Part shown: piece by piece, positions 1-64,000 of the stretch
How the letters are laid out: every line of letters begins with the position of its first letter
Numbering within the stretch: the first letter of the stretch is position 1
Assembly: GCF_000142905.1 (NCBI RefSeq)
Contig: NW_013657667.1
Span: 316,801-380,800, forward strand
Direction: 5' to 3'
DNA length: 64,000 nucleotides
Origin: Thecamonas trahens ATCC 50062
Taxonomy: Eukaryota > Protista > Apusomonadida
Program-made: the position numbers and the translations under genes
The notes under the pieces: generated by a model
Databases searched by the model: none
What the model was told of the DNA's origin: nothing
The model's input: the letters and a program-made list of their open reading frames with translations, nothing else

Positions 1-110
1 CGTGCTGTCCTTGCCCGGATACGCTCGGTCTGGTCCTCAGACTCGAGTGCCTTGTTGATGTCCTCAATGGACATGAGCGGCTGGCTCTCCGCTCCGCCGT
101 CGTCAGCCAT
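1..110 (-). CDS. 5' end of a gene running off the window edge (MADDGGAESQPLMSIEDINKALESEDQTERIRART...), product unknown
   Basis: ATG at 110 in CACCATGG context after a C-rich tract; open frame with GC-rich third positions to the edge. Confidence 0.6.
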   Translation of the reverse strand, partial: MADDGGAESQPLMSIEDINKALESEDQTERIRARTA

Positions 111-363
111 GGTGGAGTGAGGTGCGAGGAGGTGGGGGTGGCGGTGAGGTGAGGTGGGGTAGGGGGGAGGGGGGGGGGGAGGTTGGTCGGTTGGCGGTTG
201 GCGGGCTGGACCGACGGGCGACTGGTGGCTCGCGGTACGGCGTGTGTGGCTCGGCATTCCGCTTTGCGGCGGATGGTGACAACGGCGTGGGGCTAGATCA
301 GGGCTGAATCAGGACTGGATGTAGGGTACAAGGAGTTTACAGGGCCGCACCCGGCGTTGATTG

Positions 364-2246
364 TCAAAGCAGCGAAGTGTGCGGACGGGACAGGTTGGAA
401 ACGGAGAGCGAACGCTGGGAGATGGTCGGCTTCCGATCGCAGAGCGTACGACGACGGCGGCGCGGGCGCGACATGGGCGAGGCGGACATGCCCCATGGGT
501 CAAAGTCCGAGTCGTCGTCCGAGTCGGACTCGGAGCCCGAGTCAATAGCCGAGACGGTGAAAACGACGAGTTGGGCGAGGAGGTCGACGAGACGGCGACA
601 GGCGAGCCAAAGCCCAGCGACTTGACCGAGGAGCGGACGTCGTCGTCGTCTGAGTCGTCGTCGTCATCGTCATTGTCATCGCCGGTGGTAGCAAAGCACC
701 GAGCAAGGGGCGCAGTTGGAGAGGCGTGCGAGAAGGAGGGAAGGGCAGGCGAGATGGCGTCGTTGGCCGTGACGAGCTGGTTGGTAACATCGGCAAGCGG
801 CGCAGGCGAAGCCAGGTCCTCGGAGGCCTCGGACGAGATGGTGGACTCGGAGCGCGAGCGGGCAAGGCTGCAGTACTTGGAGACGTCTGAGAACGAGCGC
901 GAGCGCTTGTAGCTCTTGCGCAAGTTGTTCATGAGCGAGCAGCGCTCCATCTCGGTCTCCTTGTCTGCATCAAACATGGAGACATAGGCCTGCGGGTTGC
1001 AGCGCGACTTGTACAGCGTGTAGAAGCCCTTGTATCCGCCCTGAAGAATATACATCTCCGGGTAGTAGAGCGAGGTCCACTCCTCCAGCTCGGCGTGGAT
1101 CATGCGATCCATGGAGCGGAGGTGGCGGCACTGGGTCGGCCCGCGCTTGGACGAGAACTCGCAGTGAAAGACGATGGTGGGCACCGGGTCCGTCATGATA
1201 GTGGTGAGGAAGAATTCCTCGAGCAGAGCGGTGGTATGGAGGTTGAGCGCGCCCTCGATGTGGCCGCCCTCATACTCGTAAGGGAACCGGCAATCGATGA
1301 TGTACAGCTTGGAGACAACATCGTCGTGCTTGCCCTCCATAACATCGACGAGGATCTTGGGCGAGATGTACTTGAACTCGGCCGGGCCGGTCTCGAGAAC
1401 AGGAAGCTTGGCCTTGTTCTCATGCGACTCTGGAGAGGCAACAGTAGCAGCAGCGGCTGCAGCAGCAGTTGGTTGTGGGATCGGCAACGCCGAGGCCGAG
1501 GCCGAGAGAATGTTAGACCGCTTCTTCTTGAGCGAGTGCACCGAGCGCGTCCGCTTGAGCGAGCCTGACCGAGATTTAGGCCGCGGCGGAAGATTGCCAG
1601 ACGAGCGGACGTTGTTGAGCGCGGCGGTGGCCGGCGGAGCGCGGACTGAGAGCGAGCGCGGGCGCGCCGGCTCGCAGGCAATGGCCGCCATTGACACGGC
1701 CTTGCGCAGCTTGAGCGAAGAGCTCGACATCGAGTGGGCCTGCGGGCGCGAGTGCGGCCGGTGCGTGCGAGCAGCAATCATGGCGGCAACAGGCGACGAG
1801 GCACGCTCCGGCTCAAAGATCGAGGAAGACGTCGGCGGCGGGACTTTGGGAGAGATGGCCATAGCTGTCGGCGCCATCGGCGACGGCAGCACCTGGTTCT
1901 CGTCGTTGTCAAACGAGAGCGAGCGGCGGATGGTGGTCGGCGACGAGAGGCGGGCCGGCGAAGTGGGGACAACGCCAGGCATGGCAGGCGAGGTCGAAAG
2001 CGGCGAAAAGGCCGAGCGAGTCGTGTTGTTTGTCCGCGGCAGCGACGGCGAGGCGGCATTCGAGCCCGAGGAACGCGTCGGCTCTGGCGAGGTGACGGCC
2101 ATAGCCGTTGGAGGTGGGCCGGGGCGCGCCGCGATCGGCAAGTCAAAAGCGCGCTCGGACGGTGGCGAGCCAAGCAGCATATCGCACTCTTCCGGGTCCG
2201 GAACAGCAAGCCCAGTCAGGGGGCGGAAGTTGGTGGAGCGATCCAT
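364..2246 (-). CDS. CDC25: Cdc25 M-phase inducer phosphatase (rhodanese fold); probable frameshift at 560-563, with a true stop at about 364 instead of 309
   Basis: IIDCRFPYEYEGGHIEGALN, catalytic HCEFSSKRGP, LYYPEMYILQGGY; SP/TP-rich regulatory N-terminus; the alternative frame after the T4 run reads VSAIDSGSESDSDDDSDFDPW...SLL*. Confidence 0.93.
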
Positions 2247-3080
2247 GGTTGTAGCGTGTTGTTATACGGAAGAGCTTGCGGGGGGGATGGTAGACGGAGA
2301 TAGAGTCTGTGGCCGGGCCTGCCAAAGTTTGAATTTGAGGCCGAAAAGTTAGAGACGAATTTGCTTTAGCGAAAACGTCATTGTTGGCGCTGACCCGCAA
2401 CCCGCCCGCCGCCCGCCACCCGCTGCCGTTGCGTTTTCAACCGCCGCCCAACGGATCGCCTGCCACCCTGTGACGACGAGCCACTGCATTCGATGTCGAT
2501 GGGTAGAGATGGGGGAAGTCCTGCATGCACAAAGGGCACGCAAGGGGATGATGGGGAGCGTGGCCTTATGGCGGCTGATGAGATGTTGCCATCGTCCATC
2601 GCGTTGGTAGTTGAGGAGACGCCAGCCTTGGGCTTGGGCGGGGAGGAGCGCAGCCGATGCGGATGCTCATCCCTCTCGAGCGCAATCTGAAGGCTGGCGT
2701 GGTTAAGCCGGATGTAGACGGCGAGTATGGAGTCTTCATCATTTGCTCAACTCGCCCGCCCGCCCGCCCGCGTGGTCCACATCGGCATCTATGCCCTTGG
2801 ATGGGCGCGAGCTGGTGGACATGCTAGGATCTCGCACCAGCGCATCATCGCAGTGATACAGATGGTCATAAGTATCACACTCACTCCCCCTGACTACGTG
2901 TTGTATGCGATCATGGCGGCCACGTCCGACCATTGGTCACGCCAAGGCCAATCGAGTGACCGCCACGGTCGTCCAGTGGCCGTCCACGGCCCGCGTCTTT
3001 TGCCCACGCACTCCACTCTCACCGCACCCCCCCCCCCCCCCCCACCACACACACACACACGCACACAGGCAAACCTCTCC

Positions 3081-3490
3081 ATGTCCAAGATCTTTGTCTT
3101 TGGCCTGCCATGGAAGACAACCTCGCGTGAACTCATGCGCCACTTCCAGCGCTTCGGCACGGTGCTCGAGGCCCACGCCGCCGTGGTAGGTGCCCTCTCC
3201 CCTTCCCTCCCCTCTCCCCTCCCCGTTCCCCTCTCCTCTGCCACTTACACTCACGGTGGGCTTTGGATGTGGCTGTACAGAAGGACAAAAGGTCGCAGCA
3301 TGAGCCACGGGCGCTGGGTGCTGGATATGGCTTTGTTTGCTTTACCTCGGTGGAAGAGGCCGAGGCTGCTTGCGCCCTCCCGCATGAGCTCCGTGGTCGG
3401 GAGCTCGTCGTTCGCATCGCAGACAAACCCGTCGCCTTTACTGGCAAACACCTCAAGCCGCGCTTCTCCTTTCTGAAAAAGCCGTTGTGA
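3081..3490 (+). CDS. Small single-RRM RNA-binding protein, 2 exons (3081-3185, 3281-3490), about 104 aa
   Basis: RNP2 KIFVFGL in exon 1 and RNP1 AGYGFVCF in exon 2, joined by a phase-0 GTAGGT...CAG intron (3186-3280) with ACTTAC/ACTCAC branch-like motifs. Confidence 0.8.
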
Positions 3491-4152
3491 GAGACGCGCC
3501 TCTGCTCTACTGGAGTCCATCGTCGCCGCGCGTTTGATCATCTTCGCGCGTTTGATCGTCATCACCGCACGTTTGATCGCCGTCTCGTCTGCCGCTACAG
3601 ATACCTCCATTTATCCGTTGCAGCTTGCGTATCCTCTTCCGGATGCTGCAACATGAGCCGGCCGTTCTCTCCCCCCCCCCCCCTCTCTGTTGAGCTATCT
3701 TGCCACTGCACGCCGCTCGGTGGCGCTCGGTGGCGCACTGACAACCGCGCCACCTTTGCCGCCCCCACTTAGCCTGTGCACCCTAGGCCAAGGATCTACA
3801 TTGGCATCCACACTCTGCTGTGCCCGCTATCACTATGCCTTGATCGTTCGCACCCTCTCCATCCGACCTTGATCGCGCCGATGAGATGGAACCTGGCCAT
3901 GACGTGGCCCGCACCCCCGCCCCTCCACCCCGCCCACCCCGCCGCGGCCTCGCATTCATCATTATGTAAACGCAACTCTCCTCGCCTCTCACACACACAC
4001 ACACATATACCTCTGTCTATCCGATGATGAGCGGAGTCTCGCAGCACGTGGCTGGCGCAGAACGGAGAGGCAATGGAAGGAACAGCACTAGAGGTTGTGG
4101 CGAGGGGAGAGAAGCACTTGTCGCCACGGGCTTCCTCCCGGGCAGCACCGGC

Positions 4153-4590
4153 ATGGCGGAGGAAGAAAGCAACCAAGATTGGCGACACGAGCCGTTACTC
4201 AAGGGTGAGGCCGAGGTGGAGGCTGAGAGCTCTATGGCAAGCGTGTTGTTTGTCAAGGGCGTGACGGTGGCGGCCCTGGCGGCGGTCCGCGCGCTGGACG
4301 GCGATGTGGAGACGGCAGCAAGCCCTGCGCCTGCGGCGTTTGTTGAGAGCAATGATTCGAGTCGTGGCTACTACACCACTCCCACGTACACTATTGCTGG
4401 CTTTGCTGCCCTCCCGGAGGCACGCCCGGATCTGTATGCTGCCATCAAGTCGACCGATCTGCCGTCGGCAACATGCTTTGATCTCGACCTCATCATCGAG
4501 CGCTGCAGGCTCATCGACATGCTCTCGACAACAATTCGCGACGACAACGCCTCTCACGGGACTCACAGCGATGCCCACGGGCCGTCATAG
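4153..4590 (+). CDS. Hypothetical protein, about 145 aa; 3' end overlaps DPH7
   Basis: ORF with GC3 bias starting MAEEESNQDW; no recognisable motif. Confidence 0.45.
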   Translation: MAEEESNQDWRHEPLLKGEAEVEAESSMASVLFVKGVTVAALAAVRALDGDVETAASPAPAAFVESNDSSRGYYTTPTYTIAGFAALPEARPDLYAAIKSTDLPSATCFDLDLIIERCRLIDMLSTTIRDDNASHGTHSDAHGPS

Positions 4591-5675
4591 ACGTACGCCC
4601 GTGCATCGTAGAACGAGCACGCCATCAGCCGACCGTCACCCACCCAGTCGATGCCGTACGCCAGCGGGTCGGCATCATCGCCGGGTGCCGGTGATGTGGA
4701 AAGCGTCGCCGCCGTCAGTGTGGTAAACTCATCGCCAGAGTGGATTACCGCAAAGCCGCCGTACATACATGCTGCAGCCATCAGTGACGGATTGGTGGGG
4801 TGCCATCGGAGCATCCACACCCCGCCGCCAAGCGCGATCTCGCTCACAGGTACCTTGAGCTTGCGGGTGTCAAACATCCGCAGGTTCTCGTCGTAGCTTC
4901 CAGTCGCTAACATGTACTCCGAGGTGAGCGATGGCCGGATGGAGGTGACGCCGGCACCATGGACCTTGGTAGCGCCCACCGCGTAACCGCCCATCCGCGT
5001 ATCCCACGCCTTGAACAGCGCATCGTCGCCACCTGAATACACCACCGTCCTGTTGAACGGGTTAAACGCCACCCGCCATGCCTCGAGCGAGTGCGCCTGC
5101 CACGGCTGGCCGCACTCGAGCGCCGCCTCGCCCACGCTCCACACCGCCATTCGTCCGTCCGAGTAGCTTACCGCGAGGTTCTCGGCCTGTCCAGGCTCTA
5201 CGCCGTCGTTGTCCCACGCCACCGCCAACGCCGATGGTGGCTTTGCGCCGTCATCCGCATCTTCGCCGACGTCCACAACGCCGTAACTCACCTCGCTCAT
5301 GGTAGCCGTGCCATCAGCGGCAAACACGGCCTGGGCGAGGACGACGCGGCCGGTCGAGTCGGCGACAGCGAGCATACCATCGGCACCCGGATTCCACGCC
5401 ACATCAAAAGTCCCTCCGGAGCAGCTAAGAGCGGTGCCTGCGGTAATGGCCACCGTATCGCCCGTCGCGTCCTCTCCCGCCACCAGCATTTGCACATCGC
5501 CGCTCTTGAGCTGAGTCACAGGATCCACCAGCTGATAGGTGCCGACCACCGCAGCGCCCGCAGGCGCGCCAGGCACGCCCACAGGACAAGAATCTACCAC
5601 ACATGCACAGTACCCAGTATCCCGTGTGAGCACTGGCTCCAGTCCCGCTCCCAGCTCCATCTCGTTGCTCGCCAT
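4563..5675 (-). CDS. DPH7: Diphthine methyl ester hydrolase, WD40 protein (DPH7/WDR85/Rrt2)
   Basis: WQAHSLEAW, VYSGGDD, LATGSYDENLRMFDTR, GGGVWMLRWHP, AACMYGGF, LAYGIDW, CSFYD. Confidence 0.9.
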   Translation of the reverse strand: MASNEMELGAGLEPVLTRDTGYCACVVDSCPVGVPGAPAGAAVVGTYQLVDPVTQLKSGDVQMLVAGEDATGDTVAITAGTALSCSGGTFDVAWNPGADGMLAVADSTGRVVLAQAVFAADGTATMSEVSYGVVDVGEDADDGAKPPSALAVAWDNDGVEPGQAENLAVSYSDGRMAVWSVGEAALECGQPWQAHSLEAWRVAFNPFNRTVVYSGGDDALFKAWDTRMGGYAVGATKVHGAGVTSIRPSLTSEYMLATGSYDENLRMFDTRKLKVPVSEIALGGGVWMLRWHPTNPSLMAAACMYGGFAVIHSGDEFTTLTAATLSTSPAPGDDADPLAYGIDWVGDGRLMACSFYDARAYVYDGPWASL

Positions 5676-6050
5676 GGTTCTTGAGCGCGGTGTGGCCCCA
5701 CCACGGGCTCCAAGCCGAAGATGGTCTCCGCGCACAGTCGCTGAGCAAGCTCGCATAGCGCCCGAGGCGACTATCCGCTCAGCCGATGGCCAGCGTGCTG
5801 ATGATGGCTCATCAAAGCGTATTGGAGAAAAGAGGGGATGGCTCGCCGATGTGCCAATGATGCTGATCCCTGCAGCCTAGCTGCTTGTCGACAAGGCGGC
5901 TGTGGTGGCTCTAGCCAGGCAAGCTCAGCCAAGACCATCATCATCCTATCAGCATGGCATCATCGACCCAGATGTCATCATGATTGCATGCACTCTGTAG
6001 CCCAGCATCTGTCGACATGTGTTCACCATCCCGGTTGCCTTGAGGCCGGG

Positions 6051-6134
6051 TGGCCTCCACCGTCTGCCGGCTGGCGGCTGGCCTCCACCGTCTGCCGGCT
6101 GGCGGCTGGCCTCCACCGTCTGCCGGCTGGCGGC
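6051..6134. repeat. Perfect 28-bp tandem repeat x3 (TGGCCTCCACCGTCTGCCGGCTGGCGGC)
   Basis: Read directly; lies in the divergent intergenic region between DPH7 and the CSPP1-like gene. Confidence 0.95.
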
Positions 6135-6322
6135 TGGGGCTCCACGGGGCGCGTTCCAAGGCACTTCTCGTTCGCGCCCACTTTGGAGAGCAGCGAGGAC
6201 AGACGAGGTTCCACAGCCTACCACCGCCCCCACTCCCCCCCCCCCCCCCATACCCATTCCGAGACTTGAGAGCAAAGTGCCCGAGAGCGCGTGTTGACCA
6301 CGGACTCGAGGAGAGTTTGAGT

Positions 6323-8874
6323 ATGTACACCACCTCGTCAGAGGCCGCCTATGGCCCGCGGTCGCCCCGCCATGGTCCGTCTCAGGCGCCAGCCGGACGC
6401 GGGGGCGGCGCCGCCCTCACCGTCCTCGACACGCAGCTGGCAGAGCTCGACGCCCAAGCTGTCACTACCGGCCTCAACCAAGCCCAGATTGCCCGGAGAG
6501 ACGCCCTTCTCTCGCGACGAAACGCCCTGCTCGGTAACGGCAACGGAGGCCCGCCCGCCCAGCCGCAGCCACAGCCGTCCCGCCAGCTCGTTTACCCGCC
6601 GCGCCTCAACGAGCCGCCGCCTGAGCCAGACAACTATGGCCCCGGTCAGGGCCCAGGCCCAGGCCCAGGCTACGATCAGGGGCCCGGGTATGCGCCCGGC
6701 CAGGCTACGATCAAGGGCCCGGGTATGCGCCCGGCCCAGGCTACGATCAAGGGCCCGGGTATGCGCCCGGCCCAGGCTACGATCAAGGGTCCGGGTATAG
6801 GCCCGGACCGGGCTACGACCAGGGACCAGGCTACGACAAGGGATACGGCCCGCCCGGCGGCGTAGACCCCGCCCGCAATGACATGCTGCGCCGGCAGATG
6901 GAGTTTGCTAGGCAGATGCAGAGCGAGCTGGACCAGAACGAAGGTATGGCACGTGCGCCGACGCCGGTCTACCTCGAGTCAGCCAAGTCTGACGCCGAAC
7001 TCGCAAAGAAGCGCGCGTATCGTGCAGAGCTGGAGGCACAGATCCGCGAGCGTGCAGAGCGCGAGCGCCGCGAACGGGAAGCCGAGCGGCTTGCCGGCAT
7101 CCGTGCCGCCAACTCGTGGCACGGGCAGGGCCAGCTCGATGACCACGATCGAAGCAACCACCGTGAGGCCGAGCGTCGCCACCTCGCTGAGCTGGAGCAG
7201 CAAGCTGCTGAGCGCCGTGCCCGCCTCGCAGCCGAGCGCCGCGCCGATGAAATGGAGGACCGCATGCTCCGCGCCCAGGCGGAGAAGCCGCAAGCTGTCG
7301 TCGCGCCGGCGCCGGACCTGCCGTTCTTTGCCGGTGTTGACGACGCCGACGCCAAGCGTCGCCGCGCGCACGAGGAGCACCAGCGTGCCCTTCTTATGCA
7401 GATCGAGGAGAAAAAGGCTCGCGAGGCGGCCGAGAAAGAGCGTCTCAAGCACGAGGAGGAGGCGCAGATGCGCAAAATCGAAGAGGAGCGTCGCCGCCAG
7501 CAGGAAGCTGACGAGGCCGAGGCGCGCCGCCAGGCCCAGCTCCGCGAAGAAGCCCAGGCTCAAGCCGAAGCCGCCGCCCGCCGCCGCGAGGAGGAAAAGG
7601 CCCGCGATGAAGCTCGCGCCGCTGAAGAAGCCCGTCGCGACGCCGACGAACGTGAGCGCGCCGAGGAAGCCCGCCGTCGCGACGCCGAGGACGAGCGCGA
7701 GCGCGAGCGCGAGCGCGAGCGCAAGCGCGAGGCTGCTGAAGAAGCTCGCCGCCATGACGCCGAAGAGCGGGAGAGGGCCGAGCGCGCTGAGCGCGAGGCC
7801 ACCGCCCCGCTGCGCGACGACGATAGCCACGAACGCATGCAGGCCCGCCGTCGGATGGACGCCGAGGTCGCTCGCGCACAGGCCGAGGCTGAGGCTGCCG
7901 AGCGCGCCGCCGAGCATCGCCGCTTCTCGCCGCAAGGCTCGTCGGTCCCGGACAACTACGATGACAACGACGAGTACATTGACCGCCACCCGCCGGTCCA
8001 CCACGACCCGGCGCATCTCCACCGCCGCCACGCGTCGCACTCGTATCGGCGTGAGGTCCACTATGCCATGCCGTCACCGCCTGCCCCGGTCTCGATGCCC
8101 ATGATGCCCGACCCCAACATCGAGCGGCTTCTGCGCGAGAACGCGGTGACTCAGGAGCGGATGCGCCATCAAGAGGCCATCCTCGCCCGCCTCGAGCAGA
8201 AGCTCGAGACCGTCTCCGACCGCTACGAAGACGCTCAGGAAGAGCTTGCCCGCCTCCGCTTTGACGCCGCCCGCGCCGTCTCAGAGTCAACCAACAAGAC
8301 CGCAAACAAGGACGGCGTCGGCGGCGTCAACGCCGAGCGTGGCCGCATTCTTGCCGAGTTTGCCAACATCCGCCGCGACATGGGCTCTCGTGCCGAGTGG
8401 GAGGACGAGGTCGACCAGTACACCGAGTCGGACCTCGCTGTCAAGCAACGGATCATCCTCCGCTGCCAGAAAGAAGAGCTGCTCCGACTCCGGAACAAAA
8501 CCCGCGAAGCTGGAAGTCACCGCGCCGTCAGCGGCACCTATCCCGTCGACCCGCCGGTCACCGAGTCGCTCATCTCTGAGTCGACCTGGGTCCCGCTCGA
8601 GGGCGGGTCGGCAACTCCGTTGGTTCGTAACCAAACAGTGCCACCGGCCACCACTGTCGTTCCGCTGCGATATGCGCGCGGCGTCTCGTCGCCTGACACG
8701 CCCGTCACGCCCGCCGGATCGTCGACACGGACCCAGACCGTGGCCTTTGCTGTCGGCAGCCATGAGACCGTTGACATCGACGAGATCTACCGCCGCAACC
8801 AGCAGCGCCTGCGCCGCCTCGAGCAGCTAGAGAGTGAGATGGCGCTCGAAGGCGAGAGTGTGTATTACATGTGA
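6323..8874 (+). CDS. Centrosome/cilium coiled-coil protein, CSPP1/CCDC66-like; one gene with a frameshift at 6700-6701
   Basis: YRAELEAQIRE and LLMQIEEKK motifs; C-terminal QRIILRCQKEELLRLR, LISESTWV and DIDEIYRRNQQRLRRL resemble the CSPP1 C-terminal motifs; restoring one C in the first 36-bp repeat joins the two ORFs. Confidence 0.6.
6640..6850 (+). repeat. Coding 36-bp tandem repeat (PGYDQGPGYAPG)n
   Basis: About 3 near-perfect units plus degenerate flanks. Confidence 0.9.
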
Positions 8875-9011
8875 ACTGTGAGCTGAGCCCGGGGTGCTGA
8901 GTCCGGGGTGCTGAGCCCTGCCGCTGACGTTGCCAGCAGCCGCTGTTGCTGAAGATGCCGCCCGAGTAGGCCGGATTGACCTGCCCACCTGAGAGCGAAG
9001 CGTTCCAGCTC

Positions 9012-9570
9012 TTAGGCCGCAGCCTCGACCTGGAGCTTGGCCACGATGTCGTCGACAGAGAGACCGCGGACATCAAGCTCAATCGGGCTCTTGTCAGTGT
9101 CGATCGGGTGCAGCACTAGCCGTGAGGTGGCCGACGGATCGGCTTCGCGAGTCCGGGCGACCGACAGCTGCGGGTTGTGAAAGCGGACGACGGGAACGAG
9201 GTTCTGGGCAAACTTGCTACTCCCCCCCCCACACACACACCGGCCACCACCAGTCCAAGACCGTCCGCACATACATGCCCAATCCATCCGTCCTTGTTGC
9301 GTAAGTGGAACTGCGCCCCATCCCCCCTCCCTCCCCCTCCCTCTCTCCCCCTCCCACCACCGGCGGATGGCGGCGGATCGCGTCGGCGAGGCACACGCCA
9401 ACGCCAAGGTCGGTCTGGCAAAAGCTCGCTCTGGTGGCTGACTAGCTCACATACCGTGCGCCAGTATGCTCGGGTCCAACCTTGCCATGGACAATCTCCA
9501 GCTTGCGGAAGGCCTGCAGCGGAATGCGTGGGCCTGTCTGCAGTGCGTGGATGAGGCGGGTGGCGGCCAT
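9012..9570 (-). CDS. Mitochondrial ribosomal protein of the L51/S25/CI-B8 family (mS25/MRP49-like), 2 exons (9570-9455, 9216-9012)
   Basis: Spliced product ...HTGAR|KFAQNLVPVVRFHNPQL...IELDVRGLSVDDIVAKL matches the GARKF..P....NP family motif; GTATGT...TAG intron 9217-9454. Confidence 0.8.
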
Positions 9571-9940
9571 GGCGTGCGTGCCGGAAAGAGAGGTCGGTCG
9601 TGTCTTCCAGCCGGCCAACGATTCGCCCGAAACGTCCACCCCGTCAAAAGGCGCGCACTCGCCGGCAGAGAGCTATGACGATGCCGTGACGTTGCGCCCG
9701 CGCGCCCGTGCCGCACGCGCCTGTGGCACTACCCTCGGCGCACAGGCTGTGACTACTTGCTTACGCCACACATGATCCGGATGTGACAGCATGCTCTAGT
9801 CGCCATCGGCTGCTCGCCGCGACGCGCTTCGTCTCGCGCGACGCTGCGGCAGGTAGGTTCCTCAACTCTAGCCCGCCCAGCTCCCACTTCACACGGATGG
9901 TGTACTCGGACTGCAGGCTACTATGGACAACGAAACGAGA

Positions 9941-11632
9941 TCAAAAGTCGTCGTCGTCGTCGGCGCCGAGGAGCTGAGCAACGACCTCGTGGTCGAGGAG
10001 GACGACGACCTCGTCGCCCGACGACTGCGAACGAATGGCGATCATGCCATGCTCAACAAACTCGCGGAGCTGGGCCCGAAGTGAGCGCTCGTCCGAGGTG
10101 AGGAACGAAGACTGGGCCTCGGCAAGAAGATTTGCGAGCGAGATGCCCTTGCGGGTCCGCGGCCCGCCGCCGGCCACCGACTCGAGGACAAGGTCAAAAA
10201 CAGCGCGCGAGTTGGGCGTGACCGAGGCCAGGATGCGCCGCACGCCCTCGATGGTGACGACGCCGCCGGCAAGCGCCTTGGTCTGGATTTCGGCCGACGG
10301 CACGATCGACGGCGCGTACGTCGGGGCGTGGATGTAGGCCCAAGCGAGGACGTCGGCCCGCTCCGAGCCCCAGAGAACCGGTCCGGACATGTGATCGAGG
10401 GTGGCGATGAGCGAGACGCCGCGCAGCTCGGCGAGGCCGCAGATGAGGCCCTGCGCCGCCTGGCCCTGCAACGACTTGGCGTCGATACCAAGGACCACGA
10501 GACGGAGCTTAGACGGCCCACGGCGGAGGCACTTGCGGACAATGTCGACACCCTTGGCGACTCGGACCCTTGTCACCACGCCAAAGACCTCCTCGAGGAT
10601 GCACCCAAGCACCCCCGACGCCGAGGTCTGCGACGAGGCGCCGTTGATGACGACAGTGGGGACAGGCGTCTCGCCCGCAGCAGCCTCTTCGGCCGCCAGC
10701 CACGACGCAAAGCGCAGCGCGAGCTCGGATCGCGAGCCGAGGCCGTAGAGACACAAGTTGTTCTCAGCGAGCAGCATGCGCCAATACGGGTAGTCGGGGG
10801 TGTACGCCGCCATGAGCGAGCGGGCGACCGCCCCGGGATCGTTGTCCAGCAGTGGGAGGTGCGCTCGGGTCTTCTCGATGAGGCCGGCCATGGCCTTGGC
10901 CCGTGTGGCGGTGAGGAACGAGACCTTGACCGGCGCAAGCCACTCGGTCGACTTGTTCGGCATCCGCCCGGGCTTGGTCTTGGGCTTGGAGCGGAAGGAC
11001 GGAAAGTGCGACTCAAAGTAGCACGCATTCGGCGGCGGGAGCGGGAGCTCGGTCAACCCGTTGTCAGCCAAGCCGACATCCATCGCCACTCCGGGCACAT
11101 CGTCGCCGAGCGATCGGACAACGCTCCCGCCGAGGCTGCGCTGAGGGAGAACCAGCGGAGCCGCTCCCTCGGCTGCCGCTGCTGCTGCTGCCTCTTCTGT
11201 CGTCTGCGAGCCTTCCACCGCTCGAGCACCTGCTCCACCAGGTGCAGACCCGTCATCAGCCACAGCGACCGACGGGAGCAAGGTGCGCGCCCGGGTGGGT
11301 AGGACCGGCGCCGGCTGCGGCTCCTCGGGCTGCAGCGAGGTGACATACTCCTCGGGCGGGAGGTAGAGCGCCGACTCGGCCGAGGGCCGACCAGCCTCTC
11401 CTCCTTCATCCCCACCGCGACTGTCTCCTTCTCCCTCTTGTCCAGCTTCTTCAGTGACTACCTCCATGGCCACAGGCCCGGGTGCCGGCTCCAGCCACCT
11501 TGTCCCGTCCTCGGTCTGCCAGCCGAGTGCAAGCCGACGAGGCGGATACAGTGCATGCCGAGGTACTGTCGACGCAATGAGGACAGGCACGTCCACGTCG
11601 TTGTATGCCCGGATCTCTACTCCAGTGGCCAT
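9941..11632 (-). CDS. ORC2: Origin recognition complex subunit 2
   Basis: CYFESH, NLCLYGLGSR, VVINGA, LIATLDH, WAYIHAPTYAP, LASVTPNSRAVF, LRAQLREFVEHGMI winged helix. Confidence 0.85.
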   Translation of the reverse strand: MATGVEIRAYNDVDVPVLIASTVPRHALYPPRRLALGWQTEDGTRWLEPAPGPVAMEVVTEEAGQEGEGDSRGGDEGGEAGRPSAESALYLPPEEYVTSLQPEEPQPAPVLPTRARTLLPSVAVADDGSAPGGAGARAVEGSQTTEEAAAAAAAEGAAPLVLPQRSLGGSVVRSLGDDVPGVAMDVGLADNGLTELPLPPPNACYFESHFPSFRSKPKTKPGRMPNKSTEWLAPVKVSFLTATRAKAMAGLIEKTRAHLPLLDNDPGAVARSLMAAYTPDYPYWRMLLAENNLCLYGLGSRSELALRFASWLAAEEAAAGETPVPTVVINGASSQTSASGVLGCILEEVFGVVTRVRVAKGVDIVRKCLRRGPSKLRLVVLGIDAKSLQGQAAQGLICGLAELRGVSLIATLDHMSGPVLWGSERADVLAWAYIHAPTYAPSIVPSAEIQTKALAGGVVTIEGVRRILASVTPNSRAVFDLVLESVAGGGPRTRKGISLANLLAEAQSSFLTSDERSLRAQLREFVEHGMIAIRSQSSGDEVVVLLDHEVVAQLLGADDDDDF

Positions 11633-11682
11633 GGGGAGGTGAGGGGGGGGGGGGGGGAGGGGAGGGGAGGGGAGGGAGGAGT

Positions 11683-12927
11683 TCAATACTGATACGGCTC
11701 AACAGGGTACTCGATGACCTTGCGCTTCGACTTGGACTTTGTCTTGCTCTTGTCCTTGCTCTTGACCCTGTCCTTGTCATTGTCCTTGTCCTTCGACTTG
11801 GTCTTGGACCTCGCCTTGGACCTGGCCTTGGCCTTGGCCTTGATCTTATCCTTGGACTTGGCCTTGGCCTTGATCTTATCCTTAGACTTGCGACGAACGA
11901 GTTGATTGTTGTCGGCAGTGCCGGGAGGAGCTGACGAGGTCTCAGCGTCGGCTACGAGCGCGGGCGGCGGCGACGGAGCCAATGGCGCGTCATTGGGATC
12001 GAGAATGGTGGCCTCGCGCCAGGCGAGCTTGAGGCCAGTCAATCGCTTGGACGAGTTGACGGCCATACCGACGTACAGCTCGCCCCAAAGTGCTCGTAGA
12101 CCCGGCGGGCGACCTTGGACCACAGCGATTTAGAGGTGTGCTTAGAGACACCGTGCAGGTAGCCGGCGGCGCCCGGAGCGCGCGAGAGGACCTCGGCGAC
12201 ACCGGCCACAAACCTGAACGCAGTCTCAAAGTCCCCAGCAACACCACCGCATCCAACATCACGATCATGGCACTGGCAGAGGCCCTTGCGCATGATGACT
12301 CTGTGAAACGAATGCGTCTCGAACGGGAGCGCGCGCTGGTTGTCGACCTTGCGCAGCACAATGGTGTTCGGCACACCAGCAGCAAGCTCAGCATCGCTCG
12401 GCAGCACCTCGCGCTTCTCTATTCCAGCCTCGTCGTCACCTAAGATGGCATCCAGGTTTGGATCGTCACGCGAGACCTGCGCCAGCTGCCGCCCATCGAT
12501 CCGCGACGAGTACCGCAGGTCCGCCTGGACAATAGAGAGACCGCGCGGAAGAAAAAGTCGACCGCAGCCCCCTTGCGCTTCTTCTCGGGGCCGAACGAGC
12601 CGTACGAGATGAGCAGGACCCGTACGTGGTCCAGCGTCTCGCCCATCGACCTCTGCTGGTAGTTGACTGTGGGTCATGCCGTGCCCGTGCCCGCCACCAA
12701 GCCCATACCCGTGCCCGTGCCCGCCACCAAGCCCATGCCCGACACAACGCCCGTGCCCGTTACCGTCATGGCCGTCGCCATCGCATGCTTCCATATGAGT
12801 ACCACCGTCTATGACCCCTCCCTCCCTCCTTCCCTCCCTCCCTCCCTCGTCCCTCCTCCCACCTTGGCGTACTGTTGGCGAAGAACTCCTTGTACTCAGT
12901 CTTGGACAGCACGCCATACCCCCTCAT
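11683..12927 (-). CDS. Multi-exon hypothetical protein (weak methyltransferase-like segment, Lys/Ser-rich C-terminus); structure uncertain and the 5' exons may lie beyond the microsatellite
   Basis: High-GC3 blocks in three frames; GTACGC donor at 12872; apparent frameshifts at 12552-12556 and 12083-12086; LPFETHSFHRV resembles a class I SAM-MTase motif. Confidence 0.4.
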
Positions 12928-13244
12928 GGTCCACTCACTCGCCTGCTCCACTCTTAGGGAGAGGCGAGTCGAGTACCCTCCCCCTCCCCTTCCCCTTCCC
13001 CTGCTTGGCCTTGAACTAGGAACATCAGCACAGGTCGTGCAGCCGCCACCAGCTGGCACATCAGCCACAGAGACAGGCCCATGCCCAAGCCCATCACTCC
13101 AGACACACACACACACCCTTTCCCCCCCCTCCCCAAAGACGCCCAAACAGTCATCAAAGGGCCGCTCTCCATATCCATCATCTCTCTCGCTCTCTCTCTT
13201 TCTCTTCCCTATCCCTCCACGATGCCTCAAAACCACAACTGTAG

Positions 13245-13798
13245 ACATCGCCATCACCATCACCACTGCCATCACCATCACCATCACCACTGCCATCACC
13301 ATCACCATCACCACTGCCATCACCATCACCATCACCACTGCCATCACCATCACCATCACCACTGCCATCACCATTACCACCATCACCATCACCACCACCA
13401 CTGCCATCACCATCACCATCACCATCACCACCATCATCACCATCACCATCACCACCATCATCACCATCACCATCACCATCACCATCACCATCACCATCAC
13501 CATCACCATCACCATCAATAACCATCACCATCACCATCACCATCACCATCACCATCACCATCACCATCAATAACCATCACCATCACCATCACGATCACGA
13601 TCACCATCACCATCGCCATCAATAACCATCAGAGCACCATCACCATCACCATCACCATCAGCATCACCATCGATAACCATCACCCTCACCATCGCCATCA
13701 CCATCACCATCAGCAGCGCCATCGCCATCACCATCGCATCAGCATCGCCATCGGCATGGCATGACCATCACCATCACATGACCATCACCGTCACCATT
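13245..13798. repeat. (CACCAT)n microsatellite, about 550 bp, degenerating at the edges
   Basis: Read directly; produces spurious poly-His, poly-IT and poly-VM ORFs. Confidence 0.97.
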
Positions 13799-13869
13799 AG
13801 CAGTGAACAGAAGAAAACGATGGCCAGGCCGATTGCCCTCGGCCACCGCGAGAACAGCCGAGTGGAATC

Positions 13870-13969
13870 NNNNNNNNNNNNNNNNNNNNNNNNNNNNNNN
13901 NNNNNNNNNNNNNNNNNNNNNNNNNNNNNNNNNNNNNNNNNNNNNNNNNNNNNNNNNNNNNNNNNNNNN
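13870..13969. other. Assembly gap (100 N)
   Basis: N run. Confidence 1.
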
Positions 13970-14005
13970 CACACACCACACACACACACCTCCATCTCTT
14001 ACATT

Positions 14006-17000
14006 ATGGCGGGTACCGGGTTGGAGGACCTGCAGTACCTCTCGCTGGTCTCCAAGCTCTGCTCAGAATTGGAGCGCCACTTGGGCTTTGGCGAGAAGCC
14101 CATGGCTGAGCTCGTCATCCATGTCGCTCGTGATGCTGCTAGCAAGGAAGCCTTTGCTGCTGCCCTGGCTGGTCAAGGTGCAGACTTTCCACAAACGCTC
14201 GTCAACTCGCTCTATGCTCTTATTGTCCGTATGCTCCCGCCCTCACGCCTCACGCCCGCCCTCCGCGCTGCCCGGGCTGCACTGCTCGGTCCGCAGGCCG
14301 CTCCTACGCCGCAGCCCAAACTGGTAACCACAGCGATGACCGCGCCGCCTCACTCCAAGTCGCCCTCGCTTGCCCCGTTGGCTGGAGCAGAATCGACGGC
14401 TACAGCTGCCGGCGAAGAAGGCGGTGGTCGCCGCCGCCGTAAGAGACGCAAGCGCCGTCGCGATCCGTCGCCCGATGCTGGCCGCCCGGCTCCGCCTACC
14501 CGCGCCCCTGCAGCTCCGCAGCAGCAACCGTTGCAGTCGTCGCCACAGCAGCCGTTGCAATCCTACCCGCCGCAGCAGCCGTTGCAATCCTACCCGCCCC
14601 GCGGCCAACCGCAGCAGCCGCCCCACGGTGGCCCGCCGCCGCCCCACGGTGGCCCGCCGCCGCCCCACGGTGGCCCGCCGCCGCCCCGCGGCCCGCCGCC
14701 GCCCCGCGGCCCGCCGCCGCCCCGTGGCCCGCCGCCCCGTGGCATGCATCCAGAACGGGCACGGATGCTGGCGCGGGCGCCGCCGCCAACCGCTACTCCG
14801 CAAGATGCCGGCGTGGTGGTCGGCAAGCTGTATCGTGGTCGGGTGGCGTCGACCAAGCCATACGGCGCCTTTGTGACGCTGCAAGGCGTGTCGCCGCCGA
14901 TGGACGGCCTCATGCACCTGTCCGAAATGACTCTGGCGCGCGGACAGACTCCCGCTGACGCTCTGGCGCGCGGCGAGGAGCTCTGGGTCAAGGTCATCCG
15001 CGTCGAGGGCACCAAGATCTCACTCACCTCGCGTGACATCGATCAGGTGAGCGGAACAGATTTGGTGGCGGCCGGTCCGTCGCGCGCGACGTTTGGTTCA
15101 CGGGCAGGGCCCGGCGCACCGCGCGGCTTGCCCCGATCCGACACCGCCAGCTCGGCGCCGACCAAGAAGCAGCAGCGGATCTCGTCGCCGGAGCGCTGGG
15201 AGCTGCTGCAGCTGTACAAGGCCGGAGTTATTTCGGCCAAGGACGTGCCTGGATTTGATCCGGAGCGTGGTGTGACCTCGCTTGTCGACGAGGAGATCGA
15301 AGAGTATGAAGTGGTAGTCCGGTCGGACCGCCCCACTTTCCTGCAGGACCAGCAGACAATGGCGGCGTCGCTCTCGCCGGTGGCGGTGGTCAAGGTTCCG
15401 GACGGTTCGCTCAACTCGGCGGCACAGCTGGCGTCGGCCCTCGCCAAGGAGCGGGCGCAACTGCGCGAACAGAAGCGGCTCGAAACAGCAGCCGAACAAG
15501 TACCGGACGACCTCGCCCAGCCGTGGCACGACCCCATGTCGAGCTCGTCGCGGCTTCTCGCCGGGCAGGTTCGCAACATGGCGCTCGGCCTCAATGCCGA
15601 CGAGGAGGAAGAGCCCGAGTGGAACTCCAAGTCGACGTCGTACGGCAAGCGGACGTCGGCGTCACTGATCGAACAGCGTGAGTCGCTGCCCATCTTTGCC
15701 TACAAGGACGCACTCCGCGATGCTATCGCTTCGAACAACGTGCTGGTGGTCATCGGTGAGACCGGATCCGGCAAAACGACCCAGCTCCCACAGTACCTGG
15801 ACGAGTTTGGCTACACCTCGCGCGGAACTGTGGTCTGCACCCAGCCGCGACGCGTGGCGGCTATGTCGGTCTCGGAGCGTGTGGCCGAAGAGGTGGGAAC
15901 CCGGTTGGGCGACTACGTCGGCTACCGCATCCGGTTCGACAACTGCACGTCGCCGGCGACAAGGCTCGTGTATGCCACCGCGGGTCTTCTTCTCCGTGAG
16001 ATCCTGGCCGACCCAGACCTCACCAACTACTCGGTCGTCATTCTCGACGAAGCCCACGAGCGGACTGTCAACACCGACGTCCTGCTCGGCCTGCTCAAGG
16101 AGCTTGTCGTCCGGCGGCCGGACCTCAAGCTCATTGTCACGTCGGCGACGCTCAACGCCGACAAGTTTTCAGCTTTCTTCAACAACTGTGCTGTCTTCCG
16201 CATTCCCGGCCGCACCCACCCGGTCGAGATCCTCTACGCGCGCGAGCCCGAGACCGACTACCTCGATGCGGCGCTGCTGACCGTCATGCAGGTCCATCTG
16301 ACAGAGCCCGCCGGCGACATTCTGGTCTTCCTCACCGGCCGCGACGAGATCGAAACCGCGTGCGAGGTGCTGACCCAGCGGATGAAGGCCCTCGGGCCCA
16401 AGGTTCCGCGCATGATTGTGCTCCCGCTCTACTCGGCGCTGCCGAACCAAGTCCAGTCTCGAGTCTTTGAGCCGCCGCCACCCGGCGCGCGCAAGGTCGT
16501 TGTCGCCACCAACGTAGCCGAGACCTCGATCACCATCGACGGCATCAAGTTTGTCGTCGACTCTGGCTTTGAAAAGGTCAACGTCTTTGACGCCCAGGCC
16601 GGCTCCGACTCTCTCCAGGTGGTGCCGATCTCGCAGGCCGCTGCCAACCAGCGCGCAGGCCGTGCCGGGCGGACCGGGCCCGGACGCTGCTTCCGGCTCT
16701 ACACTGAGGAAGCTTACCTCAACGAGATGCTGCCGTCGCCGGTGCCGGAGTTGCAGCGGTGCAACCTGTCGTCGACAGTGCTGCAGCTCAAGGCGATGGG
16801 CCTCTCGGACCTGCTCTCGTTCCCGTTCATCGACGCGCCGCCGGCGTCAGCGCTCGTCGCCGCCCTGCAGACCCTTTTCAACCTCGGTGCACTCGACGAG
16901 GAGGGCCTCCTCACCCGGCGCGGGCGGCTGATGGCCGAGCTCCCGCTCGACCCGCGTCTCGCCCGCGCCCTGCTCGCCGCCGTCGAGTTTGGCTGTGCCA

Positions 17001-17664
17001 CCGAAATGCTCACCGTCGCCGGCATGCTTGGCGAGCAAGTCTTCTACCGGCCGCGCGACAAGGCCAACGAGGCTGACGAAGCCAAGTCACGGTTCCACGA
17101 CTCGTCCGGCGACCATGTCACCTTGCTTAATGTCTTTGAGTCGTGGGAGAACAACGGGCGGAAAAACGCTTGGGCGCATGCGAACTACATCCAGGCACGC
17201 GCCCTCCGCCGCGCCGCAGACGTCCGCTCGCAGCTCCACGCCATCATGGTCCGGCTTGGGCTCGACGTCACCTCGGCCGCCGGCCGTGACACCAACCGCA
17301 TCGTCAAGGCTATCCTCACTGGTTTTTCAACAACGTGGCCAAGCGGACCGACGAGGGCTACAAATCGCTTGTCGACGACCAGCAGCTCTACCTCCACCCA
17401 TCGTCGGCTCTCTTTCAAAACCCGTCCGAGTACGTCCTCTACAACACCATCCTCGAGACCTCACGCATGTGGGTCCTTACCGTCTCAGCCATCGAGCCGC
17501 GCTGGCTCGTCGAGGCCGCGCCGGCGGTCTTCTCGCGCGCAGACGCTCGCAACTTGTCCAAGGCCAAGCGCCAGGAGCGCATCGTCCCGCTCTACGACAA
17601 GTACGCCGAGAAGGAGGGCGGCGAGGGCTGGTGGCGCATCTCGCGCCAGAAGCGCCGTCGCTGA
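14006..17664 (+). CDS. DHX8: Spliceosomal DEAH-box helicase Prp22/DHX8; frameshift at 17323-17327
   Basis: N-terminal YLSLVSKLCSELERHLG, S1 domain, ISSPERWE, GETGSGKTTQ, DEAH, SAT, QRAGRAGR; the C-terminus (LYLHPSSALFQ, IVPLYDKY, WRISRQ) is in the shifted frame. Confidence 0.96.
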
Positions 17665-17674
17665 TGGTGCAGCT

Positions 17675-18456
17675 TTAACCCTTGACGGTACGGTCGTTCG
17701 GACGCGTTGTCGCGCGTCTCAAAGTGAACAACTCGATGATACTTGACATCCAGGTCACCGGCCGACACTGCGCGACGCCTGCTTGGCCTGCGGCTCGAGG
17801 TGGGAGGCGCGCCTGCACGTGATGGCGGCCGACACGTAGACGCCTGCCTGAAGGATGCTCGAGTTGCCGTCGCGGTGACGATCCCGACGACCGGAGGGAG
17901 AGCATGCCAGAGTTGAACACAGCGGCCGGACAGGAGAGCGGGAGGACGTTGTGGATCTTCTTGCGACGGACGAGCTTGCCGGTCGGCGTGGCTGCTTAAG
18001 TGGTGGCACGCCATCCTGTACTGGATTCTGGACGCCGCGCTCATCAACGCGTACGCGCTCTGTGCCAACGCGAGCCCGCGCCCCGCCATGACTCGCGTGG
18101 CTATCATCGACGCCCTCTTGCCGCCAGCACCGACGCCGTCAGCTCCGCGCCGTCGCTCAAGCGGAAGCGTCCCCCTGAAGCGGCCGCTCGTCAGCACCGC
18201 TTTCCCCAACAAGCCGCTCTGCGACGCGGCTGCCTCGCCTGCCGGAAGCTTCATGGCAACCGATCGCGGCCGCGGACCTTTTGCGCTGCGTGCGGCGTCC
18301 ATCTCTGCATCGCCGACTGTTTTCTATTGTGGCAGCCAATAACACATTGTACTACTCTTTTACAACAATCCATGGACGTTGCGACGTCTGTGGAGCGTCG
18401 CGGAGCGCGGCTTGCGCGATGGACATCTTTGTCCATTCCGTATCGGAAAGCGTTAA
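17675..18456 (+). mobile_element. Degenerate, internally deleted piggyBac transposon
   Basis: TTAA at 17675-17678 and 18453-18456; 15-bp imperfect TIRs (CCCTTGACGGTACGG versus revcomp CGCTTTCCGATACGG, 11/15); transposase remnants KWWHAILYWILDAALINAYAL and Cys-rich domain CLAC...RTFCAACGVHLCIADCFLLW in different frames. Confidence 0.88.
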
Positions 18457-18468
18457 ACTCATGGCTCC

Positions 18469-20001
18469 TCATTCGACCTTGGGCAGCTCGAGGCCACGCT
18501 CAAGAACCTGCTTGCGGAGCACCTCGACGTCGGCCGCCATGGCCGATGTAGCGGCCACCAGCTCGGCCAGCACCATCGCCTGCGCGCGCACATCGCGGTA
18601 CACCTGGTTGACCTTGGAGGTCGCCAGCGGCTCAGCGAGGCCGATCTCCTCCAGAAAACTGTTGACCTGGGTGACGGTCTGCGACGGCACGCTGCTTGGC
18701 GACCAGTTGGTCGTCGCCTTGATCATCCGCGACCGCAGAACCACGCTGTGTCGCGGGAACGGCTCCTCGGTCGCTGCAATGCCCGACATCCGCGTCAGCA
18801 CCTTGCCCAGCAGCCGCTGCGTCGCCCGCGACGACTTGGGTCGCGAAAACTCGAGAACCCGCTTGGTGGCGTCAATCGACTCGGTGAGCGTCAGCGCCCG
18901 CTTGGCCTTCTTGGCCGCCGGTACCTCGCCATCGTCACCAAGCGCCATCGCAGCAGCAGTCGCAGCTGTGCTCGCCTCGGACGCAGCCGAGGTGGCGCTA
19001 GCTGTGGCAGGCGCTGCCTCGGCCGCCGACGACGAGCTGGCGGCAGGAGCAGCCTCGGCACCGGCCTCGGCCGCCGGCGCGGCGCGGAGCGCCTCCAGAT
19101 GCTCCAACAGCTTGGCACGAAAGGCTTCGCGCGCCTTGCGGGCAGCAACCCGCTTCAGCGCCGAGTTGCGCGAGCTCGACGCCTTGCCCTCGGGCGTCGC
19201 CGACGACGCCGACGCCGACGCGCGGCCGGGCTTGGGCTTGGCGAGGCCGTACTCGACAAGCTTGCGGCGGAGAAAGGCCTGCTCGTTGGTGATCTTGTTC
19301 GATGCAAAGTACACAGCATTAGCTTGGGACTTGCGCTTCTCCTCGTACTCACGGTTGAACGGCTTGTCGATAATGGGCACCTTGGAAGCGAGGGCGAGGG
19401 CCGAGGTCGAGCCGCGCTGAGCCAAGACCGAGCAGTAGGCGGCGGCGATGTTGCGGGCGACGGTATAGTACCGGTCCTTGATCTCCTCCAGTGACTTTTC
19501 GTAGGGAAAGCGGTCAGCAACTACGTGCCAGCGACAACCGTAGCGCTTGGCCATGGCAATGAGCTCGTCGGTCATGGGCTTTGTCCACGAGTCCGAGGGG
19601 CAGAACCGGTCGTACTCATCGTCGGTATACTGCACCACCTCTGCCGTCTTTGCGCAAATCTCAGCAAAGATGTAGTCGTCCCGCACCGCAGCCTCCTTCT
19701 CCCAGTGCGCCAATTCCAGGCCATCACTCCGCGCCGACGACGTGAACTTGCGCCACACCCACTTGGGCACCCGCAGCGTGTCGCTTCCGGCTCCGCCCGC
19801 AAGCGTTACCTCCATGGGTGCGCCCACACGCGAGTCGTGCGCTCCCAGTGCCAGGCCTGCCACTTCGGACTCTACGCCACCTCCGTCGGCATCTGCATGT
19901 GCGTGTGTGTATGGGGGGTGAGGGGGAGGGGGGGGGGAGGGGGGGGAGGGGGGGGGAAGGAGAGGGTGCGTACTGCGGCGCCTCTTTCGGCTCTTGGGCA
20001 T
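18469..20001 (-). CDS. DMAP1: DMAP1/Swc4/Eaf2 SANT-domain subunit of NuA4/SWR1; probable intron 19893-19973
   Basis: WVWRKFTSSARSDGLELAHW, YTDDEY, SWTKPMTDELIAMAKRYGCRWHVVADRF, SLEEIKDRYY; GTACGC...CAG intron spanning the C tract. Confidence 0.88.
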   Translation of the reverse strand: MPKSRKRRRSTHPLLPPPSPPSPPPPPHPPYTHAHADADGGGVESEVAGLALGAHDSRVGAPMEVTLAGGAGSDTLRVPKWVWRKFTSSARSDGLELAHWEKEAAVRDDYIFAEICAKTAEVVQYTDDEYDRFCPSDSWTKPMTDELIAMAKRYGCRWHVVADRFPYEKSLEEIKDRYYTVARNIAAAYCSVLAQRGSTSALALASKVPIIDKPFNREYEEKRKSQANAVYFASNKITNEQAFLRRKLVEYGLAKPKPGRASASASSATPEGKASSSRNSALKRVAARKAREAFRAKLLEHLEALRAAPAAEAGAEAAPAASSSSAAEAAPATASATSAASEASTAATAAAMALGDDGEVPAAKKAKRALTLTESIDATKRVLEFSRPKSSRATQRLLGKVLTRMSGIAATEEPFPRHSVVLRSRMIKATTNWSPSSVPSQTVTQVNSFLEEIGLAEPLATSKVNQVYRDVRAQAMVLAELVAATSAMAADVEVLRKQVLERGLELPKVE

Positions 20002-20065
20002 GCTGTGTGAGAGATGTGGGGATAGAGTGGGGTGGGGTGGGGATAGAGTGGGGTGGGGTGGGGGG

Positions 20066-20165
20066 NNNNNNNNNNNNNNNNNNNNNNNNNNNNNNNNNNN
20101 NNNNNNNNNNNNNNNNNNNNNNNNNNNNNNNNNNNNNNNNNNNNNNNNNNNNNNNNNNNNNNNNN
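20066..20165. other. Assembly gap (100 N)
   Basis: N run. Confidence 1.
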
Positions 20166-20461
20166 GTGCCGTGGGGACGGCGCGAGGACTCTCGCATCAA
20201 CCCCCGGCAACTAGATTCTTCATTTCGTTTAGGTGTCTCCGCTCCAAGTGGCGATGTTCCACAAACACCCCCCTCCAACCCACAGCAGCTGATAATTCCG
20301 TGCTCTCTTCGCATAAGCATCACCCTAATCCAGGTCCGACGTCCGCCGCAGCAAACGCGGAAACGGGTCCTCAGATCGAGGTCTTTAGACGTTTTAACCG
20401 CCTCAAGACTGTATGGCTGAAGTGACGGCTACTGTCGATGACGGGGAGTGGGAGAGAGGAA

Positions 20462-20612
20462 GAGAGAGAGGAGTAAGTCTTGTTGACGGTTGAGAGAGAG
20501 GAGTAAGTCTTGTTGACGGTTGAGGGTACCTTGGTTGGGGTGGTGGGCGGTGGTCGCCGGGCGGTGGTCGCCGGGCGGTGGTCGCCGGGCGGTGGGTGGT
20601 CGCCGGGCGGTG
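20462..20612. repeat. 30-bp direct duplication (GAGAGAGAGGAGTAAGTCTTGTTGACGGTT x2) followed by about 4 copies of GGTCGCCGGGCGGT
   Basis: Read directly. Confidence 0.9.
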
Positions 20613-20623
20613 GTGGTGGATGG

Positions 20624-22955
20624 CTAGAACTGGGAAGGCGGTCCCGATCTGGCACCACTCTGCTGTCGGGCATAGAAGAGCGCCTCGATCGAGTAACCAA
20701 CATCGGCAAGTGCAGGTCCCGGGCCGGTTGGGCTGAGACGAAGTGATGACGCCGGGGTACGGCCACGGGCAGGCTCGCGACCGAGGTTTGCGGCGCCAGG
20801 GTGGCCGTCGGCACTGTCAAACTGCGACCGGTTTCCTCGGTGCAATGACGAGCCGCGCCATGCCGGCGGAGGGGTGGCATCGCGGGACGGCGAGCGGGTG
20901 GGAAAGCCAATATCAACGCCTCGCGGCCGGGGCTCGAACGACGGGCTCGCAGGCGGAGGCGCAAACGTGAGCGGATTGCGCAAAGTCGACGACTCTCGTT
21001 GCGGCAGGACAGCCGCTGGAGACCGGTAGACAGGCGCGGGCTCAAGTGCAGCAGGCGACTCTCGCGGCGGCAAGGCCATCACCGGAGACTGATAGACCGG
21101 CTCGGGCTCGGGCGTTGTGTCAAAGATGCTTGTTCGCGCTGCAAACGGTGAGCTGCTGGTATGGCGTCGGTCTACGCTACGCGGCTCCACTTCGGGCCGT
21201 TCAAACTCACGGCGTGGTTGCTGAGATCGGCGTGGCTCAGCAGGCCAGGCACGGTCGGGCGCTCGCCGCTGGGAAAAGGCGCCATCACGCGATGCCGATG
21301 CTGCAGCGCGCGAGTGCCGCAGAGGCTGGTCCGCCGCTGACCGCAACAGCGAAGAGCGCGGCCGGTCGCCTCCGTCAAACCCAAAGGCCGGCGATCGTGA
21401 CTCGGCCGCGACAGACGGCTCGTAGTAGTACTCGTAGTCAAAGTCATCTCCAGGAACGGTGCGATCACGCGCCGCTGCCTCCTCCTGCTCAGCCAGCTTG
21501 GCAAGGGCGTCATCAAAGCCTTGCTCGTAGCCGCGTTTGTAGGCCGCCTCAATCTCTTCGCCCGAGGCCGCAACAAGCTGAGGCGGAGCCGCGGTCTCGG
21601 GCTCTGTCATCACCACTACTTGCTGTACCACGGGTGACGGCTCGGGCGACGGCTCGGGCGACGGCTCGGGTGATGGCTCGGGTGATGGCTCGGGTGATGG
21701 CTCGGGCGACGGCTGGGGTGACGACTCAAGGTCCACACTCACTTGCTTGGCGCTCAGCGCCGATGCGCTGGTCGAGTCAAAGGCACCAAAGTCGATCGAG
21801 GACTCTGAGCCAGATCCGCCGCCTCCTAAACCAGCAGCAGCGAAATCGGCCGATGATGCAGTGCCGGTGGCGGTGTCGGTGGCAAAGGCGCCAAAGTCAA
21901 TGTCCGACGATGAAGACTTGTGTAGCTGCTGGTCGCTGCTGCCGCCATCACCATCCTCGGTCGACTCAAAGTTAAAGTCAAACTCGGACGAGTCGTCGCC
22001 GTCGTCTCCGCTTTCCGGTGGATCGGTTGCAGTGTCCGGCGCGGCCGCGTTCTCGGTCTCGGACGTGGAGGCCATCAGCGCCTCGAGCTCGGATCCAAAC
22101 GAGTCATCCTCGGCTGCATCCTCAAACTCGCCCTCGCCCAACTCGTAAGCCAACAACTCGCCCTCGTCCTCGCCAAACATGTCAAACTCGGCCTCATCGT
22201 ACAGCTCGCCCTGGCCCAGCTCGCCTTCACCGATCATGTCCAGGAACTCGCCCTCGCCAAGCTCGCCTTCGCCGTCTTCAAACGCCCACTCCACCTCTTC
22301 CTCGCCGAGCTCGCCTTCGCCGTCTTCAAACGCCCACTCCACCTCGCCTTCGCCCACAAGCGCATCGTCCAGCGCTTCGGCATCGTCATACTCGTAAATG
22401 ACATCTTCGGCTTCACTGGCATTGACACCGTCAAACTCGTCAAACTCGCCGAGCTCGTCGACGTACACGATCTCCGGCTCGCCCTCGCCAAACTCGGCAT
22501 CATCCAGCAGCAGAAGCTCCTCCATCTCACCCTCGCCCTCTTCGTCGTCATAGACATAGTCAGATGAGGTCGTCGTCGTCATCTCGCCAGCAAGCCATGC
22601 CGGCTTTGCGCCGCTGGCCTTGGCGCTGTCCTCAACAACCTTGACATAGTTGGACGGGATGAGGCCCCACCTCGGCCCGATGTGGCCCATCCACCACTCA
22701 CCGTCCATCGTAGAGACCTGCAGCCGCTGTCCGCGCTTGAAGCCCAGCTGCTTCTGAGGCTATCCAGTCGCCATGCCGCCGTCGTCGCCCGGTTGTCGTG
22801 CCCAGGTGAGTCGCCGCCAGCCCGCCCGCCTCAGCCCCGCGCCCACTCCCAACGGCCACCCAGCCGCCACCTGCTGCTGTCCCACATGCCCGACCACCTA
22901 CCGCAGCCGGATTGGCCTCAAAGTCATACAGCGCCTCCACCGTCGTCCGCGGCAT
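20624..22955 (-). CDS. N-terminal SH3-domain protein with long acidic and Pro-rich regions, 2 exons (22955-22902, 22759-20624)
   Basis: Spliced SH3: MPRTTVEALYDFEANPAA|PQKQLGFKRGQRLQVSTMDGEWWMGHIGPRWGLIPSNYV; GTAGGT...TAG intron 22760-22901 with GACTCAC; EGEGELGE and (PEPS)n repeats. Confidence 0.82.
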
Positions 22956-23097
22956 GGGCCCTGGTTCTCCGCTTCTGGCTAGTGCTGTCGGGGAAGTGAG
23001 GTGCAGTCGTTGTCGGTTGTATGGCGTGACGAGCTGTGGCCAGGTGGGCATGTTTGAACAGATGCTGGGCTCTATCACCTTCGTGTGCAAGGGCGGA

Positions 23098-25004
23098 TCA
23101 TTTGCGGCGAACAGATATCGATGGCGGTAGTGCCAGACTCGGCTGATCGAGGGGAGGGAGGCTAGTGGCACCTGCGCCTGCGCGCACGCCTGCGCCGGTG
23201 CCGACGCCGAGTGGGGCAGGAGTGATGCCGGCGGCGAGGGAATAGGCAGCGGAGGTATGGGATCGATGGTGTCGATGGGCGCCGGCGTGGAGAGTGACAG
23301 CTCGCCGTTGGCCTCGAGCTCGTTGTGCAGTGCGGCAAGAAGGATGTGGATTGAGTAGGCGGAGCGAGTGGCGGCATGAGTCGCCGAGTTGAGGTCACCA
23401 AGTACGGCAAGCGAGTCGCGCGACTCGGTCGCAAGAAAGGTAAGCGCGTCCTCAGCACGAGATGAAGGATGCAGCTCGGCCGGGTACTCGGGCTGCGGGT
23501 TGAGCTCAAAGTTGGAGGTGATGATGGTGGTGGGAAAGGCAATGACAAGCATGCCGACCAGCATCATGATCATGGCCACGACACGGCCAAACTCGGTCGT
23601 CGGCATGGCGTCGCCATAGCCAACGGTGGTGAGCGTGACAACAGCAAACCAGAACGCGTCTGGGATCGACTGGAACGGCGCCCGCCCGCCCGCCTTGGTC
23701 CGCCAGCTCTGGTCCGACCGATCAAAGCTTAGCGTGGCCGTCTCACCAAAGTACAAGACTGACGAGAGGCCGACGACGCAAAGGAGGAAGAGGAAGAAAA
23801 GCAGGACCAGCGCCGAGGCCGAAGTGACAAGCGTCCGCACGATCGAGAGGAAGCGGTGGTTGTACTTGGAGAGTCGGAAGAGCCGGAAGACCCGCGCCAG
23901 TCGCACCACTCGGATGACTGCTAGCCCCGCCACGTTTGAGCCGGTGAGCACAAGCTCAACAAAGAACGGAACAATCGATGCCAGATCAATCAGTGCACCC
24001 GGTGAAACTACGTAGTTGAACAGCGACGGCGCCGTGGCGACCTTGAGTACGTACTCGAGTGTGAAAATGGTGATGGAGAAGATTTCGATGAGACGGAGGG
24101 CCAGTGGCTCGTCACGAAAGTACTCGGGCAGCGTCGAGACGCAGAAAGCGCCGGTGGCCACGAAAATGACCAAGAGCAGGAAGACGTTGATGACGTAGGC
24201 CAACCGCGACGACTCAGGGGCGTCGAGCGTGTTGAACACCGCCCGGCGGAGCCGCGCATTCCGCGAGCTTGTGCGCACCGGCACTGACGGCGGCCGCTGG
24301 CCGGCCATCAACGACGCCATCGACTCCTCGGCGGCCGCCGGCGACTCGGCATCGCGCTCGGCACTTTCGCCCAGAAAGCGCGCCACCGACGGCGTCTTGG
24401 CGAGCGCGTTGAATGTGCCCGCCCGCGAGAACCAAACAACTCGTCCGGTCTTGCCCTTCGATGCCACCAGGCCAGGCTCCACATCCGACTCAGCGTCGAG
24501 ATGTGGCTCCTGCGCAGTAGCGGCTCCAGCGCCCGTGTCAGAGTCGCTCTTAGTGCTCGAGCTGCCCGAGATAGAGCTCGAGCTCCCGATGGATGACGTC
24601 GAGCTCGAGCTGCTTGCCTGGGCCGTCGCCCGGCCCACTAGCAGCGCCGGATCCGAGCTTCCCAGCGGAACCTTGCCACGGGCAGCCCGAATAAGCTCGG
24701 TGTCGGCATTGCCGGCCATCATCGACATGCGCCGGACTCGCAGGCGCCACGAGTCTGCCTCCGGGCGCGACTCTGGCTCGCCACGTCCGGCTGCGACCGC
24801 AGCACCATGTGCTGGCATCGGCTGGAGGCTGTCGCTCTGCTTCAGTGCGTCTGCTCGGGACACTGCCGAAGGGCGCAGCGATGGCGCGAGCGGTAGGACG
24901 TTGGCGCCGTCTACACTTGCTGCGTTGTCTTGGCCAGCCGCACGAACGTGGGCGCGGGCACGGCCATTGCTCCCGGCCTCGCCCACCCCTCCTTGCCAAG
25001 CCAT
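23098..25004 (-). CDS. Voltage-gated K+ channel (Kv-type, 6TM, no T1 domain); probable frameshift at 23151-23154
   Basis: S4 VIRVVRLARVFRLFRL, SIPDAFWFAVVTLTTVGYGD pore, S6 IAFPTTII; the shifted frame ends LDQPSLALPPSISVRRK*. Confidence 0.9.
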
Positions 25005-25407
25005 GCGCCTGCGCTTATTCTCGACTCTGTCTGGCGCGTGCAAACCTGTGTAGCTATCCGTCGTGCCGTGAGCGACGAGTGCTGAACAAAGGAGTCGAAG
25101 AGGTGAAGGCGGTTCCCCAGGTGCGAGGTCGTGCGCTGTCGAGAGGAGCAGGGACCGGGGGAGGGGGAGGCGGGGCGGCAACGGCCACGTACGATAGCAT
25201 CATGGTCAAAAGACCGTTGGCAATCAAATTGTGCCATGAGCCACACAACCTTCGTTCAGCTCTTTCCATTGTCACGTCGAGAGACTGTGGCACTCGTTCG
25301 GTCGTTTGGCGGTGGCGGCAAGGGTGTGAGGAAAGTGAAAAACAGCGCGAGCTGGATTGTGCCAGATTGACGCATTTGGGCAACAGTTTTCTCTCCTTCT
25401 GCTCACA

Positions 25408-26242
25408 ATGGTCAGCACCAAGAGTACGTAACCAAAGCTAGTATAACCTTACCACGAGGTGCTCCTTGCCTACGACGTTGGATACATGCTCTTGCGTCTG
25501 TAGACGACCGGTGTATTCCGTTGGTGCTGTGTACCCCCCCTGGGAGCTGCTTGTCCACCGTCGCTGTGGCCCAGCGCATCATCGAATTTGTGTGCGGTGG
25601 GCCATACTTTGTGTGCGGCGGCGGCGAGGAGCCCCTGACGCCCACGGCCACAACGCCCCCCATGCCATGGTCGTAATGCGCAAGTGCAGGGCGAGCAAGC
25701 ATGGGCTGTGGTGGTGGGTGTGGGCACCCGCAGCACCCGGGAGGGCGGTGAGGAGCGCGGCGGGATGGGCGGCGGGGGATGGCGACGTTTTGACTCACAC
25801 GACCGACATGGGGTTGGACACAACTACAGCGAAGGCTAAGTCGGCCGCCCGCGCTCAGACGCAGGGCAACTTCAAGTCCAACCGCAAGGTGCACACGAAG
25901 GTCCAGTGGAAGACCAAGCCGACCAAGAAGCAGGCCCGCAAGCCGCTCTACCCGCGCCAGTCGGCCCCGGGCAAGGCTCGCATCAACGACTACTCGGTCC
26001 TCAAGTTCCCGCTCACCACCGAGGTGGCCATGAAGGCTGTCGAGGACCACCGCACCCTCGTCTTCATTGTGGACATCCGCGCCACCAAGCCGCAGATCAA
26101 GAACGCCATGAACAAGGTGTACCAGGTCAAGGCCGCCAAGGTCAACACCCTCATCCGCCCGGACGGCCAGAAGAAGGCCTTCATCCGCCTGGCTCCCGAG
26201 CACGATGCTCTCGACATTGCCAGCAAGATCGGCATGTTCTAA
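25408..26242 (+). CDS. RPL23A: 60S ribosomal protein uL23 (L23a/L25), 2 exons (25408-25423, 25830-26242)
   Basis: KFPLTTEVAMKAVEDHRTLVFIVD, KVNTLIRPDGQKKAFIRL, DALDIASKIG; very strong codon bias; GTACGT...CAG intron with GACTCAC; pyrimidine (TOP-like) leader. Confidence 0.96.
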
Positions 26243-26383
26243 GCAAACGAAAAACTCGAGACTAATGTGTTGCCCTTGCATGGGGGGGGGAGAGAGAGAG
26301 GGAGGGTGGTGCGGTGCGGTGCTGTCATCTCGAATGGTGGTCGGGAGCCTGCTATTTTATGGTGGACGTCACCAGCACGCCGC

Positions 26384-27280
26384 TCATCGCCCGCCACGCA
26401 TCAGTGCATCGAGCTCCTGCTCGAGCTCTGAAAGCTCTGCCGGTGTTACCTTTGGCTCCAGGCCGGCTGCGAGCGCTGCGACCGCGGCGTCAGCGGCAGC
26501 CGCGGCCGCCAGCGCTGCCGGATCTGCACCCACAGCAGCCAGCTCTGCAGCGGCGGCGGCTCCGCCCAATGCAGACTCAGCGGCAACCGCCTCGGCCTCG
26601 GCCTCGAGCTCCTCCAGCTCGCTGCCTCCACTCTCAAGCTTCACCTCCAAATCGTCATCTGCGCTGGCATCGTCAGCATCCTCGTTCACAGCGAGGACAG
26701 GCGCGGACGAGGCTGCCTCATTGGAAGCCGCAGGTTGCGCAGCAGCCCGTGGCAGCGCGCGGGCAGCCGCGGTAATGGCCTCGGCTGTCTCGGCCGATGA
26801 TGTCGGCATGCGTGGATACGCTACAAGCGCCGGCGCAGGCCCACACGACGAAGCAGTCTCTCCCGCCATCGCAGTCGCCATCTCAGCCTCGACTTTGTCT
26901 ACAAACTCCTGCAGCGCCTCGGCCTGGCTCAAATACGAGGCCAGCCGGGTCATGATGCGTGCGTGTCCGGGCGACAACGCATCCCTCACGGCTGCCGCTG
27001 CCGCTGCTGCTCTTGCTGCCGCTCCCGCCTCGGCGGCATCGCCACTCGCGGCGCCATCATCAATTCCATCACAGCCGCTGCCTTCTTGCGTCGTCGCCCG
27101 TCGCACAAACGCCAGCATCAGCTCCAGCCCGCGTCGATAGGCCGCAAGCGCCGTCCGCGCAGGTCCCACCGCCGCCCGCCGTGCCACCACAGGTGGAGGC
27201 GACGGAAGCAGTGGGTCGGCCACAGCAGCCGCCTTTAGCGCAGCCACCCCTGCTGTGTAAAGCCCAGCCAGGTCAGTCAT
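26384..27280 (-). CDS. Hypothetical Ala-rich protein with a possible MIT-like helical domain
   Basis: ALAAYRRGLELML and RLASYLSQAEAL resemble MIT helices 2 and 3; acidic C-terminus. Confidence 0.5.
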   Translation of the reverse strand: MTDLAGLYTAGVAALKAAAVADPLLPSPPPVVARRAAVGPARTALAAYRRGLELMLAFVRRATTQEGSGCDGIDDGAASGDAAEAGAAARAAAAAAAVRDALSPGHARIMTRLASYLSQAEALQEFVDKVEAEMATAMAGETASSCGPAPALVAYPRMPTSSAETAEAITAAARALPRAAAQPAASNEAASSAPVLAVNEDADDASADDDLEVKLESGGSELEELEAEAEAVAAESALGGAAAAAELAAVGADPAALAAAAAADAAVAALAAGLEPKVTPAELSELEQELDALMRGGR

Positions 27281-27536
27281 GCCCCCCCCCAGCCGTTCGA
27301 GTTACCTACGACAAGTACTCTCCGCTCTTCGCCCTCCGTTCTGAGACCCTGCGCCACACTCCCTGGGCCTGCCTGCCACCAGCATCCGCCTGTCGCGCCG
27401 TGCCGTCCCGGCTTTCCGGCTAGCCATTGTCAACTGACCAGAGCAGCAGCCGCTGCGATCTCCGTCCCCTCGTCAAGCCAAAAGGTTCAATGATGTGGTC
27501 TCATCCACGGTCGGCTGGTGGTGCTGGCCGAAAGCG

Positions 27537-29141
27537 TCAAAGCGTCGGCTGGCTGGCGGTAAGAGGCTCGGGAGTGACATTGATGGACGTCAGGGCGCCG
27601 GTGTTGACGCCGGCAAGGGTGGCTGTGAGGGCCGCGATGGCGTCATTAGCCTTAGAGGCCTCTACCGTGAGCGGGATGGCGTGTGGCGAGGCATCGAGCG
27701 TCCACTCGGCAGAAAGCTCCGCCCCGTCTCCGAGCCGTGAGTCGACCGACGCAACGAGATCGGCCACATCGGTCTGAGCATCCTGGAGCGAGGCGCGGAT
27801 GTCGTCGCCGACGACAGCAATGACCTCGCGCGACGGCGGGAGAGCGGCAGCCGCCGACGCGTCCAGTGCGCCGCGATTGCGGACCCGGACAACCGTGGTC
27901 GCCGCTGCCGCTGCCGCCGGCTTGTCGTCGGCCGCAACAATGGTCGTGCCTTCGCGCGCGGGCTCCAGCGTGTTGCGGATCCGGATCGGGATCTCCTTGG
28001 CCTCGATCGGCGAAACAATCTGCGGGTCGACAATCTCCTTGCCATAACGGGTAAGGACTTCTGCCTCGTTGTACGTGAGGACCGGGATGGTCGTCTTTGC
28101 GTCGCCGTCGTGGACAACGCCGACAGAGCCCGGAGCCCAATCGACAAACGCCCCGCTCTCGGCCTCCTGAACCGGTTCGACCCTCCACAGCGAGACCTCA
28201 TCGGCGCCGAGGCCACGGCCGAGGAGCGTCGCCGTTAGATCCGAGCCACCACGATTGAATGTCGTGATCGCTGCCGGGTTGTCCACTGCTCCGCCGTACA
28301 AGCCCGGCACCACCGCCACCGAGCCGGCGGCCAGCACCGAGTCGAGCTGCGCCTGGATGAGCGCCGCCGACGCCTCAAGATCCGGCAGCGCTGCGCCGTA
28401 CTTGCCGTTGGTCCGGATGAGACCTGTCGGGTCCGCAAGCACAGCCGAAGTCCCCATCGCGATGAGGTACTTTTCAAAGATGAGGCACGAGAGTCGCTCG
28501 CCGAGCGACTGCATCCGATCGAGCTGTGCCTTGACGGCCGGGGCATCGCCCGGCGTCTCAAACGACTCCTTGAACAGGGCTCCCACTGGAGTGTCAAAGT
28601 CGCGCTCCATCAGTTGCTCGACCTCAGACCGCAGCGTTGTCCGCAGAGCGTCAAGCTCGGTCCGACCCATCCGCGCCGCCGGGGACTGCAGATCAAGCGC
28701 CGCGTTCGGCGACTCGCCCTGAGCATGAACGCGGGTCGCTCCCATCGCCGGCGGGGCAAACAGCGCATCGATAGTCTCAAGGTGGCCGGCCACGATCTGG
28801 TTGCGGAGCTTGCGGAGCAGGACAAAGTTCCTGGTTCGAGCCGCCGTCGATGCTTCGGCGAGCGCCTCGGCTACGCCATACATGGCCGAAAGCACAACGC
28901 CGATCTCATCACCACTGCCAGCCGCCGCCGCACCCGACGCCTTGGCAGCCACCAGCATCGCCACTCGGTGAACCGCATCGGCCGAGCCGAGCGACGCGCC
29001 GCCAAACTTCATCACCTCGCGATGGGCTGCCGCCGAGCGGCCGGCAGACGCCGACAACGCCGCCACACGGAGGCCGCCGAGACGTTCTGGCGAGAGCAGC
29101 CGCGCTGCGGGCTGATTGCGAGCAAGAAAACGAAAGGCCAT
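27537..29141 (-). CDS. Aspartokinase-like amino-acid kinase with a degenerate ACT domain and a mitochondrial-type presequence
   Basis: VMKFGGASLG, VVLSAM, SLGERLS, ITTFNRGGSDLTA, IPIRIRNTLEP..GT; Arg/Ala/Leu-rich N-terminus. Confidence 0.8.
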   Translation of the reverse strand: MAFRFLARNQPAARLLSPERLGGLRVAALSASAGRSAAAHREVMKFGGASLGSADAVHRVAMLVAAKASGAAAAGSGDEIGVVLSAMYGVAEALAEASTAARTRNFVLLRKLRNQIVAGHLETIDALFAPPAMGATRVHAQGESPNAALDLQSPAARMGRTELDALRTTLRSEVEQLMERDFDTPVGALFKESFETPGDAPAVKAQLDRMQSLGERLSCLIFEKYLIAMGTSAVLADPTGLIRTNGKYGAALPDLEASAALIQAQLDSVLAAGSVAVVPGLYGGAVDNPAAITTFNRGGSDLTATLLGRGLGADEVSLWRVEPVQEAESGAFVDWAPGSVGVVHDGDAKTTIPVLTYNEAEVLTRYGKEIVDPQIVSPIEAKEIPIRIRNTLEPAREGTTIVAADDKPAAAAAATTVVRVRNRGALDASAAAALPPSREVIAVVGDDIRASLQDAQTDVADLVASVDSRLGDGAELSAEWTLDASPHAIPLTVEASKANDAIAALTATLAGVNTGALTSINVTPEPLTASQPTL

Positions 29142-29515
29142 GTTGATGGAAATAGTTATCGCCTGGAATGAGAGCGGTGGTAGTGTACCACTCCCAGAAC
29201 GTGACGGGTCGACCGTGCGTGGGTGTGTGGGTGTGTATGGGGTGTTTGTGTTTGTCTGCTCTGGCAGACGAAGGATGAGTGCGTGGCGCCACGTTGGCAC
29301 GGCACACACTTGTGTGCCAGTGACCACGATTTGGCCACCTCGTGATGACGGCCTGTGACGCAGGGTGAACATTGGCATTCATTGAGCGGATATTACGGAG
29401 GGAGAAAGACGGCGGCAGCGGAGGGTATAGGAAACAAGGGATGAGAAGCAACACTTGACAACAGCAAGGACCATCACTATTGATGTCAAGGGAGTCTACA
29501 AACACCTCAAATTCA

Positions 29516-30792
29516 ATGTCAACAACTTCGCAGAGTCCAGCAAGCACGCCAAGGAGCGGAGTCACGAGCGGGCCCGGCTCGGCAGCACACGGCCAATTCA
29601 ATCAGCCACCCGCCACCTATGATGAAGAGGCGGCGCTCCTCGGCTCTGTCCAACGCAAGAGCATTGTGGAGGATGTTCAGCTCAACTCTGTGAATGGCAT
29701 CCCACATGTGGAAGACCGCCCCAAGCAGTCGATGTGGATGCAGATCCTTGGCTACACCGCCCTCCTCGCCGCCATTGTCTCGTGGCTCCTTGGTGCAGAG
29801 GCATCACGTGCTGTGGAGACTGGCGACAATGCCTACAAGTCATACTTTTTATCGTTTGGTTCGGCCATGTCTTCCCGGCTCTTTTCCTGCCTGTCGGATG
29901 GTTTATGCTCCGCTACAAGGAGCACTGGCGGACCCTCCCGCATCCTGTCCATGGCAAGGATTTTGAGTGGAGCTCGTTTGGCGAGTTCCGCGTGGCCTGG
30001 AAGCTGACCTGGGGCCAGATGGCTTGGCGTGGCTTCTGGCTCGCCGGCGCTTACATGGTGCCGGACATCTTCTGGTTCTCGTCGCTCTCCATGACCTCGG
30101 TCGCTGCCGCCACCACCATCTTCAACTCGTCGACCGCCTTTGTTGTCCTCTTCTCCATCTTTCTCCTCGGCGAGCGCCCGTCGCTCATCAAGTTTGGCGC
30201 CGCCATCCTCGCTGTCGCCTCCTCGGCCATGGTCTCGTTTGCTGACAACATTGCACCGTCTCATGGCTCAAACTCCGACACCTCGTCGTCCAAGCCATCG
30301 AATCCGGTTCTTGGCGGCCTGTTTGCCTTCCTTGGTGCTGTCCTCTACGGCCTCTACGAGGTCGTCTACAAGCGGTTTGGCCTGGTGACTGGCGAGAACG
30401 ATCCGCTGCCGATGGTCATTATCGTCGCCGGCCTTATGGGTGTGGGCAACACTCTGGGCCTTGCCCCTTTCATCCCGCTTCTTGACTGGACTGGCTTGGA
30501 GGAGTGGCACCTGCCGGTTGCTGACAAGTGGCCCAACTTTGTCATCATGTCTGCCATGCTCGCCGTCTTTATCGTCTCGCTCATGACCTCGATTGCTCTT
30601 CTCCCCTCTCCGACCTACGTTGCTGTTGGCATCACTCTCACTGTTCCGGGCTCGCTCGTCCTTGACGCCGTCCTCCACGGCGCCTCGTACTCGTGGCCAT
30701 TCCTTGTTGGCTCGCTCGGTGTCATCCTCTCCTTTGGCCTCATCGTCGCCAAGGAGCACCACCCAGCCCTTCTCAGCCATCGCTGGCTGTAG
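29516..30792 (+). CDS. Drug/metabolite (DMT, SLC35F-like) transporter; frameshift at 29846-29850
   Basis: About 10 TM helices; SLSMTSVAAATTIFNSSTAFVVLFSIFLLGER, GAVLYGLYEVVYK, VGITLTVPGSLVLD. Confidence 0.82.
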
Positions 30793-30973
30793 TGTAAACC
30801 AGTGTCATTTACTATTCCCTCGTCTCCCACAACCGTGTCGGTACATGGGCGCCCACCCAAACGTGCCCTCCCTGACAGCTGCAAGTTCGGCGCGCACTCG
30901 CACCACCTACGCGACTTGGCGCGAGTTGGCGCCAAGTTGGGACTGAACCACCACACCAAGACCGCCACCACCA

Positions 30974-30975
<2 letters not shown>

Positions 30976-31008
<33 letters not shown>

Positions 31009-31088
31009 GCTCTCTCCCTCTCCTTCTCCCCATACATTCACACATCACACATACATACATACATACATACATACATACATACATACAC
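30976..31088. repeat. (CA)n and (CATA)n microsatellites directly upstream of the GCP2 start
   Basis: Read directly. Confidence 0.9.
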
Positions 31089-31098
31089 ATTCGCTGCC

Positions 31099-33483
31099 AT
31101 GGCTACTCCGCACGAGTCCAGCCGCCCGGGTCGTCGGCCCCGCCGCCAGGCCCCGGAGCCCTTGACGAGCTCGCGGCGCTGCAGGAGCGAGTGCGGGCAG
31201 CATCAGCGCGCCTGCCATCGGTGGAGGCACTGGCAGGAAAGAGTGGCAAGCCCGCGCCAAGGCTGCCGGTGGTGGAGGCGCTGGTGAATAAGCCCAGCGT
31301 GACTGCAGCGCATGATGCCGGAGCGAGCGGGCGACCGGTGACGAGTTGGTGGCCGCTGTTCCGCCTCAGCCCGACTGGCTGCTCCGGCCGTCCGCGGGAC
31401 GTATGTAGTGCGGTCGGCAACAGGAGTGGAGCCCGAGGCACCGTCGATGCTGCACATCGGCCGGGCGTCGCAAGAATACCAGCTGGTAGAGGAGGCGCTG
31501 TACGCGCTGATGGGCATCGAGTCTGAGCACATCCGAGCGTTCCCCTCGGCAGATGGCCTGGTCTTCCAGCTGGCATCGTCGGCTGACGTCGATGCGTCGA
31601 TTGCTGACTTGCTCGGCCGCATCCTGCCGCTGGCGTCTGCGTACTCGGCCGTGACCGCGTTTGTGGAGACCGGGTCGCGGTACGAGGCTGGCCTGGTCTC
31701 GCACGCTCTCTGCGCCGCAGTTCGCGAGCTTCTCAACGAGTACCTCATTGTTGTGGCGCAGCTAGAGACCCAGTTTGGGCTCGGCCAGCTCAACCTGCAG
31801 AAGATGTGGTTTTTCGTTCAGCCGTCGCTCTCAACCGTTACCGCACTGGCGACGCTCGCGCGCTCGATCCGCGACCAGGGCGCTCGCGGCGGCTCGCTCC
31901 TCTCACTCCTACACGAGGCGCTTGAGGTCTCGGCCGGTGACTCGCCAAAGCGTGCGCTCATCGAGCACCTGCTCTCGGCAGCGTCGGTGCCGTACTTTTC
32001 GGCGCTCACGGCCTGGGTCACCGCCGGTTCGGTCGTCGACCCGTACGCAGAGTTTATGGTTGTCGAGCACCCCGACATGGCCAAGGATCTTGGTCTGCCG
32101 GCGCTCTCGGACTCGTACTGGAGCGAGCGTTACACACTGCGCGAGGCCAAGGCTGTGCCGCGCTTTCTGGCGCCGCACGCTGCCACCATCCTCACCACCG
32201 GCAAGTATCTCAACGTCATTGCGGGGTGCGGGCTGCCTATTCCGTCCGAGACCCTGCTGCCGGCCGGCGAAGCGGCTGTGGCGTACGCATCCAACGAGCG
32301 CGAGTACGCCAAGACGATTGAGCATGCGCACGCACGTGCAGCTGCGCTGCTCATCGATGTGCTCATGCGCAAGCACGCTCTCCTCGACCGCCTTGGCTCC
32401 ATCAAGCGGTACTTTCTGCTCTCGCAGGGCGACGTGCTCCCACACTTTTTCGAGATCGCCGCTGACGAGCTCGCTCGTCCGGCGTCGGCTGTCGACATCG
32501 AGAAGCTCGAGGCGCTCCTTGAGCTTGCAGTCCGGAGCACGTCGGCCCGCGGCGACGAGCACAAGGACGAGCTCGGCCTCCGGCTCGTTCACACCTCAAT
32601 TGCGTCTGAGCTCGCACACATCAACACAGCAGGCCTTCCGTCAGGCTCGAGCGCCGGTGCCAAGGCCGGCGCTGGTGAGCTTACTGGCTTTGAAGCCTTT
32701 GCCTTTGACTTTGTCGTCGAGTGGCCGCTCAACCTGGTCATCTCGTCGGCCGCGCTGACCAAGTACCGGCTGCTCAACAGGCACCTCATCAAGTCAACGC
32801 GGGTGTGCAAAGCCATGTCGGCAGCGTGGGCCATCCACAAGCTGACCAAGACCGCCCACGTGCAGGCTTACTTTAAGCGTGCGTACGCGCTGCGCTCCAA
32901 GATGCTGCACTTTGTCTCGTCGTTCAGCAACTACATGTTCTACCAGGTCCTCGAGCCGGCGTGGGCGCAGTTGACAGCAACGCTGGCGGGGGCCACCTCG
33001 CTGGCCGACGTGGTCACCGCCCATGAGGCATTCCTCAACGCCGCGCTCAAAGAGTGCCTCCTCACCCACCCGGAGCTGCTCAAACTCCTCACCAAGCTTA
33101 TGTCGACCTGCTCCATCTTTGTTGACTACACAGCCCACCTGTCAGCGACGCTCTCGCTTGACGGCGACTCGATCTTTGTCATCCCGCCGGGCCTCGTCGA
33201 CTCTGCTGTGGAGGGTCTCGAAGAAGAGGCCGCTATCGCCCAAGCGCTTGCCGTGCGTCGCGAGCACGCCGCCGCCGCTGTCGATACCACAGCCACAGTG
33301 CTCGACGACAAGTACCACCGGACGCTCGCCAAGTTTGAGGAGAACTTTGGCTACCACATGCGCCTCTTCCTGCAGACCATTAACCTCCTCTCGGGAACCG
33401 AGAAGCACCTAGCCGCTCTCTTTGCTACCTTTGACTTTAACGGCTTCTACGGCGATGCCCTCGGCCTCTTCAGCTACGCATAG
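31099..33483 (+). CDS. TUBGCP2: Gamma-tubulin complex component 2 (Spc97); three apparent single-base deletions in the first 300 bp
   Basis: QEYQLVEEALYALMGIE, GLVSHALCAA, LQKMWFFVQP, DPYAEFMV, YWSERY, ILTTGKYLNVI, SIKRYFLLSQGD, WPLNLVIS, VLEPAW, FLNAALKECLL, DFNGFY. Confidence 0.9.
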
Positions 33484-33505
33484 ACACCTCGGATAAAGCA
33501 GGCAA

Positions 33506-35056
33506 TCACTCCGTTTTGCCACCGCGCCGCAACTTGATCAGCCGCTTGAGCGCCGGGACAAGCTCGCGCTCGCAGGCCACAAAGGCGGCAGCAACAACAA
33601 GAAGACCGAGCACGCCTGGTGCAACATGGACCGCACGCTGCGTCCACGATCCGTAGCAGCCATCGGAGTCGAGCTTGACCCACGCGGCGGCCGAGCCATG
33701 GGCGGCGGCGGCAGCAACGCCAAACGCTGCCCAGACCGGCGGGCTTGGAACAAGGTCCCACAGCGCCGCGCCAGTCGGCAGCGGCACGCCATCGTTGGGA
33801 AGCGTGACATAGATGGCGTAGAGCGAGTACGTGATGCGCTGGGCCATATTGAACATGTTGGCGGCAATGAGCCCGACAGTGCCAGCATAGGTGGTGCCAG
33901 CAAGTCCAGCGATGATGTACGCAACCGAGAAGACCAGCAGCATCCAGTTGAGACGCGCCAAGCCGGCCTTGGACGCGCAGCCGTGGAGGTAGGCTTCGGT
34001 CACGCCGTTGAGCGCCATGAACCCGACATACAGCGAGTACCAGGCGAGGATGGCCGGCGCGTCGGTGGCTACCCACCGCGTTCCGTAGAGGAGTTCAAGG
34101 AGGAGGTGGGCGTAGGGCGGGCCAAAGGTGGCAAACAAAAGTCCGATGCTCACCATGCCCTTGCAAAGCACGGTGAGCAGGCCATAGCGTGCGGTCGAAT
34201 TGCGATCACGCCCGGCAAGCGAGAATGCGTTGAGCGCCGTCTCCTCAACAGGTTGGAAGATGACACGTGCCACAAGAGAGCCAAGGTTGTTCACAAGCGC
34301 AAAAACGCCCTGATCGTACAGCGACTGGACGGCCACAAGGATGATCGATTCGCCGTAGGTGAGCGCGTACTTGAGCACCGTTTGTGCGGCGAGCGCCGAG
34401 ACCAACGGACTGTGCCGCACTAGCGGGCCTGCGCGCGGAATGGCCTCACTCAGCGCAAAGCCAGATCCCGCCATAAGGTAGCCAACCAGGACGACGCCGG
34501 CGTACGCGAGGTGGCCCAGGGCAAACGAGACGACGCCAGCGCCGGCAGCGACGACGCCGGCGTAGGTAACGATGCAGCGGAGGAGGACACCGACAGCTTC
34601 AATCTGGGCGCGGACTACGTAGCGAGCCTCCAACAAGACCGCAACGTACAGCGGCTCGGCAGCTAGCTCGACCGCGGCGGCGGCAAGAGTGAGCCCGAGC
34701 GCGGACGCCGCGCCCGGAACAGCAGCGGCGGCTGGATCGGGAGCAAGGATGAGCGAGTGAGCCGCGAGGCAGGCGGCGAGAACAAGGCCGATAGGAAGAC
34801 CCCATGCAGCCAGAGCGCGGGCATCAGCCGGAGCAGCCGCCATGCGCAGCGCCGCGCGACGCAGCGGCTCGCGAGCCAGAAAGAGAACGGTGGAGAGAGC
34901 GAGCTGGAGCGAGACGGCCGCCAGGCCGTAGGCCTCGGGCGCCATGCGAGCCACCACTAACTGGTTGAGCACAAAAGAAGCCAGTCGAGAGCCGGCCTGC
35001 ACCCCGACAAGCAGCGTAGCTCCCGTGAGCGCTGCCCCAGTGGGGGTGGAGGTCAT
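33506..35056 (-). CDS. RFT1: RFT1 oligosaccharide translocation protein
   Basis: LFLAREPLRRA, DQGVFALVNNLGSLVARVIFQPVEE, FMALNGVTEAY, GLIAANMFNMAQRI. Confidence 0.93.
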   Translation of the reverse strand: MTSTPTGAALTGATLLVGVQAGSRLASFVLNQLVVARMAPEAYGLAAVSLQLALSTVLFLAREPLRRAALRMAAAPADARALAAWGLPIGLVLAACLAAHSLILAPDPAAAAVPGAASALGLTLAAAAVELAAEPLYVAVLLEARYVVRAQIEAVGVLLRCIVTYAGVVAAGAGVVSFALGHLAYAGVVLVGYLMAGSGFALSEAIPRAGPLVRHSPLVSALAAQTVLKYALTYGESIILVAVQSLYDQGVFALVNNLGSLVARVIFQPVEETALNAFSLAGRDRNSTARYGLLTVLCKGMVSIGLLFATFGPPYAHLLLELLYGTRWVATDAPAILAWYSLYVGFMALNGVTEAYLHGCASKAGLARLNWMLLVFSVAYIIAGLAGTTYAGTVGLIAANMFNMAQRITYSLYAIYVTLPNDGVPLPTGAALWDLVPSPPVWAAFGVAAAAAHGSAAAWVKLDSDGCYGSWTQRAVHVAPGVLGLLVVAAAFVACERELVPALKRLIKLRRGGKTE

Positions 35057-35244
35057 GGCGGTGGGGGGGGGGGGGGGGGGGGGGAAGTGGTGGGGTGACT
35101 GAGGTTGAGGCGCAGGCCGAAGCTGAGGTCATGGACGGCGCGCGTCGCTCGGGCTCGCCGGGCTCGACTAGGCGGCGGCGGCGGCTCATTGGAGGTTTCA
35201 TCGGTGGATGTGCTGGGGATGAAAGGTGGCGGGAACGACGGAAG

Positions 35245-36744
35245 CTACAAGCCGAACCACACCATCATGTATGCTTTGCCCGCATACTCAAAGACCCGAA
35301 CTTGGCGCTCGCCGGAATGGAGCTCGGCAAGGAGATCGTCTGACGCCCAGACGTCTGATCGGGTGGTGCCGGTGGTGGGATCGCGGAGGAGTGGGTACCG
35401 CTTGACGTCGACGACGTCGTACGAGGAGTTGGAGACAGCAAAGACGTTGAGCTCGCGGGCAGCCTTTTGGGTCATAACGAGAAGAGGTGACGGATGACCC
35501 GTGGTGACGTCGGCGGAGGTCAGGATGCAGAGTGGATGACGTTGCCTGGAAACGACCTCGATGTTGAAGACAATGTGAAGCGCGCCGTCGATGCTGATAA
35601 AGTGACCAGGAGCAATCTGATTGGTGCCGACGAGGTCGACGCCCGCAACATCGGGAAAGTCGTAGCACAAGTTGCCAAAACCCGAGGCGTCCAGCACCTC
35701 GAGCGAGGACATGGCTTTCAACCAACCTGATTTCAACCTCCTCCTGGTAAAGTCGCACCCGGAAGTATCCAGGTACTTGAGCTTATTGGCACGGAACCGC
35801 AGGATGTCAAGGCCCTCCACGTCCACGGACGAGGAGGAGAGATCAAGACGGCGGATGTGCCGTGAGACAAGCGGCACGGCAAGGACCTTGCCCAGAAGCA
35901 CCGAGTCGGCTGGCTCGCCACAGACTGCTGCGATGTCAACAAGGCGCAGGCGCCGATAGAGCGAGGCATCGGTGCCGACTCGCGCCCAGCTCTTGCATAC
36001 CTCACGGGCCCGCAGACAGTCGAAAATTGTCAGCTTGCTGAGAATGGTGAGGATGAGTTCGTCAGGCAGCTCGGCCCAGGCCGACAAAGCGTCATCAGTG
36101 CCACAGGGGGGTGGCGGTGAGGCGAGGGCGAGCGAAGCTTGGTTAGCAGCAGCAAGTCGACCCTTAATCTCGGTGAGCGCGCCACGGATGGCCGTTCCGA
36201 TGTGGTCACAGTTCTTGAACAAATACAGCGACTCGATGGACTCGAAGCTCTGCAACGACCGCGGCGTATTGAGGATCCGCGGCAGATGAGCCACCGCTCT
36301 ATCTCTGACAAGTCGCATTATGGTGCTATACGGAATGCTATGGGCGACAACGATGGCTATCCGGGCAAGACGGGCGAGGATCGGGTTGAGCAGCAAGAAA
36401 AGGGTCACCTCCTCGCAGCCAACAGGCACGACGGTAAGACCGCCACCCAGCACATCATCACCATCTCCAATGGTCAGAAACTTGCTCTTGACATCATCTA
36501 GAGTCATCACCTCAGGGACATCACGGCGCAGATCAACCACCCACTGCCTTCCTTGCTTCTTCTTCTTCGCTGTAGCCCGATCCGTGACCACGACGAGCAG
36601 CAGATGATCTGGAGCGACCGTCATTGCCTTTGTCTTGGTAGACTTCCCCGAGGCCGGCGGGAGATGGACAGTGAACGGAGTTGTCGGTATGTTGGGCGGC
36701 GAGGGAGATAAACTGTCGGGGGATGTAGACGACGATGACGCCAT
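35245..36744 (-). CDS. F-box/LRR protein with an N-terminal extension
   Basis: WAELPDELILTILSKL...VCKSWARVGTDASLYRRLRL; LRR-like IRRLDLS, LKYLDTS, LEVLDAS. Confidence 0.75.
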   Translation of the reverse strand: MASSSSTSPDSLSPSPPNIPTTPFTVHLPPASGKSTKTKAMTVAPDHLLLVVVTDRATAKKKKQGRQWVVDLRRDVPEVMTLDDVKSKFLTIGDGDDVLGGGLTVVPVGCEEVTLFLLLNPILARLARIAIVVAHSIPYSTIMRLVRDRAVAHLPRILNTPRSLQSFESIESLYLFKNCDHIGTAIRGALTEIKGRLAAANQASLALASPPPPCGTDDALSAWAELPDELILTILSKLTIFDCLRAREVCKSWARVGTDASLYRRLRLVDIAAVCGEPADSVLLGKVLAVPLVSRHIRRLDLSSSSVDVEGLDILRFRANKLKYLDTSGCDFTRRRLKSGWLKAMSSLEVLDASGFGNLCYDFPDVAGVDLVGTNQIAPGHFISIDGALHIVFNIEVVSRQRHPLCILTSADVTTGHPSPLLVMTQKAARELNVFAVSNSSYDVVDVKRYPLLRDPTTGTTRSDVWASDDLLAELHSGERQVRVFEYAGKAYMMVWFGL

Positions 36745-37275
36745 GGTAGCTGTGGCCTATTGCTATGGAGCGATGTGGTGGCTGCTGCTGCCAGGGAAAG
36801 AAGATTCCATTTGGTGGCGGTTGAGTGGGCCTGCAGCAGGAAAGGTGGGCAACAGATCAAGGGATTAGGAGATCGGAAGAGGGGCAGATGGTACGAAAGG
36901 AGGATCGGGGAGGGGATGGAGGGAGGGGAGGGGAGGGGAGGACTGAGCTGATGGTTGTGGGGATCGGTATCGGGAGCATTTCTACATAATCACCCTTCAT
37001 ATACCTCTGTCAGCACCCCCCAAGTACAACTCCTTTATCCTCCCTCGGACAATCAATGCGATCAATGCGCAGTAGCATGTGGTGGAGAATGACCGTCCTG
37101 AGGGGGATGGGCGAGAGTGTGCTGCGACCGACATCGGCCGTCTGCCGGTCGGTCGGCGGCAGCGAAGGCTCTAATCGACTCTAGCGGAGACGGCGACCAA
37201 GAGAGGGGGGGAGGGGGGGGGGGACACGGCTCCCCCTTCCAGACGGGCGTGGTCACACTCGACTGCGGTTGTGAC

Positions 37276-39897
37276 ATGCCACGGGCGAACAAGGGCTCCT
37301 CGAGGGCCAAGAACAAGGAGCGGTTTTCGGCTGCGCAAGAGCGGCGAAAGGCACGGGCAGCAGCTGGCGGAGGCGGAGGCGGTGGCGGTGGAGGCGGTGG
37401 GGGGAGCAAGGCTGGGAGCAACAAGGGCGAGGGTGATGAGGAGGAAATGAGCTTGCAGATGCGAATTGCAGCAACGCCTGTCGGGGCTATGGTGCGGCTG
37501 TACAGGGACGAGCTCAGGGAGCGCAGAGCGCTGTCCAAGGTCGAGCTCCGTAAGTATGTTCTGGGCGTACTGGCCGACGATGAGGCTGCAAGGGCGGAGG
37601 CGCCGGCCTCGCTGGAGAGCGCATACGCGTTGGTGGTAGCGGAGAACAAGGCCGACTTTATCAAGGTTGCGGCCATTGATCCGCGCTGGCTCATCGAAGA
37701 CTTGGAGTTTGCGCCGTATCTGCCGGCACCTGCCGATGGGGCGGCCGATCCGGATCGGACGGCGGTACTCGAGGTGCTGGCAGATGATGTGGAGGCCCTG
37801 CTCAAGGCCCCGCATCGCGAGTTTTGGTGCCACGTGCTATTGGATCCCAAGCTGAAGGAGGCGGTTGACACGTTCCTGCGCTTTGCGCCGCGGGCGTGGG
37901 ATGTGTTCTTTGTGTCGGGTGCAGCGGCGCCCGACGCCAACGGAGCCTTGGTGCTTGCTGGCGGCGACGCCGAGACGGCAGCAGCGGAGGAGCGGGTCTT
38001 CCGGGCGATGGCAGCAACGCTACTGCGTATGTCGACGCGGAAAGAGAGCGAGACGGCATTCTTTTCAGCGGGCGCCTTTGCTGACACGCTCTACGAGAAC
38101 TGGGTGTTTGACGTGCCCAAGCTGTTGGATATTGCGGCGGTGTACGGGCCGCGCAACAGGGATTTTGTGGCACGACTTGTGGGCGCGGTCATCAACGAGC
38201 AGCCGGCGTACCTGGACGACTGGCTCGGCGCGACAGTGGCCATCTGCGGGGCGCTGGAGGATGCGCGTGCGCGCGGACTGAGCGCCGCCGGCGCAGATGC
38301 GATTGACACGCTGCGGTTTGTGGCTGACACAGTCGGCTCACTGGCTGCGCTGCAGGACGCGTCGCCGCTGTTCTCAGCAGCACTCGGGGAGCATCACGAG
38401 CTCATCACCGAGCTCGCCGCACTGTACACGCAGGCTCTCTCGCCGCTAGAGGCCGCGGCGGCGAGTGTGACTGGTGGCTCGCCGTCAAACCTGCGGCTGG
38501 ACCTTGCGCTGGACCATGTGCGGACGTCCATCCTTCACATTTTGCACTGCGTGTTTGAGCGTGAGTTCCTCGACGTCCTCCTCAAGCGGCGGCTGTCGTC
38601 GACGGCGTCGAAGCGCGGCGGGCTCGCTGGCGTCGAAGCGAGCTTCCGGCGCCTTGTGGGCCACTTTGTGGAGGCGTACCTGGACTTGCTCAGTGCGGTT
38701 GAGCGCAAGTATTTGCTTTCGTGGAGTCTGGTCCGTGTGGCTGAGGCATGGGAGAAGGAAGTCGAGGTGGCGGCGGCGTGGGCGTCGATGGCCGACCTTG
38801 TGGCGTCGGCAGCAGCGTCGCAGAATCCCAACTACATCGAAGCGTCGCCAGCATGGCCTGGCCCGCCCAAGACGCCGAGCTCGCGGCGGACGCCTGGGCA
38901 TGGTGGGCAGACTGCATTTGCCCACCTTGACACCAAGAGCATCGAAGAAGTGCGGGCGATCTTCCCCGAACTGGGCGAGGGCTTTGTCTCGGCCTGCCTC
39001 TCGACGTACGGTGGGCAGGCGTCCGCGGTGATCGACGCCTTGCTGGAGGGCACGCTCCCGCCGGCGCTTGACGAGCTCGAGCGGAGCATGGGCATGGACG
39101 GGCTCGATGCGTTTGCCGCCGAGCACGGTGGGCCGTCTGGCGGCGGCGACGACAGCGATGCTGCCGGCCCGTCGGGCGACGGCGATGACGATACTGGCGC
39201 ACGACGCAATGTGTTTGACTGGGAGGAGCTCCAGTACGGCAAGCTGTACTCGGGCAAGCACGGTGGGAGCCAGAGCGACGACGAAGGCCTCGACGACGAC
39301 CTGCGGGCGCGAATCGTGGCCATGACACGAGTCGATGCGCTGCAAGATTTGTACAACGACGAGTACGACGACTCGTTTGACCAGCTCTCTGTCACCAAGT
39401 TCCATGTCGCCGATGGCGGCACGGTGGACTCGGAGCGCGTTGGTGCCGGCCGGCCGTCGTCGCCTCCAGATGGTGGGCGGCGTGGTCGTGGCCAGGGATC
39501 GAGCAAGGCCAAGGGCCAAGGTCAGGGTCAGGGCAAGGGCAAGGGCAACAGCAACAAGGGTAAGGGCCAGAATCAGGGCCAGGGTCAGGGCAAGGGCAAA
39601 GGCAACGGCCAAGGCCAGGGTCAGGGCAAGGGCAAGGGCAACAGCAACAAGGGTCAGGGTCAGAATCAGGGCCAGGGTCAGGGCAAGGGCAAAGGCAACG
39701 GCCAGAGTCAAGGTCAGGGTCAGGGCAAGGGCAAGGGCAACAGCAACGGCAAGGGCAACGGCAAGGGAAAGGGCAACGGCAAGGGTCAAGGCCAAGGTGA
39801 GGGCACAGCGCCGAGCCAAAGAACCGCCCGGAGGCAGCAGACCAACCGTCGCAACCATCGGCGCCGCCAGGCTGACAAAAAGCGCGCCATCAAGTAG
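37276..39897 (+). CDS. ASCC2: Activating signal cointegrator 1 complex subunit 2 (CUE domain)
   Basis: LLKAPHREFW, RMSTRKES, LYENWVFDVPKLLDIAAVYG, CUE IEEVRAIFPELGEGFV...LLEGTLP, RRNVFD, YNDEYDDSFD, NHRRRQADKK. Confidence 0.9.
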   Translation: MPRANKGSSRAKNKERFSAAQERRKARAAAGGGGGGGGGGGGGSKAGSNKGEGDEEEMSLQMRIAATPVGAMVRLYRDELRERRALSKVELRKYVLGVLADDEAARAEAPASLESAYALVVAENKADFIKVAAIDPRWLIEDLEFAPYLPAPADGAADPDRTAVLEVLADDVEALLKAPHREFWCHVLLDPKLKEAVDTFLRFAPRAWDVFFVSGAAAPDANGALVLAGGDAETAAAEERVFRAMAATLLRMSTRKESETAFFSAGAFADTLYENWVFDVPKLLDIAAVYGPRNRDFVARLVGAVINEQPAYLDDWLGATVAICGALEDARARGLSAAGADAIDTLRFVADTVGSLAALQDASPLFSAALGEHHELITELAALYTQALSPLEAAAASVTGGSPSNLRLDLALDHVRTSILHILHCVFEREFLDVLLKRRLSSTASKRGGLAGVEASFRRLVGHFVEAYLDLLSAVERKYLLSWSLVRVAEAWEKEVEVAAAWASMADLVASAAASQNPNYIEASPAWPGPPKTPSSRRTPGHGGQTAFAHLDTKSIEEVRAIFPELGEGFVSACLSTYGGQASAVIDALLEGTLPPALDELERSMGMDGLDAFAAEHGGPSGGGDDSDAAGPSGDGDDDTGARRNVFDWEELQYGKLYSGKHGGSQSDDEGLDDDLRARIVAMTRVDALQDLYNDEYDDSFDQLSVTKFHVADGGTVDSERVGAGRPSSPPDGGRRGRGQGSSKAKGQGQGQGKGKGNSNKGKGQNQGQGQGKGKGNGQGQGQGKGKGNSNKGQGQNQGQGQGKGKGNGQSQGQGQGKGKGNSNGKGNGKGKGNGKGQGQGEGTAPSQRTARRQQTNRRNHRRRQADKKRAIK
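39505..39800 (+). repeat. Coding low-complexity (GQ/GK/GN) repeat in the ASCC2 tail
   Basis: GQGQGKGKGN-type units. Confidence 0.85.
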
Positions 39898-40218
39898 GCA
39901 GCGCGGTCCAAGGGACAACAAACGCGCCATCGTGTTGGCGATGACCAGCGAGCGAATGAACTTGGCTTCCATCCCTGCTTCTTCACTTCTCAAACTCGTA
40001 TCACTCTGGCCACAGATTCGGCTCGCGCCGTCCGCGGCGGACAGCATGGAGGCTCGCCTCATGCTCCCCCCCTCTTCTGCATCTACTCCTGGCGCCTCGA
40101 TCGACGATCCCGAGGGCCACACCCGGTGAAGCGCCACCATCCTCAGTTCTGGCCTACGCACCTTTATCGTTTTGCAGACCGAGACGCCGCCGCTAGCCGC
40201 GTCATGATGCACCGGTGG

Positions 40219-41238
40219 CTACGCTACGACGTCCGGGTCAAAAACGAGGGCAAAGTCCTTCGATCCCTTGCCCTCAGTGGGCGGCGAGGATGGAAAGGCC
40301 TCGGCGAGCGCAGCAAGAGTGGCGGCGCGGTTCTCGGCGCTGGCGGCGTCGGCAGCCGCAGGGTTGCGAAAGGTGAGCGCGTAGTGGGCAAGCTTGGGCG
40401 AGAACTTGTTGTGGCGAATGACAAAGCCGAGCTTGGACAAGATGGCTTCAAACGTCGACTGATCCATGTATGCAGTGCGGAAGCAGAGCCGCGGGAGCAT
40501 GATGAACAGCAGACCGCGCGGCTTGAGGAGGGCAGCCAGGTTGACGAGCATGAGGCCGCGAGCGCGGGGCGTGGGCAGACAGTTGAGGACCATAGCACAG
40601 ACCACGACATCGTAGATGGGCTCAGGCCGCACGTCAAAAAAGTCCATCTGGGTGATACCCGGAGCCCGGGCGAGGAGATCGATGGCGAGGACGTCGAGCC
40701 AGGGCGTGACCAACAGCTTGGTGTTGATGGCCCCGACCTCGAGAACCCGCAACGGTGGCTCGCCCGAGCTCGGACGGCGACCCATACGGGTGACAATCTG
40801 AAAGACCCATTTGGAGGTCGAGTAGATGGAGGTTGAGAGGATCGATGCATCCTGGTACGCCTTCCGCCCGCCCATGGCCGCCAGCTTGGCCTCCACCTCA
40901 GCCATCCGCCCAGCCACAGCCTCGCCCTCGCCACGCCCCGCCCGGGCACGCAGAGCCTCCAGCTCATGGCTCAGCTCATGAAAGGCAGAGGTCAATGCCC
41001 GCGCTTGCCTCCGCGACCGCACTCCGCCACCGGTAATGGGTGTCCCGGCCGTCTTCCGCTTCTTCTTCTTCTTCTTCTTCTTGCTGCTGCTGCAGCTGCT
41101 GCTCGCCCCGCCACCGCCTCCGCTGCCCGTACCGGCTCCTCTACCTGCGCCATCTTCGCCGGCACCACTGCCCGCCACAGGCCCAGCAGCAGCCGCACGC
41201 GCCTTTCGCTTGCTTGCAACCTTGGTCTTCTTCGGCAT
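40219..41238 (-). CDS. BMT2: 25S rRNA adenine-N1 methyltransferase Bmt2 family
   Basis: MGGRKAYQDAS, LRVLEVGAI, VLAIDL, QMDFF, VVVCAMVLNCLPTPRARGLML, IMLPRLC. Confidence 0.85.
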   Translation of the reverse strand: MPKKTKVASKRKARAAAAGPVAGSGAGEDGAGRGAGTGSGGGGGASSSCSSSKKKKKKKKRKTAGTPITGGGVRSRRQARALTSAFHELSHELEALRARAGRGEGEAVAGRMAEVEAKLAAMGGRKAYQDASILSTSIYSTSKWVFQIVTRMGRRPSSGEPPLRVLEVGAINTKLLVTPWLDVLAIDLLARAPGITQMDFFDVRPEPIYDVVVCAMVLNCLPTPRARGLMLVNLAALLKPRGLLFIMLPRLCFRTAYMDQSTFEAILSKLGFVIRHNKFSPKLAHYALTFRNPAAADAASAENRAATLAALAEAFPSSPPTEGKGSKDFALVFDPDVVA

Positions 41239-41590
41239 CTGATCCGATGGATGTACCCAACCCTTACGGCGACAAGTGAGTGTGCTATCGTCCAACAGCC
41301 ATCGCCCCTGCCCGTCGCCATCGCACGCCCCATGCCCATCGCCCACCGTCCGCGCCGCTCCCCCCCCCTCCCTCCCTCCCTTCCTCCTCCCCCCCCGCCC
41401 CCCCGCACGCCCCAATCGCTCATCGCACGCCCCCTCCCCCCCCATCGTCCATCGCCCTCCCCCCCCCTTCTCTCTCCGTCGCGTCAGCCCACAGCCCACA
41501 GCGTCCACAGCACCCACGGAGCCCACAGCCTACACCACACCCCTCTCCCTCCCTCCCTCCCTCCTTCTCCTCCTCACGCAGACAGAGATC

Positions 41591-43489
41591 ATGCTGCGGC
41601 TGCGGGTGCACGGACTGGCCCGGTGGGGTGCATGCCGGAAGACTGCTGCTTTCTCACTGGGGTGGGCTCGCTGCGGGCAAAGGGCGGCGACGCTGGACGC
41701 GCTGGACACCAATGTGGCACTGAGTCAGGAGCAGGAGGCGGTGCTGGTCAAGGAAGAGCAGGCTCTGGCAGAGCTGGGCGATGTAGTGGCAGTGCTCGAC
41801 GGGCCCAAGGACGATCGCGAGCTGATCGATGCTGCTGTTGCTGCTCTCCGTTCTCCCTTCCTGGCTGTGGTCGTCGGCGAGTTCAACGCGGGCAAGTCGA
41901 CCTTTGTCAACGCCCTGCTCGGCGGGAAGCACGCGGCGATGGGCGTGACTCCGACCACGGCCGAGGTCACGGTCATTCACTACGGCGGGAGCGAGGAGAA
42001 CGCTCCCAGCGCGGCTGTTCATGCGGCAGCGGCGGGGAGCGTGAAGCGGCTCCCGCTGCCCATCCCGTGGCTCCGTCACGTTAATCTTGTCGACACGCCC
42101 GGAACCAACGCAGTCATCCGCGAGCATGAGCGCATCACTCAGCATTTTGTTCCGCGAGCAGACCTAGTGCTTTTCCTCACCTCGGCCTATTCGCCGTTCT
42201 CGGCCTCTGAGCGCGAGTTTCTGGCCTCGATTGCCGACCATGGCAAGAAGACCATGATTGTGTTGAACAAGGCCGACGTGGTGACCGACCCGACCGAGCG
42301 TGCCACTGTGGCCGACTTTGTCACCCGCAACGCCGCTGAGGTGCTCGGCGGCGCCGCTCCGCGTGTCCAGTTTGTCTCGGCCCGTGGCGCGCTCAAGGCC
42401 AAGCTTGCCGGCACGCCGCTCGACGGAACCGGCTTTGACGACCTCGAGGCCTTTATTGTCTCCCAACTCTCGTCTGACGCTCGTATTCGACTCAAGCTTG
42501 CCTCTCCACTCGGCACTGCGAGCCATCTGGCTCGTAAGTACTCGCAGGTTGTTGACGCCCGCCTCGCGCTCCTCGCCGGCGACTACACCGCGCTGCAGGC
42601 CGTCGACGCCGAGCTCGCCAAGACCCAGGCCGGCATGCAGGCCTCGCTCAAGGCACAGCTCGATCGCATTGACTCGGTTTTGTACCGACTTGCGGAGCGC
42701 GGCGATGAGTTCTTTGACGAGCAGCTGACGCTCACCAACTTTCGCGCCCTCTTCTCCGCCGCCGAACTCAAGGCATCGTTTGAGCGCGACGTGGTGAAGG
42801 ATCTCTCCTACCAGATGGAAGAGCACGTCAACGAGTTTATCGACTGGTTTGTTGAGCGCAACAATGATCAGTGGGCGCGAGTCCACCGCATCCTCACCAC
42901 CGCCACCCAGAATAGCCCGCAGGCCGACGACGACGACGCTGACCTCGCCGACGCTCGCAACGTTTTGGTCCAGCAGCTGGGGGCAGTCGACGTTTCGCGG
43001 CGCTCGCAGCTCCTCGACCACATCGGCTCCCAGGCTGCGTCGGTAGTGACGTCTTTCGACAAAAAGGCAGAGGCTGCCAAGCTCGCCGACTCCCTCCGTT
43101 CCGCCATGGTCTCTGCGCTCGGCACCACCGGCGCGCTCGGGCTCTCGACGGCGCTGGTAGTGGCCATGACCGACATTACCGGGACGCTCCTCCTTGGCGT
43201 CCTCGCTGCTTCGGGTCTCTACATCTTGCCCTATCGTAAGCGGCAGCTCCGCGCTGAGCTCCACGAGCGCATCGAGGAGCTGCGCGTCAAGCTCAACGAC
43301 TCCCTCGAGGCCACGTTCCGCAACGAGCTCCACGCCACCGACGGCGAGATCCGCGCCGCACTCGCGCCGTACGCCAAGTTTGTCACCTCGCAGGGTCGCG
43401 AGCTTGAGGAAGCCGCAGCGCGCCTCGACACTGTAGACAACACTTTTGCTAAGCTCAAGGCTGACCTCGACGCCGACACCCAGTCATGA
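41591..43489 (+). CDS. FZL/bacterial-dynamin-like GTPase with a C-terminal hydrophobic hairpin and a mitochondrial-type presequence
   Basis: GEFNAGKS, GVTPTT, LVDTPGTN, FVPRADLVLF, VLNKAD, FVSAR, KLASPL; two hydrophobic segments followed by a coiled coil. Confidence 0.88.
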   Translation: MLRLRVHGLARWGACRKTAAFSLGWARCGQRAATLDALDTNVALSQEQEAVLVKEEQALAELGDVVAVLDGPKDDRELIDAAVAALRSPFLAVVVGEFNAGKSTFVNALLGGKHAAMGVTPTTAEVTVIHYGGSEENAPSAAVHAAAAGSVKRLPLPIPWLRHVNLVDTPGTNAVIREHERITQHFVPRADLVLFLTSAYSPFSASEREFLASIADHGKKTMIVLNKADVVTDPTERATVADFVTRNAAEVLGGAAPRVQFVSARGALKAKLAGTPLDGTGFDDLEAFIVSQLSSDARIRLKLASPLGTASHLARKYSQVVDARLALLAGDYTALQAVDAELAKTQAGMQASLKAQLDRIDSVLYRLAERGDEFFDEQLTLTNFRALFSAAELKASFERDVVKDLSYQMEEHVNEFIDWFVERNNDQWARVHRILTTATQNSPQADDDDADLADARNVLVQQLGAVDVSRRSQLLDHIGSQAASVVTSFDKKAEAAKLADSLRSAMVSALGTTGALGLSTALVVAMTDITGTLLLGVLAASGLYILPYRKRQLRAELHERIEELRVKLNDSLEATFRNELHATDGEIRAALAPYAKFVTSQGRELEEAAARLDTVDNTFAKLKADLDADTQS

Positions 43490-44560
43490 CCCGTCTGCGG
43501 CGCGCTCCCACGGCTTGCGCGGTGCCGGTCGCTGGCGTTGGGCTGGCGCAGCCGCTGTGCCGGCTGGAAGGTCAGCCAGTGACGACGCCAGTGGCGCGTC
43601 GTCGATGCCAGACACGTCGACATCGTCAGGTGTCTGGTCAGCCGCCACCATTTGGACCAGCGCTGCGAGTTTGCTGGAACACGACGGCTCGCTGCCCGGA
43701 CCCGAGGCCATGCGCTCGCCGTAGGCCGCCGCCCACGAGCCGGTCACCGACGGGCATGTGTTAAGGGCGCCAAACTTAAACCGGCTGCAGAAAATCGGCT
43801 GCCACACTTGGTTGCTCTGGACAAGAGCTGCAAAGCGCGGAGAAACGTGGGCAAGCGCCAGTGCAGCGTCGGCACTCGGTGCTGCATACGCCAGGATCCG
43901 CACCATGACCTCGTCCGGAATGGGGAGCCCCCGAAGCGCAGGTTCCGGCAGCGTTGCTGCCCACGCCGTGAGCTGCGCTAGAAAGCCGGCGTTGGGCGAG
44001 GCCATCGGCCCGCGGACTAGGCGCAGATGAGCGAGGGCGGCATCGAGGCTCAGTCCGTGGCGAGCCATGAGATACGCCATGCAAAACGCAACCGAGCGCG
44101 ACGCGCCAGCCCTGCAGTGGACCAATACCTTGCCACGAGTCCCATCGGGGAGAACCAGCGCACCAGCAGCGTCGATAAAGGCCAGCGCCCGCGGGATGGC
44201 GGCCGCCAGAGGCGCGTCGGCCGTGTCGTCCAGATCAACGATCTCGACCACAAAGGCGCCGTCCGCCCGGGCGTACGGCGTGTTTGACACATCCAGCACA
44301 TGGGTCACTCCATTGGCCAGCAACCGCGGCACGTCCACTGCCGTCTCGATGGAGCCCACCACAACGTGGCCGGCCACCGGATGCAGACGGGCCGAGCGGA
44401 CTGCGGTCCGGCACGGCACGGTGCAACCGCAGAGGCTCATGTCCGGGAAGCGGTAGCAGACCGGAGGGCCGCCCCGGGCAGCCCACTCTGCCGCCGTCGC
44501 CGCCCGCGCTCTCAGCAGCGCCGCCACGTCGATGGGTAGGTGGGTAGGAACAGCAGTCAT
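43484..44560 (-). CDS. Atypical dual-specificity phosphatase fused to a C-terminal F-box
   Basis: GVTHVLDVS, DLDD, VLVHCRAGASRS, AYLM, PNAGFLAQL; then IPDEVMVRILAY...LAHVSPRFAALVQSNQVWQ. Confidence 0.85.
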   Translation of the reverse strand: MTAVPTHLPIDVAALLRARAATAAEWAARGGPPVCYRFPDMSLCGCTVPCRTAVRSARLHPVAGHVVVGSIETAVDVPRLLANGVTHVLDVSNTPYARADGAFVVEIVDLDDTADAPLAAAIPRALAFIDAAGALVLPDGTRGKVLVHCRAGASRSVAFCMAYLMARHGLSLDAALAHLRLVRGPMASPNAGFLAQLTAWAATLPEPALRGLPIPDEVMVRILAYAAPSADAALALAHVSPRFAALVQSNQVWQPIFCSRFKFGALNTCPSVTGSWAAAYGERMASGPGSEPSCSSKLAALVQMVAADQTPDDVDVSGIDDAPLASSLADLPAGTAAAPAQRQRPAPRKPWERAADGS

Positions 44561-44656
44561 GGCGGGAGGAGTGGGGGACGGTGCTGACAGCCCACTAGCG
44601 AACCAGCTGACAGCCCCTCACCACGCTCAACTGAGATCATCACCCCCTCCTACAGA

Positions 44657-44776
44657 CCTAGCCATGAGGACGATGGTCCTAGCCATGAGGACGATGGTCC
44701 TAGCCATGTAGGCGATGGCCCTAGTCCTTAAGACGATGGCCCTAGTCATGGCGATGGCCCTAGTCATGACGATGGC
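44657..44776. repeat. Degenerate 21/18-bp minisatellite x6 (CCTAGCCATGAGGACGATGGT)
   Basis: Read directly; units drift from 21 to 18 bp. Confidence 0.9.
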
Positions 44777-45047
44777 CGCCCACCCACTCTTCATGGCAGT
44801 CAGCAATGATCGTCACCGTCTGCCATCAATGTCAGCAGAGTCATCATTGCCGGCAGCAAGAAGAGCAAGTGCCACCATCGGAAAGTTCGATTGAAGTCGG
44901 CCAATGGAAGCGATGGGCGGTGACAAAACGGGAGCGACAAATGGCCCACAATGAACGAGGCCATAGGTAAACTACAGCTGCATCCCCCCCCCCTCCCCCT
45001 CCCCCTCCCTCCTCCAAGGCCAACATTACCGTTACCTGCAGAGAACA

Positions 45048-46301
45048 ATGGCGAGCGGACGGAGTTTTTGTTTGGAGAACATTGCAAGTCTAGAGGCAGA
45101 GCAAGGGCCAGAGCTGCCGCAAATCCGCCGGGCAGCGGCAGAGGTGGCCGCCACACGTCTGGAGGGTGTGAGTAAGAAGGAGGCCATGGAGAGAGTCATG
45201 TCGGTCATGTCGTACAACGTGTTGGCGCAGGTGCACATCGGAAAGCGGTATGCTGCGCTTGGCGAGGAGGTCACATCATGGGACGTCCGCCGGCCCAAGA
45301 TCCTTGACGAGATCTTGCGCCTCGGCCCGGACGTGGCTGCCTGTCAGGAGATGCCCATCCCCAAGTTCCAGGCTGATCTCGCCAGCCCCCTTGCGGCTGC
45401 AGGCTACACCGCCATTCTGCAGAACGACAAGAACAGAGCCGAGACCCATGAGACCGCCAACGCCATCATCTTCCGCTCTGATTTGTTCGAGCTGGCGTAC
45501 GAGAACCATCGCTCGCGGACTCTGGTCGTTGCCCTGCTTCCGCGATTTGGGCCTGCCGCAGTCATTCCAGGCATGGATCACATTGCGGCAGCACAAGATG
45601 AGGCTGAGGCACGCGTCCGCACCGCTGCTGCCACAAAAGTCGCCGATGCTGGCGCCAATGCGCCACCGCCGGACAAAAGGGCGCTCAAGAAGCTGGCCAA
45701 GGAAGTCAAGACGGCACGGAACAAGGCAGCAAGGGCAATGCGCAGTGCCATGGCACCACATCTTGTCTGGCTTGTCTGCTGCCATCTGCAAGGTCACCCG
45801 GCTGAGGTCAACACCCGCCTCTCGCAGGTCCGATCGTCGCTGCACAAGGGCGTGCTTGCGGGCGCACGGACCTTTGATGCCGCGGCCACGCTCGCCAACC
45901 TGCGCCTGGTGTACTGCGGGGACTTTAACGACGAGGCCGACTCGCTGGTGTACAAGCTGATGGTGACTGGATCCGTCGACGCCGGCGAGGTCCAAACCTT
46001 TGACGGCTTTGACGACGTGGTGGTCGGCAAGGCCGCCACCCACGATGCCTCGCTCGTCTCAAGCTACGCCCACTGCACGGGCACCGAGCCAACGGTCACG
46101 TTCAAGGCGCCCAACATGAGGACAAGCACCATCGACTTTGTCTTTGCTGCTCTCCCGCATCTGCGGCCACTCATGGTCTTTGATCGGCTCTCAACCCCCG
46201 AGGCCATCGCCGACGTCATCCGCACCTCGCTGCCGAGCGCCGAGCACCCGTCAGACCATCTTCCGGTCTGCGCAGTGATCGAGCTTCTGGCAAGAGTATG
46301 A
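45048..46301 (+). CDS. EEP-superfamily phosphatase/nuclease, CCR4/Angel/nocturnin-like
   Basis: VMSYNVLAQ, PDVAACQEM, CCHL, CGDFN, SSY, IDFVF, PSDHLPV. Confidence 0.88.
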   Translation: MASGRSFCLENIASLEAEQGPELPQIRRAAAEVAATRLEGVSKKEAMERVMSVMSYNVLAQVHIGKRYAALGEEVTSWDVRRPKILDEILRLGPDVAACQEMPIPKFQADLASPLAAAGYTAILQNDKNRAETHETANAIIFRSDLFELAYENHRSRTLVVALLPRFGPAAVIPGMDHIAAAQDEAEARVRTAAATKVADAGANAPPPDKRALKKLAKEVKTARNKAARAMRSAMAPHLVWLVCCHLQGHPAEVNTRLSQVRSSLHKGVLAGARTFDAAATLANLRLVYCGDFNDEADSLVYKLMVTGSVDAGEVQTFDGFDDVVVGKAATHDASLVSSYAHCTGTEPTVTFKAPNMRTSTIDFVFAALPHLRPLMVFDRLSTPEAIADVIRTSLPSAEHPSDHLPVCAVIELLARV

Positions 46302-46326
46302 TAAACCACTTCCAACAGTCAGTCGC

Positions 46327-47385
46327 TCACGGCGAGACCATCAGTGTGCTCGAGTTGGTCCGCGACAGTCGCGGCACGCCCTGCTCGGCTGCAGCCGACA
46401 GCTCGGCGTTGCTGGTGGCGCTCCGCAGCAAGAGGCCTGACGACAGCGAGCGCCGCATCGGCTCGAGCGCGACAGGCACACGCCGGCGGATTGATGTCTC
46501 GCACAGAAGCGAGGCCAATGCCCGGCACGGCTCCAGCGGCTCAACATCCATGACCAGCGCGGCACGGAGCGAATCGGGGCTCATCTCGCCGGGCGCAAGA
46601 GGCGGAGGGATGTACGACGGGTTAGTCTCCCGCTCGCGGCGCAGCGCCTCCTCCTTGGCCTCCAGCTCCTTGGCAAGAACCTCAATCTCGGCCGATCGCG
46701 CCGCTGCTGCCGCCCAGTTTTCCTGCAGCGCGTGCATGAGATTGTGAAGCGAGGGCTCGACAGATGGCACAAGCGACGCGTCCATGTAGTCGACCATGGC
46801 CATACGCCGCTTCGCCGGGAGCTCCACTGGCTGCGGCTGAGGTGAGACCGCCAGCAACAGCCGCAGTGCGTGTCCTCGCCACGCAGCCTGAATCATCACC
46901 GCCGCCTCGTGCTCTCTCTTGGCCAGGCGCAGCTGCTGGACCTTGCGGACAGCAGCGTATGCCCGCCATGTGGTCTGCACCACCTGGGCCGCAGCCATCT
47001 TGCGCTTGGTCAGTTGCAGCCGGCCTCTCTCACGCCAGGCCCGAAAGCCACGCCACACTGCCTGGATCCGAGTCGCTGCCGAAATCTGGACCTCGATCGG
47101 CGCTGGATCCCTGCTGGTCGAGTGATGGTGATGGCGGCGCCGCTGATGGCGATGATGGCCATCACGAGCGCTGTCACGCGCGCTCTCGCCGCCGCCTCCA
47201 GCATCGCCACCTCCTTCAGCGCCACCTCCTCCACTCGTCATCCACTCGCCCGTCTCAGCTCCAGATCCACTAACCCCGCTGGCTAGCCCAGCCCCATCGC
47301 CGCCACTCCCTGTCCCGCGTCCGTGTCCGCTGCGCCTCCGCGACTTGCTCGACCCAGGGCGTTTGCTCCGCGACTTGCGCGGCAT
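46327..47385 (-). CDS. IQ calmodulin-binding motif protein (3 IQ) with a Dpy-30-like C-terminus
   Basis: IQAVWRGFRAWR, VQTTWRAYAAVR, IQAAWRGHALR; DYMDASLVPSVEPSL...PLEPCRALASLL. Confidence 0.72.
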   Translation of the reverse strand: MPRKSRSKRPGSSKSRRRSGHGRGTGSGGDGAGLASGVSGSGAETGEWMTSGGGGAEGGGDAGGGGESARDSARDGHHRHQRRRHHHHSTSRDPAPIEVQISAATRIQAVWRGFRAWRERGRLQLTKRKMAAAQVVQTTWRAYAAVRKVQQLRLAKREHEAAVMIQAAWRGHALRLLLAVSPQPQPVELPAKRRMAMVDYMDASLVPSVEPSLHNLMHALQENWAAAAARSAEIEVLAKELEAKEEALRRERETNPSYIPPPLAPGEMSPDSLRAALVMDVEPLEPCRALASLLCETSIRRRVPVALEPMRRSLSSGLLLRSATSNAELSAAAEQGVPRLSRTNSSTLMVSP

Positions 47386-47731
47386 CTTCGACTGACGCCG
47401 CTCCTTTCCACTCGTTGTCTCAACAACTCAGCCTTGTCCTTCCTGCTGTGTGTGCGGGGGGGCTGTGTGTGCGAGAAAGTGCCGACGTAAGGCAGAGTGA
47501 AGTGAAGGGTTGTGGTGGTTGGTGGTTAGCGGTTGGCGGTTGGTGGTGTGATCAACTCGTCGAGTGGCCGTGACCGAGCGACCGGCGGCCCACAGCCACA
47601 GGAAAAGGTCTTGGTTTGATCACGGTCACGATCACGATCACTGCCACCCACCACACCCCACCCTCCTTCCCCACCTACGCACACACACACACTCTCTCTC
47701 TCTCTCTTGCCTTACGCATCCCCATACTGCC

Positions 47732-50700
47732 ATGTTCAACGAGGTGGAGGTGCTGGCGGCATGCCTCCTCACTCCACTCCTGCTGCCTGTCCTCATTGCC
47801 GGCACAAGGACGTACCTGCACTTTGCACCCGCCACGGGACGGACGGTCCGTGGACGGCTGGTGGCGGTCCGGGACTACATCAACTACAACTTCTACACCA
47901 TTGTGGAGGGCAACTGGCAGCTGTTTCAGGTGGTCATCTCGTTTGTCTCGGCCGGATTGTATGTGGCCGACTCGTACACCCATCGGACGACCAAGTGGAG
48001 CCCAACCCACAGCCTCGACGGCGTCCTCACCGTCTTCTTCCTCATCGACTACCTCTGGGCCTTCTTCATGGCGCGCAACAAGCTCACCCACTTCTTCTCC
48101 TTCTTTTCGCTCATCGACATCTACTCGATCGTGCCGTATCTCGTCCTCACCGCCTTGACAGACCTCAACTCCAGATCGCTCACGCTCCGCCTCATGAACG
48201 GCTTCCGTATCCTCCGCGTTCTCCGCTCGCACCGCCTCCTCGAGTTTACCAAGACGGAGCTCCAGCGCCAGCTCCTTGTTGTCGTCCTCACCATCGTCGA
48301 CTTTTTCTTCTGCTTTGCTTGCCTCATCCAGCTCGTCGAGGACTCGGCCGACTTCCCCATGACCTTTGATGACGCCCTCTGGTTCGTGGTCATCACTTCA
48401 TCCACCGTCGGCTATGGCGACATTGTGCCGCAAACCCAGCTCGGCCGCTGGCTCGTCATCATCATCATTTTCATCGGCATCGTCCTCATTCCTCTCCAGA
48501 CCTCCAAGCTCATCTCACTTCAGCAGGCGAGGCCCAAGTACGGCGGCTCGCTCAAGACCTCTTCGCGCGACATCCACGTCGTCGTCATTGTCGGCTCGGT
48601 CGCCACTATGGACTCGGCCGTCACCTTCCTCCGCGAGTTCTACCATCGCGACAATGAGCTGCAGGACCACAAGGTTGTCATCCTCTCGTCCTCGCCCGAG
48701 CCATCGACAGCCCTTGCTGCCCTCCTCTCGGTCCCGTTCTACGAGGCCCACGTCACGTATCTCCACGGCTCGCCACTCAACGCCTCTGATCTCGTTCGCG
48801 CCAAGGCTGCCACCGCCACCGCCATCTTTCTCACGGTCGACCAGCTCGCTGCTGCTGCCAACCGCGAGGATTCGTCGGTCATTCTCAAGGCCATCGCCCT
48901 CTCCGAGTACGTTCCGCACGTCCGCGTCTACACCCAGACCCTCCACCGTCGCAACATCGGCCACATGGCCGCCGCAGGCGCAGACGTCATCCTTTGCGTC
49001 GACGAAATCAAGATGGGCTTGCTCGCCCAGTCGTGCCTCGCGCCCGGTCTTTGCACGCTCATCACCAACCTCGTCCGCTCGTACTCGGACGTCGGCGGAA
49101 CCGCAGGTTGGACCCACGAGTACACCTACGGTATCTCTCAGGAAGTTTACGTTGAAGTCGCAGCACCCCGTCTTAGCGGACTCACTTTTGCCGCCGCCGC
49201 CGCCGCAATCTACGCTGAGCTCTCAGCCATCACCTTTGCCGTTTTTGTCTACGTTCGTGGCCAGCCTCAAGTCTGGCTCAATCCCGGCCACGACTATGTC
49301 ATTGCCGCCGGCGATCGCCTCTTTATCATCGCCCAGTCGAAGCGAAACCTTGCATCGTCGTTCTTTGTCTCGTCCGCCGTCCTCCGCGAGCAGGCCATGG
49401 CCGCCCGCGCCGCTGAGGCCGACGCGTCGGCTCGCAGCCGCGCCGGAAAGTCTGACGTCGCCTCGGCCCGTGCGGCCACCCGCGCTGCTGCCGCTACTCA
49501 CAAGCCCATCCCACCCGGTGCGGACCGGAGGTCTTCGGTCTTTGTCGGACCGTCGGCCGCCCGCGTCCGCACCCTGTCGGCCACCGTCCCGTCGGCCACC
49601 TCGGTCGACATGGATACCGCTCTCGACACCGCGCCTAGCTCAGTCGGCGACCGCACGCCGCCGGTTTATGTGTCGACGCCAACGATGGCCGTGAAAGGCC
49701 TCCCACCAGGCCTCTCGATACCTCCGTCCGACTCGTCGTCCAACTCGTCGTTTGAGTCGACGGGAAAGAACGATGCCTCCGCCAACGCCTTTGGCGAAGA
49801 TGTCGAGTTCCACCGACACAACATTTACTCCTCGCGAGTCTCATCGATCAACATCCTTCCCAACTGGGCCATCGGCGACGAGTACCTCATCGACCCGTAT
49901 TCGCTTGAAGAGTCACTCTTTGCCCCGCGCCCGCGCAACGTCTGGGCCCACATCTACGACATTCTTCCCCCCGACCAGGCGCGCTCTGAGAGCGACGTGA
50001 CCAACACCCTCCCGCATCCGCGCATCTTCCGCAACCACATCATTGTTGCCGGCACTCACTCGGGCCTCGCCTCACTCATCCTCCCGCTCCGCTCAAAGCG
50101 GCTGGCACTTCATCCCACCATTGTCCTCCTCTCGCCCAAGCGGCCGACCAAGGAGCTCTGGTTTGTCCTCACCCGCTTCTCCAACGTCTTTTGGGTCAAG
50201 GGCTCGGCGGGAGTCTTTACTGACCTCTATCGTGTCAACGTCGGCGAGGCTGCCCGGCTCATCGTCCTCGCCAACTCAGAAAACCCGTCGTCGGACAAGC
50301 TTATGCTCGACGCCGATACCATTTTCTCGCTCCGCTCCATCCGCCACAAGTTTGAGCGCTCCAACGTCAAAATCCAATACATTGCCGAGCTCGCTCATGG
50401 TTCCAACTCGCGGTTCCTTGATCCGGTTGCCGAGGACGTGTTCGGCTCTGAGCCGGGTCTCTCGTCGTCGGCTGTGCATGTCGACCTCGTCGACAACGAC
50501 GATCCGGTGTATGGCTCCGCTGTCTCTGACTACACCTTTCTCTCGCAGTTTGCGTCAGGCTCGGTCTTTACTTCACCGGTCATCGACTCGCTCCTCTGCC
50601 AGGCCTTTACCAAGCCGTTCATCATCAGCATTGTCCGCCAGATGCTCGGCCTGGGCAAGGACGCGTGCCAGTGCGTCATTTCGTCACAGATCTTTCAGAT

Positions 50701-51665
50701 TAACCTCCGCCCCGAGTTTATTCATCTGACCTATGCTCAACTCGTCGAGTTCTACTCGACCACTCTTGCTGTTATTCCACTTGGTCTCTACCGGCTCGAG
50801 CCATCGACGGGCCACCGATATGTTTACACCAACCCTGAGGGCTCGGTCCGGCTCGTCTCCTCTGACAAGGTCTTTGTGCTCTCCCGTGGCGATGTCCATC
50901 ATAGCATCTTCTCGCCTGATGACGACGTCAGTGACGATAGCAGCCGCGACTCAGACGATCATAGCGAGTCGGACGACGCCGGTACTGCCGCTACATCTCG
51001 ACCACACACCCGAGCACAAAGCCCCGCTCGATTGTCAACCTCGTCAAGACCCCAACGCTGTGCGGCGTCGGACCTCTCTCCTGTCCAACAGCGTCTCCAT
51101 TCTCTCTGATCACCACGCGGGCGGCCCGCTGCCTCCCGAGCCCGAGCTCGAAGAGGCCATGGACTCATTCAACCGCCTTGGACAGGACTCGACCGAGCTT
51201 ATAGGCTCCTCGGCCATCAAGGCGTTTGTGAGTGGCAAGCACGACAAGTCGTCGTCCGTCGACCCTGGCGGCCCCGCCCTCGAACGCCAGTCTTCGCTCT
51301 CCGGAGGCAATGTGTCTAACCGGCGGTTCTCCCGCTCCATGATCGCTGTCCCCTCTCACGAAGCTCTGCTCGAGTCGGCTGCCGAGAGCGAAAGCGCCGT
51401 CTCGATGAGCCGGTCGACAACACTCCCACGCGTAGTCTCGTCTTTCGCTGCGGCGACAGAACCATCATATTCGTCGTCATCAACAAGTCCCAACACCTCG
51501 TCTGCAGAGACAGCGGTGTTGTCCGGGCCAGACTCGGTGCCTGCTCCGCTGCCCGGCGAGTATACCTACGCCTCGTACTACTCGGAGCGGACCATGACCT
51601 CAACCGAACGTGACATCGAGCTTCTGATCTCGTCGTCATCGCTCTCGATCGACCGTGGCGAGTAG
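47732..51665 (+). CDS. BK/Slo-family K+ channel with two RCK domains; probable frameshift at 51050-51053 extends the stop from 51109 to 51665
   Basis: S4 GFRILRVLR, pore TSSTVGYGDI, PKYGGS, FLREFYH, EIKMGLLAQSCLAPGLCTLITNL, NHIIVAG, FASGSVF, PLGLYRL, YVYTNP. Confidence 0.93.
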
Positions 51666-52077
51666 CCAGACACAACTGCCCGTGACTCGCTGCACCAACT
51701 GCCGCAAGCAGTGCTGCAGAAGTAGGACGCTGTGAACGGCAGTCTCTAGCTTGTCATCGAGCTTGCAGGTGCCATACGCCGTAGAGTAGTCTGGCTCGCC
51801 TGGAAGCTCGTGGTCACGGTTACGATTGCCGACAGAAAGCTGTGCCCTTAACACGTTCACTATATTGTCTTTGGGGGGGAGCGATGATGCTCATGCTGAT
51901 ACTTGGCCTGAGTGTGCGGTCGCTGAGCTCTTTGCTTGCGCTGAACGGTGATCGCGGTGTCATATTTGCGCGATCACAGAAGAAGAGCGTCCAACTCTGT
52001 GGTGACCAAGAGAGAGCCACGAAGGGGAGCCACCATTGTCAACAGCGTAACGGTACACACGTCTCATTCTCTGTGGC

Positions 52078-53685
52078 ATGGCCAACGTACCCCGGGTTAC
52101 CATCTCGTCCTTTCCAATGCGGGACTCGCCGCAGCTGGCGTCTGGCGGAGGTGGGAGTAGCGAGGGTGGCGCGGCCAAGGCGGCGAAGAAGCGGCGGAAG
52201 GTCGTGCTGGAGCCCGGACACTCGCAGATGGATTGGATGCGGAGGACGACGTCGGGGGAGGACATGTCTGGAGCTGGTGGAGAGATGCGGCGGATCTCGA
52301 TGGCTGAGGTTGCGGACCATGCCGAGGAGGACGATGCGTGGATGGTTGTCTCGGGCACCGTCTACAACATCACAAAGTACATCGCTTACCATCCGGGCGG
52401 ACGCGACCAACTGCTGCGCGGTGCCGGGCGCGATGCTACGGATCTGTTCTTCTCGGTCCATCCGTGGGTCAACATCCAAATGATGCTCAAGTCATGCGTC
52501 CTCGGTATTGTGGCCAACGTGCCATACACGCCCAAGCCCAAGGCCAAGGCTGCTGCCGAGCCAGCAGCAGCTGCTGGTGCATCGGATGATGACTATGCGG
52601 GGTGGCAGCTCTCACATATTAGGCCAGTCTCGCACGACACCTCGGTCTTTTGCTTCATTCCCCCGCCCGGCGAGTTTGATCCGCTTCCGCTCGGTGCACA
52701 TGTCAACACCCGTGCTACTATTGCCGGCAACGTGGTCGTCCGCCCGTACACCCCGATCAATGCGCCGACATCGGCGACTGGCTTGTCAGAAGGTGGTATC
52801 ACGCTCGAGCTCCTTGTTAAGCGCTACCCCGATGGCCCGATGTCAAGCTACATCCACGCGCTAGCCGAGGGGGAGACGCTCGACATCTCGCGGCCACACA
52901 TGCCGTCGGACTTTGCGTGGAAGCCACGGCGGTGGAGTGCAGTCACGCTGTTTGCTGCCGGGACCGGCATCACGCCTATCATCCGGGTCCTGCGCGAGGC
53001 GCTGCTCACCGACGGCCTCGACTCGATCCATCTTGTGTTTGCTAACTCGACAGCCGCCGACGTGCTCATGGCCGACGACATTCTGGCGTTGCAGGCTGAG
53101 CACGGGTTTGCACTTGATTTTGTGCTCTCCACGCCTCCAGCAAGTCCTGCGGCGCTTGCTGCCGAGTCATACGAGGCCGGTACGGGCAAGGGCGCGATGG
53201 CTGGCCGCCTCAACGCCGAGGCGGTGGCGTCGCTGATGCGCTCGCCACCCGGCGATCATCATCATGTCTTTGTGTGCGGACCATCGTCGTTCAATGCCTC
53301 GATGTATTCGTACCTCATCGATGTGGTTGGACACGCACCAAATGCACTCACCCGGTTCGCGCCGACGGTCGACCTCGGCAGCGCGGCGCTGGGCGGTGGG
53401 GTGTCGACGCCGGGCTCGCCGCCGCCGCTTTACACCAAGGCCTCGTCAGACCTCCCTCGCTACTCTATGGATGAAGTGGCACAGCACGCCAGCGTTGATG
53501 ACGCTTGGCTAGTCATCGACGACTATGTCTATGACGTGACGCGGTTCATCGCCTCGCACCCTGGCGGCGATGTGATCATGCAGGGTGCCGGGCGCGACTC
53601 GACCACTCTCTTCCTCAACTCGTTCCACTCGCCGTATGCGCGGCGACTCCTTGCCAAGTTCCTCATCGGCCGCGTTGCATACTAG
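52078..53685 (+). CDS. Cytochrome b5 reductase 4-like flavohemoprotein: b5, reductase, second b5
   Basis: KVVLEPGHSQMDW, YHPGG...HPWVN, RPYTP, AGTGITP, VCGP, then a second b5 (SHPGG...GRDST...FHSPYA). Confidence 0.88.
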   Translation: MANVPRVTISSFPMRDSPQLASGGGGSSEGGAAKAAKKRRKVVLEPGHSQMDWMRRTTSGEDMSGAGGEMRRISMAEVADHAEEDDAWMVVSGTVYNITKYIAYHPGGRDQLLRGAGRDATDLFFSVHPWVNIQMMLKSCVLGIVANVPYTPKPKAKAAAEPAAAAGASDDDYAGWQLSHIRPVSHDTSVFCFIPPPGEFDPLPLGAHVNTRATIAGNVVVRPYTPINAPTSATGLSEGGITLELLVKRYPDGPMSSYIHALAEGETLDISRPHMPSDFAWKPRRWSAVTLFAAGTGITPIIRVLREALLTDGLDSIHLVFANSTAADVLMADDILALQAEHGFALDFVLSTPPASPAALAAESYEAGTGKGAMAGRLNAEAVASLMRSPPGDHHHVFVCGPSSFNASMYSYLIDVVGHAPNALTRFAPTVDLGSAALGGGVSTPGSPPPLYTKASSDLPRYSMDEVAQHASVDDAWLVIDDYVYDVTRFIASHPGGDVIMQGAGRDSTTLFLNSFHSPYARRLLAKFLIGRVAY

Positions 53686-53920
53686 CCAATGTCTCAAGAA
53701 AGCAAAGAGATGCTCACCTAGCTAGGTGCGGCATCGGGCATGCCGTGGTGATGGGAACTCCAGAGCCTTCCGAATTCGCCTCTATTCGAACACGAACAGC
53801 ATGCGGCACGTGGGACCACACAACGCCCTTGGTAGCCCCCTTGCACCCAGCCAACACTTAACTCCCTCCCCCCCCCCCCCTTCCCCCCCCCCCCCCCTCC
53901 CCCTTATCCCCCAGTCATCC

Positions 53921-55226
53921 ATGTCCGGACTATTGAAGAAGGCGCGGGCTGGGCGCAAGGCGGTGCAGGCCAAGGTCGGGGCGCGAGTGACCAAGCGACG
54001 AGAGCAGCTGCACCAGAAGCGTGTGGCGGCGACGCAACGTGTGCGGGGGAAGCGAGCGGACGGACGACTGGGCAAGACTGAGTTGGAGGCACGAATGTAT
54101 GAGGCTGCACGCTATGATCAGTATGCGCTTGCTGCTTTGCTCAAGGACCGACTGGCGGCGGTGCGCGAGGCCAAGGCCGCTCTTGCCGATGCTCGCCTGG
54201 CCAAGGACTTTACCACAGCCGAGGCTCTTGATGCCAAGCTCATTCAGCTCACAGAGCGCGAGCCATTCGAGGCCGAGGTCGAGAGCCTATACGCTGCATG
54301 GGCAGAGACCCATCCGCATCGCGCCGCGCGGCTGGAGGAGCACAAACGGATGCGCGATGGTGGGCCGGCGTATGCCGGCAATCCGCGGAAGGACGGCGGA
54401 AAGGGGAGGCTGGGCTCAGACTCGGGCTCGGGCTCGAACTCGGGAAGCAGCAGCTCATCTTCCAGCTCAGGAGGGAGCGACGATGGCGGCGCGGATGCAA
54501 ATGCAGGACCATCACTGGTGGCAGGCATCTCGCATCGGTTGCACATCCGCAAGGTGTCGATGGTGCACCGGCTGCGCGGGAAGCGGAAGGACGGCGGGCT
54601 GGGCAAGACTGAGCTGGAAGCGATGGCGTACGAGGCCGAGTCCAAGGGCGAGTACGCTGTGGCAGCGCTGCTGCTCTCGCGGTGTCGGGCTCTGCATGAT
54701 GCCAAGCTCGCCAAGAAGAAGGCTGTGGTCAACGAGAACTTTGCCGAGGCCGAGGTCCAGACCAAGATCATCAACTCGCTCCGGGCCCGCGATCCGTTTA
54801 TGGCCGAAGTGGAAGCCATGCGCAAGGACCAAGCGGTGTCAGACTCGGCTCGGTCAGACGCGGCGGCCGCTGATGATTCGAGCACTCAGTCAACAAGCAG
54901 TCCAGGCTCCAACGACGGTGTCAACAACATGCCACGGCGCAACTCGGTGGTCGAGCGGCGCGGCTCGGTGGTCGAGCACTTTGACTCGAACTCGTCGTCA
55001 CCGATTGTGGTCTCGCACATTACGCCATCCCAGGCTGCTGCTGGGCGCTCGCCGTACGCCGACTACAAGGCTGAGCAAGATGCGGCATGGCAGGCAGACG
55101 GCAAGTGTCGACGACAACTCAATGGCATCGCCGATTCCGGGCCCTCCTCGGCCAGTCGACAACATGGCCATCATGTTTGACTCGGACTCGTCGTACGAAG
55201 CGCTGACCATGGACGCATTTCTTTAG
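53921..55226 (+). CDS. Hypothetical protein with a duplicated module of about 80 aa containing UVR-like helical hairpins; probable frameshift near 55093
   Basis: RGKR.DG.LGKTELEA..YEA...Y..AALL...R.PF.AEVE occurs twice; the shifted frame ends ...YEALTMDAFL*. Confidence 0.65.
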
Positions 55227-55232
55227 TGGAAC

Positions 55233-57350
55233 TCACCAGGCCTTGGCCGAGTACTCGACCGGCGTGTTAGGGGCTGGAGAGAGGGTCTCACCAAGGGTAT
55301 GATACGCGGCGGCGGCGTCGGCGACGTCGTCTCGAGTGTCGTGTAGGTCGTCAAGCTCGACATATGAAGGGAGCCAATGAAGGAAAGCGTTCGCGTCGAG
55401 CGCAGCATCGAACCGCCTGAGACGACTGAGAAGCGTTGCGCCGATGCCCGAGTGAGCAGCCAGGAGCGTGACCGCCGCTGGGAGCTTCTTCGACGTTGCC
55501 GAGTGGACAAGGAGTGCAACCGAGGTGCCTCGAGCCATGGCCCATGAAGGATCGGCGTGGAGCCGACACTGGGAGCCGATAGGATCCAGCAGTGACCGGT
55601 GCACGTCGTGGGTGGCACGCGACGAGAGACCCGAGGCATAGACTGCAGCAGAGAGGAGCATGTCCGTGTCGAGGCGGCGCGGATCGCTCAGCGCGGTGGC
55701 AAGTGAGGACGACGGCGAGAAGACACGCGGGATTAGCTGCTCGATGTGTGGGTGTCGCTTGCCAAGCTGCGCATAATGAACCGAGTACAGCGGAAGCCGC
55801 TGATGCGAGGTTCCGGACCGGAGCGAGAGGTCGCGCCACTGGATCGGTGGTGCGTTGATGGCGACCGAGGCGAGGGCGCGACCGACGACCCGGGCGGCTG
55901 CCGCTTTGGACGCGTTGCGACCGACTCTTCGGAGGACAACGTCTGCATCTGTGACAAGAGCAAAGTCGGTGGCTGCAGCAATGAGGGAGAGCTCGTGAAG
56001 TGCAAGGACGTGGGCGTGCGGCAGCGGAGCGTGAGCAAGATGGCTGGCCGGCGGCAGAGTGGCGGCGACGACGACCGACGGCGAAATCTCGTCGGTGACT
56101 TGATTAAAGAGAGGCAGAAAGGCAGCACACGAGCCAAGCTCGTAGGTGACCAGCACGGAGTCAAGACCATGGTCACCATGCTTCTCAAGAGCGGCGCGGC
56201 AGGCATCGACAGCAGCGTCGACAGAGTCAGTGCCTTTGGCGCAAACCGTCAGCGGTGCGCTGGAAAAGTCGTTGGCCCAGTACGCTGACTCGACGAGTGG
56301 ATCGGCAGAGTGACAGAAGCCGTGGGAAGAGGACGACGGATTGAGGAGTGTATGCATGCGGTTGTAGGCGGCATCGCCAGCAACGGCGCCAAACTCGCCA
56401 ACCCGCAGCGCCAGGACTGAGCGCGCCGCCACAGTGGCGAGCGGCTCATCGCGGCGGGCACCCAGACGCATGGCATCAAGCGGAAGCTGGGGCACAGGAT
56501 CAAACCAGTTGTCTGCACGCGAGGTGGTGGTCCGCGGGCGGACTTTGTGGCGGAGCGAACGGCGCGAGGCAAGAGCCAGTGCCGAGCCCGGGCGGACCAG
56601 GGCCGGCACAGCCGCCGGGCCCGACTCGGACTGCTCCAGAGGAGATGCAAAGGCACGATGCCAAGCGTCGAGCTCGGGGTCGGTCGACGATGAGAACGAG
56701 AGCTCTTCGGCAAAGGTGGAGGCGCTCGAGTCGTCGGCGTCTTGGTCCGAGTCGGCCGACTCGGCCATGGGGTCGCGCCAAGGCGGCGGTGGGACGTCTC
56801 GATCTGTGTCCAGCAGCGGCGAGTCCATCAGCGGACCCGTAGCCGGGACAAAACCAGCGGCTGTAGCTGTGCGGGCAGCAGCGCGAGACGATGTGCGGGA
56901 GAACGGGCGTGGCGGAAGATCGCCACGGACAGCAGTATCCGGTGACGATGGGCGCCGTGACGATGGAGCATGTCCCAACAGCGGAGCTGAGAGGTAGGGT
57001 GAGGTCGAGGCCGGGCGAGTTGCAAGAAGGCGTGAGTGCGGGCGTGCGGCAGTGATCGGAGAGCAAGCGGCGTTGGTGCGAGAGCGAGGCTGGCGGCGCG
57101 ATGTAGCGGCAGCAGTAGCTGGACGATGGGAGCGAGCAATAGGCGAGCGAGGACCAGCAGCCGAAGCTGGGCGCGGCGGGAGCTTGCGGGTTGAGTAGGG
57201 AGTGGGAGCAGCGAGAGAGAAGATCGGCGGAGGCAGAGGAGCCCGTGACCAGCCCTTGGGCACGGCTGAGTCAGCAGCGTCTGCCGTGGCTCTCGCCTGG
57301 CAGCACGTAGCACGAGTGGTGTACTTGCCGCAGAGCACACACCTGCGCAT
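55233..57350 (-). CDS. Highly divergent tubulin-superfamily protein with a CxxC...CC N-terminus and a disordered linker of about 300 aa
   Basis: Colinear tubulin-like segments: VLALRVGEFG, YWAND, VDACRAALE, VLVTYELG, RLPLY, VTLLAAHSGI, FDAALDANAFLHWL...DLHDTRDDV....Y. Confidence 0.7.
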   Translation of the reverse strand: MRRCVLCGKYTTRATCCQARATADAADSAVPKGWSRAPLPPPIFSLAAPTPYSTRKLPPRPASAAGPRSPIARSHRPATAAATSRRQPRSRTNAACSPITAARPHSRLLATRPASTSPYLSAPLLGHAPSSRRPSSPDTAVRGDLPPRPFSRTSSRAAARTATAAGFVPATGPLMDSPLLDTDRDVPPPPWRDPMAESADSDQDADDSSASTFAEELSFSSSTDPELDAWHRAFASPLEQSESGPAAVPALVRPGSALALASRRSLRHKVRPRTTTSRADNWFDPVPQLPLDAMRLGARRDEPLATVAARSVLALRVGEFGAVAGDAAYNRMHTLLNPSSSSHGFCHSADPLVESAYWANDFSSAPLTVCAKGTDSVDAAVDACRAALEKHGDHGLDSVLVTYELGSCAAFLPLFNQVTDEISPSVVVAATLPPASHLAHAPLPHAHVLALHELSLIAAATDFALVTDADVVLRRVGRNASKAAAARVVGRALASVAINAPPIQWRDLSLRSGTSHQRLPLYSVHYAQLGKRHPHIEQLIPRVFSPSSSLATALSDPRRLDTDMLLSAAVYASGLSSRATHDVHRSLLDPIGSQCRLHADPSWAMARGTSVALLVHSATSKKLPAAVTLLAAHSGIGATLLSRLRRFDAALDANAFLHWLPSYVELDDLHDTRDDVADAAAAYHTLGETLSPAPNTPVEYSAKAW

Positions 57351-57534
57351 AGCCCGGGCAGAAGGTGATGAGGGGGAGGTGGGGGGGATTGTGGGTGTGG
57401 TGTGGGTGTGTGGGGCGGGGAGGGGGGGGATGGGGTGGGGTGGGTAGTGTGTGGGGTGCGGAGGGCGAGAGGGAGAGTACGCGTGCGGTGATACGGCTTG
57501 GCGGCATGGTTTCAACGCCATCAGCATGTGGAGA

Positions 57535-57700
57535 TGGGGATGGGGATGGGGATGGGGATGGCGATGGGCGTGGTGGTGGTGTGCATAGCGGTGTCCACTG
57601 CAGGTACATGTGGTTGCGGTGGCAGATGCGGTTGCGGTGGCAGATGCGGCTGCGGTTGCGGTTGCGGTTGCGGTTGTGGTTGCGGTTGCGGTTGCGGTGG
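57535..57700. repeat. (GGGGAT)n and (GGTTGC)n simple repeats in a divergent intergenic region
   Basis: Read directly. Confidence 0.85.
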
Positions 57701-57824
57701 CAGGTGCGGGCCGACGACTGGCCTTACCCACCACCGCCACCAGCCCCCCCCCCCCAGCTCATGACGGCCACGGCCAAACGGGGCAACACCCCTCTCTCTC
57801 TCTCATCACCATCGAGAGAGAGAC

Positions 57825-60800
57825 ATGGCAGAGAGGATGTTGGACCGAACACCCATGGCTACAGCTCGGATCCTGGCCCGTCTCCCGGCTGTGGTCTCAT
57901 CGCCGCATGCCCGTCGGGTGGTGGCGAGGGCATTGGGACCACGGCTGGCGGCATCACGGGCGCGGGCAGGGGCTCAGGCACGGGCAAAGGCAGCACAAAG
58001 TCGGCGGCGACAAAGGCGACGGGGAAGAACGGGCAGAGGATCTTGGTCAGCGAGCTCTAGGTCCGGAAGCGGGAGCAGCTCTTACTCGACAAGCTCGAGC
58101 TATGAGTCGGCGTCGGTGTCGTTGTCGGCGAGCTCGGCCGCAACCGGCAGCACCTTTGGCGCCATGCTCAACGAGACTGTTGTCGAGTGGGCCAACACGG
58201 ATGTGACGGTGGTGGAGAAGGCTTTCACCAAAGATGGTGATAACGTTGCTCTGCTGGGAGGAGACAGTCCGCCGACAGCGAGCCCGCGCCGCCGGATTCC
58301 TAACAGCGCCATGCCAGCACCGCATGCCGTATTTGTGGCGCCGTGCAAGTCACAGGAGCGATTTGCTGCCTCGATTGTCGGCGCGAGGCAGCAACGAGCC
58401 AAGGGGTTGGCACTGTCGAGCATGCGTGAGCCTGAGCCGCCTGCAGAGGCGCGGCGCAGGTTGGTGGGCGCCGGAGGACTGGCCTCACCGCGGTACCGGT
58501 CGCTGACGCTCCGGCGCGAGCCGGTGCGGCTGCGGCCGGTGGAGGACGAGACACGACATGATGCGGCAGTTGTTGGACGGATTTGCAACGATGTCCAGGT
58601 GGCGCAGGCGGCGCAGGCGTTGGAAGATGCGGCGCACTCGATTCTGGTCGAGCGGCAGAAGAAGATCTTGGTCCGCGCTGAGCGGCGCAAGCAGTTCTGG
58701 TCGATTCTCGCCAACCGCAATCGTGCAGCGTCGGATCGAACCACGGCCGAGGTGGAGCTGCTGTATGACATGCTTCGCGGTGTTCGCGGGCTGATGTCGT
58801 TCAACAAGGCTGTGCTCCGGAAGCTCTGCCGGGTCTGCACCCTTGTCCGGTTTGAGGACTGGTCGGTTGTGTTCAAACAAGGCGATGTGCCCGAGTCATG
58901 GTACGTCGTTCTCACCGGAGCTGTTGATGTCGTGGTGGCACAGAAGAAGAACTTTGGCTCTGCCGCTGAGCTAGGGAGTCGTGGCAGCAACGGCAGCAAG
59001 ACCGAGTCGGACTCGGACTCTGGCTCGGGCTCGGGCTCGGGCAGAGACCTCGAAGCGCTGCAGATTACTGGCTCGGACGTGCTGGGAAAGACGGCGTACG
59101 AGCTTGCCCTTCACCGGGCAAAGCGCAGGTTCAAGATATCGCTCTTTGACATTGCGCTCTTTGTCATTTTCAAGAAGCGGCTGATGGTGGCGGCGGCGGC
59201 CAAGGCTGAGTATGCGCAGCGAATGGCGAAGGACCCGCGGATGGCCCACCAGGTCGGCTCGCTGTCGATGGGCAAACGGACGGGAGTCCGGTTTGACGTC
59301 CGCACCGGAACCTGGATCAAGAGCCGGCTTTGGACGCTGCTCTGCGATGCGACCCGTAACGGCTTTGGTCGCGTCCTCCGCATCATCAACCGGCTCGAGC
59401 GGGTCAAAGCGTACGAGAGTCACAAACTTCGCTCGCGACGCAACCGCAAACTCTTCTTCCGTCGCTTCAAGATGGGCGCCAACTTTACCCGTGGAGGCGC
59501 GGTAGCGCCATCCAAACTCAAGGCCGCGAGCGGGAAGAGCAGTGAGAAAATACGTGGCAAGGGCAAGGGCAAGCGCTCGGCAAGCTCGGCATCAGCCAGT
59601 GAGCTGGTCAGTTCTGCGGCCGCGTCCGTCGGTTCTGGCGGCTCTGTCGACGGTGGAGACTCCCAGCCAGCCACAGAGGTTCATGAGCTCGGGCGCACGC
59701 GCCCTCCTGCGCGGATCACGCTCCTGAAAGCGGCAACAACGCGCGGCCGTGCGCCGACGCTTCAGAGTCAGCGATCGGTGCGAGCGTTGCTGTCGGAAAA
59801 GCAGGCGCGAAATCTAGAGGCGCGGCAGTCGCTGACGATGGTGACCAAGATGCGGTTGCTGCAGCGAAAAGAGTCGACGCGGCGCAAGCTGCTGACGCGT
59901 GAGGCACGGATCAACGCGCAGTCGATGACAAACTTGGCGGTGTCGACCTCGAGCGCAGGCTTGAGCACCGGTGCGTCAATGGCGTCGATTAGCTCGGGAG
60001 GCGCGCCGGTGGTGCGTCGGCCATCGATGGTGACAATGGTGTGGAGCACGCGGCAGGGCCGGAGGGCGTCTGTAGCGCCGCCGCCGGGAGGTGTGCGCTC
60101 ACGTCTGGAGGAGCGGCAGAAGATGCAGCGGGAGCAGCTGCGGAAGCAGCAGGACATCGAGCAGGCACAGTCGCGGTTTGCACGGATCAAGCACCGCGAG
60201 TCGGAGGCTTCGATTCGGGCTGACTCAATTTCGAGCTCGCGCGGGCTGCTGGCGTCAAGCTCGATGCTTATGCCGTCTGGACCGTCGGTGGAGGGGCTTG
60301 CAGCGTCGGCCGGAGCACGCTCGATCTCGGTCTCGCGATCGGACCTGCTCAAGCACGGTGAGGCTGTGCTGGCGCAGCCGTCGCTCGATGACATCCGGAG
60401 AATACGTGGCGGTGGCGGTGGCAGTGGGTGCTCGAGCGCGTCGGATGCGAGCTCACTGCCGTCAGAGCCATCGTATCCGTCAGACTCTTCGGACTCGTTT
60501 GATGACAATACGTCGTCATCACGGTTGGGCTACGATGAAGGCCGGCGTCGGCGGCAGCGGCAGCGGCGGCGGCGGCGGACAACACACGAGTCAAGCGGGC
60601 AAGGCGATACGACGAGTGCCGGTGTGACGCCACGTACACCACGTACACCACGGACACCGCGCGGAGGCACTCGCCGTGGTCCGCGCGCGCGAAAGATGAG
60701 CGTTATGGTCGAGACCGAGGCTGTGACTGGATGGGGCGAAACGCTGGTGCTTGCCGAGGGTGCCGACGGCGCTGTGCCGCGGGCGGACCTAGGCACAGCG

Positions 60801-61901
60801 CCCGCGCCGGGCGTGACTATGGAGGTGTCACGTGCCGACGACGAAGGGTCGAATCAGAGCCGCCCGGTCAGCAGCCACGGTGGTTCAAGTGTGGCAGCGA
60901 GCACGACCGGTGCCAGTGGCGGCAGCGGGACGAGCGACGACGGCGGGATCCACATCAAGAACCTCGGCGAGCTGGGCGCGCTTGAGATGGACGAGGGTAG
61001 TGGGGATGGCGGCGAGTCGAACGACTCGTCGCAAGAGTCGTCGATCGACATTCCGGACGAGGTCCGTGACTTGTACATGGGTGGCGAGCTGCTTGCAACG
61101 CTTGAGTCTGGAGTTGGGTTTGGTGAGCTTGGCCTCGTGCGCAAGCAGCCGCGATCTGCGTCGATTGTGGCGACGCCTGGCACGTGCCTGCTCCAGGTGC
61201 GCGCCTCAGACTACAACCGGATCATGAAGTTCCAGATCAAGGGCGACACAGATGCCAAGCAGTCGTTTATTCTTGGCTATGACCTGTTTTCGGACAACTG
61301 CTCGCGCGCAGACATCCAGCGGCTGGCGGACAAGCTGCTGTTCGTGCAGTACAAGCCAGGCGACGTGCTGTACCGAGCACAGGAGCGGTCGCGGCATGTG
61401 TACTTTCTCAAGAAGGGCTCTGTTCATGTCGACCGCGCGCTTTCGGCCGAAGCCAAGGACCGCAGCGAGCCGGTCAAGCTGGTGCGGCTGCAGGACTTGA
61501 CGCGCGGAGCGCTGTTTGGGTTCCGGGTCGACAGCCGCGAGATGACACTTGAGACGGTGACCGCCGGCGAGCACGGGGTCGAAGTCGGCAAGCTTCCGCG
61601 GCACGACCTGCTACACTTTGAGCACGCGCTCTTCCACCGCAAGCTTGAGGAGCACCTGTATGCAACGACGATTCCGGAAGAAAAGCTCCGCGAGATGTAC
61701 AAGGAGCAGGTGCGGGCAAAGCGGTGGAAGGCGTATCGCGACAAGGTGGTCGGCGGGGTGATCGAGCAGCTGGAGCGCGACCGCGAGCCGCTGTTTGTAC
61801 CCGGCGGCATTGCGCCATCGGAGCGGAACTCCAAGTACCCACACATTGCCCAGCGAGCGCGGGAAGAGCTGCTTCCGCCGATGACGATGCGGTTGAAGTA
61901 A
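57825..61901 (+). CDS. Cyclic-nucleotide-binding domain protein (two CNB domains, the first split by a large insert)
   Basis: VFKQGDVPESWYVVLTGAVDV ... LATLESGVGFGELGLVRKQPRSASI; second domain YKPGDVLYRAQERSRHVYFLKKGSV...GALFG. Confidence 0.85.
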   Translation: MAERMLDRTPMATARILARLPAVVSSPHARRVVARALGPRLAASRARAGAQARAKAAQSRRRQRRRGRTGRGSWSASSRSGSGSSSYSTSSSYESASVSLSASSAATGSTFGAMLNETVVEWANTDVTVVEKAFTKDGDNVALLGGDSPPTASPRRRIPNSAMPAPHAVFVAPCKSQERFAASIVGARQQRAKGLALSSMREPEPPAEARRRLVGAGGLASPRYRSLTLRREPVRLRPVEDETRHDAAVVGRICNDVQVAQAAQALEDAAHSILVERQKKILVRAERRKQFWSILANRNRAASDRTTAEVELLYDMLRGVRGLMSFNKAVLRKLCRVCTLVRFEDWSVVFKQGDVPESWYVVLTGAVDVVVAQKKNFGSAAELGSRGSNGSKTESDSDSGSGSGSGRDLEALQITGSDVLGKTAYELALHRAKRRFKISLFDIALFVIFKKRLMVAAAAKAEYAQRMAKDPRMAHQVGSLSMGKRTGVRFDVRTGTWIKSRLWTLLCDATRNGFGRVLRIINRLERVKAYESHKLRSRRNRKLFFRRFKMGANFTRGGAVAPSKLKAASGKSSEKIRGKGKGKRSASSASASELVSSAAASVGSGGSVDGGDSQPATEVHELGRTRPPARITLLKAATTRGRAPTLQSQRSVRALLSEKQARNLEARQSLTMVTKMRLLQRKESTRRKLLTREARINAQSMTNLAVSTSSAGLSTGASMASISSGGAPVVRRPSMVTMVWSTRQGRRASVAPPPGGVRSRLEERQKMQREQLRKQQDIEQAQSRFARIKHRESEASIRADSISSSRGLLASSSMLMPSGPSVEGLAASAGARSISVSRSDLLKHGEAVLAQPSLDDIRRIRGGGGGSGCSSASDASSLPSEPSYPSDSSDSFDDNTSSSRLGYDEGRRRRQRQRRRRRTTHESSGQGDTTSAGVTPRTPRTPRTPRGGTRRGPRARKMSVMVETEAVTGWGETLVLAEGADGAVPRADLGTAPAPGVTMEVSRADDEGSNQSRPVSSHGGSSVAASTTGASGGSGTSDDGGIHIKNLGELGALEMDEGSGDGGESNDSSQESSIDIPDEVRDLYMGGELLATLESGVGFGELGLVRKQPRSASIVATPGTCLLQVRASDYNRIMKFQIKGDTDAKQSFILGYDLFSDNCSRADIQRLADKLLFVQYKPGDVLYRAQERSRHVYFLKKGSVHVDRALSAEAKDRSEPVKLVRLQDLTRGALFGFRVDSREMTLETVTAGEHGVEVGKLPRHDLLHFEHALFHRKLEEHLYATTIPEEKLREMYKEQVRAKRWKAYRDKVVGGVIEQLERDREPLFVPGGIAPSERNSKYPHIAQRAREELLPPMTMRLK

Positions 61902-61935
61902 ACGGCCGACGGCAGCGGGTGAGGTGAGCTGCTCG

Positions 61936-62619
61936 TCACCACTTGAGTGATGACGACGAAGCGTCCGAGGCGACAGAGTCCGAGTCATCGGACGACGACG
62001 ACGAGAGCTCCGGAACCGGCGAGCCACGGCGGCGGCGGGCGAGAAGGCGACGCTTGCGGGCCTTGGCCTTGGCCTCGGCGTCGAGGCGCTCGCGAATGGC
62101 GCTGACGGCTGGAAGGGCGACAGAGACCGGGGCAGCCACAGCAGGCGTGTTGTCCTTGCCCTTGCGCGGGCGGCGACGGCGCGAGTTGCGTTTGGCTTCA
62201 CGTTCAGCAGCACGCTTCAGAGCAGCGGAGCGCGATCCGAGGATGGCGGCCATGTTGGAGCGGTAGATATCGGCCGGATCGGCCCGGGCGGCACGGACCT
62301 CATCCAGGAGAGTGGGGCGGGCGGACTTGCGAGCAGCACCCCGGCCGGCAGCAGTGCCGGTGCGCGAGGCTCGAGCACGAATCCGGGCCGGGAGCATGTG
62401 GGTCACTCCATCGCTTGACTCTGAGCCGTCATCCGACCTCGAGCGCGAGCGTGAGCCACGCCGAGCATCCGACTTGGTGGCGTGGCCCGACGGCACTCCA
62501 TCCGCCGCCCGCGACCGCTTGGCCTTGGCCTTGGCCTTGGCAGCGCGGCGCTTGCGGCGGAGGATAGTCTTGATGTCTGAGTCGATGGCCTCCAGCTGGG
62601 TGTAGAGCTGGGCGTCCAT
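61936..62619 (-). CDS. Hypothetical basic/Ser-rich protein, 227 aa
   Basis: ORF with GC3 bias, ATG after a C-rich tract, N-terminal helical segment. Confidence 0.6.
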   Translation of the reverse strand: MDAQLYTQLEAIDSDIKTILRRKRRAAKAKAKAKRSRAADGVPSGHATKSDARRGSRSRSRSDDGSESSDGVTHMLPARIRARASRTGTAAGRGAARKSARPTLLDEVRAARADPADIYRSNMAAILGSRSAALKRAAEREAKRNSRRRRPRKGKDNTPAVAAPVSVALPAVSAIRERLDAEAKAKARKRRLLARRRRGSPVPELSSSSSDDSDSVASDASSSSLKW

Positions 62620-62799
62620 CTTAGTGTATATGGGGTGGTGGTGGTGGTGGTGGTGGGTGAGGGTGAGGTGTGGGAGGGAGTGGGGAGTGGAGGGGGGAGG
62701 GGGGGAGGGGAGAAAGGGAGGGATGGTGATGGTGATGGGAGTTTGGGGATTTGGTGGGAGGAGGAAGCGGGGAGGTGGGAGGTGGGAGGTAGGAGGTGG

Positions 62800-62955
62800 G
62801 TGATGATGGCCATGATTGTGGTGATGGTGATGATTGTAGTGATGGTGGTGATTGTGATTGTGGTGATGGTGATGGTGATGATTGTGATTGTGGTGATGGT
62901 GATGATGGTGATGATTGTGATGTGGTGATGATGGCCATGATAGCGGTGATGATGT
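62800..62955. repeat. (GTGATG/GTGATT)n microsatellite
   Basis: Read directly; reverse complement of the 13.3-kb repeat unit. Confidence 0.92.
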
Positions 62956-63580
62956 GAGACAGAGTAGCCCGATGGTAGACAGAAACAGTCTGATCTATCT
63001 GGGGTCTTGTTGGTGCACAAGATGGATCTGAGAGAGTGTGTAGCGATGATGATATTTCCGGCGTGAGCTGATTACTACTGCACTGGACATGGTGAGGCCT
63101 GTCTGGCTGTGCCACCAGCCTCAAGCCCGGCAAGACAGCGGTTCCTGCCACACTGCCAACCATCACTGCACTCGTCTCACACCTGCCGAACGCAGGGCTC
63201 TTGCCGAACGCAGGGGGTGGTGCAGGGCATCCATACGGGTTCCCAACAGGACGCCTTGCCAAGCAACAAGTCGAGAGAGATAGAAAGAGGGAGCGGGAGG
63301 TTTCTCGGTACCCCCTTCTCCCCCTTCCCCCCCTCCCCCCCCCCCCCCCTCCCTGTCCCCCCCCTTTTCCTTTTGAGGGGGCCTGGAGAAATTCAAGGGC
63401 GGGGTTTAGCCTTGGAGCCCGCAACGGCCCTTGGCCCCCCCCAAGGACGTTAACTAAGGGCCAATAAATGTGTTGAGATCCCCCTCCCCCCCTGGGTGTT
63501 TGGCAGTGGAGACTCCCGGGTGAGTTTGTGCTGATCGGGGAGGACGGGCAGAGAGCGGGGCTAAGGCTGGGCAGCTCGCT

Positions 63581-63740
63581 NNNNNNNNNNNNNNNNNNNN
63601 NNNNNNNNNNNNNNNNNNNNNNNNNNNNNNNNNNNNNNNNNNNNNNNNNNNNNNNNNNNNNNNNNNNNNNNNNNNNNNNNNNNNNNNNNNNNNNNNNNNN
63701 NNNNNNNNNNNNNNNNNNNNNNNNNNNNNNNNNNNNNNNN
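63581..63740. other. Assembly gap (160 N)
   Basis: N run. Confidence 1.
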
Positions 63741-64000
63741 GGGGGTGGGTGGAGGGAGATGGGAGGGAGGAGAGGGAAGAGGTGTGTGTGTGTGGGGTGT
63801 GTAGGGTGTGTAGGGCGTGTGTGTGGATGGTGTGTGTGTGTATGGTGTGTGTGTGTGTATGGTGTGTGTGGTTCGTAGGGGCAGAAGACGGGCCCGTGGG
63901 GGTTGGAGTGGGGGGCGCACTGACTCACACTCGGACTCGGGCATGTCTGTCGGTGTTGGTGTCGCTCTTGTCGTTGGCTGTTGGTGTGGTCTTTGTTGTG

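What the first reader, a model, noticed from the sequence alone, without database searches (positions are those of the whole stretch)
55233..57350. Degenerate tubulin (probable pseudo-GTPase) with a Cys-rich cap and long disordered N-terminus
Seen: the last ~395 aa (56423-55233) follow tubulin in order. SVLALRVGEFGAVAG ~ EIVxLQVGQCGNQIG; YWAND ~ NNWAKG; VDAAVDACRAALE...LDSVLVTYELG ~ VDSVLDVVRKEAE...LQGFQLTHSLG; QRLPLYSVHYAQL ~ PRLHFFMPGFAPL; EQLIPRVFSPSSSLA ~ ELTxxxFxPxNxMV; AVTLLAAHSGI...RFDAALDANAFLHWL...DDLHDTRDDVADAAAAY ~ alpha-tubulin AVCMLSNTTAI...KFDLMYAKRAFVHWY...GEFSEAREDMAALEKDY. The signature GGGTGSG loop is replaced by GSCAAF, the region corresponding to the RAxxxDLEP segment appears deleted, and there is no acidic tail. 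About 310 aa of Pro/Ser/Arg-rich sequence starting MRRCVLCGKYTTRATCC precede it. Known: alpha to zeta tubulins keep the glycine loop for GTP binding and start near residue 1. Inference: an intact ORF encoding a nucleotide-free tubulin-fold protein, possibly a new tubulin class acting as a lattice cap or a centriole/flagellar-root adaptor.
Basis: partly seen in the sequence, partly recalled or inferred. Interest (0 to 1): 0.85.

Follow-up and report, generated by a model that had tools for sequence, protein, structure and literature searches.

The report
Divergent GTP-motif-less tubulin paralogue, apusomonad
A marine flagellate (Thecamonas trahens, according to earlier notes of this scan) has a real seventh tubulin-like gene that keeps the tubulin fold but has lost every GTP-binding signature and gained a long N-terminal arm with a cysteine-rich tip; it probably acts as a passive tubulin-shaped adaptor, not as a building block of microtubules.

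Summary
Window 55233-57350 (minus strand) is an intact 705-codon ORF. Its last 396 residues are a true but very remote tubulin homologue:
- A two-sequence profile against the genome's own six tubulins gives HHalign probability 98.6 %, E 4e-15, over 375 columns. Shuffled and reversed controls score 12-19 against 88.
- All 78 PDB sequence hits are tubulins.
- The MSA-free ESM Atlas model superposes on beta-tubulin at TM 0.77-0.78 over about 353 residues.

No Pfam tubulin, Misato or FtsZ model reaches it. The T1, T3 and T4 (GGGTGSG) loops and the guanine-contact residues of H6/H7 are replaced or deleted.

The genome separately carries alpha, beta, gamma, three further canonical tubulins, one Misato and two FtsZ. 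This gene is therefore an extra paralogue, absent from the published apusozoan count of six.

One full-length homologue exists, in Tara Oceans marine contigs. It shares the Cys-rich N-terminal cap, a second linear motif, the degenerate glycine loop and the C-terminal aromatic end. Its population variants show 11 synonymous and 0 non-synonymous changes in the tubulin-like domain, which indicates purifying selection.

The function (nucleotide-independent adaptor or cap) is inferred, not shown. Expression in Thecamonas is not established. Earlier scan notes do not cover this gene.

The parts
55233..57350 (-). Whole coding sequence: 705 codons plus TGA stop at 55233-55235. Single open frame, no intron needed.
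   Evidence: Full-length homologue L026:227-2176 (649 aa), 37 % identical end to end.
57300..57350 (-). N-terminal Cys-rich cap, residues 1-17 (M-R-R-C-x-L-C-x-K-Y-T-x-R-x-T-C-C). Four cysteines in a basic context. Candidate S-acylation or metal-binding anchor (inferred).
   Evidence: 13 of 17 positions are identical in the Tara homologue, all four Cys included. Unique in the genome. No Pfam hit.
57204..57266 (-). Conserved proline motif, residues 29-49 (A-V-P-x-G-W-S-R-x-P-L-P-P-P-I-F-S).
   Evidence: Invariant columns A29-P49 in alignment A1.
56601..57203 (-). Low-complexity P/S/R/A/T-rich linker, residues 50-250. Variable in length; the homologue lacks about 90 of these residues.
   Evidence: Composition. 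Gaps in A1. All 5 non-synonymous polymorphisms of the Tara variants lie upstream of the tubulin-like domain, 2 of them in the corresponding stretch.
56493..56600 (-). Conserved linear motif just before the domain, residues 251-286 (L-V-R-P-G-S-A-L-A ... K-V-x-P ... S-R-A-x-x-W-F-x-P-V).
   Evidence: 21 of 36 positions are invariant between the two members. Unique in the genome.
55236..56423 (-). Tubulin-like domain, residues 310-705 (396 aa). The complete tubulin fold, with a shortened N-terminal nucleotide-binding half.
   Evidence: HHalign Prob 98.65 %, E 4.1e-15. PDB profile search: 78 hits, the 60 listed all tubulins, best E 0.0047. ESM Atlas TM 0.77-0.78 over 353 residues. Homology-informed AF2 model pTM 0.75, Foldseek E 5e-15 to tubulins.
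56118..56138 (-). Degenerate T4 'tubulin signature' position: L-G-S-C-A-A-F where tubulins have G-G-G-T-G-S-G, and three residues shorter.
   Evidence: The Tara homologue has L-G-S-S-E-S-F at the same place.
55830..55853 (-). A-P-P-I-Q-W-R-D, among the best conserved family motifs, aligned with the end of H7 and the T7 loop of tubulin.
   Evidence: A-P-P-x-Q-W-R-D in both members. Position. T7-H8 family identity 46 %.
55920..56009 (-). V-L-A-L-H-E-L ... D-x-D-V-V-L-x-R-x-G block, equivalent to T5/H5-S6-H6. The ribose-contact Asn of the tubulin 'D-N-E-A' motif is Ala here and Tyr in the homologue.
   Evidence: H5 family identity 60 %, S6-H6 53 %.
55293..55415 (-). H11-H12 equivalent (R-F-D ... 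A-F-L-H-W ... Y-H-T-L). This is the stretch that single-sequence searches recognise as tubulin.
   Evidence: phmmer against PDB: 7 hits, all tubulins, 6 of them best at this region. Profile search.
55236..55259 (-). Non-acidic C-terminus ending in an aromatic residue (...E-Y-S-A-K-A-W). The homologue ends ...E-H-A-A-R-A-F.
56742..56768 (-). Start of the public 511-aa gene model (P0001, M-A-E-S-A-D...). It is an internal methionine, residue 195 of the protein proposed here.
   Evidence: Conservation upstream of it is shown.

Best explanation
This is a real, single-copy protein-coding gene for a highly divergent, lineage-restricted member of the eukaryotic tubulin superfamily.

Shown:
- The C-terminal 396 residues are homologous to tubulin along the whole fold.
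- The protein is an extra paralogue beside the genome's six canonical tubulins, one Misato and two FtsZ.
- Every sequence signature of GTP binding is replaced or deleted: T1 GQxGNQ, T3 GNNWA, T4 GGGTGSG, the H6 Asn, and the H7 Tyr/Asn. About 45 residues of the N-terminal half are missing.
- The same degenerate architecture, with the same N-terminal Cys-rich cap, a second linear motif and an aromatic C-terminus, is kept in one other marine organism, under purifying selection.

Inferred: the protein cannot work as a GTP-driven polymerising tubulin. It most likely acts as a nucleotide-independent, tubulin-shaped adaptor. The best conserved tubulin surfaces (H5, S6-H6, T7-H8, S7 and the M-loop, then H11-H12) would dock on a microtubule end or lattice, or on another tubulin-family partner. 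The roughly 300-residue flexible arm with its Cys-rich basic tip would tether that module to a membrane or another structure, by S-acylation or by metal binding.
For: Homology:
- HHalign local E 2.1e-11 and global E 4.1e-15, with clean shuffle and reverse controls.
- PDB searches return only tubulins.
- ESM Atlas MSA-free model: TM 0.77-0.78 to beta-tubulin over 353 residues; feature score 0.90 to tubulin/delta clusters.
- An independent MAFFT alignment with six tubulins is colinear.

Extra paralogue:
- Genome inventory.
- Findeisen et al. 2014 (PMC4202323) list exactly 6 tubulins for Apusozoa.
- Tree: the new pair has 100/100 support, sits inside the eukaryotic tubulins (100/100 against FtsZ), and has no supported sister.

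Loss of GTP motifs. All six canonical paralogues keep the loop.

Real gene:
- 705-codon ORF.
- Homologue L026:227-2176 with a conserved cap and motifs.
- Tara variants show 19 synonymous against 5 non-synonymous polymorphic codons overall, and 11 against 0 in the domain.

Interface inference: family identity is 46-62 % in H5, S6-H6, T7-H8, S7 and the M-loop, against 0-20 % in S1-T1-H1, the H1-S2 loop and S3-T3, and 7 % in H10.
Against: - Nucleotide binding was not measured. Non-canonical binding cannot be excluded from sequence.
- Transcription in Thecamonas is not shown. Only short contigs of one run of unknown kind, and one 259-nt contig in an unrelated RNA library, cover parts of the gene.
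- The family has only two members, so per-surface conservation is noisy. The element boundaries used were recalled from memory.
- AF2 with the two family sequences alone gave no usable model (pLDDT 35). The better model used tubulins in its alignment and is not independent evidence.
- The role of the Cys cap is a guess.
Confidence: 0.7

Rival explanations
1. A tubulin mimic or decoy. The tubulin-shaped domain does not bind microtubules. Instead it engages proteins that normally recognise tubulin (folding cofactors or chaperonin, modifying enzymes, motors or MAPs that read H11-H12). [quoted passage not shown]
For: H11-H12, the outer surface read by motors and MAPs, is the stretch most like real tubulins. 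Misato, the only other GTP-loop-less tubulin relative described, works through the chaperone complex (PMC4510148, listed).
Against: There is no sequence relation to Misato. The acidic tail and the terminal EEY used by many tubulin readers are absent. Nothing was tested.
Confidence: 0.15
2. A genuine new polymerising tubulin class that still binds a nucleotide through a rebuilt pocket and forms its own filaments.
For: The full fold is retained. The T7 region and the M-loop, which are used in longitudinal and lateral polymer contacts, are among the best conserved parts.
Against: T1, T3, T4 and the base and ribose contacts are all lost, and they also differ between the two family members. The S2-S3 region is largely deleted and unmodelled.
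Confidence: 0.08
3. A decaying tubulin pseudogene, or a chance ORF in GC-rich DNA, with no function.
For: Extreme divergence. No Pfam hit. No proof of transcription. Only two members among about 15 billion proteins.
Against: A 705-codon open frame, whereas the other frames give at most about 190 codons. The architecture, cap and motifs are conserved in a second organism at 30-37 % identity. There are 11 synonymous and 0 non-synonymous polymorphisms in the domain.
Confidence: 0.04
4. The ordinary orthologue of a known class (Misato/DML1, delta, epsilon or zeta) that was merely misread.
For: Weakly best single-sequence scores to delta-tubulin. ESM features are nearest to delta clusters. Highest MAFFT identity is to delta, 21 %.
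Against: The genome has separate canonical copies of three non-alpha/beta/gamma tubulins and a Misato, matching the published count of one each for Apusozoa. There is no supported sister relation.
Confidence: 0.03

Closest known systems
Eukaryotic tubulins alpha to zeta (Pfam PF00091 + PF03953)
   Same: Same fold along the whole domain, S1 to H12 in the same order. Eukaryote-type H11-H12 helices. Branches inside the eukaryotic tubulins and away from FtsZ.
   Different: No GTP-binding signatures. About 45 residues shorter in the N-terminal half. No acidic tail. A 309-residue N-terminal extension. Below every Pfam threshold. Belongs to none of the six classes.
Delta-tubulin
   Same: Nominally the nearest class: phmmer E 3e-6 in a six-sequence database, HHalign single-sequence probability 36 %, ESM feature neighbours. 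Like delta and zeta, it has a degenerate T7/M-loop region.
   Different: The Thecamonas delta-tubulin keeps A-G-G-T-G-S-G and G-Q-A-G-N-Q. There are no shared insertions or deletions and no tree support.
Misato / DML1
   Same: A eukaryotic tubulin-superfamily protein whose glycine loop is degenerate and which is not a microtubule building block.
   Different: No detectable sequence relation (HHalign Prob 0.2 %). No PF10644 or PF14881 match. The genome has its own Misato at G000:C25.
Gamma-tubulin as a microtubule end-capping tubulin
   Same: Conceptual parallel only: a non-lattice tubulin paralogue that binds an end of alpha/beta protofilaments.
   Different: Gamma-tubulin binds GTP and keeps all the loops. 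A capping role for the new protein is untested.

Membership tests
Tubulin/FtsZ superfamily (fold level) | Colinear homology over the N-terminal nucleotide-binding-type domain, core helix H7 and the intermediate domain | tested here: met
   HHalign global Prob 98.65 %, E 4.1e-15, 375 columns. Controls clean. ESM Atlas TM 0.77-0.78 over 353 residues.
Eukaryotic tubulin family (alpha-zeta) | C-terminal helices H11-H12 of eukaryotic type; grouping with eukaryotic tubulins and not with FtsZ | tested here: met
   Six of the seven single-sequence PDB matches are best at H11-H12, as are the listed profile matches. In the tree the clade of 6 tubulins plus the new pair is 100/100 against FtsZ. HHalign against FtsZ finds nothing.
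Eukaryotic tubulin family (alpha-zeta) | T4 signature loop (G/A/S)-G-G-T-G-S-G | tested here: not met
   L-G-S-C-A-A-F in the window and L-G-S-S-E-S-F in the homologue, three residues shorter. All six canonical paralogues keep it.
Eukaryotic tubulin family (alpha-zeta) | Other nucleotide contacts: T1 G-Q-x-G-N-Q, T3 G-N-N-W-A, H6 Asn of D-N-E-A, H7 Tyr and Asn | tested here: not met
   T1 is G-E-F-G-A-V and is not conserved in the homologue. T3 is deleted in both alignments. The H6 Asn is Ala/Tyr, the H7 Tyr is Lys/Leu, and the H7 Asn is Ala/Ser.
Eukaryotic tubulin family (alpha-zeta) | Score above Pfam gathering thresholds for PF00091 and PF03953 | tested here: not met
   No Pfam family at E <= 10 apart from one chance hit, and none in the homologue. 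The genome-wide six-frame searches with both models do not touch this locus.
Eukaryotic tubulin family (alpha-zeta) | Placement in one of the six classes | tested here: inconclusive
   Unresolved polytomy with one species per class. Only a weak lean to delta.
Eukaryotic tubulin family (alpha-zeta) | GTP binding and GTP-dependent polymerisation | not testable with these tools
   Needs biochemistry. Sequence argues against it.
Misato / DML1 | Match to Misat_Tub_SegII (PF10644) and Tubulin_3 (PF14881) | tested here: not met
   No hit at this locus. The hits lie at G000:C25. HHalign against that Misato gives Prob 0.2 %.
FtsZ | Homology to FtsZ closer than to tubulin | tested here: not met
   HHalign Prob 0.1 % against the two Thecamonas FtsZ.

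The most novel reading that the evidence does not exclude
A previously undescribed class of eukaryotic tubulin-superfamily protein, a 'pseudo-tubulin'. It has given up the nucleotide altogether and works as a tethered, tubulin-shaped cap or adaptor. Its conserved T7/M-loop side would dock on the exposed face of a microtubule end or on a centriolar tubulin. A long flexible arm with an acylated or metal-binding Cys tip would anchor it to the membrane or pellicle of apusomonads.
Probability: 0.3. Interest if true: 0.75.

Novelty: new variant of a known kind. Interest (0 to 1): 0.6.

Why it matters
The eukaryotic tubulin superfamily is taken to consist of six classes fixed in the last common ancestor, plus Misato (PMC4202323, PMC9871819). 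A conserved extra paralogue that keeps the fold but has shed the GTPase machinery would be a natural experiment: it shows what a tubulin body can do without its nucleotide switch. It sits in apusomonads, a lineage close to animals and fungi with an unusual microtubule-supported pellicle and proboscis.

It also shows that catalogues based on Pfam and BLAST miss such members. This one is invisible to both tubulin Pfam models, and its public gene model lacks the first 194 residues.

Its restriction to two organisms limits its general reach.

Tried and rejected
Searches for more family members:
- Word-indexed search of 5.8 billion proteins with the window protein found only itself. The same search with the Tara homologue found nothing. 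With the family profile it again found only itself.
- The exhaustive phmmer search of 1.84 billion representatives gave one true relative (P0002). P0003 was checked and is a match to one repeated 36-residue segment. P0004 and P0005, both over 1,900 aa with 7-8 short matched stretches, were not examined.
- Two metagenome scans gave nothing. The automatic peptide patterns produced 600 stretches, none confirmed. My own V-L-A-L-H-E-L ... D-V-V-L pattern produced one bacterial contig, L038, which is a chance match.

Structure and complex:
- AF2 on the two-sequence alignment: pLDDT 35, unusable, not sent to fold search.
- Complex prediction with Thecamonas beta-tubulin was unavailable and nothing was folded. 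No statement about binding rests on it.
- The first ESM Atlas attempt, by reference, found the service busy.

Expression: the look-up of sequencing runs and read laying gave only Logan contigs. They show presence, not transcription.

Organism: looking up the public record of P0001 to confirm the organism returned nothing.

Other checks:
- GC by codon position does not discriminate coding from non-coding here.
- Searches for other Thecamonas proteins with the N-terminal cap or the pre-domain motif found none.
- Synteny with the Tara contig is not seen: the small convergent neighbour has no match in the genome, and the LRR neighbour only hits a large LRR family.
- The alpha- and gamma-tubulin genes are split by introns. 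I used only their large single exons and did not join exons.
Full report
**1. What is there**

The minus strand of window 55233-57350 carries one open frame of 705 codons, starting at an ATG (MRRCVLCGKY...) and ending at a TGA at 55233-55235. Other frames over the same DNA give ORFs of at most about 190 codons. The frame stays open upstream to 57740. That extra stretch is tandem-repeat DNA: 6-nt and 41-nt repeats at 57381-57709. It lies in the 475-bp gap before the divergent gene that starts at 57825.

Residues 1-309 are 63 % P/S/R/A/T. Residues 310-705 have an ordinary globular composition. The last 25 residues hold two acidic residues, so there is no tubulin-type acidic tail. Earlier notes of this scan name the genome as the apusomonad Thecamonas trahens. 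I did not verify that independently (one search returned nothing), but the tubulin inventory below fits the published apusozoan one.

**2. Is the tubulin likeness real?**

Yes.
- Pfam finds nothing.
- A plain phmmer search of the 396-residue C-terminal part against all PDB sequences returns seven hits. All are tubulins, at E 0.2-1.6, and six are best at the H11-H12 region.
- The exhaustive search of 1.84 billion cluster representatives gave one true relative, P0002. It led to Tara Oceans contigs L024-L030.
- On those contigs the homologue is a single ORF. It is complete in L026:227-2176 (649 aa), 30-31 % identical over the last 456 residues and 37 % over the whole pairwise alignment.
- A two-sequence profile of the domain (A2) hits 78 PDB sequences. 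The 60 listed are all tubulins, best E 0.0047.
- HHalign of A2 against an alignment of the six canonical tubulins of this genome gives, in local mode, Prob 97.3 %, E 2.1e-11, 298 columns (query 64-379 on beta-tubulin 109-427).
- In global mode it gives Prob 98.65 %, E 4.1e-15, 375 columns.
- Fifteen column-shuffled versions and the reversed alignment score 12-19 against 88.
- HHalign against the two FtsZ and the Misato of the same genome gives nothing.
- The ESM Atlas holds an MSA-free model of the public 511-aa version (pTM 0.67). Restricted to the domain, it superposes on beta-tubulin models at TM 0.77-0.78 over about 353 residues. Its language-model features are nearest to tubulin/delta-tubulin clusters (0.90, 185 shared features).
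- A MAFFT alignment with the six tubulins, made independently of HHalign, is colinear throughout.

**3. AlphaFold**

With the two family sequences only, the model was useless (pLDDT 35). With the six tubulins added to the alignment it reached pLDDT 67 and pTM 0.75, and Foldseek matched tubulin chains at E about 5e-15, TM 0.66-0.70. That model is homology-informed and is not independent evidence. It is useful mainly for showing that residues 31-66 of the domain (the S2-S3 region) are not modelled.

**4. What has been lost**

The two alignments agree on the following.
- T4 signature G-G-G-T-G-S-G is L-G-S-C-A-A-F in the window (56118-56138) and L-G-S-S-E-S-F in the homologue, three residues shorter.
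- T1 is G-E-F-G-A-V in Thecamonas and is not even conserved in the homologue.
- The S3/T3 segment with G-N-N-W-A is deleted.
- The Asn of D-N-E-A is Ala/Tyr.
- The H7 Tyr and Asn that hold the guanine are Lys/Leu and Ala/Ser.

All six canonical paralogues of the genome keep these motifs.

They set P-L-V-E-S-A-Y-W-A-N opposite R-A-V-L-V-D-L-E-P and delete T3 instead. The net result is the same: about 45 residues are missing from the N-terminal half. Loss of GTP binding is therefore a strong inference from sequence, but it has not been measured.

**5. It is an extra paralogue**

Six-frame searches of the whole assembly with PF00091, PF03953, PF14881 and PF10644 find the following.
- beta (C38), alpha (C1) and gamma (C26).
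- Three more canonical tubulins (C2, C27, C5). I labelled them epsilon, delta and zeta by eye.
- Two FtsZ (C9:571k, C39).
- One Misato (C25).

None of the four models touches this locus (C13). Findeisen et al. 2014 (PMC4202323) list exactly one of each of the six classes for Apusozoa, six in all, after TBLASTN searches aimed at divergent copies. This gene is thus uncatalogued. It is single-copy.

In a small LG+C20 tree the new pair forms a 100/100 clade on a stem of 1.87 substitutions per site. It sits inside the eukaryotic tubulins (100/100 against FtsZ) with no supported sister class. Single-sequence scores lean weakly to delta. A delta-derived duplication is possible but not shown.

**6. 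It is a functional gene**

The homologue shares far more than the fold.
- The start M-R-R-C-x-L-C-x-K-Y-T-x-R-x-T-C-C, 13 of 17 positions identical, all four Cys included.
- A-V-P-x-G-W-S-R-x-P-L-P-P-P-I-F-S.
- A 36-residue motif just before the domain, R-P-G-S-A-L-A ... K-V-x-P ... S-R-A-x-x-W-F-x-P-V.
- The degenerate glycine loop.
- A-P-P-x-Q-W-R-D at the end of H7 and the T7 loop.
- P-x-Y-S-x-x-Y-A-Q-x-G-x-R-H at S7 and the M-loop.
- A C-terminus ending E-(Y/H)-(S/A)-A-(K/R)-A-(W/F).

This fixes the start at 57350. It also shows that the public 511-aa model (P0001, start at 56768) lacks 194 residues.

Seven Tara contigs from different samples differ at 24 codons, 19 synonymous and 5 non-synonymous. 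All five non-synonymous changes lie upstream of the tubulin-like domain. Inside the domain the count is 11 synonymous to 0. If about 30 % of random changes were synonymous, this would have a probability near 2e-6 (my estimate). That is purifying selection on this frame in the relative.

For Thecamonas itself I have only the intact frame. The read tools gave contigs only. Three near-identical pieces (0-1 differences) came from a small run of unknown kind. One 259-nt piece with one difference came from an unrelated subsurface RNA library. Transcription is not shown. L024 comes from JGI sample 3300018932, which I recall to be a Tara metatranscriptome; I could not check this.

**7. How it most likely works (inferred)**

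Without T1, T3 and T4 and the base contacts, a GTP-driven assembly cycle is very unlikely. Family conservation is uneven (element limits recalled from the 1JFF literature).

| Element | Family identity |
|---|---|
| H5, S6-H6, T7-H8, S7, M-loop | 46-62 % |
| H11-H12 | 35-39 % |
| S1-T1-H1, H1-S2 loop, S3-T3 | 0-20 % |
| S2-T2-H2 | 33 % |
| H10 | 7 % |

In tubulin, the T7 side is the face that sits on the nucleotide face of the subunit below, and the M-loop makes lateral contacts. A module that keeps that side, while its own nucleotide side is ruined, could sit on an exposed tubulin face and accept nothing on top of itself. That would make it a cap or terminal adaptor. The long disordered arm and the basic four-Cys tip look like a tether, by S-acylation to a membrane or by metal binding.

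I put about 0.3-0.35 on this mechanism. I put 0.15 on a decoy role towards tubulin-handling proteins and under 0.1 on a rebuilt nucleotide pocket with self-assembly. The planned complex prediction with beta-tubulin could not be run.

**8. Comparison with what is known**

At fold level it is a member of the tubulin superfamily and sits on the eukaryotic tubulin side. It fails the defining sequence features of the alpha-zeta family (signature loop, nucleotide contacts, Pfam thresholds) and of Misato. Papers searched describe only alpha-zeta and Misato as eukaryotic members (PMC4202323, PMC9871819). A search for nucleotide-free tubulin-fold proteins found none.

I rate it a new variant of a known kind. 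It is restricted, as far as about 15 billion public proteins and two metagenome scans show, to Thecamonas and one uncultured marine lineage of similar GC content (62 %). Earlier notes of this scan mention other tubulin-related genes of this genome but not this one.

Noticed in passing
window 56742-57350 (-): The public gene model (P0001, 511 aa) starts at an internal Met (56768). The 194 residues upstream, including the conserved Cys-rich cap, are missing from it.
   Followed up: yes
window 57381-57709: Tandem repeats fill the short gap between this gene and the divergent gene starting at 57825: a 41-nt unit x2, TGGGGA x6.7 and GGTTGC x16. They keep the frame open upstream of the true start. 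Many metagenomic RNA contigs pile up on 57645-57707, probably as a low-complexity artefact.
   Followed up: partly
L005 (G000:C9:34625-34741): A 39-residue stretch with a weak Tubulin_C match (E 0.006-0.03), lying about 150 bp before an assembly gap of 443 N. tblastn with the six tubulins gives only an 18-residue 50 % match to alpha-tubulin. It is probably chance or a relic fragment.
   Followed up: partly
G000:C9:571166-571642 and G000:C39:82361-82975 (L010, L013): The genome carries two FtsZ genes with long N-terminal extensions, presumably mitochondrial division proteins. It also has one Misato, at G000:C25:133475-134383 (L018).
   Followed up: no
L025-L030 (Tara Oceans metagenome contigs): The homologue was split by the gene caller into a 249-aa C-terminal product plus spurious antisense ORFs. 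The real ORF is 649 aa (L026:227-2176). This is why length-filtered protein searches missed it.
   Followed up: yes
window 55714-55970: A 259-nt contig from a 'subsurface metagenome' RNA library matches this gene with one difference. This is an unexpected habitat for a marine flagellate sequence; it could be carry-over or a close relative.
   Followed up: no
window 53726-55180 (+): The convergent neighbour ends only about 50 bp from this gene's stop codon, so the 3' UTRs of the two genes must overlap or be very short.
   Followed up: no
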